Sequence record: PQ493298
Direction: 5' to 3' (one strand)
Length of the DNA: 64,000 bases
DNA from: Escherichia phage EPIMAM01
This document shows, one piece after another, positions 1 to 64,000 of this stretch (positions within the stretch are counted from its first letter, which is position 1; every line of letters starts with the position of its first letter). The notes beneath the pieces were generated by a model. That model saw nothing but the letters and a program-made list of their open reading frames with translations. It ran no database searches and was not told where the DNA came from. A program made the position numbers and the translations under genes.

Positions 1-508
1 TTTCAGCTAATGTTCCTACCTCGAGCAGGTCTTCGACGAGTTTTCTTCTTGCAGGAGTGGATAGGCCCATAAAAGGGGTATATCCAGCCGTGCCGAGTAC
101 GACGATCTGTTTGAAACTGGCATATGACATTCCGATAAGCTGTTCAAATTCTGCTTGGAAATCTTTACTGCTGGCAGATTCATTAAGACGTGTACCGTTA
201 ACGGTGATTTCGAAAACATTCGGTTTTTGTCCTCTTTTGATATAGTACTTTTTCTCATCATATTCCATCCACAGTTCAACTAAAAGTTCTTTCTTATTTG
301 TGCTGTTTATTAATTGACCTTTCTTTACATCACGAAATGGCTTGCCAAAAAGCCCAAATGTGATGGCTTCTAACATAGTAGACTTACCACCGCCATTTCG
401 TCCAGTAATAAGAGTTTTTTGAACCTTATCTAGTTGAATGTCAATAGGATTTCCACCTACTGACATTATATTTTGATACCTAACTCGGTTTAGTTTAAAA
501 TTCTTCAC
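1..508 (-). CDS. 46: Recombination endonuclease subunit gp46 (Rad50/SbcC-like ATPase), N-terminal part; gene continues beyond window edge
   Basis: Minus-strand translation from GTG at 506-508 reads MKNFKLNRV...ITGRNGGGKST (Walker A) and stays open to position 1; GTGA overlap with upstream stop; position matches T4 order 47-46. Confidence 0.85.
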   Translation of the reverse strand, partial: MKNFKLNRVRYQNIMSVGGNPIDIQLDKVQKTLITGRNGGGKSTMLEAITFGLFGKPFRDVKKGQLINSTNKKELLVELWMEYDEKKYYIKRGQKPNVFEITVNGTRLNESASSKDFQAEFEQLIGMSYASFKQIVVLGTAGYTPFMGLSTPARRKLVEDLLEVGTLAE

Positions 509-720
509 AAAAGATTCCTTTTAATGTATCTTTTAGACCATTCTATCATATCATCATAATCTAAAAAGTATTCATCAAATTCAGCCATGCAAACAACGCC
601 TTGTGCTGCTTTTGATGTGATATAAATTATTCCAACATATCTAGAATCTTCTTCGGTGTAATCAATATTTGCTATGAATTCATCGTTAATGTCAAATGTC
701 GAAAACTTCACAGTATGCAT
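505..720 (-). CDS. Small hypothetical protein (46.1-like position); start may be ATG 720 or upstream ATG 768
   Basis: ORF on early strand between 47 and 46; stop overlaps gp46 GTG start. Confidence 0.4.
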   Translation of the reverse strand: MHTVKFSTFDINDEFIANIDYTEEDSRYVGIIYITSKAAQGVVCMAEFDEYFLDYDDMIEWSKRYIKRNLL

Positions 721-955
721 CCTTAATACAAGATACAGCCATATCTTGTAATGATTTAGGTGTGTCATTATCTAAAATGTTGAAGTTAAAAGATACAGCC
801 CAGTCAGTGCAGACCGTAACCTTTTTAATACAATTATCTTCAACCTCTAGCGGTTCAAACCAATATTCAATAATTTCTTTATGCCCAATATCATCTTTTA
901 CTTCGCATTCAAAATGCTGACTCATCATAACATTTTTAAATTCATCAAAAGTCAT
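692..955 (-). CDS. Small hypothetical protein (46.2-like position)
   Basis: 87-aa ORF; ATGA start/stop overlap with gene 47. Confidence 0.5.
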   Translation of the reverse strand: MTFDEFKNVMMSQHFECEVKDDIGHKEIIEYWFEPLEVEDNCIKKVTVCTDWAVSFNFNILDNDTPKSLQDMAVSCIKDAYCEVFDI

Positions 956-1971
956 TGTGTTGCCTCTACATATAACTGATTTGCATATTGAATAAGTGCT
1001 TCGCGATCAGAATCAGTGATGTCTGGAATTGCATTAATGTATTCTTCCATTAACGTCTGAAGAGATTGAACTTCAACTTCTTCACTATCATCTGACTCGA
1101 CAGAGTTATCAATCTTTGACACAACTCGTAATGAATGCACAACTTTTTCTAGTTCAGATTCGAACTTCGTTAGATTTTTGTCTACTTCAGTTACTATAAC
1201 ACGTACTGATAGATTTGTAAAATCTTTATAGTCAATTTTTCCCTTAAATGGATATTGAATTCGACGATGCCAGGTAGTGTTGTTTGGAATAAATTCCATT
1301 CGTTCTGTTTCTGTATCAAACATCCAGAACCCACGAGGGTCATTCTCGTCACCTGCAGTTAGTGTCCATGGTGTCCCAATATATCTGACGTTAGCAGCCT
1401 CAGAGATAGTATGGAAGTGACCAGACCACACCTCTTTATAAGTCTTAAGGAAATCAGGTTCAAGACCGTGAGATTTCATTCCTTTATAAAAATAAAATCC
1501 ATTCAGCTCCCAGTGACCAACACAAAAAGAAGCAGATGAAGTTTTGATGTGCTCAAGAATTTCACCAGTATTTTCTTCACACATCCAAGGAATTAAATCA
1601 ATCAAACATCCGTCAAAATCTACTGTAGTAGGCTTATCATATACTTTAACATTAGGATATTTAGCCAAAAGCTCAGTAGAAGCATTTGGAGTTAAAGTAT
1701 TTTTAAAGTGCATATCATGGTTTCCTACAACAGTATGTAGGGTAATACCAGCATCATCAAGCATTTGAACTATTTCACGAGCGAACTCCATAGTTTTATG
1801 TGTGATTGCTTTTCGCACATCAAAAATATCGCCGTATTGAATCCATGTAGTAATTCCATTTTTCTTAGAATATTCTATTGCTTGTTTAATTCCATCCAAC
1901 TGAATGGATTGAACCCACTCATCATCGGCTTTAACGCCTAAATGCCAATCACCCAAGTTTAGTATTTTCAT
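952..1971 (-). CDS. 47: Recombination endonuclease subunit gp47 (Mre11/SbcD-like nuclease)
   Basis: 339 aa; calcineurin-like phosphoesterase motifs GDWHLG, GDIFD, GNHD; N-terminus as recalled for T4 gp47. Confidence 0.9.
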   Translation of the reverse strand: MKILNLGDWHLGVKADDEWVQSIQLDGIKQAIEYSKKNGITTWIQYGDIFDVRKAITHKTMEFAREIVQMLDDAGITLHTVVGNHDMHFKNTLTPNASTELLAKYPNVKVYDKPTTVDFDGCLIDLIPWMCEENTGEILEHIKTSSASFCVGHWELNGFYFYKGMKSHGLEPDFLKTYKEVWSGHFHTISEAANVRYIGTPWTLTAGDENDPRGFWMFDTETERMEFIPNNTTWHRRIQYPFKGKIDYKDFTNLSVRVIVTEVDKNLTKFESELEKVVHSLRVVSKIDNSVESDDSEEVEVQSLQTLMEEYINAIPDITDSDREALIQYANQLYVEATQ

Positions 1972-2131
1972 ATATCAAGAACCGTCATTGAAATGCAAAA
2001 TAAAATTATTGAAATAAATCCATCTGGAGTGCTAAAGAACCCAATCCAACATGCTCTAGTGAATAGATAAAATGCGAGAAAAAGTATCACATATCCAAGA
2101 AATATCATTATATCAAACTCCGTATAAAGTT

Positions 2132-2149
2132 AAAGGGCCGAAGCCCTTT
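2132..2149 (-). terminator. GC stem-loop with UUCG tetraloop on transcribed strand, between a-gt and 47
   Basis: aaagggc-cgaa-gcccttt inverted repeat overlapping a-gt stop. Confidence 0.5.
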
Positions 2150-3350
2150 ATTTTGTAATAATGTCAAACTGTTCTTTAAAGCAGAAGCTTGAATCTTGAT
2201 GCTGATACAAAAATTCATAAGCTTTTTCGCGTTCACGGTCATAAAGATTTCGGTCAGATGACAGTTCTTTAATACGTTCAAATGTTGATTCCATGTCATT
2301 TTCATCAAACCAAACGATACCGCTATCATGAGAAATTAACGGAGTATTATCAACACGGAATTTTAAATTTTCGCCAGTAGATTTCCAAAATACTGGAATT
2401 GTTCCACATGCACCAAGCTCGAGATGAGTATATTCTAAAGAACGTTGTAGATATTTTTTATCCAACTTACTCAGCTGATAACCAAATCCGGATTTACTCA
2501 TGCGTTCAAGCATTTCGCTATTTACATAACGGTCAAGAATTTGCGTTGGCAAATTAGGAGCAATTTTAATTTGGTCTACTTGATGAAGACGATAATACTC
2601 ATATGGAATTCCTTTTTCTTTAATAGGAATGAACGCTGGAGAACGTTCCAGACCTTCCATAATAGTACTTAATCCCGCAGGTTTAAGATGTTTTTCGTGA
2701 AAATCAAACATCTGATAAAAACCTTTCCATGTAGTCGTACGACCGATCCAACGGTTGACATTCATATTAATTTCAGAAACATCTTTCCAGTAGGTTGATC
2801 GAACCTTCGCAATATCCATAGGAGGCTGAAAGTTGTATACAGTCGGTGCTTCTTCAATATCATCAAATAGAGAAACTGTTTCTGGATACCATTCTTTCAT
2901 CAGAACTTTATTAAAATCACCATTATCAGAATGACTAAAAATAACATCAGCTCGACGAACAGTTTCTTCTAATCCCAAATTTCGGCGCAAAGAAAGAGAA
3001 GAATGGTCATGTTGATAAACTACAACACGAACCGAAGGTTTAATGTTATCAATAATTTTTTTATAGTTATTAATAGTGTCTTCTTCGACTGAAGTAGCAG
3101 GAACTGAATTGATAATTAGAATATCACAATCATTTACCAGCTTAAGTGTTTTATCGTATTCTTTTGTCAATAAAACCGGAATTGAAAATGATTTATAATC
3201 ATGCGCGCAATTACGAGTAAATGATTTATCTTTAGCATAAACCAAAGTTACTTCATGACCATTTTTAATAAACCAATCACGCTGCTCGAGAGAAAATTTA
3301 GTTACGCCGCAACCTTCAAGACCTCGAGCCATAAAAATGCATACTTTCAT
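2148..3350 (-). CDS. a-gt: DNA alpha-glucosyltransferase
   Basis: 400 aa; N-terminus MKVCIFMARGLEGCGVTKFSLEQRDWFIKNGHEV matches my recollection of T4 alpha-glucosyltransferase; position after 47. Confidence 0.8.
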   Translation of the reverse strand: MKVCIFMARGLEGCGVTKFSLEQRDWFIKNGHEVTLVYAKDKSFTRNCAHDYKSFSIPVLLTKEYDKTLKLVNDCDILIINSVPATSVEEDTINNYKKIIDNIKPSVRVVVYQHDHSSLSLRRNLGLEETVRRADVIFSHSDNGDFNKVLMKEWYPETVSLFDDIEEAPTVYNFQPPMDIAKVRSTYWKDVSEINMNVNRWIGRTTTWKGFYQMFDFHEKHLKPAGLSTIMEGLERSPAFIPIKEKGIPYEYYRLHQVDQIKIAPNLPTQILDRYVNSEMLERMSKSGFGYQLSKLDKKYLQRSLEYTHLELGACGTIPVFWKSTGENLKFRVDNTPLISHDSGIVWFDENDMESTFERIKELSSDRNLYDREREKAYEFLYQHQDSSFCFKEQFDIITK

Positions 3351-3400
3351 TTAATATCCTCATTGTTTTGGTTTATTTTACCAAAAATTTATAAAGCAAT

Positions 3401-3420
3401 ATAGGAGCCGAAGCTCCTAT
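3401..3420 (-). terminator. Stem-loop with UUCG tetraloop (minus strand)
   Basis: ataggagc-cgaa-gctcctat. Confidence 0.5.
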
Positions 3421-3593
3421 CCACATAATACACCATACAGAGGCTCATTAGAGCTTCTAAATTTTATACGCTTATATGTTATAGTTCCTTCTGCTTTAGC
3501 TTTATCATGAGACTCTTTAAAGCGTCTCATCATTTCTGCTTTAGAGGAACGAATTTTATTATAATCTATTTCAGAAGTCTGGGTGTTCATCTT

Positions 3594-3800
3594 TCACAGT
3601 TGCCACCATTTTTTGACTTGATAGGAATCAACCCACACTTTCATATTAGGGTCTGCTCTTACAATAGGAGGATTAACTTCTTTAATTGAACTATCATGGT
3701 ATTCTTTTTCAGAAATTTTCACACAAAGATGACCGTTCAAAGATTCAGTAAATCCTGCATTAATTTTAAGACGCTTGAATTTTACGTTTGTAAGCATCAA
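3594..3800 (-). CDS. Small hypothetical protein
   Basis: 68-aa ORF on early strand; overlaps upstream ORF end. Confidence 0.3.
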   Translation of the reverse strand: MMLTNVKFKRLKINAGFTESLNGHLCVKISEKEYHDSSIKEVNPPIVRADPNMKVWVDSYQVKKWWQL

Positions 3801-4083
3801 TCATATCCTCAATCTGCGATCTAGTAGTCTTCCAAAGAATACTAATGAGTTCATCGTTATATGGCTGTTTTAGAATATCCCGACTTTTCTTGATAGCATA
3901 TTCGTATTGAGCAAAATTATTGTTTTCAGCTGCAATCTGAGCGTGCTTATAAAGACGATTCAGTTCGCGTTTGTTTTTAGACAATAACTTATTTGCTTTT
4001 CTTTCTGCTTCAAGACGGTTCTTTTCTTCAATAGAAGAAATAAGCTTTTCCACTTCATCATTAATTTCGGGTTTATCAGTCAT
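3766..4083 (-). CDS. Hypothetical protein, lysine-rich/coiled-coil
   Basis: 105-aa ORF on early strand. Confidence 0.5.
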   Translation of the reverse strand: MTDKPEINDEVEKLISSIEEKNRLEAERKANKLLSKNKRELNRLYKHAQIAAENNNFAQYEYAIKKSRDILKQPYNDELISILWKTTRSQIEDMIDAYKRKIQAS

Positions 4084-4084
4084 A

Positions 4085-4303
4085 TTATTTCTCTAATATA
4101 AAATAAAAATCATCATCTGTTAAATGATACCGATAGTTTAATTCTACACCATTAGATTTAAAAGCGGTATCATACGGATTTTCTGGATCAATATCAATGT
4201 CAAGAGCTAAAACTTCCCTGAGATACATTTTAAGTAAATAGGGAATAGCTTCAACTTCAGGTATTTCTTCCAAGAATCCGGAGAGGTTAATCGTTAGCCT
4301 CAT
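4085..4303 (-). CDS. Small acidic hypothetical protein
   Basis: 72-aa ORF; start overlaps gene 55 stop region. Confidence 0.5.
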
Positions 4304-4844
4304 ATAAAAAATCCAAACTAGGAGAATCGTCTACAACACTTTTCTTTTCAGCCCCCGGTGTTCTATAGGTTGATTCTTCGTAATGCGTCATTTTATCGTA
4401 GATGTCTTGAATAAAAGTTTCATCTACTAACGCAACCATATCGTCGTCACGACTGTCATAGACATTGTGAACGAAGTAACTGTATTTCTTTGCAACTTCC
4501 TTACGTTCTTTTTTAATACGTTGGACGAATGCATTAAAACAAGCTTGAGTTATATATGCATGTGGGTTTTTATATTTCGTTTCATCAAAATTATGAAGCC
4601 CCTTAATAGAAGCTTCTATACCATCTGCAATCATTTCTTGTTTCCAGGATTGGGTGTATCCTGAAAAGTTGAAACGTTTAGATAAGCCTTCTGCAATAAG
4701 CATAATGGCTAATCCGATAGTATCATTCTGACGAACTACTTTATTTGGGTCTTTATTATTTGCTAATTCTGTTTTCCAATCAATAATAGCTTGTAAAAGC
4801 TCTTTATTGTTTACGTAATTATATTTAGGCTTAGTTTCTGACAT
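4287..4844 (-). CDS. 55: Late-transcription sigma factor gp55
   Basis: 185 aa from ATG 4844 ([23 protein letters not shown]...), matching my recollection of T4 gp55; upstream GTG/K extension in ORF track rejected. Confidence 0.85.
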
Positions 4845-4922
4845 TTTCACCTCTTAGCTCAATTCATAGATCTATTATATCATAATATTTGAAGATCTAT
4901 CTTAAAGCATAGAGGATATCAG

Positions 4923-5192
4923 TTATCTAAGTAAGCAGTATGCTTGGAACACTTTCTCCATCATCTTTTTAAATTCATGAATATCTATATAATGACTAGT
5001 TAAATCAGCATGATATAAAAAGTCTAAAAACTTTTCATGTGTGCTAACATATTCACTTTCATTTAATTCAGAAACATGGCTTTCCCAATATCCAACACCA
5101 GTCTTATTTGGGAAAAATGAAATTTTCATGTATTGATCAACATAGAAAATGCCATAATTTTCAATAGTAATAGAAATATTAATAAATTTCAT
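4923..5192 (-). CDS. Hypothetical protein
   Basis: 89-aa ORF on early strand. Confidence 0.5.
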   Translation of the reverse strand: MKFINISITIENYGIFYVDQYMKISFFPNKTGVGYWESHVSELNESEYVSTHEKFLDFLYHADLTSHYIDIHEFKKMMEKVFQAYCLLR

Positions 5193-5410
5193 GCATTCAT
5201 CAACTTAGCCGCTTCAAGAGCTGCATCTAGTGAATCAAACTGGTCAACGTATTCAATCAATTCGCCATAATTAGCGTATAACCACCATTGGCTAAATTCA
5301 TACTCAAGGATGAATCCATTTCCTTCAATTTGAGTTAAACCAATGCCATTTGTATTTACTTCATATCCGGCAAGACGCAAATCGTTAATAAGAGCTTCGT
5401 TCATATTCAT
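5189..5410 (-). CDS. Hypothetical protein
   Basis: 73-aa ORF; 4-nt overlap with flanking ORFs. Confidence 0.5.
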   Translation of the reverse strand: MNMNEALINDLRLAGYEVNTNGIGLTQIEGNGFILEYEFSQWWLYANYGELIEYVDQFDSLDAALEAAKLMNA

Positions 5411-5733
5411 ACCTTAGCAATTTTCAGGTCAGCAAATTTTTTCTTGCGTTGATTTTTCATACGACGAATAGTTTTATCGGAAATTTCATGCTTTTGATAA
5501 GCTTTAGATTCTACACCAAAAGCTTTAACATCAAATTCTGACAAGATATATTGAACCAACAATTCACGGACAGTATTGCGTCCAATCTTCTGATCATTCT
5601 GTTTCATCGTCTGATGAAGATCTTTTTCCCATTTATCCAAAATTTGAGGAGTTACAATATCGCCTTTTTCTAGCAAAGAAACTACTTTATCATATGCATA
5701 AGAATTGATGGCGTTTTTAATTTGAATAGTCAT
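5407..5733 (-). CDS. Hypothetical protein
   Basis: 108-aa ORF; coupled to downstream ORF. Confidence 0.5.
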   Translation of the reverse strand: MTIQIKNAINSYAYDKVVSLLEKGDIVTPQILDKWEKDLHQTMKQNDQKIGRNTVRELLVQYILSEFDVKAFGVESKAYQKHEISDKTIRRMKNQRKKKFADLKIAKV

Positions 5734-5771
5734 ACATTATCCTCAATTACATTAAAATTTTATTATCCAAA

Positions 5772-5787
5772 AAGGGCCGAAGCCCTT
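5772..5787 (-). terminator. Stem-loop with UUCG tetraloop (minus strand)
   Basis: aagggc-cgaa-gccctt overlapping stop of ORF 5786-5986. Confidence 0.5.
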
Positions 5788-5986
5788 AGCTAAACTTTTT
5801 GGCACCCTTCCAGCCTTCGTACATCATTGCGGCTGATATTAATATTGCTCCTGAGCAACTTGAATATTTGTGATTCCAAAACCAGTTTAGAAAAACTTCG
5901 TCATCAATACCTTGGGCTATCATATTTTCAAAGAACTGACGACGAGCTTCAGCAATTCGTTGTGATAATTTAGATTCAGGATTCAT
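5786..5986 (-). CDS. Small hypothetical protein
   Basis: 66-aa ORF. Confidence 0.45.
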   Translation of the reverse strand: MNPESKLSQRIAEARRQFFENMIAQGIDDEVFLNWFWNHKYSSCSGAILISAAMMYEGWKGAKKFS

Positions 5987-6118
5987 TTAAATTTTCCAGT
6001 TACCATTTTCATCAATAAATTTAATCCAGTCATTTACTGACCACTTGGTCGTATCGCCCTTTGGAGCAACATTTAAAATGTATAATCCTTGTTTAAAAAG
6101 CATGCGTTTGATATTCAT
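5987..6118 (-). CDS. Small hypothetical protein (43 aa from ATG 6118)
   Basis: GAGGAAA Shine-Dalgarno 7 nt upstream of ATG 6118; longer track version overlaps upstream gene. Confidence 0.4.
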   Translation of the reverse strand: MNIKRMLFKQGLYILNVAPKGDTTKWSVNDWIKFIDENGNWKI

Positions 6119-6125
6119 ATTTTCC

Positions 6126-6419
6126 TCAGCTGTAACGATAGCACTCGTTTGATTTACGCTTAGCAACTCGTTGAGAAGTATTATAATCAAAATCATCGTC
6201 AATGTAAACTGATTTTTTCAACTTTCTTACTTCACCACGTAATTGGCGATTTAGCTCATCTTTAACTTCTGAATCGATGCCTTTCATTCTACGCCATTTA
6301 TCAGAGCGAAAAATGTTTTCAACCATATCTTTATGACTTACACCATCAGGAGCTTTACGCTTTCCGAAATAGTCATAATCACGTACTTTTAAATCTTTAC
6401 GACGATACGTTTTACCCAT
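6126..6419 (-). CDS. Basic hypothetical protein
   Basis: ORF with ATG 6419 just after upstream stop; K/R-rich. Confidence 0.5.
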   Translation of the reverse strand: MGKTYRRKDLKVRDYDYFGKRKAPDGVSHKDMVENIFRSDKWRRMKGIDSEVKDELNRQLRGEVRKLKKSVYIDDDFDYNTSQRVAKRKSNECYRYS

Positions 6420-6594
6420 GGAGTTTAATTTCCTTAGCAACTGAACTAAATACAGCACGATCACAAATCATCTGTTTATGTAACTTGAGTATAAGATAAT
6501 AAACTTCAAAACCGTTTACATAAGTAACACGAACAACATTACCATTAATAAAATAATATTGTCCCTTTTTAATTTCTTTATCAACCACAACCAT
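6412..6594 (-). CDS. Small hypothetical protein
   Basis: 60-aa ORF downstream of early promoter at 6625-6654. Confidence 0.4.
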   Translation of the reverse strand: MVVVDKEIKKGQYYFINGNVVRVTYVNGFEVYYLILKLHKQMICDRAVFSSVAKEIKLHG

Positions 6595-6624
6595 ATCAAA
6601 TCCTCAAAGGCAATTCATATGTTA

Positions 6625-6654
6625 ATAATACCGCAGTTTGAACTTCTTGTAAAC
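6625..6654 (-). promoter_or_regulatory. T4-type early promoter (GTTTAC -35, TATTAT -10) on minus strand
   Basis: gtaaac at 6649-6654 and ataata at 6625-6630 on forward strand, 18-nt spacer; conserved upstream TTTCACAAA block. Confidence 0.5.
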
Positions 6655-6735
6655 AACTTTGTGAAAATTATTTTAGGGAACGATAAGAAGGGAACGATAG
6701 CTTAGAATGGTAATATACAGAATGTGAGAAAGAAA

Positions 6736-6748
6736 GGCCCAGAGGGCC
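6736..6748 (-). terminator. Short GC hairpin downstream of nrdH
   Basis: ggccc-aga-gggcc. Confidence 0.35.
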
Positions 6749-6752
6749 CGTC

Positions 6753-7061
6753 TTAATCTTCTATGATATCTCTATCATATCCAAGTGAAATGAGAGTTTC
6801 TTTGAAGTGTTTAATATTCTTTTGTCTAGAATCATTAATGAAAATGACTGGATAACGAATATTAAGAGATGTGAATCCAGCGCGTTTAGCAAGAGATACA
6901 ATCAGTGGACGATCATACTCAATCTTACCATTATTTGTAAGAACTTTATAGAAAGTAAAAGGAGCATTGAGCTCCTTTAGAAGTTTTGTAACTGATTGAC
7001 ATCCAGGACAACGACCTACTTCATCTGGAATTCCATAGACTTCAATCTTGTTTTGTTTCAC
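6753..7061 (-). CDS. nrdH: Glutaredoxin-like protein NrdH
   Basis: 102 aa with CPGC redox motif; immediately upstream of nrdG/nrdD. Confidence 0.7.
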   Translation of the reverse strand: MKQNKIEVYGIPDEVGRCPGCQSVTKLLKELNAPFTFYKVLTNNGKIEYDRPLIVSLAKRAGFTSLNIRYPVIFINDSRQKNIKHFKETLISLGYDRDIIED

Positions 7062-7063
7062 AA

Positions 7064-7276
7064 CTATTCCTTACTAAGAGCAGCATTCAGCTTATTAGTA
7101 ATTTTATCCAGACGCTCATTGAACTCGCTAGAAGATAGTCCTTTTTCTGGAGAAATTAAGCTAATCACGAAAAATATAGCAATAAAAGGAATAAGAAAAA
7201 TAGCACCAACTGCCATAAACAAAAAGAACGTTACAGTTGTAAGAAAATCAGCTAAACCTTTACGAAATTTATACAT
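7064..7276 (-). CDS. Small membrane protein
   Basis: 70 aa with one long hydrophobic helix. Confidence 0.5.
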   Translation of the reverse strand: MYKFRKGLADFLTTVTFFLFMAVGAIFLIPFIAIFFVISLISPEKGLSSSEFNERLDKITNKLNAALSKE

Positions 7277-7391
7277 ATTTTACCCTTAATTGATTAACCA
7301 AGCATTGATAAGCACTAAACTATATTGTGAATAAAATTCTGGACCAAAATGAAAAATCATATCATTTATAGTGTCCATAATATAATTCAAT

Positions 7392-7862
7392 TTAATCATG
7401 TTTCCACACCCCATCGGTATTTGACCAAAGTCGCTGATTATCTGATCCTCGCCACAGCTTTTTAGTCGGAAGATTTTTCTCATACTTCCCATCAATAATA
7501 ACATCAACATATTTAAGCATTTCTAGTTGTTTAATATCCTCAAACTTATATCCTGTCCACAACCAAATGCTTTTATTTGGATAAAGATTTTTTACTGTTT
7601 GAACAATGCAATGAATAACATCTCGGTTATCAGGATAGAGAGGGTCTCCTCCAGTTATAGTCAATCCTTCTATATAATCATTATTCAAACATTCAATTAA
7701 TTGTTCCAGTGTTTCACCAGTGAATGGAACGCCATTTCTAGCATTCCATGTTGATTTATTATAACACCCTTCGCATTTATGCAAACAACCTGTAACGAAA
7801 AGAACGACCCTGCATCCAGGGCCATTCACAAAATCACAAGGATAAAATCTATCATAATTCAT
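7392..7862 (-). CDS. nrdG: Anaerobic ribonucleotide reductase activating protein NrdG (radical SAM)
   Basis: 156 aa; CxxxCxxC-type cluster motif (GCLHKCEGCYN); ATGA-coupled to nrdD. Confidence 0.85.
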   Translation of the reverse strand: MNYDRFYPCDFVNGPGCRVVLFVTGCLHKCEGCYNKSTWNARNGVPFTGETLEQLIECLNNDYIEGLTITGGDPLYPDNRDVIHCIVQTVKNLYPNKSIWLWTGYKFEDIKQLEMLKYVDVIIDGKYEKNLPTKKLWRGSDNQRLWSNTDGVWKHD

Positions 7863-9676
7863 TGGTGTTTAACCCTATGCATGATTTCTTTATTTTTTCC
7901 AAGATTAAATCCGCGTTCGTTCGGATTTCCCAAATAACCACAAGTTCTTCTTATTGTGTTCATCTTTTTAGGATCAGTTTCTCCACAAATAGAACAAACA
8001 AATCCGTTTTCAGTAGGAGTCATTTCATGAGTACTTCCACACGTAAAACATTTATCTACTGGCATATTAACACCAAAATAATCTAAATGTTGTGCAGCAT
8101 AATCCCATACAGCCTCAAGACCTTTTAGGTTATTTTTCATATCAGGAAGTTCAACATAAGAAATGTGACCACCTGTCGCAATGAAATGATATGGGGCTTC
8201 GCGAGAAATCTTTTCAAACGGAGTAATATTTTCTTCTACTGAAACATGGAAACTGTTAGTGTACCAGCCTTTATCAGTAACATCCTTTACACTTCCATAT
8301 TTCTCAGTATCAAGTTTACAGAAGCGATAGCACAGGTTTTCAGCAGGAGTAGAATACAAGCTAAAAGCAAAACCGGTTCTTTCAGTCCACTGCTTAAGAC
8401 GAGCATTCATTTTAGTTAAAATTTCCTGTCCAATATCACGACCGACAAGAATATTCAATTCGTGAATACCAATGTATCCTAAGGACACTGAACTTCTACC
8501 GTTTTTAAATAACTCAATTATGTCGTCATCAGGTTTAAGACGAACCCCAAATGCACCTTCTTGGTAAAGAATAGGAGCAACAGTCGCTTTAACTCCTTTT
8601 AAGGAACTAATTCTACACATCAAAGCTTCAAAACACAAATCCATTCGTTCATTGAACAATTCAGCAAATTTCTGTTCATTGAACTGTGTTCCAATATAAG
8701 AATCTAACGCAATGCGAGGAAGATTCAGTGTTACAACGCCAAGATTATTACGTCCATCAAGAATTTCATTACCAGTCGAATCTTTCCATACGCTCAAGAA
8801 ACTACGGCAACCCATTGGAGAAACAGGAATAGATGAACCGGTGATAGCTTTATTGTTCTTAGCTGAAATAATATCAGGATACATTCTTTTGCTTGCACAC
8901 TCTAGAGCAAGCTGCTTAATATCATAGTTTGGATCGTCTTTATAAAGATTAACACCTTCTTCAACGAACATAACAAGCTTAGGGAAAATAGGAGTTATCC
9001 CATCACGACCAAGACCTTTAATACGATTTTTCAGAATTGCTTTCTGAATCATTCGTTCAGTCCAGTCAGTTCCCGTACCAAATGTAATTGTTACAAAAGG
9101 CGTTTGTCCGTTTGAACTAAAGAGAGTATTTACTTCATATTCATAAGCTTGGAATGCATCGTATACGTCTTTTTCTGTTTTAGACTGGGCGTAATTCAAT
9201 GCATCGGCGATTTGCCATTTTTCTGCATCCTCAATATGTTTTGCATAGGTGCGTTTAACATATGGAGAAAGTACTTTATCTACATTCGCAAAAGTCGTTC
9301 CGCCATATTGATGAGAAGCAACCTGTGCAGTAATTTGTGCCATAATTGCAGTAGCAACGCCGATTGATTTAGGAGTTTCAATCTGCGCATTACCGAGCTT
9401 AAATCCGTTCTCAAGCATTCCTTTTAAATCTACTAAACAGCAATTAGTAAATGGAAGAGCAGGGGAATAATCAATATCGTGGAAATGGATAATTCCGCTT
9501 TCATGCGCTTTCATAATAAAAGACGGGACCATATTTTTGGCAATGTGTTTAGACACAATACCAGCCATAAGGTCCCGTTGAGTTGGAAAAACACGAGAAT
9601 CTTTATTAGCATTCTCGTTCAAAAGGTCTTTATTAGTTTTATGAATCAATCCTTCAATTTCTTTTTCAATCGTCAT
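7859..9676 (-). CDS. nrdD: Anaerobic ribonucleoside-triphosphate reductase NrdD, uninterrupted
   Basis: 605 aa; C-terminal zinc ribbon CxxC...CxxC and glycyl-radical motif RTCGYLG. Confidence 0.9.
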   Translation of the reverse strand: MTIEKEIEGLIHKTNKDLLNENANKDSRVFPTQRDLMAGIVSKHIAKNMVPSFIMKAHESGIIHFHDIDYSPALPFTNCCLVDLKGMLENGFKLGNAQIETPKSIGVATAIMAQITAQVASHQYGGTTFANVDKVLSPYVKRTYAKHIEDAEKWQIADALNYAQSKTEKDVYDAFQAYEYEVNTLFSSNGQTPFVTITFGTGTDWTERMIQKAILKNRIKGLGRDGITPIFPKLVMFVEEGVNLYKDDPNYDIKQLALECASKRMYPDIISAKNNKAITGSSIPVSPMGCRSFLSVWKDSTGNEILDGRNNLGVVTLNLPRIALDSYIGTQFNEQKFAELFNERMDLCFEALMCRISSLKGVKATVAPILYQEGAFGVRLKPDDDIIELFKNGRSSVSLGYIGIHELNILVGRDIGQEILTKMNARLKQWTERTGFAFSLYSTPAENLCYRFCKLDTEKYGSVKDVTDKGWYTNSFHVSVEENITPFEKISREAPYHFIATGGHISYVELPDMKNNLKGLEAVWDYAAQHLDYFGVNMPVDKCFTCGSTHEMTPTENGFVCSICGETDPKKMNTIRRTCGYLGNPNERGFNLGKNKEIMHRVKHQ

Positions 9677-10146
9677 TTTAAACTCTTTCTAAGCTGCTTC
9701 TTAAATGAAGCTATTAATTGGGTTTTAGTGTCAGATTCATTATATTCAAATCCTCTTTGAAGCATCTCAGCCATCATTTCCTCTTTTCCTAAACGAGAAA
9801 ATTCCTTTGATTTATCTCCAACGAAGTTAGGGTGAATATTATTTTGGGTGTAATCGGATTTTAAATAAGTAAGTAAATTTTCTAACCATTCAAGATAATC
9901 AACGCCTTGTCCCTTTAAGCCAGAACGATTAAATTTATGTTTCATTTGACCTTCCGCTGCATTGCAAAGATTACAGAGCAATCCACGTACCTTTCCTGCT
10001 TTTGGTCCATTTAATTCATGGTCATGGTCAAGGTGATTAGCTTGAACATCAGGATTTAGTTCTCGTTGGCAAATTAAGCATTTACCGTTTTGTGCATTAT
10101 AAAATTTTTGTTTTTCTTCTTTATATAATTTGCCAGTCAATAACAT
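9673..10146 (-). CDS. 49: Endonuclease VII (Holliday junction resolvase) gp49
   Basis: 157 aa; MLLTGKLYKEEKQKFY...HLDHDHELNG zinc/HNH-like core as recalled for T4 endo VII. Confidence 0.9.
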   Translation of the reverse strand: MLLTGKLYKEEKQKFYNAQNGKCLICQRELNPDVQANHLDHDHELNGPKAGKVRGLLCNLCNAAEGQMKHKFNRSGLKGQGVDYLEWLENLLTYLKSDYTQNNIHPNFVGDKSKEFSRLGKEEMMAEMLQRGFEYNESDTKTQLIASFKKQLRKSLK

Positions 10147-10187
10147 AATAAACCCTTACCTTAAATAGATAAGGGTATTTATTATTT

Positions 10188-10364
10188 TCAAGTATTGTAA
10201 AACATTCGATGCAATCGTTTATATTGCCGAATCATCTTTTTAGTAGGACGAGAATAAGTTCCTACACAAGTGGTCATATTAGGGTCTGTAGAATTTCCTT
10301 TAATAAAAAGTTTCCAAACCTTACCACCATTTAACTTTTCAGTATAAATCAATTCAGTTTTCAT
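10188..10364 (-). CDS. Small hypothetical protein (58 aa), not in ORF track
   Basis: ATG at 10364 overlaps stop of upstream ORF by 1 nt (TAATG); open frame to TGA at 10188. Confidence 0.35.
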   Translation of the reverse strand: MKTELIYTEKLNGGKVWKLFIKGNSTDPNMTTCVGTYSRPTKKMIRQYKRLHRMFYNT

Positions 10365-10828
10365 TAAAACGCTCGGTCAGAAAAAGAAATTTGAGTTTCA
10401 AGCCATTCAATATATTCTGCTGCAGCTTGCATTAAATTTCCTTCATAACCATCATTATTTTCTTGTGCAGCTAATTTAGCTAATGCATATGAAATACGTT
10501 CACCTTGAAAAGCGGCTTTAGGTTTATGAAGAGCTTGATCAACTCGTTCTACAACTTCTTCAATTTCGCCATTTTCCGCTGATTCAGTATTCCACAAGCA
10601 CCAATACGTAATTGGCTTATCATAGATGTTAATAATCTTTCCATCAGAAAGTTCAATTTCAATAATTCCAGTATCAGGTTCTATATCATCTTCGCATTCT
10701 TTTGCAAGTTCACGAACTTTAAAGACAGTACCTGCACTAAGTTCCGGCCAGTAATTACACAGCCCTTTATCAGCACGATTAATTCTAAACCACTTATCTA
10801 CTGCAATCATGTCCCATCTCCATATCAA
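10364..10828 (-). CDS. Hypothetical acidic protein (49-nrdC interval; possible pin-region gene)
   Basis: 154-aa ORF on early strand. Confidence 0.55.
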   Translation of the reverse strand: MIWRWDMIAVDKWFRINRADKGLCNYWPELSAGTVFKVRELAKECEDDIEPDTGIIEIELSDGKIINIYDKPITYWCLWNTESAENGEIEEVVERVDQALHKPKAAFQGERISYALAKLAAQENNDGYEGNLMQAAAEYIEWLETQISFSDRAF

Positions 10829-10850
10829 TTAAGTCGTTTATCGTCGGTTC

Positions 10851-10880
10851 ATTATATACTGTTTCTTCATCAGTGTAAAC
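10851..10880 (-). promoter_or_regulatory. T4-type early promoter (GTTTAC / TATAAT) on minus strand
   Basis: gtaaac 10875-10880, attata 10851-10856, 18-nt spacer. Confidence 0.5.
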
Positions 10881-10933
10881 CGGTTCTTCCGGCTCTGGCT
10901 CTACTGTTTCCCATCTAGCCGCCCACCAAGGTT

Positions 10934-11254
10934 TTATAGCGTAATCCATTCTCGTACTGTCTGAGTTACTACACGTTCACGGGGCTCGACTAGTTCAACA
11001 GTCGGAACTGCATAATACCAGTCAGAATGATAAGAACCTGAGCGAGATTCATTTACGGAAACATGTACATTGTGTTTTGGACTAAAATAAACACACTGAC
11101 GATATTGGCATTTACCATCTTGCACCCAGTCTTCTATTTCGATAGGTTTAAGATAATCCGAAAAATCGAAATCATAATTTTCTGAAAATGCATCATGGTC
11201 TTCGATGATTTCACTCAGAACTGCATCAACATCTAATTTATTTTCAATATTCAT
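10934..11254 (-). CDS. Hypothetical acidic protein
   Basis: 106-aa ORF. Confidence 0.5.
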   Translation of the reverse strand: MNIENKLDVDAVLSEIIEDHDAFSENYDFDFSDYLKPIEIEDWVQDGKCQYRQCVYFSPKHNVHVSVNESRSGSYHSDWYYAVPTVELVEPRERVVTQTVREWITL

Positions 11255-11264
11255 TTTTCACCAA

Positions 11265-11654
11265 TTAATTTCGCAATTTATTAAGTTCTTCATAATCAAT
11301 CCAGGATTCTAGTCCTGATGGCAAATCAGATTCAATTTCCCAAAGAAGTTCTTCAATTTTCTGAAGACGATCTAATTCTTCAGCAGGAATAGTAACCATT
11401 GACGGAGTTCTTGATACGCTAATATCGTAAATCATATTTACCCCCAGTTTGACCATACAATCGCCATATTTCCATTTAGAAATAGACTTTTCACCATTAG
11501 AATAATAAACTTCAAGTTTAGCACGATTATTTTTAATTTGAATAACCTTTGCTGTCATCAAAGTTCCATACCCATAATAAACTGCAACCTCATCACCTAC
11601 ATATACCGCGCTTCCGCGGTAGTCATGGATATAATCAGTTCCTTCGAGCATCAT
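11265..11654 (-). CDS. Hypothetical protein
   Basis: 129-aa ORF; ATGA-coupled to nrdC. Confidence 0.5.
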   Translation of the reverse strand: MMLEGTDYIHDYRGSAVYVGDEVAVYYGYGTLMTAKVIQIKNNRAKLEVYYSNGEKSISKWKYGDCMVKLGVNMIYDISVSRTPSMVTIPAEELDRLQKIEELLWEIESDLPSGLESWIDYEELNKLRN

Positions 11655-11914
11655 TTAAAGTATTCCCGCAATTGGTCAAATCCACCAATATGACTTCCAT
11701 CAGGAGCAAATACTTGCGGCATTGTCAAACCAATTTGAGTATCACGACCTAGTTTCGTCAGAAGCTCAGCGATTTTCTCATCATCAAAAACACCTTTTTC
11801 CGGCATAATATTGATAAATTCAAACGGTTGTTTCTTAACAGTCAAAAGACGTTTTGCATTATCACAATACACGCATTTATGGATACTGCTATCATAACCA
11901 TATACTTTAAACAT
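11651..11914 (-). CDS. nrdC: Phage thioredoxin/glutaredoxin NrdC
   Basis: 87 aa; MFKVYGYDS..HKCVYCDNAKRLL CxxC motif, as recalled for T4 thioredoxin. Confidence 0.85.
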   Translation of the reverse strand: MFKVYGYDSSIHKCVYCDNAKRLLTVKKQPFEFINIMPEKGVFDDEKIAELLTKLGRDTQIGLTMPQVFAPDGSHIGGFDQLREYFK

Positions 11915-11915
11915 A

Positions 11916-12173
11916 TTATTCCTTAATTCCTAGTACTTGTTTAAAAGTCTCGTCGTAATCAAGACTTTGGCCCGTTTGTTCTTTATGTTTGTATATAATA
12001 TCACTTACTTCTGATAGCATATTTTTATATGAACGAGTTAAAGCAGATTTAAGCACGCTGTATCTATCAGGAAATTTACCATGTTCATTATAATACGCTA
12101 TTGCTAATTCACGGACTGCCTTTTCAGCAGTCTCCATATATTCTTTACGCTTTGTCATTTTCTTCTCGGTCAA
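11916..12173 (-). CDS. Hypothetical protein
   Basis: 85-aa ORF. Confidence 0.5.
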
Positions 12174-12462
12174 ATCGGTGTTTACAATGACGACATTTAT
12201 AACGAAGATTACTAGTCTGCCAATGAACTAATTGTACCTGTTCAGTACCGCATTCAGGACAATTAGGAACGTTTTTAGAACCCCTTTCGCGACGTTCAAC
12301 CATAGCCATAATGGCATCCCAAGCTGGAGGTTTAAAATCTAAATCATCGCAACCATGAATCTTTCCACGCATTTCCAGATCGTCTTCTTCACCAGCCATA
12401 ATAATTTTAATTAGACTGGAATTACTTGAAGCTGCAATATCTTCTAATAAGCGCTTTTTCAT
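12145..12462 (-). CDS. Hypothetical protein with C-terminal zinc ribbon
   Basis: CPECG...CRHCKH four-cysteine motif. Confidence 0.5.
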
Positions 12463-13385
12463 TTCAATACCTCAATAGCATTACGTAAACCATCTGCTTT
12501 GGCGGTTAAAGCCTTAAGAACTTTAGTATGCTCTTCAATCTGTTTTTCAACTTCAATCAAACGAGCACTGAGATATTCACGTTCTTCTTTCATAGTATCA
12601 TTCCCATGATTGTGCTTTGGTGTAGGTTTAAATTCGCTGGGGTCCTTTAACTTAATAACAAATTTAGTTTCAAACAGTGAAAGACCATAATTCGTATTAT
12701 CATCAAAGGATTTAACTACATCCATATTAGATAATAACTCACGCAAATTATAAGCCAAAGAACTAATAGTTTCATTGTGTTTATTAGCTTCGCGCGGTTT
12801 CATATACGAAAGATTTTTATATATCTCGTGCGGAGCACAAATGATAATTGATAATTCAAATTGTCCATTCTGGGATGATGGAGTGAATTTAGCAGTAACC
12901 CAGTCTTTTACATTCACATTAATAGTACGATTATCACCATGACAAAACAGTCTACGAGAATGCTTAAAAAGCATATTAACGTTCTCATTAAATTCACCTG
13001 AAAACTCACTAGCGAATTTTTCTTTACTATTTTTAGAAAACCATTCTTCTAAATAAGTTCTTTTCACGTCATTAATAATATTAAATGTAACAACATTAGC
13101 ATTTGATACATTAGTCTCAATGTAGCTTGGATACATAAATTTTTTAACATTATTAACAGCTATTACAGAAGATAGTAATCGGGAACGTTTGAACCACTCT
13201 AGCAAAGAACCAAGAGAATGTGAATATGCATTTTGTGTATCTTTACAAATATGGTTTTCCCATCCAATATAGTCTAAAAAATCACGAAGAATATTATTGA
13301 TTACTGCTCTGTGTCCGATCTGATAATTACGGTGTTTAGTAATAAGACTGTCAAAATAATCAATATAATGTTTACGAGTTTTCAT
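12459..13385 (-). CDS. Paralog A of a 4-member family: ~270-aa N-domain plus C-terminal coiled coil
   Basis: 308 aa; C-terminal heptad-like segment; shares SRLLS and NMDVV-like motifs with neighbours. Confidence 0.6.
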   Translation of the reverse strand: MKTRKHYIDYFDSLITKHRNYQIGHRAVINNILRDFLDYIGWENHICKDTQNAYSHSLGSLLEWFKRSRLLSSVIAVNNVKKFMYPSYIETNVSNANVVTFNIINDVKRTYLEEWFSKNSKEKFASEFSGEFNENVNMLFKHSRRLFCHGDNRTINVNVKDWVTAKFTPSSQNGQFELSIIICAPHEIYKNLSYMKPREANKHNETISSLAYNLRELLSNMDVVKSFDDNTNYGLSLFETKFVIKLKDPSEFKPTPKHNHGNDTMKEEREYLSARLIEVEKQIEEHTKVLKALTAKADGLRNAIEVLK

Positions 13386-13437
13386 GTTCTTCTCACTTGG
13401 TTAATGATTTATGCTCCGAGCCATCCTTGGCTTTAAA

Positions 13438-14439
13438 TTACTTAATTAATTGTAAAGCTTGTTCAAGACGATTCAGGCGATTAACAGATTCTTCCCAAAT
13501 CCTTTTAGCCTGCTCATAATCTTTCTGCGCTTTATTAGAAATTTCTAGAACTTCTTTATAAGCTTTTTCTAGTGCAATAACTTCTGGACGAATTTCTACC
13601 GGTTCAGGTGAATCGTCAAGACATTCCATTAGTTCCTCAAGGGTAGTTTCTTCTTTAGGAGTATTCACAATTTCTTCACATTTTTGTTGATAAATTTCTT
13701 TATCAGTCGGTGAGTACGCACACTTTACTTCACGGAGACTAACTACAATTTTATATCCTTCCCAACCGCATATATTCTTAAAAGGATAAGTATGAATATT
13801 TTCTACTGTTTCCATACAAAGTAATGCGGTCTCTAACTGACGAGTTATATCGCTAGCAATTGAGAAAAATTTATTAATGTTCTTTTGATTAGCTTCTGGT
13901 GTAAAAAATTCATAATTCACAAAAATAGCTGCTTTATTTTTATCAAGTTCATATTCTTTTATGATAATCATATCAGAAGCCCAAGGATGAATTTGACGAT
14001 AATCGCCATAGCATAATTTAGAAGCTGATTTTAGAATTTGCTTTTTGAAAAGTCTGAAATTACTAATCCAACGACGAGTAAAAATATTCTCAGGGTCTTC
14101 TTTATTATTAAGATGATATGAATTAACATCACCGAACCAATTATATCCTACTACATCTTTAGTTCGTTTAATTTCTTTCCCAAATTTACCGAGAATATCT
14201 TGGTTAACTAAATATGAAAGAAGACGAGAACCTTTGAAGGTTTCCTTAATATCATCTTTATATTCGCGACTAGAAATTTTATGAACTTCATGAATAAATT
14301 TGTTGGAAGAGACAATACTTGCATCAGTATTATTGAGCCATTGATTGATAATGGAAATAACACTATTCTGACTAGACACAGGTTTAACTTTATCATCAAT
14401 AACGCTATTGAATGATTTGATATATTCGTTACGAGTCAT
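13438..14439 (-). CDS. Paralog B of coiled-coil-tailed family
   Basis: 333 aa from ATG 14439 with GAGGAG Shine-Dalgarno; track N-terminal extension rejected. Confidence 0.6.
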   Translation of the reverse strand: MTRNEYIKSFNSVIDDKVKPVSSQNSVISIINQWLNNTDASIVSSNKFIHEVHKISSREYKDDIKETFKGSRLLSYLVNQDILGKFGKEIKRTKDVVGYNWFGDVNSYHLNNKEDPENIFTRRWISNFRLFKKQILKSASKLCYGDYRQIHPWASDMIIIKEYELDKNKAAIFVNYEFFTPEANQKNINKFFSIASDITRQLETALLCMETVENIHTYPFKNICGWEGYKIVVSLREVKCAYSPTDKEIYQQKCEEIVNTPKEETTLEELMECLDDSPEPVEIRPEVIALEKAYKEVLEISNKAQKDYEQAKRIWEESVNRLNRLEQALQLIK

Positions 14440-14467
14440 ATTAATCTCCTCAGTAGAAAGTAAGAAT

Positions 14468-14497
14468 ATTATACCACATCCTTGTGGCAAAGTAAAC
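14468..14497 (-). promoter_or_regulatory. T4-type early promoter (GTTTAC / TATAAT)
   Basis: gtaaac 14492-14497, attata 14468-14473, 18-nt spacer. Confidence 0.5.
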
Positions 14498-15519
14498 TAG
14501 TTTAGTGCATTTAGTGCATTGTTCAGTTTAGAACGTTGCTTCGTAAGATTTTTGACTTTTTCTTGAGCTTTTTCTAGCATCTTTTCAGCTTCTAACACTT
14601 CATTAGTTGCTTTAACGAGTTCATCATCTACTGCCTTGATAGACTTCTCAATCGCATCCGCATGCCATTTTTCAACAGGTTTAAGACTCGGATTTTCAAC
14701 AGGAAGAAAATTCACTTTATTGAATTTCCATGCATCTTTATTACTTGAACTATACATCCAAAATTTAGGATCGTTTGATGAGTAATTGGATAAATTTAAG
14801 TTATCTTGCACTTCCTGCTTTTTCTCTTGTGGGACTTCGTCCTTTCTCAAAAAATCGTATTTAAATGAAACGATCATATCAAGTTCATACGTTGTTGTAT
14901 GTTCCCAATTTCGCTCAAAATGAGGTAAAATCTTAGACTGAACAGCGGCAACAACATCCATATACTTAAATGCTTCTGTCAACTGTGATTTAAGGCATTC
15001 GCAAATTGAAAGAGAATTTTTTGTATTAGGTTTAAAGCTAATTCGCGCAGTTCTGTTATTTTCTTTTAATGGTCTTACTTCCATCTGAAGAGTATAACCA
15101 TCAAATTTCAGATTCTTTAAGTTAATATCAGAACCTTTTAATCGACTCGCAATTGATAAAATTTGTTTTAATTGTTTACGGAATAGAGCAATAAATCTCC
15201 ATTCAATACGATAATGATTTGGATTGAAAAATCCAGATGATAAATCGACCTTACTTTGGCCAACACCTTGAACAAATAGAGGATTTTTATAATCAATAGT
15301 TTTACAGAAATCAGTGAGCTGCTCACGAGCCGTCATTTGTGTAATATATCCTGCTTGGTTAAAATTGCGCACCCATTCACTGCTGTTCAGATGTTTAAAG
15401 GCATGAATGGAACAATTAACTTTACCAAGGTCTAAATTATTTTCACACAAAAACGTCATAGCATCACGAGTATAGCTGGCATTACGAACCATATCTTCAA
15501 TTTGAGAACGAGTTTTCAT
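14497..15519 (-). CDS. Paralog C of coiled-coil-tailed family
   Basis: 340 aa; C-terminal coiled coil (…KMLEKAQEKVKNLTKQRSKLNNALNALN). Confidence 0.6.
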   Translation of the reverse strand: MKTRSQIEDMVRNASYTRDAMTFLCENNLDLGKVNCSIHAFKHLNSSEWVRNFNQAGYITQMTAREQLTDFCKTIDYKNPLFVQGVGQSKVDLSSGFFNPNHYRIEWRFIALFRKQLKQILSIASRLKGSDINLKNLKFDGYTLQMEVRPLKENNRTARISFKPNTKNSLSICECLKSQLTEAFKYMDVVAAVQSKILPHFERNWEHTTTYELDMIVSFKYDFLRKDEVPQEKKQEVQDNLNLSNYSSNDPKFWMYSSSNKDAWKFNKVNFLPVENPSLKPVEKWHADAIEKSIKAVDDELVKATNEVLEAEKMLEKAQEKVKNLTKQRSKLNNALNALN

Positions 15520-15527
15520 GGTGTTCC

Positions 15528-16361
15528 TTAAGATTTAAGTAAATCGACAATTTTAATTAACTTTTCACGCTCAGATTTAGCTTTACTACTCAGTCCAGAT
15601 AGTCTGAAAATTTCATCATCATATTGTTGAATAGAAATATTCAGCTCTTCAATCTGTTTATTAAAATAATCAATTTGTTCAGAATGTTTTTCGTTACTAC
15701 GAACTGGTACAGGTTTCGTAGGCAATGTAGTTGAACTGGATTCATCCGGGCGATAAATTAAAATACAACTTGAACCAATAGGGCATTTTGCACCAGATGA
15801 ATATTCTAATGTTCCAGCTTCTTTTAAAACTTCAAAAGCTAAACAGAGATGATGCCCCATATTGACATAATCTGTAGAGCGAGCTCTGATATAATAATCA
15901 TCGCCACGAATACTAAATTTAAAGCATTTAAGGTCTTCTGTATTATTGGTCTTAAAAATCATTTGTTTATCTAGACCTTTAGCTAATCGAGCGCCTAATG
16001 CTAATAATCGTCTTTGATTTTCCCACAAATCCGCAATCATTTGATCGAATGATAATTTTGGCATTAGTCGACCATAAAGGTCATATCCTTTATTATAATT
16101 ACGAAGGATTTCACTCGCGTTAATACGAGACAATGCTCCAATTTTATTAAGGGCTTTCATAATGCGATTAGATAAACTCATTCCAGATCCGTTTGTTCGC
16201 TGCAAATGTTTTTCTAATCCAAATCCAATATCAACTTTAAACTTATCTAAAATTTCTGCATGAACATCTCTGTCAATAACATTCAAATCCAAAGCTGGGT
16301 TAAATCTATGAAAAAATTTATCTGGCTCTGCACTGCGAAATACAGTCCATTCATTCATCAT
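15528..16361 (-). CDS. Paralog D of coiled-coil-tailed family
   Basis: 277 aa; C-terminal coiled coil. Confidence 0.6.
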   Translation of the reverse strand: MMNEWTVFRSAEPDKFFHRFNPALDLNVIDRDVHAEILDKFKVDIGFGLEKHLQRTNGSGMSLSNRIMKALNKIGALSRINASEILRNYNKGYDLYGRLMPKLSFDQMIADLWENQRRLLALGARLAKGLDKQMIFKTNNTEDLKCFKFSIRGDDYYIRARSTDYVNMGHHLCLAFEVLKEAGTLEYSSGAKCPIGSSCILIYRPDESSSTTLPTKPVPVRSNEKHSEQIDYFNKQIEELNISIQQYDDEIFRLSGLSSKAKSEREKLIKIVDLLKS

Positions 16362-16426
16362 TTTTTTTATTAACTAAAGATTTAATTACTGCATTGACAT
16401 TATTAATTACTACTGACATATTTTCC

Positions 16427-16834
16427 TCACTCAATTTCAATTTTACTAAATATACAGAATAAGATGGAACAGACTATATAAGCACCGCACACAGATTGAA
16501 CTAATACCATTCCAAAGAACCAAACAATATTATCAAACAATGTCTGTTTTACGTCGAAAGGACGTAAACTTACAGTAATATTATCACCTTTTTCTATTGA
16601 AGAATACATCTCTGGGGAAATATATTCACTAAATCTATAACCGTCTTTTAGTTCATATACGGCAATAAACGATAAACTAGACCCTTTTCCTTGTGTTCCT
16701 GTAATGGTATTAACTACAGTAACATCATAATCTTTATAATGCATATAATCATTAATTGCGTAATAACCATATGCAATTACTACACATAAACAACATATCA
16801 ATAAATTCAATCTTTTAATTATCAACTGTTTCAT
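16427..16834 (-). CDS. Membrane protein (N- and C-terminal hydrophobic helices)
   Basis: 135 aa; hydrophobic segments at both ends. Confidence 0.55.
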   Translation of the reverse strand: MKQLIIKRLNLLICCLCVVIAYGYYAINDYMHYKDYDVTVVNTITGTQGKGSSLSFIAVYELKDGYRFSEYISPEMYSSIEKGDNITVSLRPFDVKQTLFDNIVWFFGMVLVQSVCGAYIVCSILFCIFSKIEIE

Positions 16835-16889
16835 AATAATCTCAATTAAAAGGGCTTAGAACCATTATACCATCCTTGGTATAAAGCGG

Positions 16890-17417
16890 TTATGCGAGTA
16901 CCGTCTTTAACCGTTCTTCAAACTTCCGAAGAGTATTTTGGCGTTCAGCTCTTTGCTTTTTGTAAGTTTCAATACGCTCTGAAATGAGAGTGTATCGTTC
17001 ATTTACTGATTCTTTCATAAAATCAGGAATTTCACGAGAAGCTTTAATCTCGTCAAATTTATCAATAACAGCTTGCTCTTCAGCAATTAAGTTATCATAC
17101 ATTAAAATATCTTTCTTGATGAACTCAATATCTTCTTGAGTTACACGAGATAATTTAGATGCTTTATCCTTTTTGTACTGTTTGTTAGTATCACGAGACC
17201 AGTGTAATGTACGATTTTTATTCGTATTTTTGTAAATTTCTACAATACCGATCTCATCAATAATAACGATCCAATTCCAACGGGATTTGTAAATTTGTCC
17301 TCCATCAACAGTGATTTCACCTCCGATTGAGATGTCATTAAAGAACTTGCTTTGTGCCTCAGATTTAAATTTACCATCGTTGTAATTTACCAAGTTGAAA
17401 ATATCTTTAGCGTTCAT
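16890..17417 (-). CDS. Hypothetical protein
   Basis: 175-aa ORF; charged C-terminal helix. Confidence 0.55.
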   Translation of the reverse strand: MNAKDIFNLVNYNDGKFKSEAQSKFFNDISIGGEITVDGGQIYKSRWNWIVIIDEIGIVEIYKNTNKNRTLHWSRDTNKQYKKDKASKLSRVTQEDIEFIKKDILMYDNLIAEEQAVIDKFDEIKASREIPDFMKESVNERYTLISERIETYKKQRAERQNTLRKFEERLKTVLA

Positions 17418-17445
17418 TTTGTGTTCCTCCGTAGTTGATAGTTGT

Positions 17446-17475
17446 ATAGTACCACAGAGGAACAGTCTTGTAAAC
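17446..17475 (-). promoter_or_regulatory. T4-type early promoter (GTTTAC / TACTAT)
   Basis: gtaaac 17470-17475, atagta 17446-17451; conserved TATACAACTATCAAC start region. Confidence 0.5.
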
Positions 17476-17477
17476 CA

Positions 17478-17792
17478 CTAAAAGAAACTTCTTTCACAAT
17501 TTTTTCCACTGAACCATGCACTTACCGCTTTCTTGGTCTCAGGAGCAGTGTTATCCATAAACCATTCAAAGGCAGCCTTTTTATGATTCTGGAGGGCTTC
17601 TCGGGCTTTAATCTGCTCACGGTCTATTAACACTAACATATGAGCCTTTCTTGTCACCATGGGCTTCTTATGATTTTTTGAATACTCCCAGTCATTTGTC
17701 CATCGCATTGTCGTTGCGAACTGAAATACTGCTTCTTTAATTTTAGTTTCGTAAATTTCACGAGCCTTTGAGTATAACATCACTACCTCCAT
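17478..17792 (-). CDS. Hypothetical protein
   Basis: 104-aa ORF. Confidence 0.5.
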   Translation of the reverse strand: MEVVMLYSKAREIYETKIKEAVFQFATTMRWTNDWEYSKNHKKPMVTRKAHMLVLIDREQIKAREALQNHKKAAFEWFMDNTAPETKKAVSAWFSGKNCERSFF

Positions 17793-17881
17793 TCACCAGT
17801 TTAATTCTAGTCATCTTTTTAATGGCAGTCCATATAATCTATTTCTGAACTGCCTTTTTGTCATAGAAGTCCTCTTATGAA

Positions 17882-18868
17882 TTATTTCAGAAGAGTAACC
17901 TCAGCAATTTCTTCCCAACCGTTTTTGTCGGTCATAATAAAGTCAGCAAGATAAAGAGCAGTACGCAGTGAAACATTGCGTAAACGATTAACATTAACTT
18001 TCATCCATGATAATGCTTTATAAGTTTCTTCATCAGAAAGACCGCGCTTTTGCATCATGTCAGTTGAAAGAATAACATCTTCAACCCTGACCATAATTTC
18101 TTCATTAGTGTGAACACCCAAATCTAAATAAACCGAGCGGGACACTAATGCTTGTAAATGTGGAGCAAGTTTAGTACCACGGTCTAATTCGCGGTCAATG
18201 TCAACGTTTGTGATAAAAACAATCGTTCCTTTAAATTCAAACTCACGCTCAATGCCTTTTTCTTCTAAGTAAGAAGACGCAGTGCTCCAGCAGACTTTAC
18301 GGGTCTCTCCAGTGTCCAGAGCGGCTTTTAGAAGATTAAGAATGTCCATATCAGAGAAAACATCCACATCATCAATTAAAAGGACAGAATTCTCTTCACG
18401 ATTATTCCAGAGCTGCTCATAAAGACCAATACCAGAGATTTTACCGTTAATGCTTTTATATTCAATGTATCCAATATCATTTGCTTTATTTAAAGCTTTA
18501 TCTAAAGAATACGTTTTACCAATACCTGCCGCACCAGAGATAATCAATGAACGAATATTTCCGTTAATAATACCATTCGTCATCATTCCCATAACATTAA
18601 ATCTTTTATTAATGCGGGTTTTCATATCTTCATATGATTCTTTAACTTCTTCAACTTTTACACCATCATATGAAATGTCTGATTTGTAAACCCAAACACC
18701 GCGACGTTTACCATCAATTTCAACAAAAACTTTACCATCTCCTTGTGCATCTACCGGAGCATTATCTGGGAACCATTCGCCTAAGAGCTCAAAAGTTCCA
18801 GAGATTTCTTTACCGAAGTAGATACCCTTATTGATAGTTACAGTTTTCATTTTATTCTCCAATTTCAC
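17882..18868 (-). CDS. P-loop ATPase (AAA-like)
   Basis: 328 aa; Walker A GAAGIGKTYS and Walker B VLLIDDVD. Confidence 0.65.
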   Translation of the reverse strand: MKLENKMKTVTINKGIYFGKEISGTFELLGEWFPDNAPVDAQGDGKVFVEIDGKRRGVWVYKSDISYDGVKVEEVKESYEDMKTRINKRFNVMGMMTNGIINGNIRSLIISGAAGIGKTYSLDKALNKANDIGYIEYKSINGKISGIGLYEQLWNNREENSVLLIDDVDVFSDMDILNLLKAALDTGETRKVCWSTASSYLEEKGIEREFEFKGTIVFITNVDIDRELDRGTKLAPHLQALVSRSVYLDLGVHTNEEIMVRVEDVILSTDMMQKRGLSDEETYKALSWMKVNVNRLRNVSLRTALYLADFIMTDKNGWEEIAEVTLLK

Positions 18869-18886
18869 ATTTGTTTTGATAGGGTA

Positions 18887-18917
18887 ATAGTATCACACTA
18901 CTACCCTTGCTGTAAAC
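18887..18917 (-). promoter_or_regulatory. Early promoter with -10 inside inverted repeat (agggta / taccct)
   Basis: gtaaac 18912-18917, atagta 18887-18892; flanking inverted repeat. Confidence 0.5.
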
Positions 18918-18920
18918 AAC

Positions 18921-19184
18921 TTATTTTAATGTTTGCCAAATTTTTACTGCTTCGCGACGAGATACTTCTACAGCTCCAAGTTCTACAGCTTTTTGGCGTC
19001 GCCGAGCGTGTAAGTCATAATGTTTAATGCGTTTATCTTGAAACCAAGAACGTTTCATTCCTATTGCTTCTGCCATTTCATGAAGCTCTTCAATATCTCC
19101 ATCAGTGAACATATGACAATTTTTAGTTGGATGACCGCGAAGTTTCCATCCATGATTCATTAAAACATCTACGTAAACTGTCAT
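18921..19184 (-). CDS. Small basic hypothetical protein (W/H/C-rich; reminiscent of DUF4031-type proteins, unverified)
   Basis: 87-aa ORF; ATGA-coupled to upstream small ORF. Confidence 0.5.
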   Translation of the reverse strand: MTVYVDVLMNHGWKLRGHPTKNCHMFTDGDIEELHEMAEAIGMKRSWFQDKRIKHYDLHARRRQKAVELGAVEVSRREAVKIWQTLK

Positions 19185-19330
19185 TGATTCTGCTCCAAAT
19201 ATGTTTCTATAATTTTCTGAGCGAGATAAACTGCGTTATCTTCAGTTGCATCTTCTAAGAAATTTTCAAAATAAGCTGAAATTTCTTCTGTGTCAATCAA
19301 CTTTTTTACTTCAATTAACGTAGTTTTCAT
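19181..19330 (-). CDS. Small acidic protein (49 aa from ATG 19330)
   Basis: Longer track ORF would read through terminator hairpin and promoter; internal ATG chosen. Confidence 0.4.
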   Translation of the reverse strand: MKTTLIEVKKLIDTEEISAYFENFLEDATEDNAVYLAQKIIETYLEQNQ

Positions 19331-19364
19331 TTTATTCCCCAAATCCGTATCAGTTGATAGTTGT

Positions 19365-19394
19365 ATAGTACCATAAAGCTTTATGCTTGTAAAC
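19365..19394 (-). promoter_or_regulatory. T4-type early promoter (GTTTAC / TACTAT)
   Basis: gtaaac 19389-19394, atagta 19365-19370. Confidence 0.5.
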
Positions 19395-19424
19395 CGTTTT
19401 GTGAAAAAATTTTGAAATAAAAAA

Positions 19425-19444
19425 AGGGAGCCCGAAGGCTCCCT
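19425..19444 (-). terminator. Stem-loop with UUCG tetraloop (minus strand)
   Basis: gggagcc-cgaa-ggctccc directly after stop of ORF 19446-20459. Confidence 0.55.
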
Positions 19445-19445
19445 A

Positions 19446-20459
19446 TCATTTATAATAACTTCGATGGTTTTCAAGATAAACCCTCTCAAGGAAGTCATCC
19501 CAGAAACCCATGTCTACTTTTTGCTGCATACCGTTCTTAGAAGCTTCAATGGATGCTGCTTCTACTTGATCGACCACATCTTCCAAAAACTCTTGAACAG
19601 TTTTAAATGGATGTTTACCCAACTTCACGTCGAGAATAAATGGAGCATCTTGAAGTGGATAGACTAAGTCACCAGTTTTGTAAATTTCCAATAGTTGGAG
19701 TCCACCACGGCAAGCATGACTCAGAGCTTTCCAGTCAATGCCCTCATTAGCTTCGGCCTTACGAGCGCGTTCGCCGTATTCAGCATCAAGTTTATTCAAA
19801 GATTGCTTAAGCTCGATAAGAGAAAGCGTTGTTTGATATTTACGACCCAACACGGTGTAGAACGTTTGTGGGCCTGTTTTCTCATGATTATGGAATACCC
19901 ATTCACAGAATTCGTTCTCTGGAAGACGATGCTTAATATCTTCAACTTTAGTTCGACGCTGCTTAATGGAACCGTCTTCTTGGTAATCAACCCATTGCTC
20001 AGGGATTTGATTAACTACTTTCAATACATCACGTAATGCGGCCAAACGAGAACCCTTAACACCGTATTTAGAAGCTTGCTTGCGAACATATCCTAAATAG
20101 GATTTCATGTTAGTCGTATAAAAACGAGAACGATTGTCTTGAATAAACTTCCATACATCAGGCAAATCAGATTTAACCACTAGTTCCGGTGGAGTGTGGA
20201 GCATATCCAATGCTACAGTTTCACCATCTGCAGCTAATTTAAAGAAATACTTAAGACTATATAGTTCATGGTCAATATCATCTTTAGTGTTTTTAGATGA
20301 TGTGTTGTTAGTGTTTTTACTCATATGCTCTTTAACATTTCCGATAAGAATATCACGAGCAGGAGGAACAAAGATTTCTTTAAAATCTACATCAGATTCT
20401 GGAGTAGAAGTTCCATAAAGATGACTACCAAAATAGCTTTTCATTACTGTTTTCATCAT
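19446..20459 (-). CDS. Polymerase-beta-fold nucleotidyltransferase
   Basis: 337 aa; GS-x10-D-x-D motif (GSHLYGTSTPESDVDF) plus downstream ALDML acidic motif; helical C-terminal domain. Confidence 0.65.
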   Translation of the reverse strand: MMKTVMKSYFGSHLYGTSTPESDVDFKEIFVPPARDILIGNVKEHMSKNTNNTSSKNTKDDIDHELYSLKYFFKLAADGETVALDMLHTPPELVVKSDLPDVWKFIQDNRSRFYTTNMKSYLGYVRKQASKYGVKGSRLAALRDVLKVVNQIPEQWVDYQEDGSIKQRRTKVEDIKHRLPENEFCEWVFHNHEKTGPQTFYTVLGRKYQTTLSLIELKQSLNKLDAEYGERARKAEANEGIDWKALSHACRGGLQLLEIYKTGDLVYPLQDAPFILDVKLGKHPFKTVQEFLEDVVDQVEAASIEASKNGMQQKVDMGFWDDFLERVYLENHRSYYK

Positions 20460-20917
20460 TCAGCCTTATATTCAATAACAGGACATACTTTAGCTTTACG
20501 CGCTTTTAAAAATTCGACGATAATAGATTTCTTGGGTTGAATAGGAGGTAAACCTTTATACGCCCTATCAATATTTTCTACATGTAAAGCATAATCCTTT
20601 TTCCATTTATAATCTTTATATTTTTCATGCAGTTGTGCAGGAATAACAAATGAACCAATAATAAGTAAAACAAGCAAAATGGCAAATATAAATGCTGATG
20701 GAATAAGAGTCCATAAACTACCAAAAATAATCCATTTCTGTATGATTTCTGCGCAGATGATAGTTAGACCTGTGAGTATAGTACATCCGAAAAAAGAAAC
20801 GAAAAATGTAGGGATAACAATAGACCAAAAGTATGCACACAGTGTCTTAGGTCGTTTCCATTCGTCGTTAAACAGTTTGAATAATTTATAGTGCCAAGAG
20901 TTTTCATTAATAATCAT
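20456..20917 (-). CDS. Membrane protein with three predicted TM helices, translationally coupled to the nucleotidyltransferase
   Basis: 153 aa; three long hydrophobic stretches; ATGA overlap with downstream NTase start. Confidence 0.6.
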   Translation of the reverse strand: MIINENSWHYKLFKLFNDEWKRPKTLCAYFWSIVIPTFFVSFFGCTILTGLTIICAEIIQKWIIFGSLWTLIPSAFIFAILLVLLIIGSFVIPAQLHEKYKDYKWKKDYALHVENIDRAYKGLPPIQPKKSIIVEFLKARKAKVCPVIEYKAE

Positions 20918-20919
20918 AA

Positions 20920-21441
20920 TTATCCTTTCATTGAAGGTGTAACAGTTGTTAAATACTTAATCATAGCTTCAGCTTCTGATTTTGATAATGAAATTTCTCC
21001 ATTGTTTTGACGAATAGAAATAAAATCCGGATGACGGTCACCACCAGCTTTTAAAATACACATATAAGTATCAGTTTCATCTTCAATATCTGAAATGATT
21101 GAAGCAGTTCCACATGAATGTGGTTTTTGATAAATCAATGCAGCTTTTCTTCCACCGTTTGACTGTTCATAAACTTTTAACACATCAAACAAATCGCTTC
21201 TTTTATCAATAGCTAAGATGTTGTTTTCATCTTCAATGTTAAATCCTTCGGATACTTCATAAAGTGTCACCCATAAATCACCTATATCGATAGTAGCATT
21301 TCCTTTTCCACGACTTTCAAGAGCATGACAAATTTTCTTGATTTCATCATAACTCATTTTAATAATATCATCTCCTTGAATAAGAAAGATGTCATTTTTA
21401 AATTCAACACGAATTAAACCGCTTTCACTTGAAATAAACAT
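20920..21441 (-). CDS. Hypothetical protein, paralog of 21448-22005
   Basis: 173 aa; C-terminal motif SEAEAMIKYLTTVTPSM resembles DEAIALKTYLDSVIPTM in neighbour. Confidence 0.55.
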   Translation of the reverse strand: MFISSESGLIRVEFKNDIFLIQGDDIIKMSYDEIKKICHALESRGKGNATIDIGDLWVTLYEVSEGFNIEDENNILAIDKRSDLFDVLKVYEQSNGGRKAALIYQKPHSCGTASIISDIEDETDTYMCILKAGGDRHPDFISIRQNNGEISLSKSEAEAMIKYLTTVTPSMKG

Positions 21442-21447
21442 ATTTCC

Positions 21448-22005
21448 TCACTTTGAAATCATAGTTGGAATGACAGAATCAAGATAAGTCTTTAGCGCAA
21501 TAGCTTCGTCTTTGGTAAATGTGACAATATGTGATCGAAAATCATCAATTTGACGAATAGTTAAGACATCTCCATCTTCATAACATTTTGATACATTTAA
21601 AACAGTTTCATCATTTTGATTGCAAGCGTTAGTAATAATAGCATTGCAATTTTTGAGCCATTTTAAACTATGTTTTCTTTCATTAGAATAATAAAAATAT
21701 TTAATCTTATCTATAAAACTATCCCAATGGATAACTGATAAACACATTGACTCACTTTTAATATTAAATCCTGGGCATGAAGAATAAAAATGAATTTTGT
21801 GCTCATCATTGATGCTTACTATTTTATCAGTATAAGGATATTCAATTTGGGTTAAATGAATGATTTCGCTAGGAGTAAAATATAGCATATCATCTTCTTG
21901 CGTCAAACAATACATATTATTTACTTTTTCTATAGCCAATTCGCCAAAAAGCGGACTAACTTCTAATACTAATCGTTTCATATTGATTCTCTTCGACTCA
22001 CTCAC
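21448..22005 (-). CDS. Hypothetical protein, paralog of 20920-21441
   Basis: 185 aa; shared C-terminal motif. Confidence 0.55.
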   Translation of the reverse strand: MSESKRINMKRLVLEVSPLFGELAIEKVNNMYCLTQEDDMLYFTPSEIIHLTQIEYPYTDKIVSINDEHKIHFYSSCPGFNIKSESMCLSVIHWDSFIDKIKYFYYSNERKHSLKWLKNCNAIITNACNQNDETVLNVSKCYEDGDVLTIRQIDDFRSHIVTFTKDEAIALKTYLDSVIPTMISK

Positions 22006-22140
22006 AATTACATACTCCTTTGAATAATATCAATAATGTTGTTCACCAGATTATAAGTAAACATTGGATAATTATATTGAATCATCACATACACAACAAA
22101 CAAAACTTTCATTCTCTTCTCCTTGGCAGTTGACAAGATT

Positions 22141-22170
22141 ACTATATCATAACCTTGCCAACTTGTAAAC
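22141..22170 (-). promoter_or_regulatory. Early promoter with -10 inside inverted repeat (ttggcaag / cttgtcaa)
   Basis: gtaaac 22165-22170, actata 22141-22146. Confidence 0.45.
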
Positions 22171-22172
22171 CA

Positions 22173-22346
22173 TTAAATGACGTTTTCAATAAAATTCTGA
22201 AGCTTTGTGTGAGCATCAACCATGATTTTCATTTCTTCCTTTGCGAAAGCTGTACCTCTTTCTCGAGCAGAATACTCATAGTCAGAAACTGCATTAGCAT
22301 ATTCTTCAATTAGCTTCATTAAAAACATCTGCTTTTCAGTTTTCAT
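22173..22346 (-). CDS. Small hypothetical protein (57 aa), not in ORF track
   Basis: ATG at 22346 overlapping stop of upstream ORF; open to TAA at 22173. Confidence 0.3.
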   Translation of the reverse strand: MKTEKQMFLMKLIEEYANAVSDYEYSARERGTAFAKEEMKIMVDAHTKLQNFIENVI

Positions 22347-22530
22347 TATTCCACCTAATCATTTCAAGATATTGAACTAACTTAGCTTTGGATTTATCCA
22401 AATCCTTTTTAGCTGCTTCTATACCATCGTATGAGTATCCTTCACAATGCTCAACTGCTAATTGATATGAATCTATTTCAACATCACGTGCTAATTTAAT
22501 AATTTTTTCAAACTGTTCACATGTTAGCAT
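22336..22530 (-). CDS. Small hypothetical protein
   Basis: 64-aa ORF. Confidence 0.45.
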   Translation of the reverse strand: MLTCEQFEKIIKLARDVEIDSYQLAVEHCEGYSYDGIEAAKKDLDKSKAKLVQYLEMIRWNNEN

Positions 22531-22532
22531 AC

Positions 22533-22736
22533 TTAAACTCTCGTATTATGATCGATAATTTCATCAAGAAACATATCTAAAGCTTCTACAGCATTATCAA
22601 CTTTAGCTTCAAATTTTTCAATACCTTTATTTGCAATGCCTGCCGAAAACCAAGCAAAGTCACTAAGTTCCTCATCTGCTTTGCGAATTAAAGCTACCAA
22701 TTCTTTAATTTTATCTGCTTGTTCAATTCTAGTCAT
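22533..22736 (-). CDS. Small hypothetical protein
   Basis: ATG 22736 overlaps upstream stop by 1 nt. Confidence 0.45.
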   Translation of the reverse strand: MTRIEQADKIKELVALIRKADEELSDFAWFSAGIANKGIEKFEAKVDNAVEALDMFLDEIIDHNTRV

Positions 22737-22924
22737 TATTCCACCACATATGAAAGAGAGAATATTGCACACGCCATATGAGTTGCAGCTTCATCACACA
22801 TATCATAACGTTTCTTAAGAAGTTCTACAAGTTCTTCACTAGTAACTTCATCCATGTCGACGAAAAAATCACCATTAATGATGACGTAGATATTTCCTTC
22901 TTGATTAAGTGCTTCAATTTTCAT
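22736..22924 (-). CDS. Small acidic hypothetical protein
   Basis: ATG 22924 preceded by AGAGGAG Shine-Dalgarno. Confidence 0.45.
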
Positions 22925-22953
22925 GATGTTCTCCTCTTTATCCGATAGTTGTA

Positions 22954-22982
22954 TAGTATCACAGCTCAAATGGAAAGTAAAC
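22954..22982 (-). promoter_or_regulatory. T4-type early promoter (GTTTAC / TACTAT)
   Basis: gtaaac 22977-22982, atagta 22954-22959. Confidence 0.5.
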
Positions 22983-22997
22983 CGGTAAAATGAAAAA

Positions 22998-23015
22998 AGT
23001 CTCCCGAAGGAGACT
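22998..23015 (-). terminator. Stem-loop with UUCG tetraloop (minus strand)
   Basis: agtctcc-cgaa-ggagact. Confidence 0.5.
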
Positions 23016-23019
23016 AATG

Positions 23020-23406
23020 TTATTCGAGGGAAAGAAGATATTTGCTCTGGTAAAACATCCCAGTAATATCATCTATCGTGCTTTGAATGGCTGGAGGCAT
23101 TTCTTTATAAATGCTGTTAGATTGATCTAGTATGTGATCAATCATTTTAATTGTATCGGTAGGAAGTTTACTGGCGTCTGGAATAGAAGGCGTGTATTTT
23201 CTACCAGAATACCCTAAATATTGCTCACCAAATTTATCAATCAAATCTGGCAATTCAGAGAAAATAAAATCGTATGCTTTGTGTCTAGCATAACTTTTAG
23301 TTTCAAAATGTGCAGAATGAAAATAAGCTTGTGCAGCCATTAATAAACCTAAGTATTCATCTGCCTTTGAAGGTTTTCCACTTTGTGAAAAGTCGCTGAA
23401 TTTCAT
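23020..23406 (-). CDS. Hypothetical protein upstream of rI (rI.-1 position)
   Basis: 128-aa ORF; ATGA-coupled to rI. Confidence 0.5.
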
Positions 23407-23696
23407 TCAGTCTCCAATTTAATGTTCATAATTCTAGCGTATGATTGTGCCATCTCCGCGCCTCGCTCTATACATTCAAAATCGGAAGAGCACGGGTCAT
23501 TTTTATAAGTCGTTCGCATAAAACTATAGAACTGTTCAGATGATTCTACGCTTTTATTTTCAAAAAGCATATAAACGTGTCTAATACCAGATTCCATAAA
23601 TTTATCAAAATGAGGATCGACATTCGCTTCAATTGGTGGAGATAAAGCAAACGCTAATCCTAGCATGGCAAATAGTGCCGTTGCTTTTAAGGCCAT
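23403..23696 (-). CDS. rI: Lysis inhibition regulator RI (secreted antiholin)
   Basis: 97 aa; N-terminal signal/anchor MALKATALFAMLGLAFALSPPIEA; matches my recollection of T4 RI. Confidence 0.8.
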   Translation of the reverse strand: MALKATALFAMLGLAFALSPPIEANVDPHFDKFMESGIRHVYMLFENKSVESSEQFYSFMRTTYKNDPCSSDFECIERGAEMAQSYARIMNIKLETE

Positions 23697-23708
23697 AAAG
23701 GCCTCCTA

Positions 23709-23921
23709 TCATTTTTGTCCTGTATTTACTTTATGCCGATACACGGCCTTAACTTTATCAAGGTATTTTTCAAAATTTCGCAATCTAGTATAGTCTGCCG
23801 GAGATTGGTTGAGTGATACTTCTCGACGCAAAGCTGAAATGATATTTCCAACTTCCCTACGAATTTCATCTAATTGAAGAACAGTAAGATTGCGAAGTTG
23901 CTTTTCAGTTAATTGTAGCAT
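23709..23921 (-). CDS. Small hypothetical protein
   Basis: 70-aa ORF. Confidence 0.5.
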
Positions 23922-23963
23922 ATATACCCCTTTAGTTAGATAAACCTATTTATAACTTTTGCA

Positions 23964-24545
23964 CTAACCGAGCTTTTTAGTTAATTCATTCCAATGTTTT
24001 CTACACAAAGAAACATAAATTTCATCACCAATACAGATTTGATTACCTTCTTTAACTGGTGTTCCATCTTCCATTAATCGAGCTGTCATAATAGCCTTTT
24101 TACCACAATGACAAACTGCCTTTAGTTCAATAAGTTTATCTGCAATCGCCAAAAGTTCTTTAGAACCTTCAAATAATTTTCCAGCGAAATCAGTCCTTAG
24201 TCCATAAGCCATAACAGGAACATTATATGTATCAACAATTCGGCTTAATTGATGCACCTGTTCAGTTTTTAAAAACTGGGCTTCATCTACAAATACACAA
24301 TGAATATCTTTTTGTGCTTCAGCCCATTTATAGAACTCAAAAATATCCATATCATCCGTAATAATATTCGCTTCCTGCTTAATTCCAATGCGAGAAACGA
24401 CTTCACAGACAGAATCACGAGTATCAATAGCAGGCTTAAGAACTAATACACCCATTCCGCGTTCTTTATAATTATGTGCAGCAGTCAAAAGAGAAGCAGA
24501 TTTTCCAGCATTCATTGCTGCGTAAGTAAAAATTAAACTCGCCAT
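23964..24545 (-). CDS. tk: Thymidine kinase
   Basis: 193 aa; P-loop AAMNAGKS and zinc-binding cysteines near C-terminus. Confidence 0.85.
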   Translation of the reverse strand: MASLIFTYAAMNAGKSASLLTAAHNYKERGMGVLVLKPAIDTRDSVCEVVSRIGIKQEANIITDDMDIFEFYKWAEAQKDIHCVFVDEAQFLKTEQVHQLSRIVDTYNVPVMAYGLRTDFAGKLFEGSKELLAIADKLIELKAVCHCGKKAIMTARLMEDGTPVKEGNQICIGDEIYVSLCRKHWNELTKKLG

Positions 24546-24554
24546 ATCACCTTC

Positions 24555-24740
24555 TTAAAGCGTATTCACATAAGCTATTAATTCGTTTTCTTTCTTATCA
24601 AACCGATCAGCAAATTCTTCTTGCTGATCGGGAGATAGCGGGCCGTATTCATCATAAAAGGTGTTTGCTTCTGTATGCTCATCTAGAAGTTCATGGATAA
24701 GCTCAAACAATTTATCTTTTTGTTCTTTACTCAGACTCAT
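24555..24740 (-). CDS. Small acidic hypothetical protein
   Basis: 61-aa ORF. Confidence 0.5.
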   Translation of the reverse strand: MSLSKEQKDKLFELIHELLDEHTEANTFYDEYGPLSPDQQEEFADRFDKKENELIAYVNTL

Positions 24741-24910
24741 ATATTAATTTCCAGGAGTTTTAAAATAATTCGCTTTTGCTTAAATATTTCCATAGTTAAA
24801 TGACCAGTATCTTTTTGACCGATTCCAATGGCAAAACCTTTATTGACAGCGAGTTCAATTAAATTATCAAGCTCACGTAACACTTCATATTGTAACTCAA
24901 AACTATTCAT
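24737..24910 (-). CDS. Small hypothetical protein (57 aa), not in ORF track
   Basis: ATGA overlaps at both ends (with 24907-25134 and 24555-24740). Confidence 0.35.
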   Translation of the reverse strand: MNSFELQYEVLRELDNLIELAVNKGFAIGIGQKDTGHLTMEIFKQKRIILKLLEINI

Positions 24911-25134
24911 TTCGGTTTACCTTCTTTAACGAAATCGGGATAAGGATAAAATCCTGAATAAAATCCTTCACCTTTATGATTGATGCATCCTTTATTAGAA
25001 CAATAGCACCAATAATCGAAATCACAAGCCATTTCATCATTACATAAAGCAAAAACAACTGGCCATTCACACTTTTCGCAGTGGGCATTTTTAAGAATAC
25101 TTGTTTGGCTCATAACCATGTAACCTTTAAACAA
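24907..25134 (-). CDS. Small cysteine-rich protein (putative zinc-binding)
   Basis: 75 aa with 9 Cys (CEKCEW...CNDEMACDFDYWCYCSNKGC). Confidence 0.5.
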   Translation of the reverse strand: MFKGYMVMSQTSILKNAHCEKCEWPVVFALCNDEMACDFDYWCYCSNKGCINHKGEGFYSGFYPYPDFVKEGKPK

Positions 25135-25322
25135 TATTCTTCTACGTGTTGTTTACGACCTTTCTTATCAATAAAGGTATATTCAACGAATGTTCCAATA
25201 TAGTCTTTATCTACACCATGTGGACTATTAATTGGGCATTTAGTACGGCAAATGCGTTCCCATTGACAAATAATTTCCACTTTGTTTTTAGGATCAAACG
25301 GATGCGGGTAATGTACTTTCAT
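25110..25322 (-). CDS. Small cysteine-rich protein
   Basis: 70 aa; CQWERICRTKC motif. Confidence 0.45.
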   Translation of the reverse strand: MKVHYPHPFDPKNKVEIICQWERICRTKCPINSPHGVDKDYIGTFVEYTFIDKKGRKQHVEEYCLKVTWL

Positions 25323-25773
25323 AATCCACCACTATTAAATCAATATCAGGAGTAAACATGTCGATTAATTTAGAAACCTTATCCCAATCGCCGCCAGCAA
25401 TACCGCAACCTATACGTGGAATGTAAATTACTGGTTTAAACAAAAGGGTTTCTGCCTGTAGATTTAATTCTATCATGCAGTTTACTAAAGCACCATAATC
25501 AAGATTAGGACCCGGTTCGTATTGCGTATACAGGTTATAGCATATACCAAATCCCGTAGGACTATGTTTAAAAACAATAGACATATCGCCTAATTTATCA
25601 CGAGAACCGTACTCGGTAGTGGTTTTATCTATTTCTAAAATTTTGGGATAGGCTCTTGCTAATTGACCCGCTACGCCAGAGCCCATTGTGTGGAAGCAAT
25701 TGCACCCGTGCGCAATAATATTACCTTGAAGAAATAGGGCGACAATATCGCCCTTGATATATTTTACAATCAT
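25294..25773 (-). CDS. Macro-domain-like protein (possible ADP-ribose binding/processing)
   Basis: 159 aa; glycine-rich GxGVAG loop and IYIPRIGCGIAGGDW segment resemble macro-domain motifs (recollection, not searched). Confidence 0.5.
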   Translation of the reverse strand: MIVKYIKGDIVALFLQGNIIAHGCNCFHTMGSGVAGQLARAYPKILEIDKTTTEYGSRDKLGDMSIVFKHSPTGFGICYNLYTQYEPGPNLDYGALVNCMIELNLQAETLLFKPVIYIPRIGCGIAGGDWDKVSKLIDMFTPDIDLIVVDYESTLPASV

Positions 25774-26117
25774 CTAGTACTCAATCCTCGATTATAAGAA
25801 TCTACTAAACGGTCAACCATTGAATGACAAGCGGCTTTATCTTTCTCCTCCGCAACTGAACATTCTAAGGTATTCCACTTTTTAGCATATCGTTTTAACA
25901 ATGTATCATTTTTATATCTGCTTGATTTATCTCTTTCTCCATCTTTATATGCATATATTAATTTCTGCGCAAATTCAGCTTGGCATGCTTTATTTTTTCC
26001 GCAATAATCCGCGGCAGTACGGTTTACATACTCTCTAATTTCAGTATATGATGTATCTGCTAACGCAGAAGCAGAAAATGAAATTAATCCTATACATAAA
26101 ACCAAAATTTTAGTCAT
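25770..26117 (-). CDS. Secreted/periplasmic small protein (vs position)
   Basis: 115 aa; signal peptide MTKILVLCIGLISFSASALA; four Cys. Confidence 0.5.
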   Translation of the reverse strand: MTKILVLCIGLISFSASALADTSYTEIREYVNRTAADYCGKNKACQAEFAQKLIYAYKDGERDKSSRYKNDTLLKRYAKKWNTLECSVAEEKDKAACHSMVDRLVDSYNRGLSTR

Positions 26118-26655
26118 TTACTATTTCCAAAAGTTTATTATTTTTAAGGTAATTAGCCTTTTCTAGGACTTCAGAAGCATATTTAGAACCTGCTTTAACA
26201 TTCCATCCCGAATTATAAGAGGATATTGCTTTTCTTATATCGCCCTTATGTATATTTAACCAATAAGAAAGTTCAATGTACGCCCAGGAAGCTGAATTGG
26301 ACCGTTTATTCAACATTCTTTTTATTTCAGCATCGGTCATATTATAACCAAGTTCCTTAACTCTTGCTCGCATAGTAGGCAAATAATTTTGGAACATTCC
26401 ATAGGCATGATGCTTTGGTTTAGATTTTAAATTAACTCCGGCAGAGCTTTCTTGCCATAAAATAGCAGCCATTATATGACCCAATCCGCTCTTGTGGATG
26501 TTTTTGTGTGTTTTATATTTTCCATCCTTAGAAAATTGTTCCCCGAATTGATATGCGTAGCGCATGTTATCGAGTTGGACATTACTGAAAGTATGCTCGG
26601 AGCTATGTGCCATCATTGAAATGGCCAATAGACCAGCGAGTAGTGCTTTTCTCAT
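26110..26655 (-). CDS. Secreted lytic transglycosylase-like protein
   Basis: 181 aa; signal peptide; SLT-like motifs WQESSAG, GMFQ, SYNSG. Confidence 0.65.
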   Translation of the reverse strand: MRKALLAGLLAISMMAHSSEHTFSNVQLDNMRYAYQFGEQFSKDGKYKTHKNIHKSGLGHIMAAILWQESSAGVNLKSKPKHHAYGMFQNYLPTMRARVKELGYNMTDAEIKRMLNKRSNSASWAYIELSYWLNIHKGDIRKAISSYNSGWNVKAGSKYASEVLEKANYLKNNKLLEIVND

Positions 26656-26662
26656 GCTTACC

Positions 26663-27124
26663 TCATTGAGTTTTAATTACTGCTTTAGAAGCCTTTCCTG
26701 GTAAACGACGACTGTTGATAATTGCCATCCTGCATTGAAGCGACGGGTCTTTGAACTTCGCATTAGGTTTACAAACCGTAAATCCAAGCCAAAGATTTCC
26801 ATCTGTGATTTCTAAACGTCCAGGACGGTATTCAACCCCATCAATAAAATCCTCGTCAATATCAGGACGTGGAGGCATACTCAGGAATTCATTAACTTCT
26901 AAAACATGGTCTTTTATTTTGTGGAATAATTCAAAAACATATGTCTCATCAATCTCCCGTTGAATTGCACGATCAAGAAGATGCTGAGAATATTTTAGAT
27001 GAAACGATGAGACCCCTGCTGCTTTTGATGCCTCGCGAATCTCATTGTTAATTTGACGAAACTCCGACTCAAAGTGACGACGAAGCTTATTTCGACGGAT
27101 AAAAACTTCTGTGTTGATAGTCAT
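26663..27124 (-). CDS. regB: Endoribonuclease RegB
   Basis: 153 aa; MTINTEVFIRRNKLRRHFESEFRQ... as recalled for T4 RegB. Confidence 0.8.
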   Translation of the reverse strand: MTINTEVFIRRNKLRRHFESEFRQINNEIREASKAAGVSSFHLKYSQHLLDRAIQREIDETYVFELFHKIKDHVLEVNEFLSMPPRPDIDEDFIDGVEYRPGRLEITDGNLWLGFTVCKPNAKFKDPSLQCRMAIINSRRLPGKASKAVIKTQ

Positions 27125-27151
27125 GTTATTCTCCTCTTAACTGATAGAAAA

Positions 27152-27181
27152 ATTATACCACAGTCAAGAGGAAAAGTAAAC
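27152..27181 (-). promoter_or_regulatory. T4-type early promoter (GTTTAC / TATAAT) upstream of regB
   Basis: gtaaac 27176-27181, attata 27152-27157. Confidence 0.5.
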
Positions 27182-27183
27182 AG

Positions 27184-27462
27184 TTATTCTTTAAATCTAA
27201 TCAATTTATTCATAGACTTTGAAACTTCTGCACGGACCTCATGTAGGTTTTTAAGCTGTTCAAGACGTTGCTCATAGTAAGCAATTTCATCTTCTTCAAG
27301 ACAGTCCTGTGAATCTTCTTTAAGATAACTTGCATAGTCCTGGAAAGCTTTACGGACTACTTCCTGGAAGTCATCAAGACTTTGAATTTTCTTAGGAGCA
27401 ACAGATACACGACGAGGGGCAGTATAATACTCATAACCAAACCCTGCGCTTAATTGAGCCAT
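27184..27462 (-). CDS. Hypothetical protein
   Basis: 92 aa from ATG 27462 (1-nt overlap with upstream stop). Confidence 0.5.
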
Positions 27463-27764
27463 TAATATTTTTCCTCTGGTTGGAACACAGCACGACAAGC
27501 CCACATACTGGCTTCTTTGAGTTTCGTTTTAGCAATAGTTAACTGATCGAGGCTTTCAGCATAATTCTTCGCGAATTCACAGTCTTCACAATTATCTAGT
27601 GCTTCCCAGAATTCATCATATAAAGCGTCAAAGATAAGTCCTAAACGAACTTCGGCGTCTTTGATAGCATTCACTTTACCGATTTTCTCTTCAGTATGTG
27701 GCTTATAACCCTTAATGTCTTCAATCATATTTGACTTCCTCACCAGTACATAAATCATATTCAA
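27462..27764 (-). CDS. Small protein at vs.4 position (possibly Acb2-like cyclic-oligonucleotide sponge)
   Basis: 100-aa ORF; assignment by position and size only. Confidence 0.45.
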
Positions 27765-27942
27765 CTAAACGAATAGGTTCATGAATGCCATATCCTTGAA
27801 CAGAAATTTCTGTCGTAGGATAAATTCCACTAATATCACCCATATTCCACGCTTCATTAAATTGCTGTTCGCCTGAATTACTAAACCATTCGGCGAAAGC
27901 ATTTAACACATCTTTAGAACCTTCAATAATTATCTTTGCCAT
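27721..27942 (-). CDS. Small hypothetical protein
   Basis: 73-aa ORF. Confidence 0.5.
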   Translation of the reverse strand: MAKIIIEGSKDVLNAFAEWFSNSGEQQFNEAWNMGDISGIYPTTEISVQGYGIHEPIRLVEYDLCTGEEVKYD

Positions 27943-28304
27943 TACAGACTCTCAGTAAAGGTACGAGCGATAACGTCGCGCTGCTGTTCCGGAGTCAGAG
28001 AGTTAAAGCGAACTGCATAACCGGATACACGGATGGTCAGCTGCGGATATTTTTCCGGATGCTTAACTGCATCTTCCAGAGTTTCACGACGCAGAACGTT
28101 AACGTTCAGGTGTTGACCACCTTCAATTTTAACTGTAGGTTGTGTTTCAATTTCAATTTCACGGGCATGCAAACCATAGAAAATTTCTGGATCTACAAAA
28201 GAGTCCTCTTTAAAGGTTTTAGAGACAATAATTCGTGCTTGAATACCATCTTCAAAATAAATAGTACCTTTATGTGTGCCTTCAAGAATTTGATATGCTT
28301 TCAT
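27942..28304 (-). CDS. GrcA/YfiD-like autonomous glycyl-radical protein
   Basis: 120 aa; C-terminal ~59 aa ([40 protein letters not shown]...) match my recollection of E. coli GrcA incl. RVSGY glycyl-radical motif; 3' half markedly GC-richer. Confidence 0.7.
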
Positions 28305-28310
28305 ATAACC

Positions 28311-28640
28311 TCAATTAGAAAATAAATTTATCCAAGATTGTTCTTTAATTAAAAATGGCTCAGAATCATATGCCATCAAACTTTGGGTGATTAGTCCTTT
28401 AAAAGGTCCATCAATAAATTCCATGGTAAAATATGGAATTTTATTCATTAATCTTGCATTAGGAGCAGTGCACAAAACTCTGCATCCTTTGAATACGCCT
28501 TTTTGTAATTTGTATTGCTTAGGATAAAATTCGCTCAAGACGTTGTTATTTGCCAAAATTTCAAAATGATTCACCAATTTATTTTTAATAGTTTTTGGCG
28601 AAAAATAAAGATATTCGAAAAGTTGCGTGTCTGTCATCAT
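28311..28640 (-). CDS. Hypothetical protein
   Basis: 109 aa from ATG 28640 (ATGA overlap with upstream stop). Confidence 0.5.
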   Translation of the reverse strand: MMTDTQLFEYLYFSPKTIKNKLVNHFEILANNNVLSEFYPKQYKLQKGVFKGCRVLCTAPNARLMNKIPYFTMEFIDGPFKGLITQSLMAYDSEPFLIKEQSWINLFSN

Positions 28641-29179
28641 TGCATCCCAATTACGAAAAACTGCGGACGAGTAATACCACCGATGCAGCATTTACTATTG
28701 CAACAGTATTGTACAGTTTCAATATGAATATCGTAAATTTTATCCATATCAGGAGATTTAACAGGCTCATCGATTATATACAGAATTCGAGAAAGCGTTA
28801 AACCTCTGAACTTGCTACCTCTATTACCAACAAAACTACGGACAGAATCAGTAAATAAACGGAATCGAATATCATCGCTAGAATAACGAGAAAATTCTTT
28901 TTTAATGTGGTCCGCAGAAATTTTAGCGTAAGATGAAGTATTAGAAAGAACAATAACTGTTCCACCGTCATACAACCAATTAGCAGCAAAGTTAGTCACA
29001 GCAATTGATTTACCGGATTGACGTCCACCATCTAGTCGAAGTGTGCAGTATTCTTTAAATAAATGTGGCGAATCAGGTACATAAAATCCACTATTACAAA
29101 TTTCTTCTACTCTAGCATCAGAATGGTGTGTAAAAGCATTCATCAGGGATAGATAAGGACCAGTTAAAAATGTTCTCAT
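28637..29179 (-). CDS. Small P-loop NTPase (start uncertain: 29179, 29209 or 29227)
   Basis: Walker A GGRQSGKS and Walker B ILYIIDEP. Confidence 0.5.
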   Translation of the reverse strand: MRTFLTGPYLSLMNAFTHHSDARVEEICNSGFYVPDSPHLFKEYCTLRLDGGRQSGKSIAVTNFAANWLYDGGTVIVLSNTSSYAKISADHIKKEFSRYSSDDIRFRLFTDSVRSFVGNRGSKFRGLTLSRILYIIDEPVKSPDMDKIYDIHIETVQYCCNSKCCIGGITRPQFFVIGMQ

Positions 29180-29189
29180 TTTGTTATCT

Positions 29190-29741
29190 CTAAATTTGGG
29201 CCATTCCATGGCGCATGAATTTTCCATTTCTGTATTTACCCATTACCGCACTTGGGCTCGACCTTATTACAGGTTGGCGGGAATCCCTCATAGAATCATG
29301 AGGTCCAGCTTGTTCCCATGTTATTTGAATGTAAATATTTTTGCCGTAATACTTATACCAGTGTGGCTTCATTAAAATTTTTTCATAGAGTCGCTGTTGA
29401 CTCAATTTAATAGCTGATTTGCATGGATTATAATCATTTTTCCATTCTGCTGGAATATCGCTGATGTCAGGAACTTCAGTATCTTTTATACTAAACCCAC
29501 GTTTTAAGCATTCCATTATAATGTCTGATTGACGCTTTCGCAAAAATTCTAACTTATCGTAAAAGAACGTGACATGACCAGAACCTAAAATAAACTCGGA
29601 AGATATTTTAAAATCTTTAACCCGTTTACCATTTGCCACGTGTTTACGAACTATACCAAAAACACGTGGCAATTCACGGTATTCCGCAATTAAATGTTGG
29701 TCAGCAAGTTCAGATACTAAAGTCAAATTAATACGAGTCAT
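29190..29741 (-). CDS. denV: Endonuclease V (pyrimidine-dimer DNA glycosylase) DenV with ~45-aa C-terminal extension
   Basis: First ~138 aa ([17 protein letters not shown]...WYKYYGK) as recalled for T4 endo V; ORF continues to TAG at 29190. Confidence 0.75.
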
Positions 29742-29765
29742 TTTATCTCTCCAAGTAACTGTGAA

Positions 29766-29795
29766 TATACTATCACAATTCTAGGAGAAAATAAA
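29766..29795 (-). promoter_or_regulatory. Early promoter upstream of denV (GTTTAT / TAGTAT); copy 1 of ~40-bp direct repeat
   Basis: near-identical to 30139-30168 element. Confidence 0.45.
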
Positions 29796-29798
29796 CTG

Positions 29799-30101
29799 TT
29801 ATTTACCTTTAATTACTTTAGCTGCTTCGATAGCCGCTTGCTGAAGGTCATCCATAGACATACCGAATTTAGAAGCAAAGTTATCAATTTTCTTTTCGAC
29901 AGCATTCAAAGGCTTGGCCTGTTTACCTTCATTAGCGCCAGGAAGAGCGAGAATACGCTCTTTGTCAATATAAAGGCTTACAAGTTTCTTACGGTCTTTA
30001 TCGGACAAATCGTGAAATGAATGGGCCTTTTTATTTATAGCGGCTTCTAATTTACCTGCACTCACTCGCGCTTCAGTAATAAATTCTTGATATGTTTTCA
30101 T
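29799..30101 (-). CDS. ipII: Internal protein II-like (capsid-targeting-sequence protein)
   Basis: 100 aa; N-terminal MKTYQEFITEA capsid targeting sequence; between denV and e as in T4. Confidence 0.7.
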   Translation of the reverse strand: MKTYQEFITEARVSAGKLEAAINKKAHSFHDLSDKDRKKLVSLYIDKERILALPGANEGKQAKPLNAVEKKIDNFASKFGMSMDDLQQAAIEAAKVIKGK

Positions 30102-30138
30102 ATGTTTCCTTTAAATATTTTAATTAGTAATTGTGAAT

Positions 30139-30168
30139 ATACTATCGCAGTTTTAGGAGAAAATAAAC
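30139..30168 (-). promoter_or_regulatory. Early promoter upstream of ipII; copy 2 of direct repeat
   Basis: gtgaatatactatcgcagttttaggagaaaataaac. Confidence 0.45.
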
Positions 30169-30172
30169 AACT

Positions 30173-30703
<531 letters not shown>

Positions 30704-31159
30704 TTAAAAGAGGTTGTTCATTATTCTGTAAAGTGAAGGACCCATCACATATTGCCACTGAGTACAAGGAATAAGAGCAAAAGCATCCATCTCTGGAATC
30801 ATAACACCATCTTTATTTTCAAAATAAGACTCACAATGGCAATTTCTAAACATCTCATGCTCTACTGGAATCGTATAATAAAATAGCTGTAAGTCTTTAT
30901 TACTAGAATATTTAAATACACCTAGGTCTTCTAGAAGGTCTGGATTATAATTACTAAAGCCAGTCTCTTCTAAACATTCTCTTTTTGCAGCTTCCAGTGC
31001 ATTCAAATCAGAACTTTCTACACGCCCCTTTGGAATATCCCAGCGATGTGCCATCATTCCAGGTTTACGAGAACCGGTAACTCGTCCCATAAATAAATCT
31101 TTATCTTCTGTCATAAAGATAATACCAGCTGATAATGTTTTCATTTTAATTTCCTGCAT
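30704..31159 (-). CDS. nudE: Nudix hydrolase NudE (e.1)
   Basis: 151 aa; Nudix box-like ALEAAKRECLEETGF. Confidence 0.75.
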   Translation of the reverse strand: MQEIKMKTLSAGIIFMTEDKDLFMGRVTGSRKPGMMAHRWDIPKGRVESSDLNALEAAKRECLEETGFSNYNPDLLEDLGVFKYSSNKDLQLFYYTIPVEHEMFRNCHCESYFENKDGVMIPEMDAFALIPCTQWQYVMGPSLYRIMNNLF

Positions 31160-31629
31160 TCAGTGATAAAATTATTTAAATTTTGAGCATATTTCTTTTC
31201 ATCAAAAATCTTTTGTTGTTTGCGCATCCGCCATGGCATTTCAATGAACATGTACCATATTTCTGATAATATTGATGCTGTAAAAATATTAACAAGTATG
31301 GTTAAAAGAATCCAATCTCCTATTCTGTCCATTGGATTTTTTATAAAAAAGTAAAATACGAATGATGACACAGGAAGACTAATGATATACCACAGAATCA
31401 TAATCTTATCTGTGAACCATTCAGCATTCGTTAACTTAGCACGACCATTATGAATACACACGAATTTATCATCTGTTACAGTAGATGGCTTAACTGCTTG
31501 ATATCCCATTCTAAACTCCCTAATTAATCGTTTCTTTGTATCTTCAGAACAGCCGCTCCAGTCAACTCTATCAACTGAAATGCCATCGTCCCCATCATCT
31601 AAATCATACCAGTGAGTTTTTAAAATCAT
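31141..31629 (-). CDS. Membrane protein with conserved C-terminal F-I-x-E-C-R-K tail
   Basis: 162 aa; two hydrophobic helices; tail NNFITECRKLK. Confidence 0.55.
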   Translation of the reverse strand: MILKTHWYDLDDGDDGISVDRVDWSGCSEDTKKRLIREFRMGYQAVKPSTVTDDKFVCIHNGRAKLTNAEWFTDKIMILWYIISLPVSSFVFYFFIKNPMDRIGDWILLTILVNIFTASILSEIWYMFIEMPWRMRKQQKIFDEKKYAQNLNNFITECRKLK

Positions 31630-32000
31630 TTAATTTTCCTACAATCACTCACAAACTCTTCCATTGATTCTTTTTCAATATAAGACATATAGCTATTATA
31701 TTCCTTTAATTGTATTTTGTAATCCTTTTTTCTTTGCCAATTTATTTTAAAATTATCATAATGAAAATATAACATGGTACCAAAGAATGAAAATAATGAA
31801 ATTGCTATAGTATAATGAAGTTCACTCCAAACTTCTATTATATCTACTATACCGCTGACGTTACTGCGGATGTTTAAAATAAAACAGTCAATTAACAATC
31901 CAATAAAACTACCCGCAAGAGCTGCAGCCAATGCCACAGCAAAAATTAAAAATGACTCAGAAAAAGAATATTTGACTTTATTTAGTTTTGGCTTTTGCAT
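31626..32000 (-). CDS. Membrane protein, paralog (tail EEFVSDCRKIK)
   Basis: 124 aa; two TM helices. Confidence 0.55.
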   Translation of the reverse strand: MQKPKLNKVKYSFSESFLIFAVALAAALAGSFIGLLIDCFILNIRSNVSGIVDIIEVWSELHYTIAISLFSFFGTMLYFHYDNFKINWQRKKDYKIQLKEYNSYMSYIEKESMEEFVSDCRKIK

Positions 32001-32374
32001 CGTGATTCCTTAACAAATTTCATAATTTCATCAAATTCATACATATCTAGCTTAAGCTGGTGTTCCTTTTTAATCTTTTTACACTGAGCTTTCCAATCAC
32101 GTACACGTTTACGATAATGTCTTCCTTGATACCAGTATCCTACCCAATTTACAGGTACTAATAAAAGCGGAACTACCAATGGAAGAATTAGTGTTGCTCC
32201 AAATATTACACCAGATTCAATATCAGTCATAACGTCTATAACCATTCCAGCAATCACCAAAATCACAAATGATACAGCTACCACAGGACCTATTAACACA
32301 TCAGTAGAAATTAGCTGACGCTTTGGTTCATACTTCACAGGTTTACTTGGAAGGTATAGTGATGGCTTTGACAT
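31982..32374 (-). CDS. Membrane protein, paralog (tail MKFVKESRCKSQN)
   Basis: 130 aa from ATG 32374; two TM helices. Confidence 0.5.
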   Translation of the reverse strand: MSKPSLYLPSKPVKYEPKRQLISTDVLIGPVVAVSFVILVIAGMVIDVMTDIESGVIFGATLILPLVVPLLLVPVNWVGYWYQGRHYRKRVRDWKAQCKKIKKEHQLKLDMYEFDEIMKFVKESRCKSQN

Positions 32375-32957
32375 ATTCTCTACATTCCTTAACAAATTTT
32401 TCTAATAATAAATCGCTTTCAAAATTGGGATTTTCTACGAATTTATCAAAAAGATCATCAACAATAGTTAAGATATTCTTTTTACTAAGAATACGCTTAT
32501 TTTCATATTTTGTTTCAGAGTCAACTATAAGAGTAAAGAAATATTTCTTTCCCTGAAATTTTACCGTAGTATCAATATAAAATAAATTTGATTTTTGTAA
32601 ATTACGTTTAAACCATGCATCACTTAAACTATAAACGCCAAGATAATCATAATCGTCGTTTAAATAACAAACCGTCCATTCAGGAGAAATGAAATCAGTA
32701 AATTCAACATCAAAATCACATGTCAATGAATGAATTGATTCAATACTGTTAATGAGTATTCCAGGACGTATTAAAGACTTTTTACCTCTATAAAATCTTC
32801 CAGAAAGACTTTCATCAGTTTCATATGAAGACCCCCAATAGTAATTACGTCCTTCTGCCATGCGTTTAAGAGCATTTAGTAATTGGTCTGGAACATCAAC
32901 CTGTCTTTGGAACTCTTCAAACATTGAATTGAAATCACTTTGCATTTTCATTTTCAT
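32343..32957 (-). CDS. Hypothetical protein with C-terminal EKFVKECREYVK motif
   Basis: 204-aa ORF. Confidence 0.55.
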   Translation of the reverse strand: MKMKMQSDFNSMFEEFQRQVDVPDQLLNALKRMAEGRNYYWGSSYETDESLSGRFYRGKKSLIRPGILINSIESIHSLTCDFDVEFTDFISPEWTVCYLNDDYDYLGVYSLSDAWFKRNLQKSNLFYIDTTVKFQGKKYFFTLIVDSETKYENKRILSKKNILTIVDDLFDKFVENPNFESDLLLEKFVKECREYVKAITIPSK

Positions 32958-32976
32958 TCCTATTTACTCCAAGTAT

Positions 32977-32995
32977 AAGGGGCCGAAGCCCCTTA
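32977..32995 (-). terminator. Stem-loop with UUCG tetraloop (minus strand)
   Basis: taaggggc-cgaa-gcccctta. Confidence 0.5.
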
Positions 32996-32998
32996 TCA

Positions 32999-33592
32999 TT
33001 ATTTCAGAGAATTAATGTATTCCTGAACATCGGCAGAGGTAGTTTCAACCCCAGAAATATTACCATTAAAGGTTTCAACTCGAGCAAGGGTATCTTCAAT
33101 ATCAACCTTAGTCAGTGCTGCAATTTCAACTACATCATCGGCAGTACTAATTCCAAGGGCATTTGCCGCACGAGTTTCACGGATATATTCCAATTTAACT
33201 GCAAGCTCTTGACGAGCATCATCTAACTCAACTACTTTCTTGGCGATTTCAATTCGCATTTCAGCATAACCGTCAGCCTTAGTAGTCAACTGCTCAGCTG
33301 TTCGACGATATAGTAAACCGAGTTTAGCATGCATTGTTACATCTTGACCTTCGGAAAGAAGTTTACGAATTTCACGCTCTTTTGATTCAGCCTGTCGATT
33401 CTTTTCGACAATAAGTTCACGAATACGTTTTTCTTCATTAATAGATTTAACAGAAGCAGTTTTTAGATCTTTAATTTTATCAAGCAGTTTTGCTGCTGCA
33501 GCAGTATACTGTTCTTCAACAGATAGATTTTTAGCCATAGCAGAACCAAGTTTAGTGCGAATAAACTCAACAATTTTCTTTAGTGTGTTCAT
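32999..33592 (-). CDS. Coiled-coil protein (possibly PspA/IM30-like)
   Basis: 197 aa, strongly helical with heptad periodicity and E/K/R richness. Confidence 0.5.
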
Positions 33593-33634
33593 AGTATTTC
33601 CTTAGGTTGATTAAAAATAAAATCTGTGGAAGAA

Positions 33635-34165
33635 TTATATCATGCTATTTAAGAGGTGTAAACTATTTTTAATTTTACAAATTCGTTCAGCTTCTTCAAC
33701 AGCGGCGGCGATAATGCTTTTAGCTATAGGAGTACTAATACTAGTAGCTTTTACACTTAACACGATTTCTTTATCTTTACCAGGCCAACCCCACGTTTTT
33801 TCACCGTGAGTGCCTTTAATTACAGCAGACACCTCAAGTGAGCATCCATTATCACATGTTTTTACATTAACAACCCAAGGGTCACTTTTCTCAACCGGTT
33901 TATCAATCGGTTTATCCCAGTAAATATTAAGAATACGTGGGACATCAAATTTAGCAGGGCAAATCTTAACCGTAAGACCTTCGCTTTCTAGCCAATTAAT
34001 AAGAGGGCGTTCATACATGCGGCGATGTGGGCTTCGGACTCGACAAGCCTTGTGCCCATTGCTTGCGGCTTCACTAAGCTGTTCTAATACCTGCTTTTGC
34101 ATTATTGATAAGATACCATCAAAAGATTTTTCGGAAGTTTCATTCAGTTCTGTATAAAGAGACAT
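33635..34165 (-). CDS. Hypothetical protein
   Basis: 176-aa ORF. Confidence 0.55.
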   Translation of the reverse strand: MSLYTELNETSEKSFDGILSIMQKQVLEQLSEAASNGHKACRVRSPHRRMYERPLINWLESEGLTVKICPAKFDVPRILNIYWDKPIDKPVEKSDPWVVNVKTCDNGCSLEVSAVIKGTHGEKTWGWPGKDKEIVLSVKATSISTPIAKSIIAAAVEEAERICKIKNSLHLLNSMI

Positions 34166-34190
34166 AACGGTTTCCTCAAGTTACAGGCTC

Positions 34191-34220
34191 ATAATATCTC
34201 AATCATGAGCCTATGTAAAC
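34191..34220 (-). promoter_or_regulatory. Early promoter with -10 inside inverted repeat (aggctcat / atgagcct)
   Basis: gtaaac 34215-34220, ataata 34191-34196. Confidence 0.45.
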
Positions 34221-34484
34221 TTATTTCATATTATTGAAATATTCTTCTGCGATTTCGTCGTTATCGTGGTAAACTTTAGAAGACAGTTTAACATAACCTT
34301 CAGCAGTGAACATATTAATCACAACCTTTACAGTATACCACTGTCCGTCTTCATTACCCATTACTGCGTAAGTTTCAAACATCGGATGGTCAGGACCGAT
34401 AATTTTAATATCATTCACTGTACGACCGAAATCTTCTGAAACGCATTTCATAAAGAAGTTGAACAGTTCGCCGTAATTATCCAT
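34221..34484 (-). CDS. Hypothetical protein (87 aa from ATG 34484)
   Basis: GGAGA Shine-Dalgarno before ATG 34484; track start lies upstream of promoter -10. Confidence 0.5.
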   Translation of the reverse strand: MDNYGELFNFFMKCVSEDFGRTVNDIKIIGPDHPMFETYAVMGNEDGQWYTVKVVINMFTAEGYVKLSSKVYHDNDEIAEEYFNNMK

Positions 34485-34528
34485 TTCATTCTCCAAGCTG
34501 TTTTTCTGTATCAGTAGTTGATAGTTGT

Positions 34529-34558
34529 ATAGTACCATGGAAGAACAGAGATGTAAAC
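34529..34558 (-). promoter_or_regulatory. T4-type early promoter (GTTTAC / TACTAT)
   Basis: gtaaac 34553-34558, atagta 34529-34534; near-identical to element at 19365-19394. Confidence 0.5.
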
Positions 34559-34702
34559 CGTTTTGTGAAAAAATTTTTAGGGAATTCTAGGGCAGGGAGG
34601 GGCAATTAAAAGGTAGGATTAATATATTACCAAATGATGACTAGAGAGGTCCAGAAAGGCCTAGATACCAAAAAGCCCTATCATTTAGATAGGGATTTAA
34701 AA

Positions 34703-35266
34703 TTATTTACCTAGTTTAGTTATTATAGCTTCTGCAGCAGCTTTTAGCTTAGATGCAGTGTTAATACGATTTTTAATTTCAGTATACGCATCGCCAAGAA
34801 CATCAAGGCTATCAGAATAAACACTTACACTATTGCGTTCGCTATTTGAAATAGAACCTTTAGTTTTACGATCAAAATCGGTGTACACGTCTTGAAGATC
34901 GCGGGCTGCCTTCTTTGCATCATCCAATGCATCAAGAGCTTTATTCAAAGCATTAACGTATTTTTTAGTGTCGAACATATTCTTAGAAATTTTAACAGGT
35001 GCACGTTCAGGAGTAGCTAATACAGATTTAGGAACCTGAGCGCCAGATGCCAATTTCTTAGAAATTTTGAAAAATGCTTTATTGAATTTATTTTCTTGAC
35101 TCATTGTAAAAGAACTATTATCGATGTTGTACATTTCAATAGCTTTAGCTTTCCACTTAAGAAAATCGCCGCGGTCTTTTGGGTCCAATTGGAAGAATAC
35201 TTTAGTAAGATCTGCTTCAGATGGTAATTTTGCTGCTTCGGTTAAAAATTCGGCATAGGTTTTCAT
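34703..35266 (-). CDS. Internal protein (IPIII-like size) with capsid targeting sequence
   Basis: 187 aa; N-terminus MKTYAEFLTEA. Confidence 0.65.
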   Translation of the reverse strand: MKTYAEFLTEAAKLPSEADLTKVFFQLDPKDRGDFLKWKAKAIEMYNIDNSSFTMSQENKFNKAFFKISKKLASGAQVPKSVLATPERAPVKISKNMFDTKKYVNALNKALDALDDAKKAARDLQDVYTDFDRKTKGSISNSERNSVSVYSDSLDVLGDAYTEIKNRINTASKLKAAAEAIITKLGK

Positions 35267-35360
35267 TTAAAATCCTTGAAATAATTTATCGGTTGGTTAT
35301 TAATTATTTATTACTTTGTTACTATCCGTAGCAGCATTCTCTATGTGATTCAAACTAAAA

Positions 35361-35384
35361 AGCCCCAACCTTTCGGCTGGGGCT
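35361..35384 (-). terminator. GC hairpin; copy 1 of ~35-bp direct repeat flanking internal-protein gene
   Basis: ctaaaaagccccaacctttcggctggggctaag. Confidence 0.5.
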
Positions 35385-35391
35385 AAGAATG

Positions 35392-35865
35392 TTATTTGAT
35401 TTGTTTAGCAGACCAAATGCGGTCTTTAATAATTTTTTGGATGTCTTCAACATACTCAAGAGAGTGAACATGTGGATTATCTTTGAAACTATAAGCACGG
35501 GCTAACTTTTGGCCTTCGGTTTTGATTACTAAAAGCTCTTTAAGGATAGCTTCATATTTAGAGATAATTCCTTTAACGATATTTTTTTCTTGTGCAGCTT
35601 TAGGATCTGCTTTAGGAGCAGGTTTACCCGAAGCCTTTGCAAAAGCAGCGCCAGTAGCAACTAAACTTTTCCAGGCCATACTAACTGCATTTCCCGTAAA
35701 TCCTTCTGCTTTCATGTCGCGAGCAAATTGGAATCGTGATTCGTCAGAAGCATCTTTATAGGAATATTTACCCGCTGCAATGGCTGCTTTTGCGACAGCT
35801 TGAATTTCGGTGCTAGATGCTTCATTTAACACCGCTTCATTTAAAAATTGAGCATATGATTTCAT
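35392..35865 (-). CDS. Internal protein with capsid targeting sequence (Ala/Lys-rich)
   Basis: 157 aa; N-terminus MKSYAQFLNEA. Confidence 0.6.
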   Translation of the reverse strand: MKSYAQFLNEAVLNEASSTEIQAVAKAAIAAGKYSYKDASDESRFQFARDMKAEGFTGNAVSMAWKSLVATGAAFAKASGKPAPKADPKAAQEKNIVKGIISKYEAILKELLVIKTEGQKLARAYSFKDNPHVHSLEYVEDIQKIIKDRIWSAKQIK

Positions 35866-35919
35866 CTTATTTCCTGTTTTAATTCGTGGATTTAATATAC
35901 TACTATATTTATACTAAAA

Positions 35920-35943
35920 AGCCCCAACCTTTCGGTCGGGGCT
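35920..35943 (-). terminator. GC hairpin; copy 2 of ~35-bp direct repeat
   Basis: ctaaaaagccccaacctttcggtcggggctaag. Confidence 0.5.
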
Positions 35944-35949
35944 AAGCCT

Positions 35950-36250
35950 TGCGGCAACCTTGTCGGGGTTCCACCTGCTAAGGCAAGTGTTTGTACGAAA
36001 CGCCGGGATTCGAACCCGGTTATTAAGCAGTTGACGCTACTCAATATTTTTAAAAGGCCATATCTCGACCATATCCGAACGTTCCGTCAAAAACGCTACT
36101 CGGCTTACGGCAAAGATATTTCCTCGAATCGATAATTCTGTGCGCCGTTTCTGCTGTGATGTAAGGGGACATTAACAGATCGTAAAGATTTGTTAATGCC
36201 AGTCCTTACCCAGGGAACATCAGTCCGACGACTTACCGGTAGCGACCCGG
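35950..36250 (-). ncRNA. Region likely encoding small stable RNAs of the tRNA operon (T4 species 1/2-like)
   Basis: No ORF; tRNA-like T-arm (accgggttcgaatcccggcg) and GC stems; position downstream of tRNA-Arg as in T4. Confidence 0.4.
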
Positions 36251-36254
36251 TTTC

Positions 36255-36605
36255 TTAATATTCTTTTAAAGCATCAATCTGTTCACGGCGTTTACGCCAT
36301 AAATCAATTGCTTCATACGCAGATTCAGCATTTCGAATTAGTCGGCATTTGTGTAAAGACTTGTGATTTTGATATTGCGTAGATAACGAAATTTTATCTA
36401 AAAGGTCTTTACGTTCAAAGTATTCGTAACCATCTAAGCCAAATGAACGATTTTTGAGAAATTGCCAATGACCATATTCGTTTTCGACATAAACATAATC
36501 CGCATGTTGATAAAGCAAATTAATTACACGTTCAGAAATAACAGTGTCATTGTGATTAAAATAAAATGTTAAATCATGAACTACTAAATAAACATTACCT
36601 TTCAT
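36255..36605 (-). CDS. Hypothetical protein embedded in tRNA operon
   Basis: 116-aa ORF; GAGGAAA Shine-Dalgarno directly after tRNA-Arg 3' end. Confidence 0.5.
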   Translation of the reverse strand: MKGNVYLVVHDLTFYFNHNDTVISERVINLLYQHADYVYVENEYGHWQFLKNRSFGLDGYEYFERKDLLDKISLSTQYQNHKSLHKCRLIRNAESAYEAIDLWRKRREQIDALKEY

Positions 36606-36621
36606 ATTTTCCTCACTTAAT

Positions 36622-36697
36622 TGGTCGAGGCAGTAGGGATCGAACCTACGACCTAGGACTTAGAAGGTCCTTGCTCTTCCTTCTGAGCTATGCCCCG
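36622..36697 (-). tRNA. tRNA-Arg (anticodon UCU)
   Basis: Cloverleaf folded by hand; anticodon loop CUUCUAA; encoded CCA. Confidence 0.8.
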
Positions 36698-36701
36698 TAA
36701 T

Positions 36702-36777
36702 TGGGGTGACCGATGGGGGTCGAACCCATGACTACGAGAATCACAATCTCGAGTTCTACCAACTGAACTACGGCCAC
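36702..36777 (-). tRNA. tRNA-His (anticodon GUG)
   Basis: 7-bp acceptor, D-loop with GG, anticodon loop UUGUGAU, T-loop TTCGACC; no encoded G-1. Confidence 0.65.
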
Positions 36778-36870
36778 ATTAATACCTACTCCAACAATCA
36801 AGATGTCTTCACACGAAATTAAGAGAAGAGTGATCAGTTCAACCCTATAATCGCGTCAAGTAGATATTAA

Positions 36871-36886
36871 TGTGACAGTTGTCACA
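36871..36886. repeat. Palindrome TGTGACA-gt-TGTCACA in tRNA spacer
   Basis: 7-bp inverted repeat with 2-nt centre. Confidence 0.4.
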
Positions 36887-36890
36887 AATT

Positions 36891-36965
36891 TGGCGGACGT
36901 GATAGGATTCGAACCTATAACCAATCGCTTAACAGGCGATCGCTCTGCCATTGAGCTACACATCC
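36891..36965 (-). tRNA. tRNA-Asn (anticodon GUU)
   Basis: Canonical stems: D-stem GCTC/GAGC, anticodon stem ATCGC/GCGAT, loop CUGUUAA; CCA encoded. Confidence 0.8.
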
Positions 36966-36969
36966 AAAT

Positions 36970-37055
36970 TGGTGGGGAGTGATGGAGTCGAACCACCCGA
37001 GTCGCAATGACAATGGATTTACAGTCCACACCGCTACCTCTACGGGATAACTCCC
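36970..37055 (-). tRNA. tRNA-Tyr (anticodon GUA), class II with long variable arm
   Basis: Anticodon loop CUGUAAA; long variable arm; CCA encoded. Confidence 0.65.
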
Positions 37056-37069
37056 CTTAATTCTTAATT

Positions 37070-37144
37070 TGGTGGCCCTGGGTGGAATTGAACCACCATC
37101 TGGCGATTATGAGTCGCTTGCTTGAACCTTCCAGCTACAGGGCC
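37070..37144 (-). tRNA. tRNA with CAU anticodon (Ile via lysidine, as in T4, or Met)
   Basis: Anticodon loop CUCAUAA; sits at the position of T4 tRNA-Ile after tRNA-Thr. Confidence 0.7.
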
Positions 37145-37145
37145 T

Positions 37146-37221
37146 TGGTGCTGATTGACGGAATCGAACCGCCGACCTTCTCATTACAAGTGAGTTGCTC
37201 TACCTACTGAGCTAAATCAGC
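37146..37221 (-). tRNA. tRNA-Thr (anticodon UGU)
   Basis: Anticodon loop CUUGUAA; adjacent to CAU tRNA (dimeric precursor arrangement). Confidence 0.8.
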
Positions 37222-37226
37222 AAAAC

Positions 37227-37316
37227 TGGCGGAGGCGATAGGATTTGAACCTATGAGTCGTCGGAGCGACTGCCGGTTTTCAAGACCGGTGCATTAAACC
37301 ACTCTGCCACGCCTCC
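37227..37316 (-). tRNA. tRNA-Ser (anticodon UGA), class II
   Basis: Anticodon stem CCGGU/ACCGG, loop CUUGAAA; long variable arm. Confidence 0.8.
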
Positions 37317-37318
37317 AG

Positions 37319-37392
37319 TCTCCATACAAGGATTTGAACCTTGGACCTCCTGATCCCAAATCAGGCGCTCTACCAAACTGAGCTACACGGAG
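37319..37392 (-). tRNA. tRNA-Pro (anticodon UGG), CCA not encoded
   Basis: Anticodon loop UUUGGGA; 2-nt spacer to tRNA-Ser (Pro-Ser dimer as in T4). Confidence 0.75.
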
Positions 37393-37402
37393 TAAATTAA
37401 AT

Positions 37403-37476
<74 letters not shown>

Positions 37477-37481
37477 AAATT

Positions 37482-37568
37482 TGGTGCGAGAAGTGGGACT
37501 CGAACCCACAAGGAAATCATTCCGCAGCATTTTAAGTGCTGTGCCTTTACCAATTTGACCATTCTCGC
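37482..37568 (-). tRNA. tRNA-Leu (anticodon UAA), class II
   Basis: Anticodon stem CAGCA/UGCUG, loop CUUAAAA; long variable arm. Confidence 0.8.
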
Positions 37569-37569
37569 G

Positions 37570-37642
37570 CTGAGAATAAAGGACTCGAACCTTTGCATCC
37601 TGGAATCAAAATCCAGTGCCTTACCAACTTGGCTAATTCCCA
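37570..37642 (-). tRNA. tRNA-Gln (anticodon UUG), CCA not encoded
   Basis: Anticodon stem CUGGA/UCCAG, loop UUUUGAU; 1-nt spacer to tRNA-Leu (Gln-Leu dimer as in T4). Confidence 0.75.
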
Positions 37643-37728
37643 ATTATTAACAAAGGCTCTTAAGCAAGAACCCTTGATGATAGAGGGTATTAATCAGTGC
37701 GATATGAGTTAATAATAACAAATAATTC

Positions 37729-38244
37729 TTAAAGCAAATTAAACATTTTAACGGTCGGCAAAACAATTTCTTCTTCTATATAAGAGTATTTAACACTCTC
37801 AACTACACGCAAAAAATCATAATCATAATACTCAGAAGCATTACCTAAAATATTAATAAGTCCTTCAAGCACCTTATTACTATTCACAAAGAATAAGTCA
37901 AATACACGTTCTTCATCTTCTTCAGATTTATTACCAAGATCAACTTCTATGCGAAAGACCTTTTTAATGAATTCTGGATAAAGCTGGTCTGAGAACAGTC
38001 CTTCAACCAAGTATTCATAAATAAAAAGAGATTGCTCGCTGAACAAACCATTACCGCAATAGCGCTCAATTTTAGTACTAGAATATCTGCTTTTAAATTT
38101 CTTTAAAAGATACTGAAATTGTAAGATTTCATGCTCTTCTACGCCAAACAGTGTTTTAGTTTTATAGTTGTCACCATCATTTTCCCAGGTAGTGACATCA
38201 ATTACGTAGCCCTGCGAAATTGTAGTACCTAAACAAATATTCAT
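37729..38244 (-). CDS. Hypothetical protein
   Basis: 171-aa ORF. Confidence 0.55.
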   Translation of the reverse strand: MNICLGTTISQGYVIDVTTWENDGDNYKTKTLFGVEEHEILQFQYLLKKFKSRYSSTKIERYCGNGLFSEQSLFIYEYLVEGLFSDQLYPEFIKKVFRIEVDLGNKSEEDEERVFDLFFVNSNKVLEGLINILGNASEYYDYDFLRVVESVKYSYIEEEIVLPTVKMFNLL

Positions 38245-38247
38245 TTT

Positions 38248-38538
38248 TCACCACGCTGCGTTAATGTAAGTATATTTAATACATTCAAGACCCAAAGGAT
38301 TCTTGAAAATATCATATTCAAGAGGACCTTTTTCTGTTTCAATAAAGAAATCAAAATTTACTGTATTAAATTTACGTTCTTCCTTCACTAATTTAACTTG
38401 AGAAGATGAACGGTCAATGTAAACCTTTTCAACTTCAAAACATGTTAAAATGCCATAATCATCAATCAAAGCTTTAGCCGCGTCTTGATCATATTTATAT
38501 CCATTTTCAATGGATGATACTTTCGCATAAAGAATCAT
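38248..38538 (-). CDS. Hypothetical protein
   Basis: 96-aa ORF. Confidence 0.5.
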   Translation of the reverse strand: MILYAKVSSIENGYKYDQDAAKALIDDYGILTCFEVEKVYIDRSSSQVKLVKEERKFNTVNFDFFIETEKGPLEYDIFKNPLGLECIKYTYINAAW

Positions 38539-38540
38539 TA

Positions 38541-38939
38541 TCAGCCTTCATCAACAATAGTGTGAGTATTAGCATTTACGATTTGCCACCAATCAAAGCG
38601 ATTAGAATCCATCGGTTTGTTTTCATTTTCTTTGATAATGTCACGGAGTTCATCTTCAGAGAATGCTTTAGCAATTAAATCGGTATACCCACCACGGGGA
38701 TAATAATTATCACCTGCAAACAAAAGGAAATTTACCTTCCCGGAAGGAACATATGCTTCCTTAGGATACTTGTTTCCTGCGTGGTCAACCACTTCAATAT
38801 AACGGTAAGGAATATCGGTTCTTTCAACCCATTGCCATGCCGCCGCAGGGGAATCGAAAGCATCTACACCTAAACGATTATCTTCATCTTTAGACGGATT
38901 ATTTTCGTAATCCGCATATACATAATATTCAACGTTCAT
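38541..38939 (-). CDS. Hypothetical acidic protein
   Basis: 132-aa ORF. Confidence 0.55.
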   Translation of the reverse strand: MNVEYYVYADYENNPSKDEDNRLGVDAFDSPAAAWQWVERTDIPYRYIEVVDHAGNKYPKEAYVPSGKVNFLLFAGDNYYPRGGYTDLIAKAFSEDELRDIIKENENKPMDSNRFDWWQIVNANTHTIVDEG

Positions 38940-39124
38940 TATTCACCTTTAGAAATTTTATCCATAACAATAGCAATTAAACCAATTAAAAATGCTACTA
39001 CAAGTGAAAAAACATTTTCTGCCGTAGTCAATAATCCGCATATAAATCCAACAAACATTGAAAAACTGAAAGCGGAAGCAGAAATTGCAATAGCAACATT
39101 TCGAATTAATTCACAACGTTTCAT
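38939..39124 (-). CDS. Small membrane protein (61 aa, two hydrophobic helices)
   Basis: ATG 39124 preceded by GAGGAG; track N-terminal extension rejected. Confidence 0.45.
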   Translation of the reverse strand: MKRCELIRNVAIAISASAFSFSMFVGFICGLLTTAENVFSLVVAFLIGLIAIVMDKISKGE

Positions 39125-39152
39125 TTTATTCTCCTCAGTAGTTGATAGGGTA

Positions 39153-39182
39153 ATAGTATCACTACCCCATCTAAAAGTAAAC
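39153..39182 (-). promoter_or_regulatory. Early promoter with -10 inside inverted repeat (gggta / taccc)
   Basis: gtaaac 39177-39182, atagta 39153-39158. Confidence 0.5.
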
Positions 39183-39416
39183 TTATTTTTTACGAAAAAT
39201 TGATTTATTTTCTGCTGCCCATTTTTCAATAACTGCAGCAGGACCAGTAACAACAATTTTATCACCGTAATCTTCTGCGGCGAGTTGACCGAAATTATCT
39301 AATGCATCACGAAGAACTCCATGAGGCATTTCACCCATTTTATCTTTCTTGCCGGTGTAAATAAACTCAACTTTTACATCAGAAGATTCAGCGATAAACT
39401 CTTTGAAAGTTTTCAT
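39183..39416 (-). CDS. Internal protein (IPI-like) with capsid targeting sequence
   Basis: 77 aa from ATG 39416; N-terminus MKTFKEFIAES. Confidence 0.6.
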   Translation of the reverse strand: MKTFKEFIAESSDVKVEFIYTGKKDKMGEMPHGVLRDALDNFGQLAAEDYGDKIVVTGPAAVIEKWAAENKSIFRKK

Positions 39417-39453
39417 TTTAGTTTCCATTCGATTGTTTTGTTTTGATAGGGTA

Positions 39454-39483
39454 ATAGTATCACAACTAAAACCCTATGTAAAC
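39454..39483 (-). promoter_or_regulatory. Early promoter with -10 inside inverted repeat (agggt / accct)
   Basis: gtaaac 39478-39483, atagta 39454-39459. Confidence 0.5.
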
Positions 39484-39495
39484 AACTTTGTGAAA

Positions 39496-39753
39496 TTATT
39501 TTAAATCTTCTAATCGTTTCTTCATCTTAGAACCATTTTTAGCAATTTCTCCTGCATCGGAGCATAATGCTAAAAGTGCTTTAACTTTAGTTTGGTCTCC
39601 TTTAAAAGATGAAGGATCGACTGCAGCAGCAAGTTCTTTAATACGAGAGAAAAGACGCTCAGCTTCAGCTAAAGCCATTCCAAGCTTTACTTCCATACCG
39701 TGGGAAGATTCAGTGATAGTAGTTTTTGCAGCAAACTCTTTGAAAGTTTTCAT
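39496..39753 (-). CDS. Internal protein with capsid targeting sequence
   Basis: 85 aa; N-terminus MKTFKEFAAKT. Confidence 0.6.
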   Translation of the reverse strand: MKTFKEFAAKTTITESSHGMEVKLGMALAEAERLFSRIKELAAAVDPSSFKGDQTKVKALLALCSDAGEIAKNGSKMKKRLEDLK

Positions 39754-39795
39754 TTTATTTTCCTAATTAATTTTGATGAGGTAATAGTATCACTA

Positions 39796-39825
39796 CCTCA
39801 TCAGCATGTAAACAACTTTGTGAAA
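39796..39825 (-). promoter_or_regulatory. Early promoter with -10 inside 9-bp inverted repeat (gatgaggta / tacctcatc)
   Basis: gtaaac 39820-39825, atagta 39796-39801. Confidence 0.5.
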
Positions 39826-40522
<697 letters not shown>

Positions 40523-40523
<1 letters not shown>

Positions 40524-41248
40524 TATAGTACCTTTAGTGTATTTTTAATTTTAGAAAAAAGTTCTTCAAGAGAACCATCGTTTGTAATTACTAAATCGCC
40601 ATCACGAATTGGCAATCCAGCTTCTGTAATATGTGTATCATTGGATTTTTGACCAGGACGAACTACATGAATTACTGTAGCACCCATCGCCCTAGCCGCA
40701 TCCATTTCATGATCTTGACGGGTATCAGGAACGATATAATAATCATAACCTGAGTTAAATTTATCAAGATAATCTAAAGCAAATAATTTTACCCAATACA
40801 TGCGGTCGAAGTTATTAACAATCAAATCCGTACCTAGGGCTTGCATCAGACGACGGACTGACCATTGATCTTCAATATTATTTATAATGTCAGTAATCTT
40901 GTTAAATGCTACGGAATTAACTGATTCTTGTCCTTCGTCATCAAAAACAAACACACCTTTAATTGGGCTTTTACCATTAAGATAGCAAAATGCTTGTTCC
41001 ATAATCGTGATTACTTCTAATTTAGTTAGATTTAAATTAGTCTCACGATCATAGTCAATTCCTTCAAACTCTTTACGAGTTAAGCAAGGATAGTCGGTAT
41101 TTGCTGCAAATACTCCCCATGCATAAGCCAATGCATCCTTAATAGGACCAGCAAGTTGGTATTTAACTGCAGAATAATTGCTCATGATAAAATCAGCAGT
41201 AGTATCTTTTCCACTACGCTTTACACCACTTAAAAAGATTAGTTTCAT
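40523..41248 (-). CDS. 1: Deoxynucleoside monophosphate kinase gp1
   Basis: 241 aa; P-loop GVKRSGKDT. Confidence 0.9.
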
Positions 41249-41297
41249 ATGTTTCTCCTCAAATTTAGTTAAGATTATAACACATGAAACTGAAGCA

Positions 41298-41828
41298 TTA
41301 AACTTCTGCTATAATTTTACCATCTTTTTCTACTTGAAAATACGTATAAGGAATCGTTGCTGTACATACTAAAGCCGGGTCTGAATCTTCTGTGTAGCTA
41401 AATTCTACTTCAGATAGGTCAGAAACCCAAGGCTTATAAAAATTTATTGACATCACGATTTCAGTTTTGCTATTATCTAAAATGTAAAGCGTAATGTATT
41501 CAGGACCTGTTTTTTGGGCAGTATTTTCGCCTGTAAGATAGTTACTAGTTCCTAGCATCCATTCATACATTCCTATCCACGACTTAAGCTCTTCGTCAAC
41601 TATAAATCTCACGATGAGTGGATCGTATTCAAATGTAACTCCTGGACGTTGTGCTCTGCCTAGTCCAAACGGCCCAGTCACGGTATCAGTAACAGGTATC
41701 CTAATTCCTGGAATAGGAACTGACTGAGCATTTAAAGTAAAAGCAGATGTAGTATTACTATGTGGTATTGATACTACAAAGTTAGTTGTATTTGCTTGGT
41801 TAAAAATTTGTTGCAGTGCTTGCGACAT
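41298..41828 (-). CDS. 3: Tail completion/sheath stabiliser gp3
   Basis: 176 aa from ATG 41828 (MSQALQQIFNQ...) with GAGGA Shine-Dalgarno. Confidence 0.85.
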   Translation of the reverse strand: MSQALQQIFNQANTTNFVVSIPHSNTTSAFTLNAQSVPIPGIRIPVTDTVTGPFGLGRAQRPGVTFEYDPLIVRFIVDEELKSWIGMYEWMLGTSNYLTGENTAQKTGPEYITLYILDNSKTEIVMSINFYKPWVSDLSEVEFSYTEDSDPALVCTATIPYTYFQVEKDGKIIAEV

Positions 41829-41934
41829 ATATTCCTCATAATGCTTTATAAATGTTGGTGGTATAATGGGTCTAAGTCCCTTCCATTCAATTCCAATTAG
41901 AACAAACAATAGAAAAGAATGGAAGATAATAGAA

Positions 41935-42594
41935 TTAATTTATTAGACTTCTTAAACGAGCAGAAGTCATAAATGGAAATTTTTCTAAAGTTGGCTTTCG
42001 CCAATATCTTGGATGACAAGTTGATTTAAAATCAAGAACAACTTTCTTTGCTTCATCAATAGTGTTAACTCCAAAGTTATCTAACATTATTTTCTTTTCT
42101 TTTTCCCACCGTTTATTAGCTAAAGCAGATTGAAGCTTTTTGTTTTTAAATGTGTCATTTTTTCTAGAATGAGTTGTGCCTTGTGTCGGACTCCATCCTC
42201 TTCCTAAAATAAATCCCTCAGGAATTATATCTCCATCATGTAATTTTATACATCTTTTACCATTATTATAATATTTTCGTCCAGTTTGTGTATTTGAAAT
42301 ATTATTTGCATGTTTTCTTTTTAACCAACCATAAACTTTATTATTTCTCCTAACATATTTAGTTGAAACCGTCATTTTTATGGCTGCATAAGATAATTTT
42401 AAAGAATTTGGGTGTATTTTTACTAATAGCTGATGTGCAACATAATGCTCTTCTGGAGTTAAATCAACCAAGTTAGAAGCATCATTACTACCGCCTAAAC
42501 ATTTCGGAATAATATGATGTCTTTCTTTATATCCAGTAAGGGCTCTATTGCGAGCCCTATCAATTAGTGAATTATAAATTTTTTCATAATTCAT
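41935..42594 (-). CDS. Free-standing HNH homing endonuclease
   Basis: 219 aa from ATG 42594 (ATGA overlap with gene 2 stop); HNH core [27 protein letters not shown]; very basic C-terminal half. Confidence 0.7.
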
Positions 42595-43418
42595 CGTACA
42601 TTGCTCCAAACTTTGTTTGCAGAGAAACGTTTTCCTTTGGAGTAGAAGCTTTGGAGTGGCATTAACACAACGTTCGCCCAGTCTTTCGGGGCGATTTCAA
42701 CAAGGCTACCCATAATATTACCGGGGATATATGCCTTAATCATTTGGTCTGCACCCCTAAATCCTTTCACTTGACTCCAATCAATTTTTAATTTCGTTTT
42801 ATTAGTAATAGTAGGTGTATTTGAATATTGCTTTAAAAGCTCTTCTAGAAATTGCTGACGAGCTTTAGGTGGAATATAGTGCAAGTTCAATCCATACATT
42901 AAATTATGTTTACCTAAACCAAGATAAATTATCAAAGGAAATTTATCCCAGTAAGGAAGAGTTTCCTTGTGTTTAGCATCATAAGCAAAAGCATATATTC
43001 GTCCCGGCTGCGGGCGAACAACCTTATGTCCTTTTACTTGCTTAATAGTTTCAGCAAACCACTTTCTGGTTTTATTATTAATTGCTGCACCTTCATTACG
43101 AATTTTATCACGCAATGTTTGCCTGAATGAATTTATCATAAGCAGTTGTCTTTCTTGCTTATTGAGTTTATTCATTGGTTTTGATTCAAGCTTTTGAATC
43201 TTTTCAGCTGTTTTAATTCCTGAAGCATATTTTGACATTGCCGAAGTAAACGTAGAGTATTTGATTCCTCTTTCTTCAGCAAATTTCTTTCCTGTCATTC
43301 CTTTTGCTTTGGCCTTTTTGTATTCAAGACCTATCTGAATCCATTTCTTTTCGTTTAATGATTGCTTAACCTTTGGAACTTGGGGAGTGCTTTCATTAAT
43401 TATTTGAAAAATAGCCAT
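42591..43418 (-). CDS. 2: DNA end-protector protein gp2
   Basis: 275 aa; position between genes 4 and 3. Confidence 0.8.
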
Positions 43419-43870
43419 TATGCCCCCTTAAAGCCAAGAGCTCGTAATCCATCTTCTGTTAAAATTCTAAATTTTATTCCACGCTTTTCAGCTAAAGATT
43501 GCGCTGCTTTCCATTTGTCAGTATTAACGGAATATGTATAAATTTCATTCATAAATCTTTTCTTCGCTGCAGTTGTTAGATGTGCCGGTTTAACTGGTGG
43601 TTGTGTTTCTTTTTTAGGTTTTATTTCAATAAAAAATTCTTGTCCAGAAGAATCTTTCATCCAAATATCCATGAAGTATCTACGTTTTTTCCCTTCTGCA
43701 TTACAAAAATAAGGAATTACTGCTGTTTCACTACCCCATGCAATAATTTCTGGATTTTTATCTAACCATTCAAAAAAGAATTTTTCCCAATTTGATCTAT
43801 ACGTAATTTTTTTAGGGTCACCTCTATATTTTGATATATTTTTAGGAACCCATTTTCCAGAATATGCCAT
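43418..43870 (-). CDS. 4: Head completion protein gp4
   Basis: 150 aa; [30 protein letters not shown]... Confidence 0.85.
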
Positions 43871-43881
43871 TGGATTCTCCT

Positions 43882-43889
43882 TATAAATA
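43882..43889 (+). promoter_or_regulatory. T4 late promoter TATAAATA upstream of gene 53
   Basis: Exact TATAAATA about 29 nt upstream of the ATG. Confidence 0.6.
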
Positions 43890-43896
43890 GATAATA

Positions 43897-43904
43897 TATT
43901 TATA
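43897..43904 (-). promoter_or_regulatory. T4 late promoter TATAAATA (minus strand) upstream of gene 4
   Basis: Forward tatttata; divergent from the gene 53 promoter. Confidence 0.55.
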
Positions 43905-43917
43905 AACAGGAGGGCCC

Positions 43918-44508
43918 ATGCTCTTTACATTTTTTGATCCGATTGAATATGCGGCCAAAACGGTGAATAAAAACGCGCCGACTATTCCTATGACAGATAT
44001 TTTTAGAAACTATAAAGACTATTTCAAACGTGCTCTTGCGGGATACCGCTTACGTACTTATTATATTAAAGGTTCACCACGTCCGGAAGAATTAGCAAAT
44101 GCTATATATGGAAATCCGCAGTTGTATTGGGTTTTATTGATGTGTAATGATAATTATGATCCGTATTATGGATGGATTACTTCGCAAGAAGCTGCTTATC
44201 AAGCATCTATACAAAAATACAAAAACGTAGGTGGAGACCAAATAGTATATCATGTGAATGAGAACGGTGAAAAATTTTATAATTTAATATCATACGATGA
44301 TAATCCATATGTTTGGTATGACAAAGGCGATAAAGCTAGAAAATATCCTCAATATGAAGGAGCACTTGCTGCGGTCGATACGTATGAAGCTGCTGTTCTT
44401 GAAAATGAAAAACTTCGTCAAATAAAAATAATAGCAAAATCAGACATCAATTCATTTATGAACGACCTTATACGTATAATGGAGAAATCTTATGGAAATG
44501 ATAAGTAA
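43918..44508 (+). CDS. 53: Baseplate wedge protein gp53
   Basis: 196 aa; first gene of the plus-strand baseplate cluster. Confidence 0.85.
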   Translation: MLFTFFDPIEYAAKTVNKNAPTIPMTDIFRNYKDYFKRALAGYRLRTYYIKGSPRPEELANAIYGNPQLYWVLLMCNDNYDPYYGWITSQEAAYQASIQKYKNVGGDQIVYHVNENGEKFYNLISYDDNPYVWYDKGDKARKYPQYEGALAAVDTYEAAVLENEKLRQIKIIAKSDINSFMNDLIRIMEKSYGNDK

Positions 44509-46219
44509 TAACCTTAATTGGTTTGTTGGTGTTGTTGAAGATAGAATGGACCCATTAAAATTAGGTCGTGTTCGTGTTCGTGTGGTTGGTCTGCATCCAC
44601 CTCAAAGAGCGCAAGGTGATGTAATGGGTATTCCAACTGATAAATTACCGTGGATGTCAGTTATTCAACCCATAACTTCCGCAGCAATGTCTGGAATTGG
44701 AGGCTCCGTTACTGGTCCTGTAGAAGGAACTAGAGTCTATGGTCATTTTTTAGACAAATGGAAAACTAACGGAATTGTCCTTGGCACGTATGGTGGAATA
44801 GTTCGCGAAAAACCTAATAGACTTGAAGGATTTTCTGATCCGACTGGACAGTATCCTAGACGTCTAGGAAATGATACTAACGTATTAAACCAAGGCGGAG
44901 AAGTAGGATATGATTCGTCTTCTAATATTATCCAAGATAGCAATCTAGACACTGCGATAAATCCCGATGATAGACCGCTATCAGAAATTCCAACTGATGA
45001 TAATCCAAATATGTCAATGGCTGAAATGCTTCGCCGTGATGAAGGATTAAGACTAAAAGTTTATTGGGATACCGAAGGATATCCGACAATTGGTATTGGT
45101 CATCTTATCATGAAGCAGCCAGTTCGTGATATGACCCAAATTAATAAAGTTTTATCAAAACAAGTTGGTCGTGAAATTACTGGAAATCCAGGTTCTATTA
45201 CAATGGAAGAAGCGGTAACTTTATTTGAACGTGATTTGGCTGATATGCAACGTGACATTAAATCACATTCTAAAGTTGGCCCAGTTTGGCAGGCAGTTAA
45301 TCGTTCTCGTCAAATGGCATTAGAAAATATGGCATTTCAGATGGGCGTTGGTGGTGTAGCTAAATTTAACACAATGTTAACTGCTATGTTAGCTGGAGAT
45401 TGGGAAAAGGCATATAAAGCTGGTCGTGATTCATTGTGGTATCAACAAACAAAAGGCCGTGCATCTCGTGTTACCATGATTATTCTTACAGGTAATTTGG
45501 AATCATACGGTATTGAAGTGAAAACACCGTCTAGGTCTTTGTCAGCAATGGCTGCTACTGTAGCAAAGTCTTCTGATCCAGCTGATCCTCCTATTCCGAA
45601 TGATTCGAGAATTTTATTTAAAGAACCTGTTTCTTCATATAAAGGTGAATATCCGTATGTTCACACAATGGAAACTGAAAGCGGTCATATTCAGGAATTT
45701 GATGATACCCCTGGGCAAGAACGATACAGATTAGTTCATCCGACTGGAACATATGAGGAAGTATCACCCTCAGGAAGAAGAACAAGAAAAACTGTTGATA
45801 ATTTGTATGATATAACAAATGCTGATGGTAATTTTTTGGTAGCCGGTGATAAAAAGACTAACGTCGGTGGGTCAGAAATTTATTACAACATGGATAATCG
45901 TCTCCACCAAATAGATGGAAGCAATACAATATTTGTACGTGGCGATGAAACTAAGACGGTTGAAGGTAATGGAACTATCCTAGTCAAAGGTAATGTTACT
46001 ATTGTAGTTGAAGGTAATGCTGACATTACAGTTAAAGGAGATGCTACCACTTTAGTTGAAGGAAACCAGACTAATACAGTAAATGGAAATCTTTCTTGGA
46101 AAGTTGCTGGGACAGTTGATTGGGACGTTGGTGGTGATTGGACGGAAAAAATGGCATCTATGAGTTCTATTTCATCTGGTCAATACACAATTGATGGATC
46201 GAGGATTGACATTGGCTAA
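44492..46219 (+). CDS. 5: Baseplate central spike with lysozyme domain gp5
   Basis: 575 aa; OB-fold N-terminus, lysozyme domain (EMLRRDEGLRLKVYWDTEGYPTIGIGH), C-terminal VxGxxxxx beta-helix repeats. Confidence 0.9.
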   Translation: MEMISNNLNWFVGVVEDRMDPLKLGRVRVRVVGLHPPQRAQGDVMGIPTDKLPWMSVIQPITSAAMSGIGGSVTGPVEGTRVYGHFLDKWKTNGIVLGTYGGIVREKPNRLEGFSDPTGQYPRRLGNDTNVLNQGGEVGYDSSSNIIQDSNLDTAINPDDRPLSEIPTDDNPNMSMAEMLRRDEGLRLKVYWDTEGYPTIGIGHLIMKQPVRDMTQINKVLSKQVGREITGNPGSITMEEAVTLFERDLADMQRDIKSHSKVGPVWQAVNRSRQMALENMAFQMGVGGVAKFNTMLTAMLAGDWEKAYKAGRDSLWYQQTKGRASRVTMIILTGNLESYGIEVKTPSRSLSAMAATVAKSSDPADPPIPNDSRILFKEPVSSYKGEYPYVHTMETESGHIQEFDDTPGQERYRLVHPTGTYEEVSPSGRRTRKTVDNLYDITNADGNFLVAGDKKTNVGGSEIYYNMDNRLHQIDGSNTIFVRGDETKTVEGNGTILVKGNVTIVVEGNADITVKGDATTLVEGNQTNTVNGNLSWKVAGTVDWDVGGDWTEKMASMSSISSGQYTIDGSRIDIG

Positions 46220-46253
46220 TATACTTCCAATGAGCGCTGATTTAGGAGAATCC

Positions 46254-46748
46254 ATGGAAGGTTCTTCTATCGACGTCACCTTTACCGCTCAATTAGAAAC
46301 AGGTGAAACGTTAGTATCTATAAATATAACTAGTTACGAAGAAACTCCTGGGGTTTTAGTAGAAGAAAATCGTTTATATGGAACGTATGAATCTGTGTTT
46401 GGATTTGGAAATGATGCGTTGAAATATCGTTTAGATAATGAATTTAAAACTGCTGCTTCATGGGAAGACCTTCCAACTGATTCTAATACCCAATTGTATT
46501 TATGGAAAGCTCCTCAGAACCTCCAGAAGACATTCACTTACGAAGTAACATTAATATATGACTACCAAGAACAAAGTGAATCTGGAGGTTCTGGTAGTAA
46601 TTCTAGGTCATCTTCTGATACCACTGAACCAACTGATCCTCCAGCTCCAATAAGAAAAACTCTTGTTAAAAATTATACAAAAACTATAGTTGGAAATTGG
46701 AGTCGTTGGGCTAATAAATTGAGAAGCTACGTGTATGAGAGGCAATAA
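46254..46748 (+). CDS. Hypothetical protein (5.1 position); start uncertain (46194/46230/46254)
   Basis: ATG 46254 has AGGAGA Shine-Dalgarno; Ser/Gly-rich linker [23 protein letters not shown]. Confidence 0.5.
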
Positions 46749-47042
46749 ATGTCAGGATTAAGCTATGATAAGTGTGTTACTGCTGGCCATGAAGCATGGC
46801 CTCCAACAGTTGTGAATGCTACACAAAGTAAAGTATTCACTGGAGGAATTGCTGTTCTCGTAGCAGGCGATCCAATTACAGAACATACAGAAATTAAAAA
46901 GCCATATGAAACACATGGCGGAGTGACACAACCTAGAACTTCTAAGGTATATGTCACTGGAAAGAAAGCTGTTCAAATGGCTGATCCAATATCATGCGGT
47001 GATACTGTGGCTCAGGCATCATCTAAAGTATTCATTAAATAG
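46749..47042 (+). CDS. 5.4: PAAR-repeat spike tip protein gp5.4
   Basis: 97 aa; [19 protein letters not shown]... Confidence 0.8.
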
Positions 47043-47050
47043 GATTTAAA

Positions 47051-49033
47051 ATGGCAAATACCCCTGTAAATTATCAATTAACAAGAACAGCAAATGCTAT
47101 TCCCGAGATATTCGTCGGGGGTACATTTGCTGAAATAAAACAAAACCTCATTGAATGGCTTAATGGTCAAAATGAATTTTTGGATTATGATTTTGAAGGC
47201 TCAAGATTAAACGTTCTGTGCGACCTTTTGGCTTATAATACATTATACATTCAGCAGTTTGGTAATGCTGCCTTATACGAAAGCTTTATGCGTACTGCTA
47301 ATTTACGTAGTTCAGTAGTTCAAGCTGCACAAGATAATGGATATTTACCTACTTCAAAATCAGCTGCTCAAACTGAAATTATGCTAACTTGTACAGACGC
47401 ATTGAATAGAAATTATATTACTATTCCTCGTGGTACTCGCTTTTTAGCATATGCAAAGGATACTTCCGTTAATCCTTACAACTTTGTATCTACCGAAGAT
47501 GTTATTGCTATTCGCGATAAAAATAACCAATATTTTCCACGTTTAAAATTGGCCCAGGGACGTATAGTAAGAACTGAAATCATTTATGATAAATTAACAC
47601 CTATTATCATTTATGACAAAAATATAGATAGAAACCAAGTTAAACTATACGTTGATGGAGCAGAATGGATTAACTGGACAAGAAAGTCAATGGTTCATGC
47701 TGGTTCTACATCAACAATTTACTACATGCGTGAAACTATTGATGGAAATACCGAGTTTTATTTTGGCGAAGGTGAGATTTCTGTTAATGCGGCAGAAGGA
47801 GCATTGACCGCTAATTATATTGGAGGTCTTAAACCTACTCAGAACTCTACGATTGTTATTGAGTACATCAGTACTAACGGTGCAGATGCGAATGGCGCAG
47901 TCGGATTTTCATATGCAGATACATTAACAAATATAACTGTCATCAACATTAATGAAAATCCAAACGATGACCCAGATTTTGTTGGGGCAGATGGCGGCGG
48001 TGATCCAGAAGATATTGAACGTATTCGTGAATTGGGTACTATTAAACGCGAGACCCAGCAACGCTGCGTAACTGCGACTGACTATGATACATTCGTTTCA
48101 GAGAGATTTGGTTCTATTATTCAAGCAGTTCAGACTTTCACTGATTCTACTAAACCTGGTTATGCATTTATTGCTGCTAAACCTAAATCAGGTCTGTATT
48201 TAACTACTGTACAGCGCGAAGATATTAAAAATTATCTCAAAGACTATAATTTAGCTCCTATTACGCCATCAATTATTTCTCCTAATTACCTTTTTATTAA
48301 GACTAATTTAAAAGTCACATATGCTTTAAATAAGCTGCAAGAATCCGAACAGTGGCTCGAAGGTCAAATAATTGATAAAATTGATCGTTATTATACCGAA
48401 GATGTAGAAATTTTTAACTCATCTTTCGCTAAATCTAAGATGTTGACATATGTAGATGATGCAGATCATTCTATCATTGGCTCATCAGCGACAATTCAAA
48501 TTGTTCGTGAAGTACAAAACTTCTATAAAACGCCTGAAGCAGGTATTAAATACAATAATCAAATAAAAGATCGTTCTATGGAATCTAATACGTTTTCATT
48601 TAATTCTGGACGAAAGGTTGTAAATCCTGATACTGGTTTAGAAGAAGATGTATTATATGACGTTCGCATAGTATCAACAGACCGAAATTCTAAAGGAATT
48701 GGTAAAGTTATTATTGGTCCATTTGCTTCTGGCGATGTTACAGAAAATAAAAACATTCGTCCATATACAGGAAACGATTTTAACAAATTAGCAAATTCTG
48801 ATGGACGCGACAAATACTATGTTATCGGTGAAATAAATTATCCAGCTGATGTGATTTATTGGAATATCGCTAAAATTAATTTAACATCTGAAAAATTTGA
48901 AGTTCAGACCATTGAATTATATTCTGACCCAACCGATGATGTTATCTTTACTCGCGATGGTTCACTGATTGTATTTGAAAATGACTTACGTCCACAATAC
49001 TTAACTATCGATTTGGAGCCTATATCACAATGA
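47051..49033 (+). CDS. 6: Baseplate wedge protein gp6
   Basis: 660 aa; synteny and length. Confidence 0.9.
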   Translation: MANTPVNYQLTRTANAIPEIFVGGTFAEIKQNLIEWLNGQNEFLDYDFEGSRLNVLCDLLAYNTLYIQQFGNAALYESFMRTANLRSSVVQAAQDNGYLPTSKSAAQTEIMLTCTDALNRNYITIPRGTRFLAYAKDTSVNPYNFVSTEDVIAIRDKNNQYFPRLKLAQGRIVRTEIIYDKLTPIIIYDKNIDRNQVKLYVDGAEWINWTRKSMVHAGSTSTIYYMRETIDGNTEFYFGEGEISVNAAEGALTANYIGGLKPTQNSTIVIEYISTNGADANGAVGFSYADTLTNITVININENPNDDPDFVGADGGGDPEDIERIRELGTIKRETQQRCVTATDYDTFVSERFGSIIQAVQTFTDSTKPGYAFIAAKPKSGLYLTTVQREDIKNYLKDYNLAPITPSIISPNYLFIKTNLKVTYALNKLQESEQWLEGQIIDKIDRYYTEDVEIFNSSFAKSKMLTYVDDADHSIIGSSATIQIVREVQNFYKTPEAGIKYNNQIKDRSMESNTFSFNSGRKVVNPDTGLEEDVLYDVRIVSTDRNSKGIGKVIIGPFASGDVTENKNIRPYTGNDFNKLANSDGRDKYYVIGEINYPADVIYWNIAKINLTSEKFEVQTIELYSDPTDDVIFTRDGSLIVFENDLRPQYLTIDLEPISQ

Positions 49034-52000
49034 CAGTAAAAGCACCTTCAGTCACTAGTCTCAGAATTTCCAAGTTATCCGCAAATCAGGTGCAAGTACG
49101 CTGGGATGACGTTGGTGCTAATTTCTACTATTTTGTAGAAATCGCTGAGACAAAGACAGACTCGGGGGAAAATCTCCCGAGTAATCAATATAGATGGATT
49201 AACTTAGGATATACTGCAAATAACAGCTTCTTTTTTGACGATGCTGACCCATTGACATCATACATTATTAGAGTAGCTACAGCTGCACAAGATTTTGAGC
49301 AGTCTGATTGGATTTATACCGAAGAGTTTGAAACTTTTGCTACAAATGCTTATACATTTCAAAACATGATTGAAATGCAATTAGCTAATAAATTCATTCA
49401 GGAAAAATTTACTCTTAATAATTCTGACTATGTTAATTTTAATAATGACACTATAATGGCTGCATTGATGAATGAATCATTCCAATTCAGCCCATCATAT
49501 GCTGATGTTTCATCAATAAGTAATTTTATTATTGGTGAAAATGAGTATCATGAAATACAAGGTTCTATTCAGCAAGTATGTAAGGATATCAATCGAGTTT
49601 ATTTGATGGAATCAGAAGGGATTCTATATCTTTTTGAGCGTTATCAACCTGTAGTTAAAGTATCCAATGATAAAGGTCAAACCTGGAAAGCTGTAAAGCT
49701 CTTCAATGATCGTGTAGGATATCCTTTATCTAAGACTGTATATTACCAATCTGCGAGCACAACATATGTTCTAGGATACGACAAGATTTTCTATGGCCGC
49801 AAATCTACTGATGTTAGATGGTCAGCTGATGATGTCAGATTTAGTTCGCAGGACATAACATTCGCTAAACTTGGTGATCAACTTCATTCGGGATTTGATG
49901 TTGAAATCTTTGGTACTTATGCTACATTACCTGCAAATGTGTATCGTATAGCTGAAGCTATTACTTGCACCGATGATTACATTTACGTTGTCGCCAGAGA
50001 CAAAGTTAGATACATAAAAACGAGTAATGCACCTATAGATTCTGATCCATTATCTCCAACATATTCAGAAAGGCTATTTGAACCTGATACAATGACTATA
50101 ACTGGAAATCCTAAAGCAGTATGCTATAAAATGGATTCTATCGGTGATAAAGTTTTTGCTCTTATTATCGGTGAAGTTGAAACATTAAATGCTAATCCTA
50201 GAACGTCAAAAATAATTGATTCTGTTGATAAAGGAATATATGTTTTAAATCATGACACAAAAACGTGGAAAAGAGTTTTTGGCAACACTGAAGAAGAAAG
50301 AAGACGTATTCAACCTGGGTATGCGAATATGTCAACTGATGGTAAATTAGTTTCTCTATCTTCGAGTAATTTTAAATTTTTAAGTGATAATATTGTTAAT
50401 GACCCTGAAACTGTAGCAAAATATCAGTTAATCGGTGCCGTTAAATATGAATTTCCTCGTGAATGGTTAGCTGATAAGCATTATCATATGATGGCATTTA
50501 TAGCAGATGAAAAGTCTGATTGGGAAACTTTTACGCCTCAGCCGATGAAATACTATGCAGAACCATTCTTTAACTGGTCTAAAAAGTCTAATACACGGTG
50601 CTGGATAAACAACTCTAATAGGGCTGTGGTAGTTTATGCAGATTTAAAATATACTAAAGTTATTGAAAATTTTCCAGAAACATCGCCAGATAGATTAGTT
50701 CATGAATACTGGGATGACGGCGATTGCACTATAGTAATGCCAAACGTTAAATTCACGGGATTTAAAAAATATGCGTCTGGGATGCTTTTTTATAAATCCT
50801 CTGGTGAAATAATTTCTTATTATGATTTTAACTATCGAGTGAGAGACACGGTTGAAATAATTTGGAAGCCAACTGGAATATTTTTAAAAGCATTTTTACA
50901 AAACCAAGAGCATGAAACTCCTTGGTCACCAGAAGAAGAGCATGGATTAGCTGACCCTGATTTAAGACCATTGATTGGCACAATGATGCCTGATTCTTAT
51001 TTACTACAAGATTCGAATTTTGAGGCATTTTGCGAAGCATATATTCAATATCTTTCTGATGGATATGGAACTCAGTATAACAATTTACGAAATTTAATTC
51101 GTAACAAATATCCACGAGAAGAGCATGCATGGGAATATTTGTGGTCAGAGATATATAAAAGAAACATTTATTTAAATGCTGACAAACGTGATGCTGTTGC
51201 AAGATTTTTTGAATCACGTAGCTATGATTTTTATTCTACTAAAGGAATTGAAGCATCATATAAATTTCTTTTTAAAGTTCTTTATAATGAAGAAGTTGAA
51301 ATTGAAATTGAATCTGGTGCTGGTACTGAATACGATATAATCGTTCAATCTGATTCTTTAACTGAAGATTTGGTAGGACAAACGATTTATACAGCTACAG
51401 GAAGATGTAATGTTACTTATATAGAAAGAAGTTATTCTAATGGTAAATTGCAATGGACCGTAACTATTCATAATCTTTTGGGAAGATTAATTGCTGGTCA
51501 AGAAGTTAAAGCAGAAAGACTTCCGAGTTTTGAAGGCGAAATTATTCGTGGTGTTAAAGGAAAGGATTTGCTTCAAAATAATATAGACTATATTAATAGA
51601 AGCCGATCATATTATGTAATGAAAATTAAATCCAATTTACCTTCTTCTCGCTGGAAATCTGACGTTATTCGTTTTGTTCATCCAGTAGGATTTGGATTTA
51701 TAGCAATTACCCTTTTAACGATGTTTATTAATGTTGGTTTAACTCTTAAACACACAGAGACTATAATTAATAAATACAAAAACTACAAATGGGATTCTGG
51801 ATTGCCTACTGAATATGCTGATAGAGTAGCTAAATTAACTCCAACTGGTGAAATTGAACATGATTCAGTAACAGGAGAAGCAATTTATGAACCTGGCCCA
51901 ATGGCTGGTGTAAAATATCCTCTTCCTGATGACTATAATGCTGAAAATAATAATTCAATATTTCAAGGTCAATTGCCTTCTGAACGACGCAAGTTAATGA

Positions 52001-52128
52001 GTCCTCTATTTGACGCATCTGGAACAACATTTGCACAGTTTAGGGATTTAGTTAATAAACGTCTAAAAGATAATATAGGAAATCCAAGAGACCCTGAAAA
52101 TCCAACACAGGTTAAAATAGATGAATGA
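49030..52128 (+). CDS. 7: Baseplate wedge initiator gp7
   Basis: 1032 aa; synteny and length. Confidence 0.9.
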   Translation: MTVKAPSVTSLRISKLSANQVQVRWDDVGANFYYFVEIAETKTDSGENLPSNQYRWINLGYTANNSFFFDDADPLTSYIIRVATAAQDFEQSDWIYTEEFETFATNAYTFQNMIEMQLANKFIQEKFTLNNSDYVNFNNDTIMAALMNESFQFSPSYADVSSISNFIIGENEYHEIQGSIQQVCKDINRVYLMESEGILYLFERYQPVVKVSNDKGQTWKAVKLFNDRVGYPLSKTVYYQSASTTYVLGYDKIFYGRKSTDVRWSADDVRFSSQDITFAKLGDQLHSGFDVEIFGTYATLPANVYRIAEAITCTDDYIYVVARDKVRYIKTSNAPIDSDPLSPTYSERLFEPDTMTITGNPKAVCYKMDSIGDKVFALIIGEVETLNANPRTSKIIDSVDKGIYVLNHDTKTWKRVFGNTEEERRRIQPGYANMSTDGKLVSLSSSNFKFLSDNIVNDPETVAKYQLIGAVKYEFPREWLADKHYHMMAFIADEKSDWETFTPQPMKYYAEPFFNWSKKSNTRCWINNSNRAVVVYADLKYTKVIENFPETSPDRLVHEYWDDGDCTIVMPNVKFTGFKKYASGMLFYKSSGEIISYYDFNYRVRDTVEIIWKPTGIFLKAFLQNQEHETPWSPEEEHGLADPDLRPLIGTMMPDSYLLQDSNFEAFCEAYIQYLSDGYGTQYNNLRNLIRNKYPREEHAWEYLWSEIYKRNIYLNADKRDAVARFFESRSYDFYSTKGIEASYKFLFKVLYNEEVEIEIESGAGTEYDIIVQSDSLTEDLVGQTIYTATGRCNVTYIERSYSNGKLQWTVTIHNLLGRLIAGQEVKAERLPSFEGEIIRGVKGKDLLQNNIDYINRSRSYYVMKIKSNLPSSRWKSDVIRFVHPVGFGFIAITLLTMFINVGLTLKHTETIINKYKNYKWDSGLPTEYADRVAKLTPTGEIEHDSVTGEAIYEPGPMAGVKYPLPDDYNAENNNSIFQGQLPSERRKLMSPLFDASGTTFAQFRDLVNKRLKDNIGNPRDPENPTQVKIDE

Positions 52129-53125
52129 TTCAAGTGTTATCTATCGTGCGATAGTTACTTCAAAATTTAGAACAGAAAAAATGTTGAATTTTTATAATTC
52201 AATTGGGAGTGGTCCGGATAAAAACACTATCTTTATCACATTTGGAAGATCAGAACCGTGGTCATCAAATGAAAATGAGGTGGGCTTTGCTCCACCTTAT
52301 CCAACTGATTCTGTATTGGGTGTAACTGACATGTGGACTCATATGATGGGAACCGTAAAGGTTCTTCCATCTATGCTTGATGCGGTTATTCCTCGTAGAG
52401 ATTGGGGAGATACTAGATATCCGGATCCATACACATTTAGAATTAACGATATTGTAGTATGTAACTCAGCTCCTTACAATGCTACTGAATCAGGCGCAGG
52501 CTGGCTAGTATATCGTTGTTTAGATGTTCCTGACACAGGAACATGCTCAATAACATCTTTGACTGACAAGGATGAATGTATTAAGTTAGGTGGAAAATGG
52601 ACTCCTTCTGTTAGGTCAATGACTCCTCCTGAAGGTCGAGGAGACGCGGAAGGAACAATCGAACCTGGAGACGGATATGTTTGGGAATATCTTTTTGAGA
52701 TTCCGCCTGATGTATCTATAAATAGATGTACAAATGAATATATCGTAGTTCCTTGGCCTGAGGAATTAAAAGAAGACCCAACTAGATGGGGGTATGAAGA
52801 TAATCTCACTTGGCAACAAGATGATTTTGGATTAATTTATCGCGTTAAGGCAAATACTATCCGTTTTAAAGCATATTTAGATTCAGTTTACTTTCCTGAT
52901 GCTGCATTACCGGGAAATAAAGGATTTAGACAAATATCAATAATCACCAATCCTCTTGAAGCTAAAGTTCATCCAAATGACCCAAACGTTAAAGCTGAAA
53001 AGGATTATTATGATCCGGAAGATTTAATGAGGCATTCGGGCGAAATGATTTATATGGAAAATAGGCCACCTATTATCATGGCAATGGATCAAACAGAAGA
53101 AATCAATATTCTGTTTACATTTTAA
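52121..53125 (+). CDS. 8: Baseplate wedge protein gp8
   Basis: 334 aa; synteny and length. Confidence 0.9.
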   Translation: MNDSSVIYRAIVTSKFRTEKMLNFYNSIGSGPDKNTIFITFGRSEPWSSNENEVGFAPPYPTDSVLGVTDMWTHMMGTVKVLPSMLDAVIPRRDWGDTRYPDPYTFRINDIVVCNSAPYNATESGAGWLVYRCLDVPDTGTCSITSLTDKDECIKLGGKWTPSVRSMTPPEGRGDAEGTIEPGDGYVWEYLFEIPPDVSINRCTNEYIVVPWPEELKEDPTRWGYEDNLTWQQDDFGLIYRVKANTIRFKAYLDSVYFPDAALPGNKGFRQISIITNPLEAKVHPNDPNVKAEKDYYDPEDLMRHSGEMIYMENRPPIIMAMDQTEEINILFTF

Positions 53126-53130
53126 ATTAA

Positions 53131-53156
53131 GGGAGCCCATAGGCTCCCTTTTTTCT
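53131..53156 (+). terminator. Rho-independent terminator after gene 8
   Basis: gggagcc-cata-ggctccc followed by TTTTTTC. Confidence 0.7.
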
Positions 53157-53157
53157 T

Positions 53158-53165
53158 TATAAATA
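53158..53165 (+). promoter_or_regulatory. T4 late promoter TATAAATA upstream of gene 9
   Basis: Exact TATAAATA about 25 nt upstream of the ATG. Confidence 0.6.
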
Positions 53166-53189
53166 CTATAAACTCATAAGGAAACCGCT

Positions 53190-54056
53190 ATGTTCATTCA
53201 AGAACCAAAGAAATTGATTGATACCGGCGAAATTGGTAACGCTTCTACTGGTGATATCTTATTCGACGGTGGTAATAAAATTAATAGTGATTTTAACGCA
53301 ATTTATAATGCGTTTGGCGATCAGCGCAAAATGGCAGTAGCAAATGGCACTGGAGCAAATGGCCAAATTATCCATGCTACTGGATATTATCAAAAGCACT
53401 CTATAGCAGAGTACGCAACTCCAGTAAAAGTTGGCACTAGACATGATATTGATACCTCTACTGTAGGTGTTAAAGTTATCATTGAAAAAGGCGAACTTGG
53501 CGACTGTGTTGAATTTATTAACTCAAATGGATCAATATCAGTTACTAATCCTTTAACAATTCAGGCTATTGATTCAATCAAAGGTGTTTCGGGTAATTTG
53601 GTAGTAACTAGCCCATATAGTAAAGTTACTTTACGATGTATTTCATCTGATAATTCTACATCTGTTTGGAATTATTCTATTGAAAGTATGTTTGGACAAA
53701 AGGAATCACCAGCTGAAGGTACATGGAATATTTCTACATCTGGATCAGTTGACATTCCACTATTTCACCGTACTGAATATAACATGGCTAAATTGTTAGT
53801 TACGTGCCAATCGATAGATGGAAGAAAAATTAAAACAGCAGAAATAAATATTCTTGTGGATAATGTTAATTCAGAGGTCATTTCTTCTGAATATGCTGTC
53901 ATGCGAGTTGGGAATGAAACTGAAGAAGACGAAATCGCTAATATTGCATTTAGTATTAAAACAAATTATGTAACAGCGACTATAAGTTCTTCAACTGTCG
54001 GTATGAGAGCAGCAGTTAAAGTTATCGCTACGCAGAAAATCGGGGTGGCTCAATAA
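53190..54056 (+). CDS. 9: Baseplate protein gp9 (long tail fibre attachment)
   Basis: 288 aa; synteny. Confidence 0.9.
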   Translation: MFIQEPKKLIDTGEIGNASTGDILFDGGNKINSDFNAIYNAFGDQRKMAVANGTGANGQIIHATGYYQKHSIAEYATPVKVGTRHDIDTSTVGVKVIIEKGELGDCVEFINSNGSISVTNPLTIQAIDSIKGVSGNLVVTSPYSKVTLRCISSDNSTSVWNYSIESMFGQKESPAEGTWNISTSGSVDIPLFHRTEYNMAKLLVTCQSIDGRKIKTAEINILVDNVNSEVISSEYAVMRVGNETEEDEIANIAFSIKTNYVTATISSSTVGMRAAVKVIATQKIGVAQ

Positions 54057-55861
54057 TGAAACAAAATATTAATATCGGTAATGTTGTTGATGATGGTACC
54101 GGTGACTACCTGCGTAAAGGTGGTATAAAAATAAATGAAAACTTTGATGAACTTTATTATGAACTTGGCGATGGAGATGTTCCATATTCAGCCGGTGCCT
54201 GGAAAACTTATAATGCTTCATCCGGTCAAACATTAAAAGCTAAGTGGGGAAAATCATACGCTATTAATACCTCTTCTGGAAGAGTAACTTTACAACTTCC
54301 TAAAGGAACTGTTAATGATTATAATAAAGTAATTAGAGCTAGGGATGTATTTGCAACATGGAACATTAATCCAGTTACTTTAGTAGCTGCTTCTGGGGAT
54401 ACAATTAAAGGGTCGTCATCGTCAGTTGAAATTAATATTCAATTTAGTGATTTAGAGCTCGTTTATTGCGCACCAGGACGTTGGGAGTATGTCAAAAACA
54501 AACAAATTGATAAAATTATTAGTTCAGATATTAGTAATGTAGCTCGCAAAGAATTTTTAGTAGAAGTTCAAGGACAAACTGACTTTTTAGATGTTTTCCA
54601 TGGAACTAGTTATAATGTCAATAACATCAGAGTAAAACACCGCGGTAACGAATTATATTACGGCGATGTATTTAGTGAAAACAGTGACTTTGGCTCTCCG
54701 GGGGAAAACGAAGGAGAATTAATTCCTCTTGATGGATTTAATATTAGGTTAAGACAGCCTTGTAATATTGGCGACACTGTTCAAATTGAAACGTTTATGG
54801 ATGGTGTATCACAATGGAGAAGTTCATATACAAGACGCCAAATAAAAGTACTAGATTCAAAACTAACATCAAAGACTTCTTTAGAAGGAAGCATTTATGT
54901 TACTGATTTATCGGCGATGAAATCAATTCCATTCTCTGCGTTTGGATTAATTCCTGGCGAACCCATTAATCCTAATTCTCTCGAGGTTCGTTTTAATGGA
55001 ATTTTACAGCAACAGGCTGGAACAGCTGGGTATCCTCTGTTTTTGTGCGAAGGCGCTAATTCAGATACGCAAGAAGGATGTATATCTCTTGGTGGCGAAT
55101 GGAAAGAATCAAACACAGATTATTCTATAGAATATGAAGATGGAAAACCTACCAGTCTTTTATTTGATAGAAAATTTGAATCAGGCGATATAATCGTTAT
55201 AACGTGGTTCAATAATGATTTAGGAACTCTTTTAGAAAAAGATGACATCATTGAATTGACTGATGACCGTTATGTTAGCAAAGGATCGTCTACCGAAGTT
55301 ACTGGCGATGTAGCCTTAACAGATTTTGATAAAATTGGTTGGCCAAATGTTGAAAAAGTTGATTCTTATACTAGAACGTATAATTCAATATCATCTATTT
55401 TCGATAGCATTTATCCTGTAGGTTCAATTTATGAAAATGCTATAAACCCAAATAATCCGGTGACTTATATGGGGTTTGGTTCATGGAAATTATTTGGTAA
55501 AGGACAAGTTTTAGTAGGATGGAATGATGATGTTACGGATCCAAACTTTGCTTTAAACAATAATGATTTAGATTCTAGTGGAAATCCTTCACACACTGCC
55601 GGTGGAACAGTTGGAACAACATCAGTAACGCTTGAAAACGCAAATCTTCCTGCGACTAAAACTGATGAAAGAGTTTTAATTGAAGATGAAAATGGATCAG
55701 TTATTATTGGAGGTTGTCAATATGACCCAGATGAAACTGGTCCTATATATACAAAATATCGTGAAGACTATGCAACAACAAACTCTTCACATACTCCTCC
55801 TACTAATATTAGTAATATTCAACCGTCTATTACTGTATACCGTTGGATAAGGATTGCATAA
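54056..55861 (+). CDS. 10: Baseplate wedge protein gp10
   Basis: 601 aa; synteny. Confidence 0.9.
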
Positions 55862-56520
55862 TGAGTTTACTTAATAATAAAGCGGGAGTTATTTCCCGCT
55901 TAGCGGATTTTCTTGGTTTTAGAACTAAGAAAAATGATATTTCGATTATGAATAATCAGCCAGTAGGCGCTGTAACAATTTCACAAATATCAAAAGGTTT
56001 TTATGATTCAAATGTAGAATCTGCTATCAATGACGTTAGAAATATGGCAGAGCAACCGGTTGGAGCTGTATTAGTTAATATAAGCGGCGTATCTCCTACT
56101 GGCGTGCAACAAACCGACTATTGGTCATTTGAAGGAACTGTTACTGATACTTCAGTCAAATCAGGTGACCCAGTTATTGTTAACATGTTTGGTATTCCAG
56201 TTAAAGCTACTAATGGAATGACTTCAATTGAATTTACTAGTGCCGTTAGAATAGCTCTACAGGAAATGGTTGTAAAATTTATTGCAATTGATTCATTTGA
56301 AGACCATCCTACCATAGGAAATAAAATACAAGTTAAGTATTTAGATAACCAAGAACATATCTTAGAACAATACTCTGATAAAGGAATTACTTTCAAACAG
56401 GAAATAATTTCTCCTTCTAAACCTGGGTATGGAACTTGGCAATTATTAGGTGCGCAAACTGTTACGCTAGATAGTCACACACAACCTACAGTATTTTATT
56501 ATTTTGAGAGAGTAGCATGA
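55861..56520 (+). CDS. 11: Baseplate protein gp11 (short tail fibre attachment)
   Basis: 219 aa from ATG 55861 ([14 protein letters not shown]); 1-nt overlap with gp10 stop. Confidence 0.85.
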
Positions 56521-58067
56521 GTAACAATACATATCAGCACGTATCAAATGAATCAAAGTATGTTAAATTCGATCCTACTGGATCGAATTTTCCTGGCACT
56601 GTTACGACAGTACAGTCTGCATTATCAAAAATAAGTAATATCGGCGTAAATGGTATTCCTGATGCAACTATGGAAGTTAAAGGAATAGCAATGATTGCGT
56701 CAGAACAAGAGGTTTTAGATGGAACTAATAACTCTAAAATCGTTACACCAGCTACATTAGCAACAAGATTATTGTATCCAAATGCTACTGAAACTAAATA
56801 TGGTTTAACGCGTTATTCAACAAATGAAGAAACATTAAAAGGCTCAGATAATAATTCATCAATAACACCACAAAAACTGAAATACCACACTGACGATGTG
56901 TTCAAAAATAGATATTCGTCTGAGTCATCAAACGGGGTTATTAAAATATCATCTACACCTGCAGCTTTGGCTGGAGTTGATGATACTACTGCGATGACTC
57001 CGCTAAAAACCCAAAAACTTGCAATAAAATTAATTTCGCAAATAGCTCCTTCAGAAGACACTGCAACAGAATCGGTGAGAGGAGTAGTTCAATTATCTAC
57101 TGTTGCACAAATTCGTCAAGGAACTCTCCGCGAAGGATATGCAATTTCCCCGTATACCTTTATGAATTCTGTTGCAACACATGAATATAAGGGTGTTATA
57201 CGCCTAGGAACGCAGACTGAAATTAATAATAATTTGGGTGGTGTTGCAGTAACAGGTGAAACACTAAATGGTCGAGGAGCTACCGGTTCTATGCGTGGAG
57301 TAGTTAAATTAACGACGCAAGCCGGTATTGCCCCTGAAGGTGATAGCTCTGGAGCATTAGCGTGGAACGCAGATGTAATTAATACTCGTGGTGGACAAAC
57401 TATTAATGGTTCTTTAAATTTAGACCATCTTACAGCAAATGGAATTTGGTCACGCGGTGGAATGTGGAAAAATGGCGATCAACCTGTTGCCACTGAAAGA
57501 TATGCGTCCGAAAGGGTTCCAGTTGGAACTATTATGATGTTTGCGGGTGATTCAGCACCTCCAGGTTGGATTATGTGTCATGGTGGAACCGTGTCAGGTG
57601 ACCAATTTCCTGATTATAGAAACGTAGTTGGAACAAGATTTGGTGGCGATTGGAATAATCCTGGTATTCCTGATATGCGAGGTCTTTTCGTCAGAGGAGC
57701 CGGTACTGGCGGTCATATTTTAAATCAACGAGGACAAGATGGTTATGGAAAGGATAGACTTGGCGTAGGATGTGACGGAATGCATGTTGGTGGTGTTCAA
57801 GCACAACAAATGTCATACCATAAACACGCCGGTGGTTGGGGGGAATATAACAGAAGTGAAGGCCCATTTGGCGCGTCTGTTTATCAAGGATATCTTGGAA
57901 CTAGAAAATATGCCGACTGGGATAATGCTTCATACTTTACTAATGATGGATTTGAATTAGGCGGACCGAGAGATGCCCTTGGTACACTTAATCGTGAAGG
58001 ATTAATTGGTTATGAAACTAGACCATGGAATATATCATTAAACTATATTATTAAAGTTCATTACTAA
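56517..58067 (+). CDS. 12: Short tail fibre gp12
   Basis: 516 aa; repetitive N-terminal shaft; synteny. Confidence 0.85.
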
Positions 58068-58076
58068 GGATTACAA

Positions 58077-59534
58077 ATGATTGAATTAAAAGATTTACCT
58101 TTTGTTGATAGCGTTCCTGATGAAGGTCAGGAACGTATTTCATGGATTAAAAATGGTGAAGAAATATTAGGAGCTAGTACTAAGTATGGAAATGATGGAT
58201 CAATGAATAGACCTATTGTTTCCGTGTTTAAAAATGTCGAAGTTCTTGATGAAAATGTGGGAATTCTTAAAACTGCCATTGAAACATCACAGAAAGATAT
58301 TAAAACAATTCAAGGAGTTTTAGATGTATCAGGAGATATAGAAGCACTAGCACAGATCAGTGTTAATAAAAATGACATATCAAATTTAAAGACACTTACT
58401 AATGAACACACTGATATATTAACTGGAACTAATAATACAGTTGACAAAATTATTGCTGATATAGGTCCATTTAATGATGAAGAAAACTCTGTTTACAGAA
58501 CAATTAGAAATGATTTATTGTGGATTAAACAGGAATTAGGACAATATTCTGGTCAAGACATTAACGGTCTTCCTGTTGTTGGTAATGCTAGCACAGGAAT
58601 GAAACACAGAATAATAACAAATAGTACGTTATTATCTTCACAAGGCATTCGTTTAAGCGAATTAGAAACTAAATTTACTGAATCTGACGTAGGATCATTA
58701 ACTGTTGAAGTTGGTAAATTACGCGATGAACTTGGTAATAAACCGGTAGATTTTGGGCCAAATATTTATAATAGATTAAACACCATAGATGATAAACAAA
58801 CTTTAATAAATTTTGATATAGCAGAAATTAAATCTTCTATTGGATACCCAGAAAATGTTTCTATAATAACAGAAATTAATAATAACAAAAGTAGCATTGA
58901 AGCTATTAATAATGAATTAAATCAGAGTGAAGGTGTTAAACAGCGCTTAACGGCTATTGAAACTTCTATAGGTTCAGATGATATTCCTTCTAGTATTAAA
59001 GGAAAAATTAAAAATCACACAACTTCTATTGAGTCTTTAAATGGAATTGTCGGTGAAAACACTTCGTCTGGTTTAAGAGCAAATGTTTCATGGTTAAATC
59101 AAATTGTTGGAACTGACTCCAGCGGAGGACAACCGTCTCCTTCTGGATCTCTATTAAATAAAGTTTCAGTGATTGAAGGAGAAGTTTCAGTTTTAAACAA
59201 TAATGTTCAAAATATACAAGTTGAAATAGGAAATAATAGAACAGGAATTAAAGGTCAAGTTATTGAACTTACTTCACTTATAAATGGAAATAATCCTGAC
59301 GGATCAACTGTTGAAGAACGAGGATTAACTAATTCTGTAAAAACGAATGAAACTAACATTGCGGCAGTCACACAGGAAGTAAATACAGTTAAAGAAAATA
59401 TATCCTCTTTACAGAGTAGCGTTCAAGATCTACAAGAAGCAGGTTATATTCCTGAAGCTCCAAAAGATGGCCAAGCTTACGTTCGTAAAGACGGCGAATG
59501 GGTATTACTTTCTACCTTTTTATCACCAGCATAA
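58077..59534 (+). CDS. wac: Fibritin (whisker antigen control) Wac
   Basis: 485 aa; long heptad-repeat coiled coil; C-terminal foldon-like [27 protein letters not shown]. Confidence 0.85.
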
Positions 59535-59537
59535 CAT

Positions 59538-59553
59538 GGGGCCGCAAGGCCCC
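59538..59553 (+). terminator. GC hairpin with GCAA tetraloop after wac
   Basis: ggggcc-gcaa-ggcccc. Confidence 0.5.
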
Positions 59554-59565
59554 AAAGGATTTTAA

Positions 59566-61267
<1,702 letters not shown>

Positions 61268-61308
61268 TAAATATTATAAACTAATTAAAGCCCAGATTAG
61301 GAGAAATC

Positions 61309-64000
<2,692 letters not shown>

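Follow-up and report, generated by a model that had tools for sequence, protein, structure and literature searches.

What are the four consecutive minus-strand genes at 12459-16361 of Escherichia phage EPIMAM01, and do they work together against the host? The window (sequence record PQ493298, a stretch of 64,000 nucleotides) belongs to a Tequatrovirus (T2/T4-like) genome, in which these genes are nrdC.3, nrdC.4, nrdC.5 and nrdC.6. The first-pass annotation gave their products as 308, 333, 340 and 277 aa, and the ORF lengths and coordinates were correct: nrdC.3 lies at 12459..13385, nrdC.4 at 13438..14439 (counted from the ATG; the ORF listing has an alternative TTG start, giving 350 aa), nrdC.5 at 14497..15519 and nrdC.6 at 15528..16361. 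The stop codon of nrdC.3 overlaps the start of nrdC.2 (12145-12462). Both nrdC.3 and nrdC.5 show 91% identity to their T4 counterparts, and nrdC.5 occupies the equivalent genome position and is the orthologue of T4 nrdC.5.

An experimental phenotype exists for one member only, nrdC.5, and comes from a single paper on the T4 allele (Srikant, Guegler and Laub, eLife 2022; PMC9391042). In that study, T4 nrdC.5 supplied in trans from a plasmid restored the plating of a deletion phage on dsr1-carrying cells. The gene lay inside a deletion of a viable evolved clone, and these deletions left the essential genes of T4 untouched; the array genes belong to the early class and can be dispensed with on laboratory hosts (PMC9391042). 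The arms race with the host that had been suggested for the array has published support for T4 nrdC.5 against Dsr1. The same paper treats nrdC.5 as a lone uncharacterised early gene, without architecture, mechanism or a tie to nrdC.3, nrdC.4 and nrdC.6, and for these three no function or phenotype was reported in the literature searched. Because they are paralogues of the published Dsr1 blocker, as detailed below, they make promising candidates for immune blockers yet to be discovered.

On balance, we lean towards the view that nrdC.3-6 constitute a diversifying, Tevenvirinae-specific early family of non-enzymatic, stoichiometric and probably oligomeric immune-sensor antagonists. The sensor of Dsr1 is reported to recognise the major capsid protein (bioRxiv 10.64898/2026.01.04.697583). 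NrdC.5 would neutralise the SIR2 NADase Dsr1, most likely by binding it before the late capsid protein appears, and NrdC.3, NrdC.4 and NrdC.6 may be specialised for further sensors or for other alleles. A comparable system is the phage protein DSAD1, which inhibits the sirtuin defence protein DSR2: DSAD1 is small and non-enzymatic and suppresses a SIR2 NADase, as we infer for NrdC.5, and DSR2 is an NADase triggered by a structural phage protein, the tail tube.

A different explanation accepts the family as real and places its action on phage or host assemblies, so that the anti-Dsr1 effect of nrdC.5 would be indirect. The proteins could, for example, be chaperone-like or shielding factors of early infection by which the trigger (capsid or other structural proteins) is hidden or delayed, or they could modulate host machinery. 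We regard this as a serious but rather unlikely explanation, since plasmid-borne nrdC.5 is sufficient on its own to restore infection of dsr1 cells and the genes are early and dispensable. It is further weakened by the generic nature of the fold likeness described below, and by neighbouring genes that inhibit specific defences: gp49.2 blocks OLD (PMC13096335) and nrdC.1 blocks Septu (bioRxiv 2025.11.20.689424). With these two, the dmd/tifA/adfA island and the internal proteins IPI-IPIII, the array has a neighbourhood and a logic in common, namely that of T-even accessory anti-defence loci: dispensable early genes, each directed at one host defence and variable between phages. Whereas the other T-even anti-defence loci encode mostly small unrelated proteins, nrdC.3-6 represent one family that was tandemly amplified and diverged to below 25% identity.

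The first-pass annotation had read the array as tandem paralogues, and profile-profile comparison with negative controls, synteny and copy number across Tevenvirinae genera all bear this out. Pairwise BLAST linked only nrdC.3 and nrdC.4, which in hhalign matched as families with 97.6% (E 2.7e-12, 210 columns). The combined nrdC.3 and nrdC.4 profile matched the nrdC.5 profile with 91.7% (E 7.7e-7, 235 columns) without bridging sequences and with 96.7% (E 4.2e-10) when these were included. The N-domains and the tails each obtained separate scores in profile comparison, and the N-domains of nrdC.3/4 and nrdC.5 alone reached 79.5-88.5%. Negative controls remained at or below 0.8% for nrdC.8 (including its tail) and at or below 0.5% for reversed profiles. 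All family alignments were shallow (Neff about 1.6-2.7). Judged by these profiles, the homology of nrdC.3, nrdC.4 and nrdC.5 is far beyond chance. A superfamily alignment of 15 sequences shows conserved blocks, and the motifs SRLLS and xMDVV, noticed in the initial reading of the sequence, fall at homologous positions in blocks 1 and 3, respectively, and are not chance resemblances.

For nrdC.6 (277 aa in the window), the most diverged member, direct profile comparison was not significant against either nrdC.5 (3.8%) or nrdC.3/4 (1.1%), and the link runs through intermediate sequences only. The single-copy genes of Kanagawavirus and Mosugukvirus matched nrdC.6 with 95.5% (E 1.5e-8, 251 collinear columns; 94.2% in another comparison), nrdC.5 with 94.7% and nrdC.3/4 with 77.8-86.3%. 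The single-copy gene of Marfavirus matched nrdC.3/4 with 97.4% and nrdC.5 with 94.9%. Membership of nrdC.6 depends on transitivity and an AlphaFold2 (AF2) model of low confidence (pLDDT 50.6), which predicts a long helix around residues 105-127, a hairpin, a helix, strands, a linker and a C-terminal helix. With collinear profile similarity taken directly or through intermediates, and with the controls, the proteins form the one NrdC.3-6 superfamily proposed here.

One could object that only nrdC.3, nrdC.4 and nrdC.5 are homologous, and that nrdC.6 is an unrelated protein that converged on a similar arrangement, helical and alpha/beta domain with a coiled-coil tail, its profile matches arising from coiled-coil composition. 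The non-significant direct comparisons, the poor structure model and the separate family assigned to nrdC.6 in both PHROGs and Pfam would fit this objection. We nevertheless consider it improbable, since the link to the single-copy genes spans 251 collinear columns and survives with the N-domain alone (89.4%, P 2.1e-6; 89.9% for the PM2 core), and the coiled-coil controls (nrdC.8 tail and reversed profiles) are negative. Additionally, the motifs LALGARL..G....FKT and P-V-P-V/E..H are common to nrdC.6 and the Kanagawavirus genes, the order of secondary-structure elements in the low-confidence nrdC.6 model agrees with that in the nrdC.5 AF2 model, and every multi-copy array contains nrdC.6 in syntenic position.

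Treating NrdC.3/4, NrdC.5 and NrdC.6 as one family is absent from both Pfam and PHROGs, where they are divided among three families whose function is not known (PF26897, PF23882 and PF26899; PHROGs 1435, 2351 and 2257). The databases already place nrdC.3 and nrdC.4 together: each matches PHROG 1435 along its whole length (E 6.5e-99 for nrdC.3, 7.8e-166 for nrdC.4), and PF26897 (Phage_T4_Y04OP) appears in the precomputed annotation of relatives (a Mosigvirus nrdC.3-type gene, P0178 and P0056). PF23882 (DUF7235) matched nrdC.5 over residues 1-340 with 422.3 bits (gathering cut-off 30; E 1.6e-126), and in the Pfam scan this model did not match nrdC.3, nrdC.4 or nrdC.6. The nrdC.6 of the window matches PHROG 2257 (E 1.6e-142), and PF26899 (Phage_T4_Y05B) is found on nrdC.6 orthologues of 45-50% identity and on a 277-aa gene at the same position (locus L028). 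In our Pfam scan, PF26897 was unmatched by nrdC.3 and nrdC.4 and PF26899 by the nrdC.6 of the window; both models are probably newer than the Pfam copy scanned.

The 5' end of nrdC.6 was compared with T4 and three further loci (L004, L006 and L007). In T4 and other relatives, the start codon of the gene is an ATG 18-19 codons farther upstream and has a GAGG Shine-Dalgarno sequence. A remnant of this longer 5' end is located at 16362..16429 on the minus strand of the window, with the GAGG Shine-Dalgarno sequence, an ATG at 16417 and a 22-codon ORF (MSVVINNVNAVIKSLVNKKNDE*); in relatives, the reading frame of this ORF is that of nrdC.6. A run of eight A near 16372-16379 (seven in T4) breaks the frame in the window.

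Each protein would consist of five parts: variable N-terminal helices, a conserved alpha/beta core, a variable disordered linker, an entry motif (conserved P-x-x-P-V-E-x-H) preceding the tail, and a predicted amphipathic helix of about 55 residues at the C-terminus, with L-x-x-A-h-x-x-L-K at its end. The first-pass annotation had described a domain of about 250 aa followed by a heptad-repeat tail of about 35 aa. The C-terminal heptad tail stands, but its length is about 50-58 aa, and the single N-domain gives way to variable N-terminal helices, a conserved core of about 170 aa and a disordered linker of 20-55 aa. Of the four proteins, nrdC.5 and nrdC.6 were modelled with AF2. The AF2 model of nrdC.5 comprises the variable N-terminal helices (aa 1-55), the alpha/beta core (aa 56-228; minus strand, 14836-15354; pLDDT about 80-93), the disordered linker (aa 229-281; 14677-14835, minus strand; pLDDT <50) and a C-terminal helix of 58 residues (aa 282-339; about 14500-14676, minus strand; pLDDT 75-89). 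Variation among Tequatrovirus nrdC.5 sequences is concentrated at the N-terminal helices, around residues 190-210 and in the linker, with core and tail conserved.

The corresponding tails, all encoded on the minus strand, are a predicted heptad helix at about aa 262-308 of nrdC.3 (12462-12602), about aa 283-333 of nrdC.4 (13441-13593) and aa 224-276 of nrdC.6 (about 15531-15692; AF2 helices 224-253 and 259-276). By a crude heptad score, the best window was C-terminal in all four proteins, and it was beaten by none of 300 shuffles for nrdC.3 (window 270-305) and nrdC.5, by 10 of 300 for nrdC.4 and by 22 of 300 for nrdC.6. Heptads within a long helix, as expected of a coiled coil, are clear for nrdC.3 and nrdC.5 and weaker for nrdC.4 and nrdC.6. 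Through this C-terminal helix, the proteins probably oligomerise as a coiled coil.

Pfam and profile searches revealed no enzyme domain and no relative of solved structure by sequence, in agreement with the earlier observation that no catalytic motif is visible. The sole PDB sequence match of the nrdC.5 profile was an Smc coiled coil (E 0.02), and Foldseek against the PDB gave nothing significant (best E 0.055). The fold likeness is weak and generic: the match to tail terminators is nearly equalled by other two-layer alpha/beta folds, and ribosomal protein S6 and RNA polymerase alpha score about equally. The tail terminator/completion fold (lambda gpU, DUF3168, T5 p142) is without sequence similarity to the array proteins. 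Unlike those proteins, the array genes are early and dispensable, and their products additionally have N-terminal helices, a disordered linker and a coiled-coil tail. Assignment to the gpU-like, DUF3168 group was rejected on fold, sequence family, late expression and virion role. It is most improbable that the array codes for relatives of tail terminators with a morphogenetic or structural role, given the conserved early promoter within an early gene block, the deletion of T4 nrdC.5 in a viable clone, the lack of any tail-family match in Pfam or PHROGs, the non-significant Foldseek result, and the disrupted, fused and duplicated copies in individual phages.

A more specific and speculative version of the sensor-antagonist reading, which we think unlikely in this form, is that of a modular toolkit of coiled-coil-tethered decoys. 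The conserved core and tail would make up an oligomeric scaffold, the core having a fold that resembles the assembly modules of phage tail terminators. Hypervariability of the N-terminal helices and linker would direct each paralogue to a different bacterial pattern-recognition sensor, for example to different members of the Dsr1/Avs7 family of capsid-sensing domains. If so, several sensors of structural proteins would be blinded in advance by a single tandem array, ahead of late gene expression.

Copy number varies across T-even genomes, from one in distant Tevenvirinae to three in Mosig-, Dhaka- and Gaprivervirus and four in Tequatrovirus. The single-copy genes, which in Kanagawa- and Mosugukvirus occupy the same locus, lie directly upstream of nrdC.2, as do the nrdC.4 orthologues of Dhaka- and Gaprivervirus (43-51% identity). 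The ancestor probably had one gene adjoining nrdC.2, and in the genera infecting E. coli the number rose to three, later to four. The fast divergence claimed for the array was also recovered: identity between genera is 22-55% for the array versus 52-90% for nrdC, nrdC.1, nrdC.2, nrdC.8 and nrdC.10, with nrdC.9 an exception that is also poorly conserved (27-38%). In individual phages, members are often naturally disrupted, fused or duplicated.

The early promoter that had been placed inside the array is supported and conserved across four genera. It lies at 14468..14497 on the minus strand, in the 57-bp gap between nrdC.5 and nrdC.4, before nrdC.4. It is of the T4 type (GTTTAC-N18-TATAAT with a TG-extended -10; in sigma-70 form TTTACT-N17-TATAAT) and scored 10/12 plus TG in a consensus scan. 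Its sequence is identical in all seven Tequatrovirus loci examined (the window, T4 and five others). Gapriver-, Dhaka- and Mosigvirus have a positional equivalent before an nrdC.4- or nrdC.3-type gene, and in Yersinia phage fPS-65 a "predicted early promoter" is annotated at the equivalent place. The promoter spacer contains a hairpin (14472-14489), and a short hairpin, AGCC-AAGGAT-GGCT, is found in the nrdC.4/nrdC.3 gap (13419..13432, minus strand). The two hairpins have the loop AAGGAT in common.

The four genes of the array lie on the minus strand with the coordinates and lengths proposed in the first-pass annotation, as verified by the ORF listing of the window: nrdC.3 (12459-13385, 308 aa), nrdC.4 (13438-14439, 333 aa), nrdC.5 (14497-15519, 340 aa), and nrdC.6 (15528-16361, 277 aa). 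They are flanked on the same strand by nrdC, encoding thioredoxin (11651-11914), nrdC.1 (11916-12173), and the zinc-ribbon gene nrdC.2 (12145-12462) on one side, and by nrdC.7 (16427-16834; product very hydrophobic, a membrane protein in the T4 annotation), nrdC.8 (16890-17417; 175 aa, helical C terminus), and nrdC.10 (17882-18868; AAA-type ATPase) on the other. Over the 5 kb surrounding the array, Shigella phage vB_SsoM_113 is 98.9% identical to the window, and the figure is 94-96% for phage T2 and for numerous further Tequatrovirus genomes. Their annotations name the genes of this region nrdC.3 to nrdC.7, and the gene order in the T4 record is identical. The start of nrdC.2 overlaps the stop of nrdC.3, and nrdC.2 is always located directly downstream of the family member closest to nrdC. 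nrdC.10 yielded weak matches to AAA / STAND-like NTPases, and its conservation across genera is high (75-79%).

The array was initially described as a set of tandem paralogs with coiled-coil tails. In pairwise BLASTP comparisons (six-sequence database), nrdC.3 and nrdC.4 shared 24.8% identity over 270 aa (E = 1e-3), and all other pairs among the four proteins were noise. PHROGs assigns nrdC.3 and nrdC.4 to 1435, nrdC.5 to 2351, and nrdC.6 to 2257; nrdC.5 corresponds to Pfam DUF7235, and precomputed annotations also contain two newer models, Phage_T4_Y04OP covering nrdC.3/4 and Phage_T4_Y05B covering nrdC.6. Since a word-indexed homolog search with nrdC.5 as the sole query reached only relatives of at least 80% identity, distant relatives were sought by synteny. 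Orthologs were gathered in this way from T4, Dhakavirus, Gaprivervirus, Mosigvirus, and IMG/VR loci, and the family profiles were compared using hhalign. nrdC.3 matched nrdC.4 at 97.6% (E = 2.7e-12, 210 columns). A first attempt with nrdC.3/4 against nrdC.5 reached 33-50% (P = 1.7e-4 to 4.4e-4, 163-263 collinear columns), which rose to 96.7% (E = 4.2e-10, 246 columns) with Mosigvirus and two metagenomic members added. The match amounted to 91.7% without any bridging sequence (E = 7.7e-7, 235 columns) and to 79.5-88.5% for the N-domains only (P = 1.5e-5 to 2.7e-6, 134-135 columns). Among the controls, no family matched the tail or N-domain of nrdC.8 above 0.8%, and reversed profiles did not exceed 0.5%; nrdC.8, considered as a fifth member (175 aa, helical C terminus), was ruled out by the same values. 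The nrdC.5 profile, run in an exhaustive HMM search, retrieved only 15 proteins, indicating that the family is narrow.

Direct hhalign comparison of nrdC.6 was not significant against either nrdC.5 (3.8-7.7%) or nrdC.3/4 (0.4-1.1%). A merged-profile run that gave 78% was set aside due to its sensitivity to match-column assignment. A lone gene of 309-338 aa was found directly upstream of nrdC.2, the position of nrdC.3/nrdC.4 in T-even phages, in three phage groups: Kanagawavirus (Enterobacter phage CIP9, Edwardsiella phage PEi20, and others), Mosugukvirus (Pectobacterium phage PM2), and Marfavirus (Klebsiella phage F48). The combined Kanagawavirus and PM2 profile matched nrdC.6 at 95.5% (E = 1.5e-8, 251 columns) and nrdC.5 at 94.7% (E = 5.9e-8, 215 columns), and the Kanagawavirus profile, with or without PM2, matched nrdC.3/4 at 77.8-86.3% (107-254 columns). 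The Marfavirus gene matched nrdC.3/4 at 97.4%, nrdC.5 at 94.9%, and the Kanagawavirus single-copy genes at 97%. With tails removed, the Kanagawavirus and PM2 profile still matched nrdC.6 at 89.4% (P = 2.1e-6), and tails only gave 81-96%. Because of this tail-less match and the negative nrdC.8 and reversed controls, the nrdC.6 signal reflects more than coiled-coil composition. We conclude from the profile links that nrdC.3, nrdC.4, nrdC.5, and nrdC.6 belong to one superfamily, as first proposed, with nrdC.6 joined by transitive evidence through the single-copy intermediates. Where T-even phages have nrdC.6 and nrdC.5, the phages with one copy have a conserved protein of ~256-261 aa (F48 gp053, CIP9 gp197, PM2 gp095; L019:4269-5042, L020:4238-5008, L021:3458-4243) and two or three small ORFs; F48 gp053 and CIP9 gp197 had no match to any family profile.

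The layout shared by the four proteins was examined with a simple heptad score, taking the best 28-residue window per protein and comparing it with 300 shuffles. The top window lay at the C terminus in all four proteins, and the observed score was reached by 0/300 shuffles for nrdC.3 and nrdC.5, 10/300 for nrdC.4, and 22/300 for nrdC.6. In an AlphaFold2 model of nrdC.5, built on a 64-sequence nrdC.5-family alignment, residues 1-55 form N-terminal helices of low confidence, and residues 56-228 form an alpha/beta core that is predicted with confidence (block pLDDT about 80-93). Residues 229-281 make up a disordered linker with pLDDT below 50, and a single long helix spans residues 282-339 (pLDDT 75-89). 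The nrdC.6 model was poor (mean pLDDT 50.6) and unfit for a fold search; it contains a long helix (105-127), a hairpin (144-161), a helix (167-181), and two short strands, followed by a linker and C-terminal helices (224-276), and even in this poor model the element order is that of nrdC.5, at nearly equal positions. The common architecture stands, and the two models revise its details: the tail comprises about 50-58 residues instead of ~35, and the N-domain is composite.

A 15-sequence family alignment revealed five conserved blocks, two of which hold the shared motifs originally noticed. Block 1 (F-K/R-x-S-R-h-L-S ... L-x-N-F-G-K) includes SRLLS, and block 3 (Q-L-x-x-A-h-x-x-M-D-x-V) includes MDVV. 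Block 2 is the long helix (F-x-x-F-x-x-N-x-x-x-h-L-x-h-A-S-R-L-x-x-G), block 4 (P-x-x-x-P-V-E-x-x-H) immediately precedes the tail, and block 5 (Q-R-x-K-L-x-x-A-h-x-x-L-K) forms the extreme C terminus. Within Tequatrovirus, nrdC.5 varies mostly in the N-terminal helices, at residues about 190-210, and in the linker, with core and tail conserved.

In T4 and other relatives, nrdC.6 starts 18-19 codons further upstream (MSVVINNVNAVIKSLVNKK...), after a GAGG Shine-Dalgarno sequence. The window carries an A8 run at about 16372-16379 (region 16362-16429, minus strand), which is A7 in T4 and AAAAAATT in others; this run shifts the frame, so that the nrdC.6 ORF begins at 16361. The short form could be genuine, the gene being truncated and translation re-initiated, or it could stem from slippage or from a sequencing error in the homopolymer. 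The downstream start is also used by the T4 RefSeq annotation.

Synteny revealed one, three, or four copies of the family across genera. Kanagawa-, Mosuguk-, and Marfavirus carry the single gene followed by nrdC.2; Mosigvirus has three copies (nrdC.6-, nrdC.5-, and nrdC.3-type), as do Dhaka- and Gaprivervirus (nrdC.6, a small membrane ORF, nrdC.5-type, and nrdC.4); and Tequatrovirus has four (nrdC.6, nrdC.5, nrdC.4, and nrdC.3). We take the single copy of the distant relatives as the ancestral state. The rapid divergence initially suspected was borne out, with array members sharing 22-55% identity across genera and most neighbors 52-90% (nrdC 84-90%, nrdC.10 77-79%, nrdC.8 63-84%, nrdC.1 and nrdC.2 52-79%); nrdC.9 (27-38%) is the sole neighbor as diverged as the array.

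The array is also frequently remodeled in nature. Four contigs from different samples lack nrdC.4 and carry an nrdC.5::nrdC.3 fusion (metagenomic T4-like genomes L028:3570-4900 and L029:1931-3261; protein P0056). In the 299-aa product, an nrdC.5 segment (about residues 148-270) is followed by the C-terminal half of nrdC.3; the two are joined at non-equivalent positions, near N-K-V-N (nrdC.5) and N-E-N-V-N-M (nrdC.3), and a 115-aa ORF ahead of it is taken to be a putative remnant of the nrdC.5 5' end. nrdC.4 is split into 193 and 158 aa in one locus (L007:8890-9922), the nrdC.5-type gene of SP18 into 170 and 125 aa (L002:5038-5942), and in nrdC.6 of Shigella phage Sf25 (P0057, 378 aa) some 80 residues are duplicated internally. 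Tequatrovirus nrdC.3 occurs as two allele lineages, mutually about 60% identical (window, L004, L007, L018:8999-9949); identity to the Mosigvirus gene is about 55% for the T4/T2/window type and 74-77% for the RB9 type, which suggests gene exchange across genera. Several hits of the nrdC.5 HMM search (P0176, P0181, P0169) carry the nrdC.5-type C-terminal helix, identical in P0176, on an unrelated N terminus and may be genuine domain swaps or assembly chimeras. As the contigs of P0176 (L030, 803 bp) and P0169 (1,873 bp) are short, we treat them as possible chimeras and do not argue for domain shuffling from these three proteins.

Searches with the array proteins gave no enzyme domain, no match to an NCBIfam model, and no relative by sequence in PDB, in agreement with the lack of a catalytic motif noted earlier. 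A Foldseek search of the nrdC.5 model returned nothing significant from PDB; in BFVD, it returned uncharacterized T4-like phage proteins at probability 1.0 (Erwinia Cronus, Klebsiella Mineola, Aeromonas 65.2), and T4 nrdC.3, nrdC.4, and nrdC.6 were not among the returned matches. Membership in the tail-terminator family is rejected: the PDB fold matches are not significant, sequence similarity is absent, and the genes are early and dispensable. The proposed arms race with the host is supported for nrdC.5, as plasmid-borne T4 nrdC.5 allows a deletion mutant to plate again on E. coli with ECOR17 dsr1 (PMC9391042). Nearby, gp49.2 inhibits OLD (PMC13096335) and nrdC.1 inhibits Septu (bioRxiv 2025.11.20.689424), which fits an anti-defense reading of the array. 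The Dsr1 sensor, also present in Avs7, is reported to be triggered by the phage major capsid protein (2026 preprint, bioRxiv 10.64898/2026.01.04.697583). Based on the nrdC.5 publication, the missing enzyme domain, the neighborhood, and the capsid trigger, the best-supported model is a family of early, non-enzymatic, probably oligomeric host immune-sensor antagonists that tandem duplication has diversified. In this model, NrdC.5 would act on Dsr1 as a block ahead of capsid protein accumulation; direct binding and oligomerization, as well as any anti-defense role of nrdC.3, nrdC.4, and nrdC.6, are what we infer.

The literature and databases already contain the activity of nrdC.5 against Dsr1 and the grouping of nrdC.3 with nrdC.4; the four-gene superfamily, the ancestral single-copy gene, the 1/3/4 copy series, and the domain map were absent from those searched. 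Next to a published counter-defense gene, the diverged paralogs nrdC.3, nrdC.4, and nrdC.6 are three concrete candidates for new anti-defense activities. The domain layout provides a map for mutagenesis, with an N-terminal region and a linker that vary, a core that is conserved, the PVE-H motif, and a coiled-coil tail. Phages with one, three, and four copies form a natural series on how an anti-defense repertoire grows through tandem duplication, and T4 escape from a capsid-sensing SIR2 system becomes directly testable. We regard this as good experimental leverage on phage anti-defense accessory genes and not as a surprising new principle.

An early promoter had been placed inside the array, and a consensus-like site (GTTTAC-N18-TATAAT, TG-extended -10; 14497-14468, minus strand) is indeed present in the 57-bp gap preceding nrdC.4. 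Its sequence is identical in T4 and the five other Tequatrovirus loci examined. In Gapriver-, Dhaka-, and Mosigvirus, a counterpart occupies the corresponding position ahead of the nrdC.4- or nrdC.3-type gene, and the annotation of Yersinia phage fPS-65 has a predicted early promoter at the equivalent site. The window also contains seven hairpins with an AAGGAT loop on the transcribed strand (minus; 14472-14489, 13419-13432, 16865-16884, 26517-26536, 53542-53559, 13495-13508, and 9644-9659) and none on the other, with 1.7 ± 1.2 expected from shuffles. They may act in RNA processing, stability, or attenuation of read-through transcripts. One of them sits within the spacer of the nrdC.4 early promoter, where the stem co-varies across genera (TGCCAC/GTGGTA, CTTCC/GGAGG, CATCC/GGATG, CAACC/GGTTG) and the loop is kept.

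Follow-up and report, generated by a model that had tools for sequence, protein, structure and literature searches.

The vs.6 gene of Escherichia phage EPIMAM01 (Acc: PQ493298) very probably encodes the orthologue of the T4 spare-part protein Vs.6 (Y06I), in which 175 nt coding for most of the glycyl-radical domain have been replaced by the corresponding segment of the host gene grcA. The same reading holds that a separate replacement, with a Klebsiella donor, took place in the Klebsiella Jiaodaviruses, and it takes the function of the protein from that of its T4 orthologue. The gene and its spare-part function are already known (T4 Y06I, 2001); the subject here is the nucleotide mosaic that the gene contains, as found in a 64,000-nt stretch of the phage DNA (hereafter, the window).

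Identity and setting of vs.6

EPIMAM01 belongs to the T4-like genus Tequatrovirus, and its closest match over the vs.6 gene is Escherichia phage UGKSEcP1 (99.4 %). The local gene order, denV–vs.8–vs.7–vs.6–vs.5–vs.4–vs.3–regB, matches that of T4 and RB14, and the vs.6 stop codon overlaps the vs.5 start codon (TAATG). The coordinates of these and the other features discussed are collected in Table 1. A scan for promoters and terminators around vs.6 returned sites no commoner than in shuffled sequence.

The 120-aa product, a member of PHROG 1209, contains a Pfam Gly_radical domain (PF01228, E value 2.2e-18) and matches both E. coli GrcA (PDB 6OWR, 4.6e-42) and residues 697–759 of pyruvate formate-lyase (PFL; 4.8e-26). 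BLASTP against E. coli GrcA returned 74 identities in 100 positions, with residues 61–120 of the phage protein, RVSGY included, all identical; the radical glycine of the phage protein, G95, is aligned with GrcA G102 and PflB G734. The protein shares 118 of its 120 residues with T4 Vs.6 (differences T54P and R73H), and the exact 120-aa sequence is also recorded in RB68 and 26 other Tequatrovirus entries. It is free-standing, having its own start and stop, no fused catalytic barrel and unrelated small genes on both sides. Against TIGR04365, the NCBIfam equivalog of the GrcA/YfiD family (InterPro IPR011140), it scored 154.6 bits over profile positions 25–126 only, below the cutoff of 170 (E. coli GrcA, 233.9 bits), because its N-terminal half has diverged: residues 22–59 align weakly with GrcA 28–66, with few identities, and residues 1–21 are unaligned. 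By these comparisons, the vs.6 product has the structural features that define GrcA-type cofactors and represents a divergent branch of that family in phages.

Table 1. Coordinates of vs.6, its parts and the other genes discussed, as positions in the 64,000-nt window
Feature	Position	Strand	Basis
vs.6 / Y06I orthologue, GrcA-like autonomous glycyl-radical cofactor, 120 aa	27942..28304	-	ORF, Pfam and homology
Phage-type 5' block of vs.6, codons 1–59 and first base of codon 60	28127..28304	-	Composition, alignment
Host-derived tract of vs.6, 175 nt corresponding to E. coli grcA nt 200–374 (GrcA codons 67–125)	27952..28126	-	Alignments
Radical-glycine codon GGT (G95, within RVSGY)	28020..28022	-	Sequence and alignments
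Phage-type 3' tail of vs.6, G AGT CTG TAA (10 nt)	27942..27951	-	Dot alignments
vs.5, downstream neighbour	27721..27942	-	RB14/T4 annotation; PHROG 1986
vs.7, upstream neighbour	28311..28691	-	RB14/T4 annotation; PHROG 2049
nrdD, anaerobic ribonucleotide reductase	7859-9676	-	Pfam NRDD 1.8e-171, with Gly_radical
nrdG, NrdD activase	7392-7862	-	Pfam Fer4_12/Radical_SAM

A host-identical tract inside the gene

Over the tract, vs.6 and E. coli grcA agree at 175 of 175 nucleotides in one unbroken run, as seen both in the pairwise alignment and in dot displays. When vs.6 was compared by BLASTn with 5,426 complete E. coli genomes, its nt 179–363 matched the 3' end of grcA in every one (98.9 % identity, 183/185). 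When the entire 64 kb was searched by megablast, the tract was the sole part matching all 5,426 genomes, and the remaining matches consisted of the pflB paralogue aligning to the tract (~80 %) and 54 nt in one genome.

Outside the tract, the similarity falls away on both sides. The 5' block aligns to E. coli grcA at ~50 % nucleotide identity, and the 3' tail carries GAG/AGT states common to distant phage lineages where E. coli has GAA AGC. As phage-type sequence flanks the tract on both sides, the patch is internal to the ORF. Its 5' edge coincides with the beginning of the segment coding for EGGQH, the point from which phage and host are similar, and its 3' edge lies 10 nt short of the end of vs.6; we speculate that these last bases may still be phage-type because of the overlap between the vs.6 stop and the vs.5 start.

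The composition changes at the same place. The GC content of the tract is 0.491, compared with 0.320 for the 5' part of vs.6 and 0.350 for the whole window (z = 3.1), and only 0.7 % of 175-nt segments have a GC content as high, the others all falling within the tRNA cluster or at 35911–36115. GC3 is 0.42 in the tract versus 0.15 in the 5' half, and the tract codons are those preferred by E. coli (CTG for 5/5 Leu, CCG for 3/3 Pro and CGT/CGC for 6/6 Arg).

The edges can be set against the published layout of the E. coli protein. In PMC8683613, YfiD (GrcA) is described as a flexible N-terminal half joined to a structured radical domain, with residues 1–60 disordered and residues 61–127 sharing the fold of PFL 693–759; the N-terminal half is said there to help cPFL binding and activation. 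As aligned, the tract covers most of the structured glycyl-radical domain, and the phage-type 5' half is the counterpart of the disordered region of GrcA.

The first-pass annotation had read this ORF as a GrcA/YfiD-like protein whose C-terminal ~59 residues, including RVSGY, are those of GrcA, and had proposed that an AT-rich, phage-like N-terminal half was joined to a GC-rich part at about 27945–28120 in a mosaic made by capture of host DNA. The domain and BLASTP matches given above agree with the first of these claims, and the second is borne out by the measured run (27952–28126), by its composition relative to the 5' half and by the difference in nucleotide identity between the two halves. 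Both of the sequence checks that it suggested came out in its favour, with BLASTN finding the grcA match in every genome and the GC scan locating a sharp break. It had not named the T4 gene, nor noted that the patch is internal to the ORF or that a parallel patch occurs in Klebsiella phages.

Origin, age and recurrence of the patch

Comparisons among bacteria bear on the direction of transfer. E. coli grcA compares with Citrobacter grcA at 0.92 over the tract and 0.88 over the 5' half, and with Salmonella grcA at 0.83 and 0.84, respectively. Both halves of the bacterial gene thus diverge in step, which shows that the E. coli allele is native and that the phage is the recipient. The next-closest bacterial tracts are those of a cryptic Escherichia sp. 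(98.9 %) and Citrobacter amalonaticus (92 %), and the donor was therefore E. coli or a very close relative. pflB was rejected as a donor, its identity being ~80 % (79.8 % with the copy of phage IME537; 79.9 % between the phage's own sequence and E. coli pflB).

Homologues of vs.6 were also found in Karamvirus, Pseudotevenvirus, T4-like phages of Aeromonas and T5-like phages. In those other genera, the 3' halves have phage-like codons and reach only 67–87 % identity to any of the bacterial grcA genes from a panel of 81 genomes, with the tracts of Karamvirus, T5-like and Aeromonas phages at 67–78 %. Since the 5' half is itself GrcA-like and unpatched homologues occur elsewhere, vs.6 is an old phage gene that has been partly overwritten and not a fresh capture of a whole gene. 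Citrobacter phage Maroon is informative in this respect, as its vs.6 product has the identical 61 C-terminal residues at only 85 % nucleotide identity, which shows what constraint on the protein alone yields. Convergent codon optimisation cannot yield identity at 44 of 44 synonymous sites. Nor is nucleotide identity to the host necessary for the protein, as Maroon illustrates, and the patch may accordingly have arisen as a neutral side effect of homology and not as an adaptation.

Taken together, the host-type codons of the tract, the even divergence of bacterial grcA and the unpatched phage lineages indicate that the host is the donor. The gene is thus an ancestral phage grcA homologue in which 175 nt coding for most of the structured domain were exchanged for the E. 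coli grcA counterpart, and the footprint suggests gene conversion or patch recombination involving host DNA as the probable route. Two other histories were weighed against this one. A single capture of the whole E. coli gene, with fast divergence of the 5' part and the 3' part held by purifying selection, would suit the homology of the entire protein to GrcA and the strong constraint on its C-terminal domain (Nd ~0), but it is extremely unlikely, given that the 44 synonymous sites of the tract have accumulated 0 differences while those of the 5' part are saturated, and that the other phage genera, and Maroon with its identical domain, have kept this domain without keeping the host's nucleotides. 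The reverse direction, from phage to bacterium, has been reported for cyanophage psbA (PMC1484495); for grcA, however, both this and an assembly or contamination artefact have a negligible probability in our estimation, because the composition and codons of the tract are those of E. coli and not of the phage, bacterial grcA has diverged between genera to a similar degree throughout its length, and the tract is present in ~640 independent phage records, the reference T4 among them, as well as in every one of the 5,426 E. coli genomes.

The distribution of the tract points to a recent origin within the phages of E. coli type. A megablast search with E. coli grcA returned 752 phage records, of which ~640 matched at 95–99.5 %; these are Escherichia, Shigella, Yersinia and Salmonella phages of the genera Tequatrovirus and Mosigvirus. 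The match begins at grcA nt 199/200 in 50/50 of the high-identity matches listed. Between EPIMAM01 and the Mosigviruses, identity is 58–78 % in the flanks, 88–89 % in the 5' block of vs.6 and 97.7–98.9 % in the tract. The proportion of synonymous differences between Tequatrovirus and Mosigvirus (pS, Nei–Gojobori) is 0.33 in the 5' block and averages 0.08 in the tract, with values of 0–0.09 in most pairs, and the tract pS is 0 for EPIMAM01, RB14 and L097 against the Mosigvirus-type contig L095 (P = 6e-8 under equal rates). With a tract pS so far below that of the 5' block, the patch is much younger than the split between the two genera, and it must therefore have spread from phage to phage or been copied anew from the host. 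The most divergent phage tract, that of IME537, carries 6 substitutions in 175 nt, and its vs.5 gene carries 8 in 222. Differing E. coli donor alleles were considered as a source of such divergent tracts, but even the best match to the IME537 tract among the 5,426 genomes reaches just 96.8 % identity; the divergence of this tract resembles that of its neighbouring genes, leaving the idea of separate donor alleles unsupported. A scan of IMG/VR for tracts yielded only 4 loci, not enough to test for polymorphism.

The vs.6 homologue of the Jiaodaviruses, which infect Klebsiella, has a 3' half of elevated GC content (0.55 vs 0.37) with Klebsiella-type codons. A metagenome scan with a pattern taken from the Jiaodavirus tract recovered grcA from bacteria in 24 cases and, in addition, a phage contig of 166 kb (L110). 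The bacterial protein found in this way is exactly GRCA_KLEP7, and the common metagenome grcA allele is identical over its last 201 nt to CP125156.1, a K. pneumoniae chromosome that is filed in PLSDB as a plasmid. The longest runs of consecutive bases shared with K. pneumoniae grcA are 158 in L110, 132 in Merci and 92 in FRZ284, each of which shares at most 38 consecutive nt with E. coli grcA; EPIMAM01 shows the opposite pattern, with 175 consecutive nt shared with E. coli grcA and only 31 with that of K. pneumoniae. The Jiaodavirus tract has the 5' edge of the E. coli phages but ends earlier, its 3' edge being at least 15 nt upstream of theirs. Jiaodavirus isolates are 2–7 % away from the donor allele. 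In a search with K. pneumoniae grcA, 134 phage records matched at 90–99 %, with Klebsiella phages in all matches listed, and the E. coli phages matched at 86–88 %. Two Klebsiella loci of the first bacterial panel (L023 and L025), only 87–88 % identical to the Jiaodavirus tracts, had seemed to speak against a Klebsiella donor, but the true K. pneumoniae allele matched; K. aerogenes LR134122.1 was left out, its grcA being frameshifted.

These data indicate that the same segment has been replaced in the host-to-phage direction at least twice independently, each time fitting the host genus. The phage collection held no Salmonella-type patch, with Salmonella grcA matching no phage above 84 %; Salmonella phages thus lack a patch of their own host's type, and the host-matching pattern is not universal.

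How often the host sequence has been copied is a further matter. Ongoing concerted evolution, in which host grcA would have been re-copied repeatedly into the phages after the first patch, is a refinement of partial overwriting that we put forward tentatively, as somewhat doubtful. In this view, the perfect homology over 175 nt would permit the re-copying during infections, holding the interior identical to the host while the edges remain at the limits of homology. It would account for the tracts of EPIMAM01, RB14, L097 and L095 having 0 differences from E. coli while their 5' blocks differ at pS 0.31–0.36, for the shared tract edges in ten of ten aligned phage copies, for phage differences from E. 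coli that are mostly private and scattered, and for a Jiaodavirus tract that begins at the same point. However, some phages carry 4–7 tract substitutions for which no E. coli allele accounts, the IME537 figures fit ordinary mutation after one acquisition, and a single recent acquisition combined with phage–phage recombination explains the data about equally well. The broader proposal that vs.6 is a recurrent site of host-to-phage gene conversion in virulent T-even phages, with the tract bounded by homology and following whichever grcA is currently met (that of E. coli in Tequatrovirus and Mosigvirus, that of K. pneumoniae in Jiaodavirus), seems to us a real possibility, falling a little short of an even chance. 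Were it correct, perfect homology may itself sustain re-copying, so that a gene of a lytic phage would evolve in concert with the gene of its host, and the less GC-rich tracts seen elsewhere (73–87 %) would be older patches decaying towards phage composition.

Proposed function and relation to known systems

The function proposed for Vs.6 follows that of its T4 orthologue. For T4 Y06I and E. coli YfiD, it is reported (Wagner et al. 2001, as cited in PMC8683613) that the radical is installed in both proteins by the host PFL-activating enzyme (PFL-AE), in the case of Y06I and not by NrdG, and that both restore PFL that has been cleaved by oxygen at G734. The rescue of oxygen-damaged host PflB, at which the first-pass annotation had guessed, corresponds to this published biochemistry and would extend to EPIMAM01 by analogy. 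In the infected cell, oxygen would cut host PFL at Gly734, and the C-terminal domain of Vs.6 would substitute for the C-terminal domain lost from PflB; host PflA (the PFL-activating enzyme) would then place the radical on G95, bringing PFL activity back. Output of acetyl-CoA/ATP and formate could in this way be maintained in a microaerobic infected cell. No in vivo phenotype of vs.6 was found in the literature.

The first-pass annotation had also raised a link to phage anaerobic dNTP synthesis through NrdD and NrdG, which it placed 20 kb away and which do lie ~18–21 kb from vs.6. The direct form of this link, with Vs.6 as an NrdG-activated spare part for phage NrdD and not for host PFL, is very unlikely, although both genes are encoded in the same window, the vs.6 homologue of Aeromonas phage Ah1 lies directly between nrdG and nrdC, and oxygen cleavage is given in PMC8683613 as common to all glycyl-radical enzymes. 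Against it, the domain is of the GrcA/PflB type, with the motif RVSGYAV and the close match to PFL 697–759 reported above, the source of the patch is host grcA and not nrdD, and the T4 orthologue is reported, in the same source, to work with PFL and PFL-AE. A BLASTP comparison of Vs.6 with the NrdD of EPIMAM01 gave an E value of 2.6, and in the absence of significant similarity between the two proteins direct repair of NrdD is improbable.

An indirect link fares better. PFL makes formate, and formate is reportedly the reductant of class III ribonucleotide reductase (Mulliez et al. 1995). The product of PFL being the reductant of the class III enzyme, it is plausible that restored PFL could supply formate to phage NrdD, connecting Vs.6 to dNTP synthesis without any exchange of domains.

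Virulent T-even phages are generally regarded as exchanging little DNA with their hosts. EPIMAM01 is a classical virulent T-even, and yet it carries 175 nt that are 100 % identical to the host chromosome and are laid out along a protein-domain boundary. This makes vs.6 an unusually clean case, in which donor, direction and edges can all be named, of intragenic exchange between host and phage, a process argued so far mostly from cyanophage photosynthesis genes. It also matters for phage-therapy genomics, as a short, recombination-competent stretch of homology links T4-like phages to each E. coli or K. pneumoniae chromosome. Our literature search found no account of the vs.6 nucleotide mosaic or of its Klebsiella parallel, and older key papers (e.g. 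Wagner 2001) could mention the identity.

The nearest relative for comparison is T4 itself, whose Vs.6 (NP_049730) is encoded by the same gene, identically placed (vs.7–vs.6–vs.5, near denV and regB), and whose tract has the same edges; the T4 tract differs from E. coli by one substitution (CGT to CAT, giving R73H), whereas that of EPIMAM01 has none. E. coli GrcA (YfiD, 6OWR) is likewise a small stand-alone protein, and the C-terminal 60 residues and 175 nt are identical in the two; however, the phage protein has seven residues fewer and resembles GrcA only distantly in its N-terminal half, and it is encoded within a phage operon, whereas GrcA is encoded at the grcA locus beside ung. The C-terminal domain of PflB (~693–759) is the part that Vs.6 and GrcA would mimic and replace, and a 13-residue motif is common to them, but the pflB stretch has only ~80 % nucleotide identity. 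In the Jiaodaviruses, the same gene has the same 5' edge and a 3' half replaced by host grcA; there, the donor would be K. pneumoniae grcA, with up to 158 nt exact, and the 3' edge is displaced at least 15 nt upstream.

The nearest documented parallel is that described for the cyanophage genes psbA and psbD, in which patchy G+C content in T4-like phages has been ascribed to the exchange of segments with the host (Zeidner et al. 2005; Sullivan et al. 2006, PMC1484495). Those genes and vs.6 have in common that an auxiliary metabolic gene has undergone exchange with the host inside the gene. Unlike the cyanophage genes, vs.6 presents a single stretch whose extent follows the boundary of a protein domain and which matches a named host allele at 100 % identity. 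Its donor and direction are unambiguous, the phage is a classical T-even of enterobacteria, and this segment has been replaced independently in phages of two host genera.

Homologues of vs.6 in other phages

The Aeromonas phage Ah1 homologue of vs.6, the GrcA/YfiD-like glycyl-radical protein gene, lies inside an nrdD-nrdG-vs.6-nrdC-nrdH block; its position, at least, links it in this lineage to the anaerobic reduction of nucleotides. In Citrobacter phage Maroon, the C-terminal 61 residues of the homologue are those of E. coli GrcA, yet nucleotide identity is just 85 %. GC content here is intermediate (0.49 vs 0.40 in the gene's own 5′ half), and the 3′ part of the gene may represent a host patch of greater age whose composition has drifted part of the way toward that of the phage. 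The homologue of the T5-like Demerecviridae is situated among tRNA genes and ends in TFTQAM or TFTQAI, nearer to PflB (TFTQSM) than to GrcA (TFTESL); judged from these residues, it may have arisen separately, from a PFL-type gene.

Features of the window and vs.6 homologues in other phages
Feature	Position	Strand	Details
nrdD	7859-9676	-	single uninterrupted ORF, 605 aa
denV (endonuclease V) ORF	29190-29741	-	183 aa
GC-rich stretch	35911-36115		GC at least 0.49 in 175-nt windows; adjoins tRNA cluster
tRNA cluster	36622-37642	-	11 genes: Arg, His, Asn, Tyr, Met, Thr, Ser, Pro, Gly, Leu, Gln
vs.6 homologue, Citrobacter phage Maroon	L088:1360-1722		
vs.6 homologue, T5-like phage Kenya-K44	L089:1320-1688		122 aa
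vs.6 homologue, T5-like phage TrudiGerster	L090:1315-1683		122 aa
vs.6 homologue, Aeromonas phage Ah1	L092:1297-1680		

Matches to plasmid records and to an E. coli genome

Approximately 236 non-mobilizable 'plasmid' records, nearly all from E. coli, match short pieces within positions ~29237-37394 of the window at 80-90 %; the 137-kb pRHB39-C03_2, for example, matches four pieces at 90.9 %. These pieces may be tRNA genes of phage-plasmids. PLSDB also includes entire bacterial chromosomes labelled as plasmids, among them L134 (the K. pneumoniae chromosome CP125156.1), NZ_OL790696.1 and others; one such K. pneumoniae record measures 5.37 Mb. These records were helpful for this analysis but constitute a data-quality trap in plasmid statistics. 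Within the first 22 kb of the window, the sole E. coli megablast match was a 54-nt stretch (19376-19429; 94.5 %) corresponding to an unannotated site in one genome, that of strain BE104.

Comparison with phage T4

All 175-nt windows with a GC content at least equal to that of the host-identical grcA tract of vs.6 fall in the tRNA cluster, except for the tract itself and the GC-rich stretch beside that cluster. The latter contains neither a tRNA nor an Rfam family at the gathering threshold; in T4, stable RNAs C and D are located in this neighbourhood. The tRNA cluster is larger than the T4 complement of eight genes.

The denV product is longer at its C-terminus than that of T4 (138 aa, 417 nt). 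This extension of ~45 aa runs into the start of vs.8 (28637-29227), and the 552-nt CDS is likewise annotated in Escherichia phage UGKSEcP1; the Pfam Pyr_excise match is limited to residues 1-86. Finally, T4 nrdD (sunY) is interrupted by a group I intron, whereas the nrdD of this phage is uninterrupted, and the intron therefore appears to be absent here.

Follow-up and report, generated by a model that had tools for sequence, protein, structure and literature searches.

The internal proteins of phage T4 are small, basic and non-essential, and each begins with a capsid targeting sequence that contains a gp21 L/I-x-E|A site. Genes for the known ones lie in variable regions, close to e, the tRNA genes and 57B. 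The T4 targeting sequence comprises about 10 residues resembling MKTYQEFIAE, and 10 such residues suffice for the packaging of foreign proteins in T4 (PMC9026906). Mutagenesis by Mullaney and Black assigned targeting to residues 4 and 7 and processing to residues 8 and 10, and gp21 cleaves at the motif L/I-x-E (reviewed in PMC9026906). Ip1, Ip2 and Ip3 each inhibit a different GmrSD enzyme, and several active GmrSD groups have no known inhibitor (PMC12373910). Bas37_0260 inhibits McrBC (bioRxiv 10.1101/2025.11.20.689424).

Bas37_0260, which is encoded at the ipI locus, and Ip4 to Ip10 of other T-even phages lie at the two recognised ip loci, beside e and 57B. These proteins are non-homologous, are linked by the leader only, are exchanged from phage to phage and have direct-repeat flanks, which the RB32 record states for Ip7 and Ip9. 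The names Ip4 to Ip10 are said to go back to Repoila et al. in 1994. Variable ORFs are also flanked by the promoter-early and promoter-middle stem-loops (PeSL and PmSL; Arbiol 2010; Comeau 2014), each a terminator stem-loop plus a sigma-70-like early or a Mot middle promoter. Indel breakpoints between close relatives lie in the element, and an empty site consists of a single element. Cassettes of the PeSL kind, mini-circles included, are a published precedent for the exchange considered here (PMC2839356, PMC4122927).

The window analyzed here is a 64,000-nt stretch of Escherichia phage EPIMAM01 (PQ493298) and is Tequatrovirus sequence. All of the genes under discussion are on the minus strand, as follows.

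29799..30101, minus strand: ipII homologue
34221..34538, minus strand: e.8 homologue (96% identical to T4 e.8 in nucleotide sequence), the conserved flank downstream of the cassette site
34668..34697, minus strand: terminator A, the 187-aa gene's own, with stem CCCTATC/GATAGGG, a 5-nt loop and a T-run
34703..35266, minus strand: 187-aa ORF, start MKTYAEFLTEAAK, leader MKTYAEFLTE|A
35305..35312, minus strand: near-consensus late-promoter box AATAAATA, 46 nt upstream of the 187-aa ATG
35355..35387 (stem-loop 35361-35384), minus strand: hairpin copy B, intrinsic terminator of the 157-aa gene
35392..35865, minus strand: 157-aa ORF, start MKSYAQFLNEAVLNEASS, leader MKSYAQFLNE|AVLNE|A
35906..35913, minus strand: canonical T4 late promoter box TATAAATA, 48 nt upstream of the 157-aa ATG
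35914..35946 (stem-loop 35920-35943), minus strand: hairpin copy C, terminator downstream of rnaC and the tRNA operon
35949..36255, minus strand: rnaC/rnaD homologues (stable species 1 and 2 RNA), conserved flank on the upstream side
39183..39416, minus strand: Ip6 homologue of 77 aa at the ipI locus, 94% amino acid identity to T6 Ip6, phrog_8111 (internal virion protein)
39496..39753, minus strand: Ip5 homologue of 85 aa at the ipI locus, 99% amino acid identity to T6 Ip5, phrog_3499 (internal head protein)

The name e.8 is the one given to that gene in the ime09 and AR1 records. The segment at 35949..36255 shares 93.6% identity with the T4 segment annotated as rnaC and rnaD, and an Rfam search returned no family matching rnaC/rnaD or the hairpins. 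The ORF of the Ip6 homologue as listed starts at 39428; counted from the leader Met at 39416, the protein has 77 aa, the same length as T6 Ip6. The window and T6 versions of Ip6 have swapped leaders on otherwise identical proteins. The window does not contain ipIII, which in T4 sits between e and ipII.

Both ORFs to which the initial annotation ascribed an internal-protein leader are present as described, encoding 187 and 157 aa on the minus strand. Translated in six frames, the window contains the leader motif MK[TS][YF]x[EQ]F five times, against a mean of 0.005 in 200 first-order Markov simulations. Each occurrence is the start of an ORF (the 187-aa and 157-aa genes, 29799-30101, 39183-39416 and 39496-39753), in agreement with the five leader-bearing genes originally counted, and three of the five encode homologues of the named internal proteins Ip2, Ip5 and Ip6. 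In both new proteins positions 4, 7, 8 and 10 are Y, F, L and E, and the gp21 site at residues 8-10 is followed by a small residue (LTE|A in the 187-aa protein and LNE|A in the 157-aa protein, which has a second LNE|A at residues 13-15). The pattern x-x-F/Y-x-x-F-L-x-E is retained in distant homologues of the 157-aa protein (~40% identity or weaker). The predicted mature forms (177 aa, 19.7 kDa, pI 9.54; ~147 aa, 16.0 kDa, pI 9.5) are basic, as are T4 IPI-III (pI 9.0-9.7). Their processed N-termini would be AAKLPSEADLTK for the 187-aa protein and AVLNEASSTEIQAVAK or ASSTEIQAVAK for the 157-aa protein. A literature search, including the fPS-90 and RB69 papers, turned up neither virion proteomics nor N-terminal data on the two proteins. 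The reading of the leaders as capsid targeting sequences agrees with every test that the sequence allows.

Behind the leader, the two proteins do not resemble the T4 internal proteins. The alignment with T4 proposed in the initial annotation did not yield relatives: the mature parts share no sequence similarity, and at most the leader is aligned. Two specific candidates were ruled out by BLASTP in the same way, namely that the 187-aa protein is a diverged IPIII and that the 157-aa protein is Ip4, which has an equal length (comparison with AR1 Ip4). The 187-aa protein has matches in 164 phage records, all labeled 'hypothetical'. The 157-aa protein has matches in 494, with no functional annotation among the 80 matches listed or the named database homologues. 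RB32ORF133c (97% identical to the 157-aa protein), AR1_137, RB14ncORF136c and RB69ORF148c-149c, the last a 187-aa gene broken into two ORFs, are the same genes at 95-100% identity and are 'hypothetical proteins' in GenBank. The GenBank note on the RB32 copy already reads 'flanked by 34 bp imperfect direct repeat'. None of the database records compared recognizes the leader of these genes or labels them 'internal protein'. Pfam, PADLOC and PDB sequence searches gave no match to anything characterized. The AlphaFold2 model of the 157-aa protein (pLDDT 76) has a helical N-domain, a Pro/Lys linker and a C-terminal helical hairpin, and a Foldseek search with it against the PDB gave a best E of 1.7 and no functional lead; the 187-aa model (pLDDT 57) was too poor for a fold search.

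Between the 187-aa and 157-aa proteins, BLASTP covers the leader only and hhalign gives a probability of 17%; hhalign probabilities against a 126-aa leader-bearing protein encoded at the same site in another phage (L020) are 10-18%. All three match phrog_2280, of 'unknown function', unlike Ip1-6, which belong to phrogs labeled internal protein. The N-domains of the three may be remotely homologous. The two proteins also differ from Ip4 to Ip10 in that they are unrelated to Ip4, lie at a third site and bear no Ip name in the records compared. From the leaders, we propose that they are further members of the known internal-protein kind at a third ip locus, for which an anti-defense role is plausible. 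This locus, between e.8 and rnaC, and the late-type boxes set the new genes apart from those of T4.

The initial annotation had also described two near-identical hairpin repeats around the 157-aa gene. These are real (35348-35387 and 35907-35946; 40 nt, 90% identity). Both copies exist, but the coordinates first given for them needed correction: the first copy was off by one base (ctaaaaag... begins at 35355) and the spans were 1-2 nt too long. The core of the repeat, AAAAAGCCCCAACCTTTCGG(CT/TC)GGGGCT, is located at 35357-35384 and 35916-35943. It has no other match in the 64 kb at three or fewer mismatches, and none was obtained in 100 shuffles. Both differing bases are in the stem, and pairing is kept either way (A-U/G-U vs G-U/A-U). 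The folding energies of the two hairpins are -20.7 and -24.9 kcal/mol (z = -4.8 and -5.1). Hairpin B reads AGCCCCAGCC-GAAA-GGTTGGGGCT-TTTTT, and both B and C have the 10-bp stem with 7 G-C pairs, GAAA loop and TTTTT tract of a rho-independent terminator. Copy B begins 7 nt past the 157-aa stop codon, copy C begins ~5 nt past rnaC, and the DalCa record marks terminator A and the hairpin sites as terminators. We conclude that the hairpins are primarily rho-independent terminators of minus-strand transcripts, a point absent from the initial annotation.

Copy C is the counterpart of the single hairpin found in T4. The stem of terminator A differs from the repeated hairpin, with only AAAAAGCCC in common. 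Terminator A forms the 3' bound of the 187-aa gene, whose insertion is flanked by this 9-nt repeat AAAAAGCCC only. The repeated hairpin is absent from the window's other two ip loci; it is peculiar to this site and does not mark ip cassettes in general. The repeat at the ipI locus is a different sequence, an early-promoter element, whereas that between e.8 and rnaC is a terminator. The same hairpin is present in IMG/VR contigs, in neighborhoods without rnaC, e.8 or ip-type genes, indicating a strong terminator in common use rather than a site dedicated to recombination.

A gap of 2 nt separates the TATAAATA box of the 157-aa gene from the preceding T-run of hairpin C. With 9 occurrences of TATAAATA observed on the minus strand and ~8 expected, the single match alone is not significant. 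The same hairpin-TATAAATA junction is also found upstream of other, unrelated leader-bearing genes in the same spot at L020 and L008. The 187-aa gene has only the one-off box AATAAATA, a motif match and putative promoter ~40 nt from the hairpin. The late-type boxes of both genes contrast with the early-type promoters of the known ip genes in the window. With indel breakpoints inside the stem-loop and a single copy at the empty site, the locus resembles PeSL and PmSL. It differs from them in the late type of its box, in the restriction of the hairpin-adjacent box to the 157-aa cassette and the L020 and L008 genes, and in the repeated part, which is approximately the stem-loop alone (33-35 nt). 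The hairpin cassettes may represent a late-promoter counterpart of the published PeSL elements.

Occupancy of the site between e.8 and rnaC varies among relatives. The site is empty in T4, T2, T6 and RB3, with a single hairpin in T2, T4 and T6. The 157-aa gene stands alone in AR1, RB32 and Bas39, and the 187-aa gene in RB14, HY03 and RB69; the window, DalCa and Bas36 carry both. The Bas36 (Paracelsus) genes are bas36_0244 and bas36_0245. Of 41 sampled records that span the junction, 21 contain the 157-aa gene only, four the 187-aa gene only, seven both and seven neither (two unresolved). Where both are present, the order is always e.8-187-157-rnaC. In six aligned records representing the four occupancy states, all junctions are within the hairpin or its A-run, and the flanks swap exactly there. 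On a fine scale, identity between genomes is mosaic across the whole region, and a high-identity block in RB69 (91-100%) spans e.8, the 187-aa gene and rnaC, reaching past the cassette. A sharp identity boundary at the hairpins, the mark of cassette-limited transfer, was not found in RB69, as the block takes in e.8 and rnaC.

We consider it probable that the locus holds two independent late cassettes of leader-bearing proteins that are packaged and injected, and that the cassettes are exchanged via the hairpin at the tRNA/rnaC terminator. Each cassette would be monocistronic, running from a promoter box of late type through a ribosome-binding site and the ORF to an intrinsic terminator of its own, and both would have been inserted at the terminator of the tRNA/rnaC operon. 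If the proteins behave like T4 IPI-III, the 10-residue capsid targeting sequence would attach each of them to the prohead's gp22 scaffolding core, and the prohead protease gp21 would cut after Glu10 (in the 157-aa protein possibly after Glu15 too). The basic proteins of ~16 and ~20 kDa would stay in the head and then enter the cell with the DNA. The near-identical 33-35-nt hairpins would act as terminators of successive transcription units and, being direct repeats, would supply homology for unequal crossover. A crossover between an RB14-type hairpin to the right of the 187-aa gene and an AR1-type hairpin to the left of the 157-aa gene would produce the state with both genes and the empty, T4-type state. 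A crossover between the two copies in one genome would delete the 157-aa cassette or release it as a circle. The invariant e.8-187-157-rnaC order agrees with the single-crossover prediction. The four occupancy states and the junctions within the hairpin support gain and loss of cassettes by unequal crossover there, and the exchange of cassettes through the hairpins suggested in the initial annotation gains support from the same alignments. Packaging, cleavage, injection and recombination at the hairpin are what we infer from these states and junctions and from the sequence features of the two genes. The most speculative element, drawn from analogy with Ip1, Ip2, Ip3 and Bas37_0260, is that the two proteins might inhibit a first-line defense, such as a type IV restriction enzyme that acts against glucosyl-hmC DNA.

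The hairpins could instead be terminators alone, duplicated as a passive by-product of the insertion of whole units, with alleles moving by recombination in the e.8 and rnaC flanks. The fine-scale mosaicism and the RB69/Tequatrovirus block beyond the cassette indicate that exchange through the flanks also occurs, and a plain terminator fits the lack of the hairpin at the other ip loci of the window and its presence in IMG/VR contigs with no T4-like genes nearby. This account is nevertheless unlikely given that the junctions of the six aligned records, in all four states, are inside the hairpin or its A-run, that the gene order is always the one predicted by crossover at the hairpin, and that unrelated genes lie behind the same hairpin-TATAAATA junction in other phages. 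Moreover, T4 recombination works at homologies of 6-10 bp, far shorter than the repeat (PMC9391042).

It is less likely still that the proteins are packaged but serve structural or DNA-condensing functions in head assembly rather than anti-defense, with the 187-aa protein replacing the missing IPIII. The window does lack ipIII, the mature 187-aa protein is close in size and charge to T4 IPIII* (183 aa, 20.4 kDa, pI 9.65), and IPIII mutants show head-assembly aberrations (PMC9026906). AR1 and RB32, however, have neither ipIII nor the 187-aa gene, and T6 has an empty site and no ip gene beside e, so an IPIII-like protein is not required. IPIII itself is a GmrSD inhibitor (PMC12373910), and presence/absence polymorphism is typical of accessory anti-defense genes. 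That the proteins are not packaged at all and act in the infected cell, their shared N-terminus deriving from 5'-end recombination or gene conversion or from a shared translation-initiation region, appears very improbable. In its favor, the two genes share 76% identity in the DNA that encodes their leaders (42 nt, ribosome-binding site included), and the leader of Ip6 is visibly swapped between the window and T6. Conservation is nonetheless at the protein level, at positions 4, 7, 8 and 10, even where the DNA of homologues is far diverged, and residues of this kind are enough to package foreign proteins in T4 (PMC9026906).

Packaged and injected proteins carried by late cassettes thus remain our preferred explanation, and on this basis at least two leader-bearing candidates are added that occur widely among therapeutic and collection phages, Bas36 and Bas39 of the BASEL set among them. 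The site may have escaped notice through being empty in T2, T4 and T6; the recent literature refers to 'two Ip loci'. Because the genes are missing from these model phages, they offer a natural gain-of-function comparison. The locus is a clean natural case in which each of the four outcomes of unequal crossover between terminator repeats (none, A, B and A+B) is represented, and it could serve to measure cassette exchange in phage crosses. We tentatively suggest, while considering it somewhat doubtful, that e.8|rnaC is an unrecognized third hotspot of the Tevenvirinae, occupied in roughly three quarters of sequenced relatives, in which at least four leader genes (157, 187, 126 and 127 aa) shuttle as terminator-plus-late-promoter cassettes, each inhibiting a different first-line defense. 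If this is true, the targets would include, for example, GmrSD variants without a known Ip partner.

The window belongs to a T4-like phage of the genus Tequatrovirus, and its 34200-36300 stretch matches 770 phage records, with a top identity of 98%. T4 gene order is kept (e, nudE, e.2-e.8, rnaC/rnaD, tRNAs, trna.2-4, ip locus, 57B, 57A, 1, 3), and all genes from e through 3 lie on the minus strand. Compared with T4, the window lacks ipIII beside e, retains ipII, and carries the finding described here: about 1.27 kb of additional DNA between e.8 and rnaC. The two ORFs that the initial annotation placed in this DNA, encoding proteins of 187 and 157 aa, are present, each with the leader (capsid targeting sequence, CTS) of T4-type internal proteins (Ip). 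Six-frame translation of the window gives five occurrences of the leader motif MK[TS][YF]x[EQ]F (0.005 expected), every one at an ORF start, in agreement with the five leader-bearing genes proposed earlier; the other three encode homologues of Ip2, Ip6 and Ip5.

Internal-protein genes, hairpins and terminator of the window
29799-30101, minus strand: Ip2 homologue (ipII), by homology to the named internal protein
34676-34694, minus strand: terminator of the 187-aa gene, distinct from the repeated hairpins, with only AAAAAGCCC in common
34703-35266, minus strand: 187-aa gene
35355-35387, minus strand: hairpin copy B, a few bases past the 157-aa stop codon
35392-35865, minus strand: 157-aa gene
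35914-35946, minus strand: hairpin copy C, immediately downstream of rnaC, equivalent to T4's single rnaC/e.8 hairpin
39183-39416, minus strand: Ip6 homologue, 94% to T6 Ip6
39496-39753, minus strand: Ip5 homologue, 99% to T6 Ip5

IPIII residues 1-10 alone are enough for packaging; CTS residues 4 and 7 serve targeting and residues 8 and 10 processing, and the prohead protease gp21 cleaves after L/I-x-E (PMC9026906). Both proteins carry Y4, F7, L8, E10 and Ala11, the 157-aa protein has a second LNE/A (residues 13-15), and a leader of the form x-x-F/Y-x-x-F-L-x-E is retained by distant members of its family. Judged from the leader, both proteins are likely packaged, trimmed and injected. Their predicted mature forms (19.7 kDa for the 187-aa protein and 16.0 kDa for the 157-aa protein, pI 9.5 each) fall within the range of T4 IPI-III, the former being a near match to IPIII* in size and charge. 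Kinship of either protein to IPIII or Ip4 was rejected, as similarity is limited to the leader.

Each family is very small and restricted to T4-like phages, with 13 representatives of the 157-aa family among 1.84 billion clustered proteins and 11 clusters of the 187-aa family in a word-indexed search. No functional annotation was present on homologues among the named records listed, PDB, Pfam and PADLOC searches gave zero matches, and no relatedness was detectable between the two proteins; PHROGs places both, together with a 126-aa protein of IMG/VR contig locus L020, in a single family of unknown function. The AlphaFold model of the 157-aa protein (pLDDT 76) consists of an N-terminal helical domain, a linker rich in Pro and Lys, and a helical hairpin at the C-terminus; that of the 187-aa protein (pLDDT 57) resembles this picture and is unreliable. 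In the homologues of the 157-aa protein from Yersinia fHe-Yen9-01 and Klebsiella KP01, similarity stops after the N-terminal helical domain and another C-terminal domain follows, showing that domains are shuffled too. A chimeric 94-aa protein from a Logan assembly (P0014) carries the C-terminal 32 residues of the 157-aa protein (35392-35490) behind an N-part like the window's trna.3-like ORF (38541-38939); it arose either by natural recombination or as an artefact of assembly.

The near-identical repeat reported around the 157-aa gene is real, extending over 40 nt at 90% identity; its 28-nt core occurs in two places only in 64 kb and 0 times in shuffles. On the transcribed minus strand the copies read AGCCCC(GA/AG)CC-GAAA-GGTTGGGGCT-TTTTT: a stem of 10 bp, 7 of them G-C, is closed by a GNRA loop and followed by a T-run, the layout by sequence of an intrinsic terminator. 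Pairing is retained in both copies because the two differing bases exchange A-U/G-U for G-U/A-U, and the DalCa record annotates terminators at these sites. The T4 late-promoter box TATAAATA lies 2 bases after the copy C T-run on the minus strand, 48 nt before the 157-aa ATG, and the 187-aa gene has the box AATAAATA at -46. With 9 found and about 8 expected in the A+T-rich window, one match to TATAAATA is not significant; the hairpin-TATAAATA junction is also found upstream of unrelated genes at the same position in IMG/VR contigs (L020, L008). Behind it, L020 (12437-12817) encodes the 126-aa protein (MYTVNEFLAETEIITE/AG..., with a Pro/Lys-rich tail), and L008 a 127-aa protein (MLTYAEFLNRNTITE/SVLTE/AG...) in place of most of rnaC, as well as a 184-aa hydrophobic protein without a leader (phrog_2143; gene coordinates at the site 3599-3982 and 2934-3488).

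Four states of the e.8-rnaC site were found among the phages compared.

Occupancy of the e.8-rnaC site
Empty, one hairpin: T4, T2, T6, RB3
157-aa gene only: AR1, RB32, Bas39
187-aa gene only: RB14, HY03, Mosigvirus RB69
Both genes: window, DalCa, Bas36/Paracelsus, IMG/VR contigs

The two-gene state has the order e.8-187-157-rnaC in every case. The flanks are present in about 771 records of the collection, the 157-aa gene in 494, the 187-aa gene in 164 and the entire two-gene stretch in 127. In a spread sample of 41 junction-spanning records, with states taken from the distance between flank matches and three records checked, the 157-aa gene stood alone in 21 and the 187-aa gene alone in 4; both were present in 7, the site was empty in 7, and 2 were ambiguous. 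RB32's 97% identical homologue of the 157-aa gene is annotated as "flanked by 34 bp imperfect direct repeat", product "hypothetical". The RB69 187-aa gene (L005:3001-3563) is annotated as overlapping ORF148c and ORF149c, a split due to a frameshift or sequencing error; at the DNA level it matches the intact gene at 95.6% identity.

Junctions were compared over 14 nt on each side of each hairpin (HP). T4 reads ...tagatacc-HP-aac/gccttgcggcaa, AR1 ...tagatacc-HP-aagaatgtta(157)tatttatacc-HP-aagccttgcggcaa, and RB14 ...tagatacc-AAAAAG-(own terminator, 187)gattcaaact-HP-aagccttgcggcaa. The window's junctions are the AR1 and RB14 arrangements concatenated exactly, such that a single unequal crossover between an RB14-type hairpin and the left AR1-type hairpin would yield the "both" and "empty" states simultaneously. 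The four states and the hairpin junctions thus support the cassette exchange proposed in the initial annotation, and indicate that occupancy differs through exchange within the hairpin. The 187-aa insert has a flanking repeat of only 9 nt, AAAAAGCCC; T4 recombination is documented at 6-10 bp homologies (PMC9391042). In T4-type phages, terminator-plus-promoter elements (PeSLs) flank variable ORFs and excise as mini-circles (PMC2839356, PMC4122927).

Exchange within the hairpin is not the whole account. The e.8-rnaC region shows fine mosaicism between genomes, and a block shared by RB69 and the window at 91-100% identity spans e.8, rnaC and the 187-aa gene (e.6, about 78%); flank-mediated exchange therefore operates as well. 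The exact hairpin core AAAAAGCCCCAACCTTTCGGnnGGGGCT is also present in five IMG/VR loci (L011, L012, L015, L016, L017) whose hairpin neighbourhoods contained no rnaC, e.8 or ip-type genes, which makes it a strong terminator that either arose by convergence or spread horizontally. Within the 64 kb, the other ip loci yielded no copy of this hairpin. At the ipI locus lies a separate early-promoter repeat of about 71 nt, whose placement before the Ip6 and Ip5 homologues is a PeSL-like layout, unlike the terminator repeat at e.8-rnaC. The element, a sigma-70-like early promoter (GTTTACA ... TACTAT) whose -10 box lies within a stem-loop, has three copies: well-conserved ones upstream of the Ip6 and Ip5 homologues (39441-39511, 39771-39841) and a weak one (39140-39210, 62%) overlapping the Ip6 homologue 3' end. 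Its stem arms show compensatory changes between copies (TAGGGT/ACCCTA vs TGAGGT/ACCTCA). The Ip6 homologue begins MKTFKEFIAES and T6 Ip6 (L029:8017-8250) MKTYQEFIAET, while the mature proteins are the same except for one conservative change, V62I; ip genes appear to swap leaders, probably via recombination in leader-coding DNA.

At the e locus, the position of T4 ipIII (30102-30172, between e and ipII) is vacant in the window. AR1, RB14 and RB32 have the unrelated Ip4 (157 aa) with denV and ipII not annotated there, and T6 has zero annotated ip genes at this locus; the three ip sites thus vary independently between phages. Elsewhere, a 116-aa ORF (36255-36605, minus strand) between rnaD and tRNA-Arg is missing from T4 and T6 and common among relatives. 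The tRNA cluster (36622-37642) has 11 genes without segB, compared with 8 tRNAs plus segB in T4, the extras being His, Asn, Tyr and a CAU-anticodon tRNA. A 224-aa ORF without a T4 equivalent (41935-42609, minus strand) lies between genes 3 and 2; its HNH-endonuclease match is weak and falls short of the Pfam threshold, and it probably represents the insertion of a homing endonuclease.

Ip1, Ip2 and Ip3 each inhibit one distinct GmrSD type IV enzyme, and the targets of ip4-10 are not yet known (PMC12373910). On strain ECOR17 IPIII is required (PMC9391042), and Bas37_0260 of the ipI locus is a McrBC inhibitor (bioRxiv 10.1101/2025.11.20.689424). By analogy, the 157-aa and 187-aa proteins are candidate anti-defence proteins. 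Silas et al. refer to "the two Ip loci" (PMC12373910); the e.8-rnaC site is neither, and none of the papers searched was found to treat it as an ip locus. The initial observation is confirmed, and sequence and comparison, as far as they go, support its interpretation.

CTS-tagged injected proteins and the repeat-bounded cassettes of T4-type hyperplastic regions were already known, and the genes themselves are in hundreds of public genomes. The advance is modest: two "hypothetical" proteins, and at least two more at the same spot elsewhere, become candidate internal proteins of a third locus, one missing from the model phages, where a terminator with an adjoining late-type promoter box marks the cassette boundaries.

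Follow-up and report, generated by a model that had tools for sequence, protein, structure and literature searches.

The genes for the Tyr, Asn and His tRNAs of Escherichia phage EPIMAM01 as probable functional components of a T2-type tRNA locus

In phage T4, the annotated tRNA region reads Gln-Leu-Gly-Pro-Ser-Thr-Ile and continues with segB, Arg, rnaD and rnaC. The tRNA regions of T2L, RB1 and RB3 were sequenced by Brok-Volchanskaya et al. (NAR 2008, PMC2330249), who found no segB there but genes for tRNA-Met(CAU), Tyr, Asn and an isoacceptor of Arg. According to the same study, in which tRNA-His is mentioned nowhere, SegB drives the exclusion of a region of ~1250 bp with Met, Tyr, Asn and Arg in crosses of T4 with T2L, and its preferred 27-bp site was mapped wholly within the tRNA-Asn of T2L, with weaker sites in most tRNA genes. 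An association of segB with tRNA genes has also been noted across phages (PMC13096335).

For one of these tRNAs, a function during infection has been worked out experimentally. The defence system Septu PtuAB cuts the variable arm of tRNA-Tyr, in the host and T6 copies alike, and plating of T6 on Septu is restored either by overexpression of the phage tRNA-Tyr or by SegB-driven amplification, while deletion of the tRNA region sensitises T6 to Septu and T4, which has no tRNA-Tyr, cannot escape (Chihara et al., Nat Commun 2026, PMC13096335). T2 and T6 carry nearly the same tRNA-Tyr but differ in their Septu sensitivity (PMC13096335), from which we conclude that tRNA-Tyr is not the sole factor. 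By the same logic, the tRNA-Tyr of T5 counters retron-Eco7 (Azam et al. 2024, PMC11555353).

Here, we compare with these systems the tRNA region of Escherichia phage EPIMAM01 (sequence record PQ493298), analysed within a stretch of 64,000 nucleotides that is called the window throughout. On the minus strand, ARAGORN places 11 tRNA genes in the interval from 36622 to 37642, and 11/11 reach the gathering score of the Rfam family RF00005 (cut-off 29 bits), which bears out the cluster of 11 tRNAs claimed by the first-pass annotation of this DNA. According to ARAGORN and Rfam, the order on the transcript is Gln-Leu-Gly-Pro-Ser-Thr-CAU-Tyr-Asn-[113 nt]-His-Arg, and the spacer length of 113 nt between Asn and His, as given before, proved exact (Table 1). 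ARAGORN and the covariance model, the scans by which that annotation had proposed to judge its calls, both recognise His, Asn and Tyr as tRNAs of the canonical bacterial type, even though the class II tRNA-Tyr with its long variable arm scores barely above the cut-off. The span assigned to the three on first pass, 36702-37055, was correct at its start and 1 nt short at its end, which ARAGORN places at 37056.

Two further features of the locus can be specified. The CAU-anticodon tRNA has tRNA-Ile(CAU) as its top E. coli match (81.6% across the full length) and, despite the ARAGORN label Met, is most likely a tRNA-Ile2, i.e. a lysidine-type tRNA that would read AUA. The 116-aa ORF belongs to phrog_3355 (E = 5.8e-53), a PHROG family with no assigned function; for the flanking ORFs, no Pfam match was found and the PHROG matches were only to families of unknown function.

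Table 1. Features of the tRNA region and its surroundings, with positions in the window
Feature	Position	Strand	Basis
Core tRNAs that T4 also has: Thr, Ser, Pro, Gly, Leu, Gln	37146..37642	-	ARAGORN; blastn 96.3% to T4
CAU-anticodon tRNA, T2-type allele	37070..37144	-	ARAGORN label Met; 47/75 identical to T4 tRNA-Ile
tRNA-Tyr (GUA), class II, long variable arm, A73, CCA encoded	36970..37056	-	ARAGORN; RF00005 30.2 bits
tRNA-Asn (GUU), G73; carries preferred SegB site as mapped in T2L	36891..36965	-	ARAGORN; RF00005 74.1 bits
Structured leader RNA 5' of tRNA-His	36778..36890	-	Folding, covariation, covariance model
tRNA-His (GUG), C73, CCA encoded, T at -1	36702..36777	-	ARAGORN; RF00005 62.8 bits
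tRNA-Arg (UCU), T2-type allele, not that of T4	36622..36697	-	ARAGORN; 48/76 identical to T4 tRNA-Arg
116-aa ORF between tRNA-Arg and rnaD, part of T2-type allele	36255..36605	-	ORF list; phrog_3355
rnaD	36140-36255	-	blastn with T4 rnaC and rnaD: 98.6% and 88% identity
rnaC	35994-36132	-	blastn with T4 rnaC and rnaD: 98.6% and 88% identity
Block without T4 homology, in place of T4 Ile'-segB-Arg	36256..37133	-	blastn versus T4; T4 annotation; T2 layout

The whole cluster is 99.8% identical to that of Escherichia phage UGKSEcP2, the annotation of which includes all 11 tRNAs, and 96-98% identical to many other Tequatrovirus genomes; judged by its sequence, we assign the window phage to Tequatrovirus. 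In blastn comparisons, homology to T4 starts upstream of Gln and extends at 96.3% over 617 nt (window 37748-37133), ends 12 nt inside the CAU gene and resumes at 36255, which is the start of rnaD. The divergence of the CAU and Arg genes from their T4 alleles (Table 1), together with this break in homology, indicates that the block in between is an alternative allele and not an insertion. As such, the earlier statement that the first seven tRNAs and Arg follow T4 is right with respect to order but not with respect to the alleles of CAU and Arg, and the view that Tyr, Asn and His were inserted into a canonical T4 set has to be given up in favour of an exchange of the whole block, of which the window carries the commoner version. 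That T4 itself has none of the three was correctly stated, as seen from its annotation and by blastn.

The same arrangement of CAU-Tyr-Asn-Arg followed by the ORF, with near-identical sequences, is found in T2, and no segB homolog is present at the locus or elsewhere in the 64-kb window, so that the locus represents the segB-less T2-type allele of Tequatrovirus. Compared with T2, where Asn and Arg are 4 nt apart, the window contains one discrete extra piece of ~193 nt, made up of the leader and tRNA-His. The alleles are mosaic: T2 is without Thr, T6, in which Thr-CAU-Tyr adjoins segB, is without Pro, Ser and Asn, and in Tequatrovirus TB004 the leader has remained after the loss of His. In a collection of 50,697 phage records, counted at a coverage of at least 80% of the query, the Tyr-Asn pair occurs in 395 records, the Tyr-Asn-spacer-His arrangement in 186 and a full-length T4-type segB in 126. 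The T2-type allele is hence the commoner one (395 versus 126), and the eight-tRNA layout of T4 is the minority state.

The tRNA-Asn of the window is identical to that of T2 at 75/75 positions and contains, at 36906, the SegB-enhancing motif GATTCGAAC; given the lack of segB, the window phage is thus a predicted recipient of SegB conversion. One could take this a step further and imagine that the accessory tRNAs are largely passengers, namely mobile cassettes or landing pads for homing endonucleases, the presence of which reflects the traffic of selfish elements. The mosaic alleles of T2, T6 and TB004, the homing endonuclease gene that directly follows tRNA-His in phage CW742, the SegB sites in Asn and, in weaker form, in most tRNA genes (PMC2330249) and the association of segB with tRNA genes across phages (PMC13096335) would all be in line with such a scenario. 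We nevertheless consider it unlikely, as the sequences are strongly conserved with base pairs maintained by compensation, as the same tRNA-Tyr family is found in unrelated phage groups and on plasmids, and as a function has been demonstrated for tRNA-Tyr (PMC13096335).

This latter gene deserves a closer comparison. The tRNA-Tyr of the window is identical to that of T2 at 86/87 and to that of T6 at 85/87 positions, with no difference from T6 in the variable arm, and to E. coli tyrU at 61/87 positions. Further relatives occur in rV5-like phages (95.7%) and T5-like phages (~84%). With blastn, no match was found on the E. coli chromosome, and matches of 94% were found on plasmids of 72-110 kb in 269 genomes, with 82/87 positions identical between the window gene and the tRNA-Tyr on E. 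coli plasmids. One such plasmid carries an Asn-Tyr-Thr-Ser cluster that adjoins genes for a DNA ligase and an integrase. The identity set of E. coli tRNA-Tyr comprises the GUA anticodon, the discriminator A73 and a long variable arm, and the window gene, with its 3' end ...CCCC-A-CCA, has all of them. The identity-set table used for E. coli tRNA-Tyr was that of PMC9976931.

By its agreement with T6, the gene is a close relative of the T6 tRNA-Tyr that was tested against Septu. Among the three tRNAs, the one experimentally supported link to phage defence would therewith appear to be that of tRNA-Tyr to Septu PtuAB and retron-Eco7, through dosage. A counter-defence role has been demonstrated in near-identical genes and is, by analogy, predicted for the gene of the window.

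The tRNA-Asn matches E. coli asnT at 47/76 positions and tRNA-His matches hisR at 60/76 positions, and from these comparisons none of the three phage genes is a recent copy of a host gene. With its GUU anticodon and G73 (3' end ...GUCC-G-CCA), tRNA-Asn carries the identity set of its E. coli counterpart. All three are G34 decoders of NAY codons, just as the first-pass annotation stated, and each has the only anticodon that the host possesses for the respective amino acid, so that they add amount and no new reading capacity. The eight T4-type tRNAs, in comparison, are all specific for codons that end in A and are seldom used by E. coli; in the window, AUA and AGA reach 13.1 and 11.5 per thousand, respectively.

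Codon usage was determined from 89 ORFs of the window, which have a GC content of 35%. Asn accounts for 6.08% of the residues (78% AAU), Tyr for 4.70% (79% UAU), His for 1.75% (74% CAU) and Asp for 6.37% (77% GAU). In E. coli K-12, Asn makes up ~3.9%, Tyr ~2.8% and His ~2.3% of the residues, and the share of NAU codons is 45-57%. Measured against this usage, Asn and Tyr are in higher demand, whereas His is not, and the earlier idea of a codon demand can thus be kept for the former two only. Since T4, with a comparable codon bias, is able to grow in the absence of Tyr, Asn and His, any benefit from supply must be conditional. From our point of view, the replacement of depleted tRNAs fits the data at least as well as codon adaptation does.

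It could still be argued that the trio only raises the decoding of the abundant AAU, UAU and CAU codons and has no role against defence systems, for which the codon bias just described and the single tRNA-His gene of E. coli (median one place per genome) can be put forward. We rate this explanation as somewhat unlikely, as the phage anticodons are those of the host and read no new codon, Asp shows the same bias with no tRNA-Asp being present, His shows no enrichment, T4 lacks all three genes at an unchanged composition, and direct experiments assign a defence role to the near-identical tRNA-Tyr of T6 (PMC13096335).

The anticodon loops of Tyr (CUGUAAA), Asn (CUGUUAA) and His (UUGUGAU) do not differ from the loops of E. 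coli tyrU, asnT and hisR, and hence 3/3 are the host's version and not a nuclease-insensitive variant. All three retain, as UGU at positions 33-35, the U33-G/Q34-U35 sequence that is the substrate of colicin E5, and the phage copies are therefore predicted to be cleavable as well and not protected. The first-pass annotation had proposed that the trio buffers the phage against anticodon nucleases of this type, which cut at Q/G34-U35. In general terms, a link to tRNA-depleting nucleases is reasonable. The E5 version, however, is unsupported, and we consider it the weakest of the four rival explanations and highly improbable. It is true that Tyr, Asn and His are all E5 substrates by their anticodons, as colicin E5 cuts tRNA-Tyr, -His, -Asn and -Asp (PMC1635277), that van den Berg et al. 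(eLife 2023, PMC10264068) proposed the same hypothesis for coliphage tRNAs, and that Asn, His and Asp are direct neighbours in Edwardsiella phage PEi20. In the window, however, tRNA-Asp as the fourth target is missing from the cluster, and with loops like those of the host the phage copies would be cut too, so that dosage alone could help. Moreover, colicin E5 is an imported bacteriocin for which our literature search found no report of an anti-phage function, and the known defences that target tRNA-Tyr cut the variable arm instead (PMC13096335).

The third tRNA, tRNA-His, differs from that of the host at its 5' end. There is a T at position -1 (36778), the acceptor stem runs from G1-C72 to G7-C66 and is followed by C73 and the encoded CCA, and E. 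coli hisR has G at -1. An alternative register with G36777 as -1 was ruled out, as U8, A14, G18, G19 and the 5-bp T stem fix position +1, and the observation made on first pass that no G-1 is encoded therefore stands. The bacterial identity pair G-1:C73 is hence absent with only C73 in place, whereas GUG and C73 are both present and invariant among 14 distinct members of the family. In the alignment of these 14 members, the cloverleaf is paired in 99.3% of the cells, 14/21 pairs show compensatory changes and 0/500 shuffles reach the observed score; invariant are G1-C72, U2-A71, G3-C70, C5-G68, C73 and GUG.

A T at -1 is also found in Karamvirus, Jiaodavirus, Kanagawavirus, Winklervirus and Mydovirus and in one mycobacteriophage, and all sampled members of this family of phage tRNA-His genes carry T instead of G here. 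In several clusters, this T is the only nucleotide between the preceding tRNA and His. A pattern scan of IMG/VR picked up host-like as well as phage-like 5' halves of tRNA-His, with counts that are biased by the pattern and by relatedness: among distinct genes within tRNA clusters, -1 was T in 8 and G in 2, and 15 isolated, host-like copies all had G.

In E. coli, G-1:C73 is the main determinant for HisRS (PMC5499578, PMC9976931), and tRNA-His without G-1 is charged >100-fold worse (PMC5499578), so that His as a mere source of supply becomes doubtful. Some organisms, however, charge a tRNA-His without G-1 via the anticodon (PMC9976931). Retron Eco2 cuts the tRNA-His of T5. We know of no nuclease specific for tRNA-Asn or tRNA-His that is countered by phage copies. 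A literature search on phage tRNA-His and G-1 returned nothing relevant, which is no proof that the matter is undescribed.

Possible answers to how a tRNA-His without G-1 could be of use are a charging that is poor but sufficient at high expression, a retention of U-1, or a role outside of translation. With regard to the last, one could speculate that this tRNA is not mainly a substrate of translation but a decoy or sponge for a nuclease or another enzyme, or a regulatory uncharged tRNA. This would agree with the T at -1 across the sampled family as opposed to the G of the 15 host-like copies, with the loss of the main HisRS determinant at its >100-fold cost (PMC5499578) and with the low demand for His codons (1.75%). 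On the other hand, GUG, C73 and the upper acceptor pairs are invariant and as in E. coli, which is expected if HisRS and the ribosome still read the molecule, charging through the anticodon is known from some organisms (PMC9976931), and poor kinetics could be offset by high expression. We therefore regard a decoy or regulatory function as quite improbable.

The 113 nt in front of tRNA-His fold into a 5' hairpin (36871-36886) and a closing stem of 13-14 bp (36858-36870 with 36779-36791), which encloses ~66 nt with inner hairpins and the 3' arm of which ends at -2 of tRNA-His (MFE -30.4 kcal/mol, z = -2.95). This leader is conserved in Karamvirus, Jiaodavirus and Winklervirus, where it lies within the tRNA cluster and in most cases separates Gln from His, and it is also present in one Gelderlandvirus and one Vequintavirinae phage with no His gene behind it. 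An alignment of 10 sequences yields a consensus of four helices (alifold, pair counts) with 98% of the cells paired and compensatory changes at 9 pairs; 0/500 shuffles reach the observed score, and the pairing drops to ~37-51% when the partners are slid. Several pairing positions are predominantly G-U, which means that the structure can exist only on the tRNA-sense strand, and the covariance model scores 110 bits in sense and 18 bits in antisense orientation. The closing stem stays the same throughout, whereas for the interior there are several structured versions that are unrelated to one another, and all that PEi20 has of the element is a bare hairpin. With the covariance model, one copy is detected in the window and none in T4, T2 or T6, and other viral contigs contain copies of greater divergence. 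A scan of IMG/VR with the pattern TTGACGCG N{26,46} CGTGTGAAG gave 73 loci, only four of which are real (L020, L039, L058 and L083), the remaining ones being chance matches.

Known elements do not account for this leader. A comparison of 36778-36890 with Rfam gave no match even at E <= 1. A relationship to rnaC or rnaD was rejected, as blastn detects no similarity and both RNAs are present separately downstream (35994-36255). In the PeSL (promoter-early stem-loop) cassettes of T4-type phages, a sigma-70-type early promoter lies inside an inverted repeat. Such a reading was rejected as well, as the minus strand of 36778-36890 has no promoter-like site, a -35-like TTGAC box is not conserved in the Jiaodavirus copies and the structure is strand-specific. 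Finally, no counterpart of the closing stem was found in front of tRNA-Gln, where the folds of the window, T4, T2 and T6 give only an 11-bp hairpin (z = -1.6).

Our best guess is that the leader acts as a processing element that would have to be cut or opened before RNase P reaches tRNA-His at its 5' end, as the closing stem leaves just one leader nucleotide unpaired. Alternatively, it could represent a small stable RNA comparable to rnaC and rnaD. Taken to its furthest consequence, the tRNA-His of large virulent phages might constitute a distinct class without G-1, accompanied in Tevenvirinae by a dedicated structured leader, in which 5'-end formation and aminoacylation, or a non-translational role as decoy or sensor, differ from the host and of which the leader would be an undescribed family of processed RNA. 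We offer this idea with considerable reserve and hold it to be doubtful.

Taken together, we consider it probable that Tyr, Asn and His are functional tRNA genes of a common T2-type Tequatrovirus locus that raise or restore tRNA pools, and that T4 represents a rarer alternative spread by SegB. The locus would consist of Ile2(CAU)-Tyr-Asn-[leader RNA]-His-Arg-ORF, and during co-infection SegB would cut within tRNA-Asn and convert it to Ile-segB-Arg. The three tRNAs would raise or restore the amount of decoders that exist with a single anticodon for their NAY codons. In the case of tRNA-Tyr, the phage dosage would compensate for host tRNA-Tyr destroyed by Septu PtuAB or retron-Eco7, as shown in near-identical genes. 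It is plausible that Asn and Tyr additionally supply a phage proteome rich in both amino acids and with a strong NAU bias (74-79%). The role of His is uncertain: it may have been acquired separately as a cassette of leader and tRNA, the stem of which would serve as the processing element that is probably cut before RNase P acts, so that G+1 would be the first nucleotide of the tRNA, which the host HisRS presumably charges, if only poorly.

The presence of the three tRNA genes is thus real but already known, since they are annotated in hundreds of genomes, the T2-type allele was described in 2008 and tRNA-Tyr was dissected functionally in 2024-2026. What the comparison corrects is the bias of taking T4 as the reference, given that its set of eight tRNAs is a minority allele attributed to a homing endonuclease and the version with 10 or 11 tRNAs is the usual one among sequenced relatives. 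The window phage further joins those in which tRNA-Tyr is predicted to counter Septu and retron-Eco7, and it is a predicted recipient when T4 converts the locus by means of SegB. The G-1-less phage tRNA-His family and the covarying leader RNA without an Rfam family look under-described, and this histidine cassette is the only part of the locus that could raise a new question, namely how HisRS uses a tRNA without its main identity element and what role the leader plays.

In comparison with known systems, the closest one is the tRNA region of T2L, RB1 and RB3 (PMC2330249), which like the window lacks segB and has CAU ('Met')-Tyr-Asn-Arg and a small ORF in place of Ile-segB-Arg. T2 shares with the window the tRNA-Asn and tRNA-Tyr sequences, identical or differing at one position, and the same 351-nt ORF after Arg, but it lacks the insert of leader and tRNA-His between Asn and Arg and has an ORF where the window keeps tRNA-Thr. 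With regard to defence, the tRNA-Tyr of T6 that acts against Septu (Chihara et al., PMC13096335) is matched by the window at 85/87 positions including the whole variable arm, although, unlike in T6, a window without segB provides no SegB-driven amplification in cis; the relationship to the T5 system against retron-Eco7 (Azam et al., PMC11555353) is that of ~84% identity to the tRNA-Tyr of T5-like phages. The nuclease-evading phage tRNAs (PMC10264068) and the tRNA-Lys of T5 that acts against PARIS (PMC11464382) follow a like logic of replacing host tRNAs, but in contrast to anticodon-loop variants (PMC10264068) the window tRNAs have the loops of the host and no resistant variant, so that they could be of benefit only by quantity.

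For the histidine cassette, two comparisons can be drawn. The tRNA-His of some alphaproteobacteria and protists has no encoded G-1 either; there, it is combined with A73 and a co-evolved HisRS (PMC9976931), whereas the phage tRNA has C73 and a GUGGC acceptor end like that of E. coli and would have to rely on the HisRS of its host. The stable RNAs rnaC and rnaD of T4 (species 1 and 2) resemble the leader in being conserved, structured non-tRNA RNAs inside a tRNA transcription unit, but the leader has no sequence similarity to them, is absent from T4, T2 and T6 and, unlike them, is placed immediately 5' of a tRNA, its closing stem extending as far as -2.

The 113-nt spacer that separates tRNA-Asn from tRNA-His is a conserved structured RNA. 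Its closing stem of 13 – 14 bp, which in the window terminates at position -2 of tRNA-His, is accompanied by compensatory changes in five Tevenvirinae genera and one Vequintavirinae phage, while the interior of this leader is structured yet variable among relatives. Rfam holds no family for the spacer, and the leader is not present in T4, T2 or T6. From the locus of the Tequatrovirus Shigella phage TB004 (L010, 806-930), in which the full leader is retained with 100% identity but tRNA-His is gone, with a GTG before Arg as its sole remnant, it can be concluded that leader and tRNA-His are separable. In Enterobacter phage CW742 (L093, 529-690), a gene with a homing endonuclease annotation lies immediately downstream of the leader-tRNA-His cassette, which is a further example of endonuclease-tRNA linkage.

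Coordinates of the features in and downstream of the tRNA cluster
Feature	Position	Strand	Remark
CAU tRNA	37070-37144	-	labelled Met by ARAGORN and most GenBank records
Asn-His spacer, conserved structured RNA	36778-36890	-	closing stem and compensatory changes
116-aa ORF, phrog_3355	36255-36605	-	PHROG without assigned function; between tRNA-Arg and rnaD/rnaC
rnaD and rnaC	35994-36255	-

Position -1 of tRNA-His (36778 in the window) is T instead of G, and T is likewise found there in all sampled members of the phage tRNA-His family (besides the window, the comparison loci L005-L015, L103, L117, L157, L163 and L190), which retains C73, the GUG anticodon and the E. coli-like GUGGC acceptor end. 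Isolated host-like copies of tRNA-His carry G at this position.

For tRNA-Tyr, no match was found on E. coli chromosomes, and E. coli plasmids of 72 – 110 kb (269 genomes) carry a tRNA 94% identical to that of the window. These plasmids are probably phage-plasmids, since the plasmid tRNA-Tyr resides in an Asn-Tyr-Thr-Ser cluster adjoined by DNA ligase and integrase (L019; NZ_CP024264.1, 3921-4471). The Tyr-Asn pair, which T4 lacks, is also present in Escherichia phage T4_ev240 (LR597657.1) despite its name; this phage is either non-T4 at the tRNA locus or a recombinant.

The first-pass annotation had noted that the Tyr, Asn and His tRNAs of the window all decode NAY codons, a pattern resembled by Edwardsiella phage PEi20 (L011, 293-773), whose tRNA locus consists of three tRNAs, Asn, His and Asp, all of them queuosine-family NAY decoders. 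The CAU tRNA, whose top E. coli match is tRNA-Ile(CAU) (81.6%, full length), probably carries lysidine and reads AUA, as T4 tRNA-Ile does, even though the two are identical at just 47/75 positions. A terminator-like hairpin (35943-35920) follows rnaC. In T4, rnaD and rnaC come straight after Arg, whereas in the window the 116-aa ORF intervenes.
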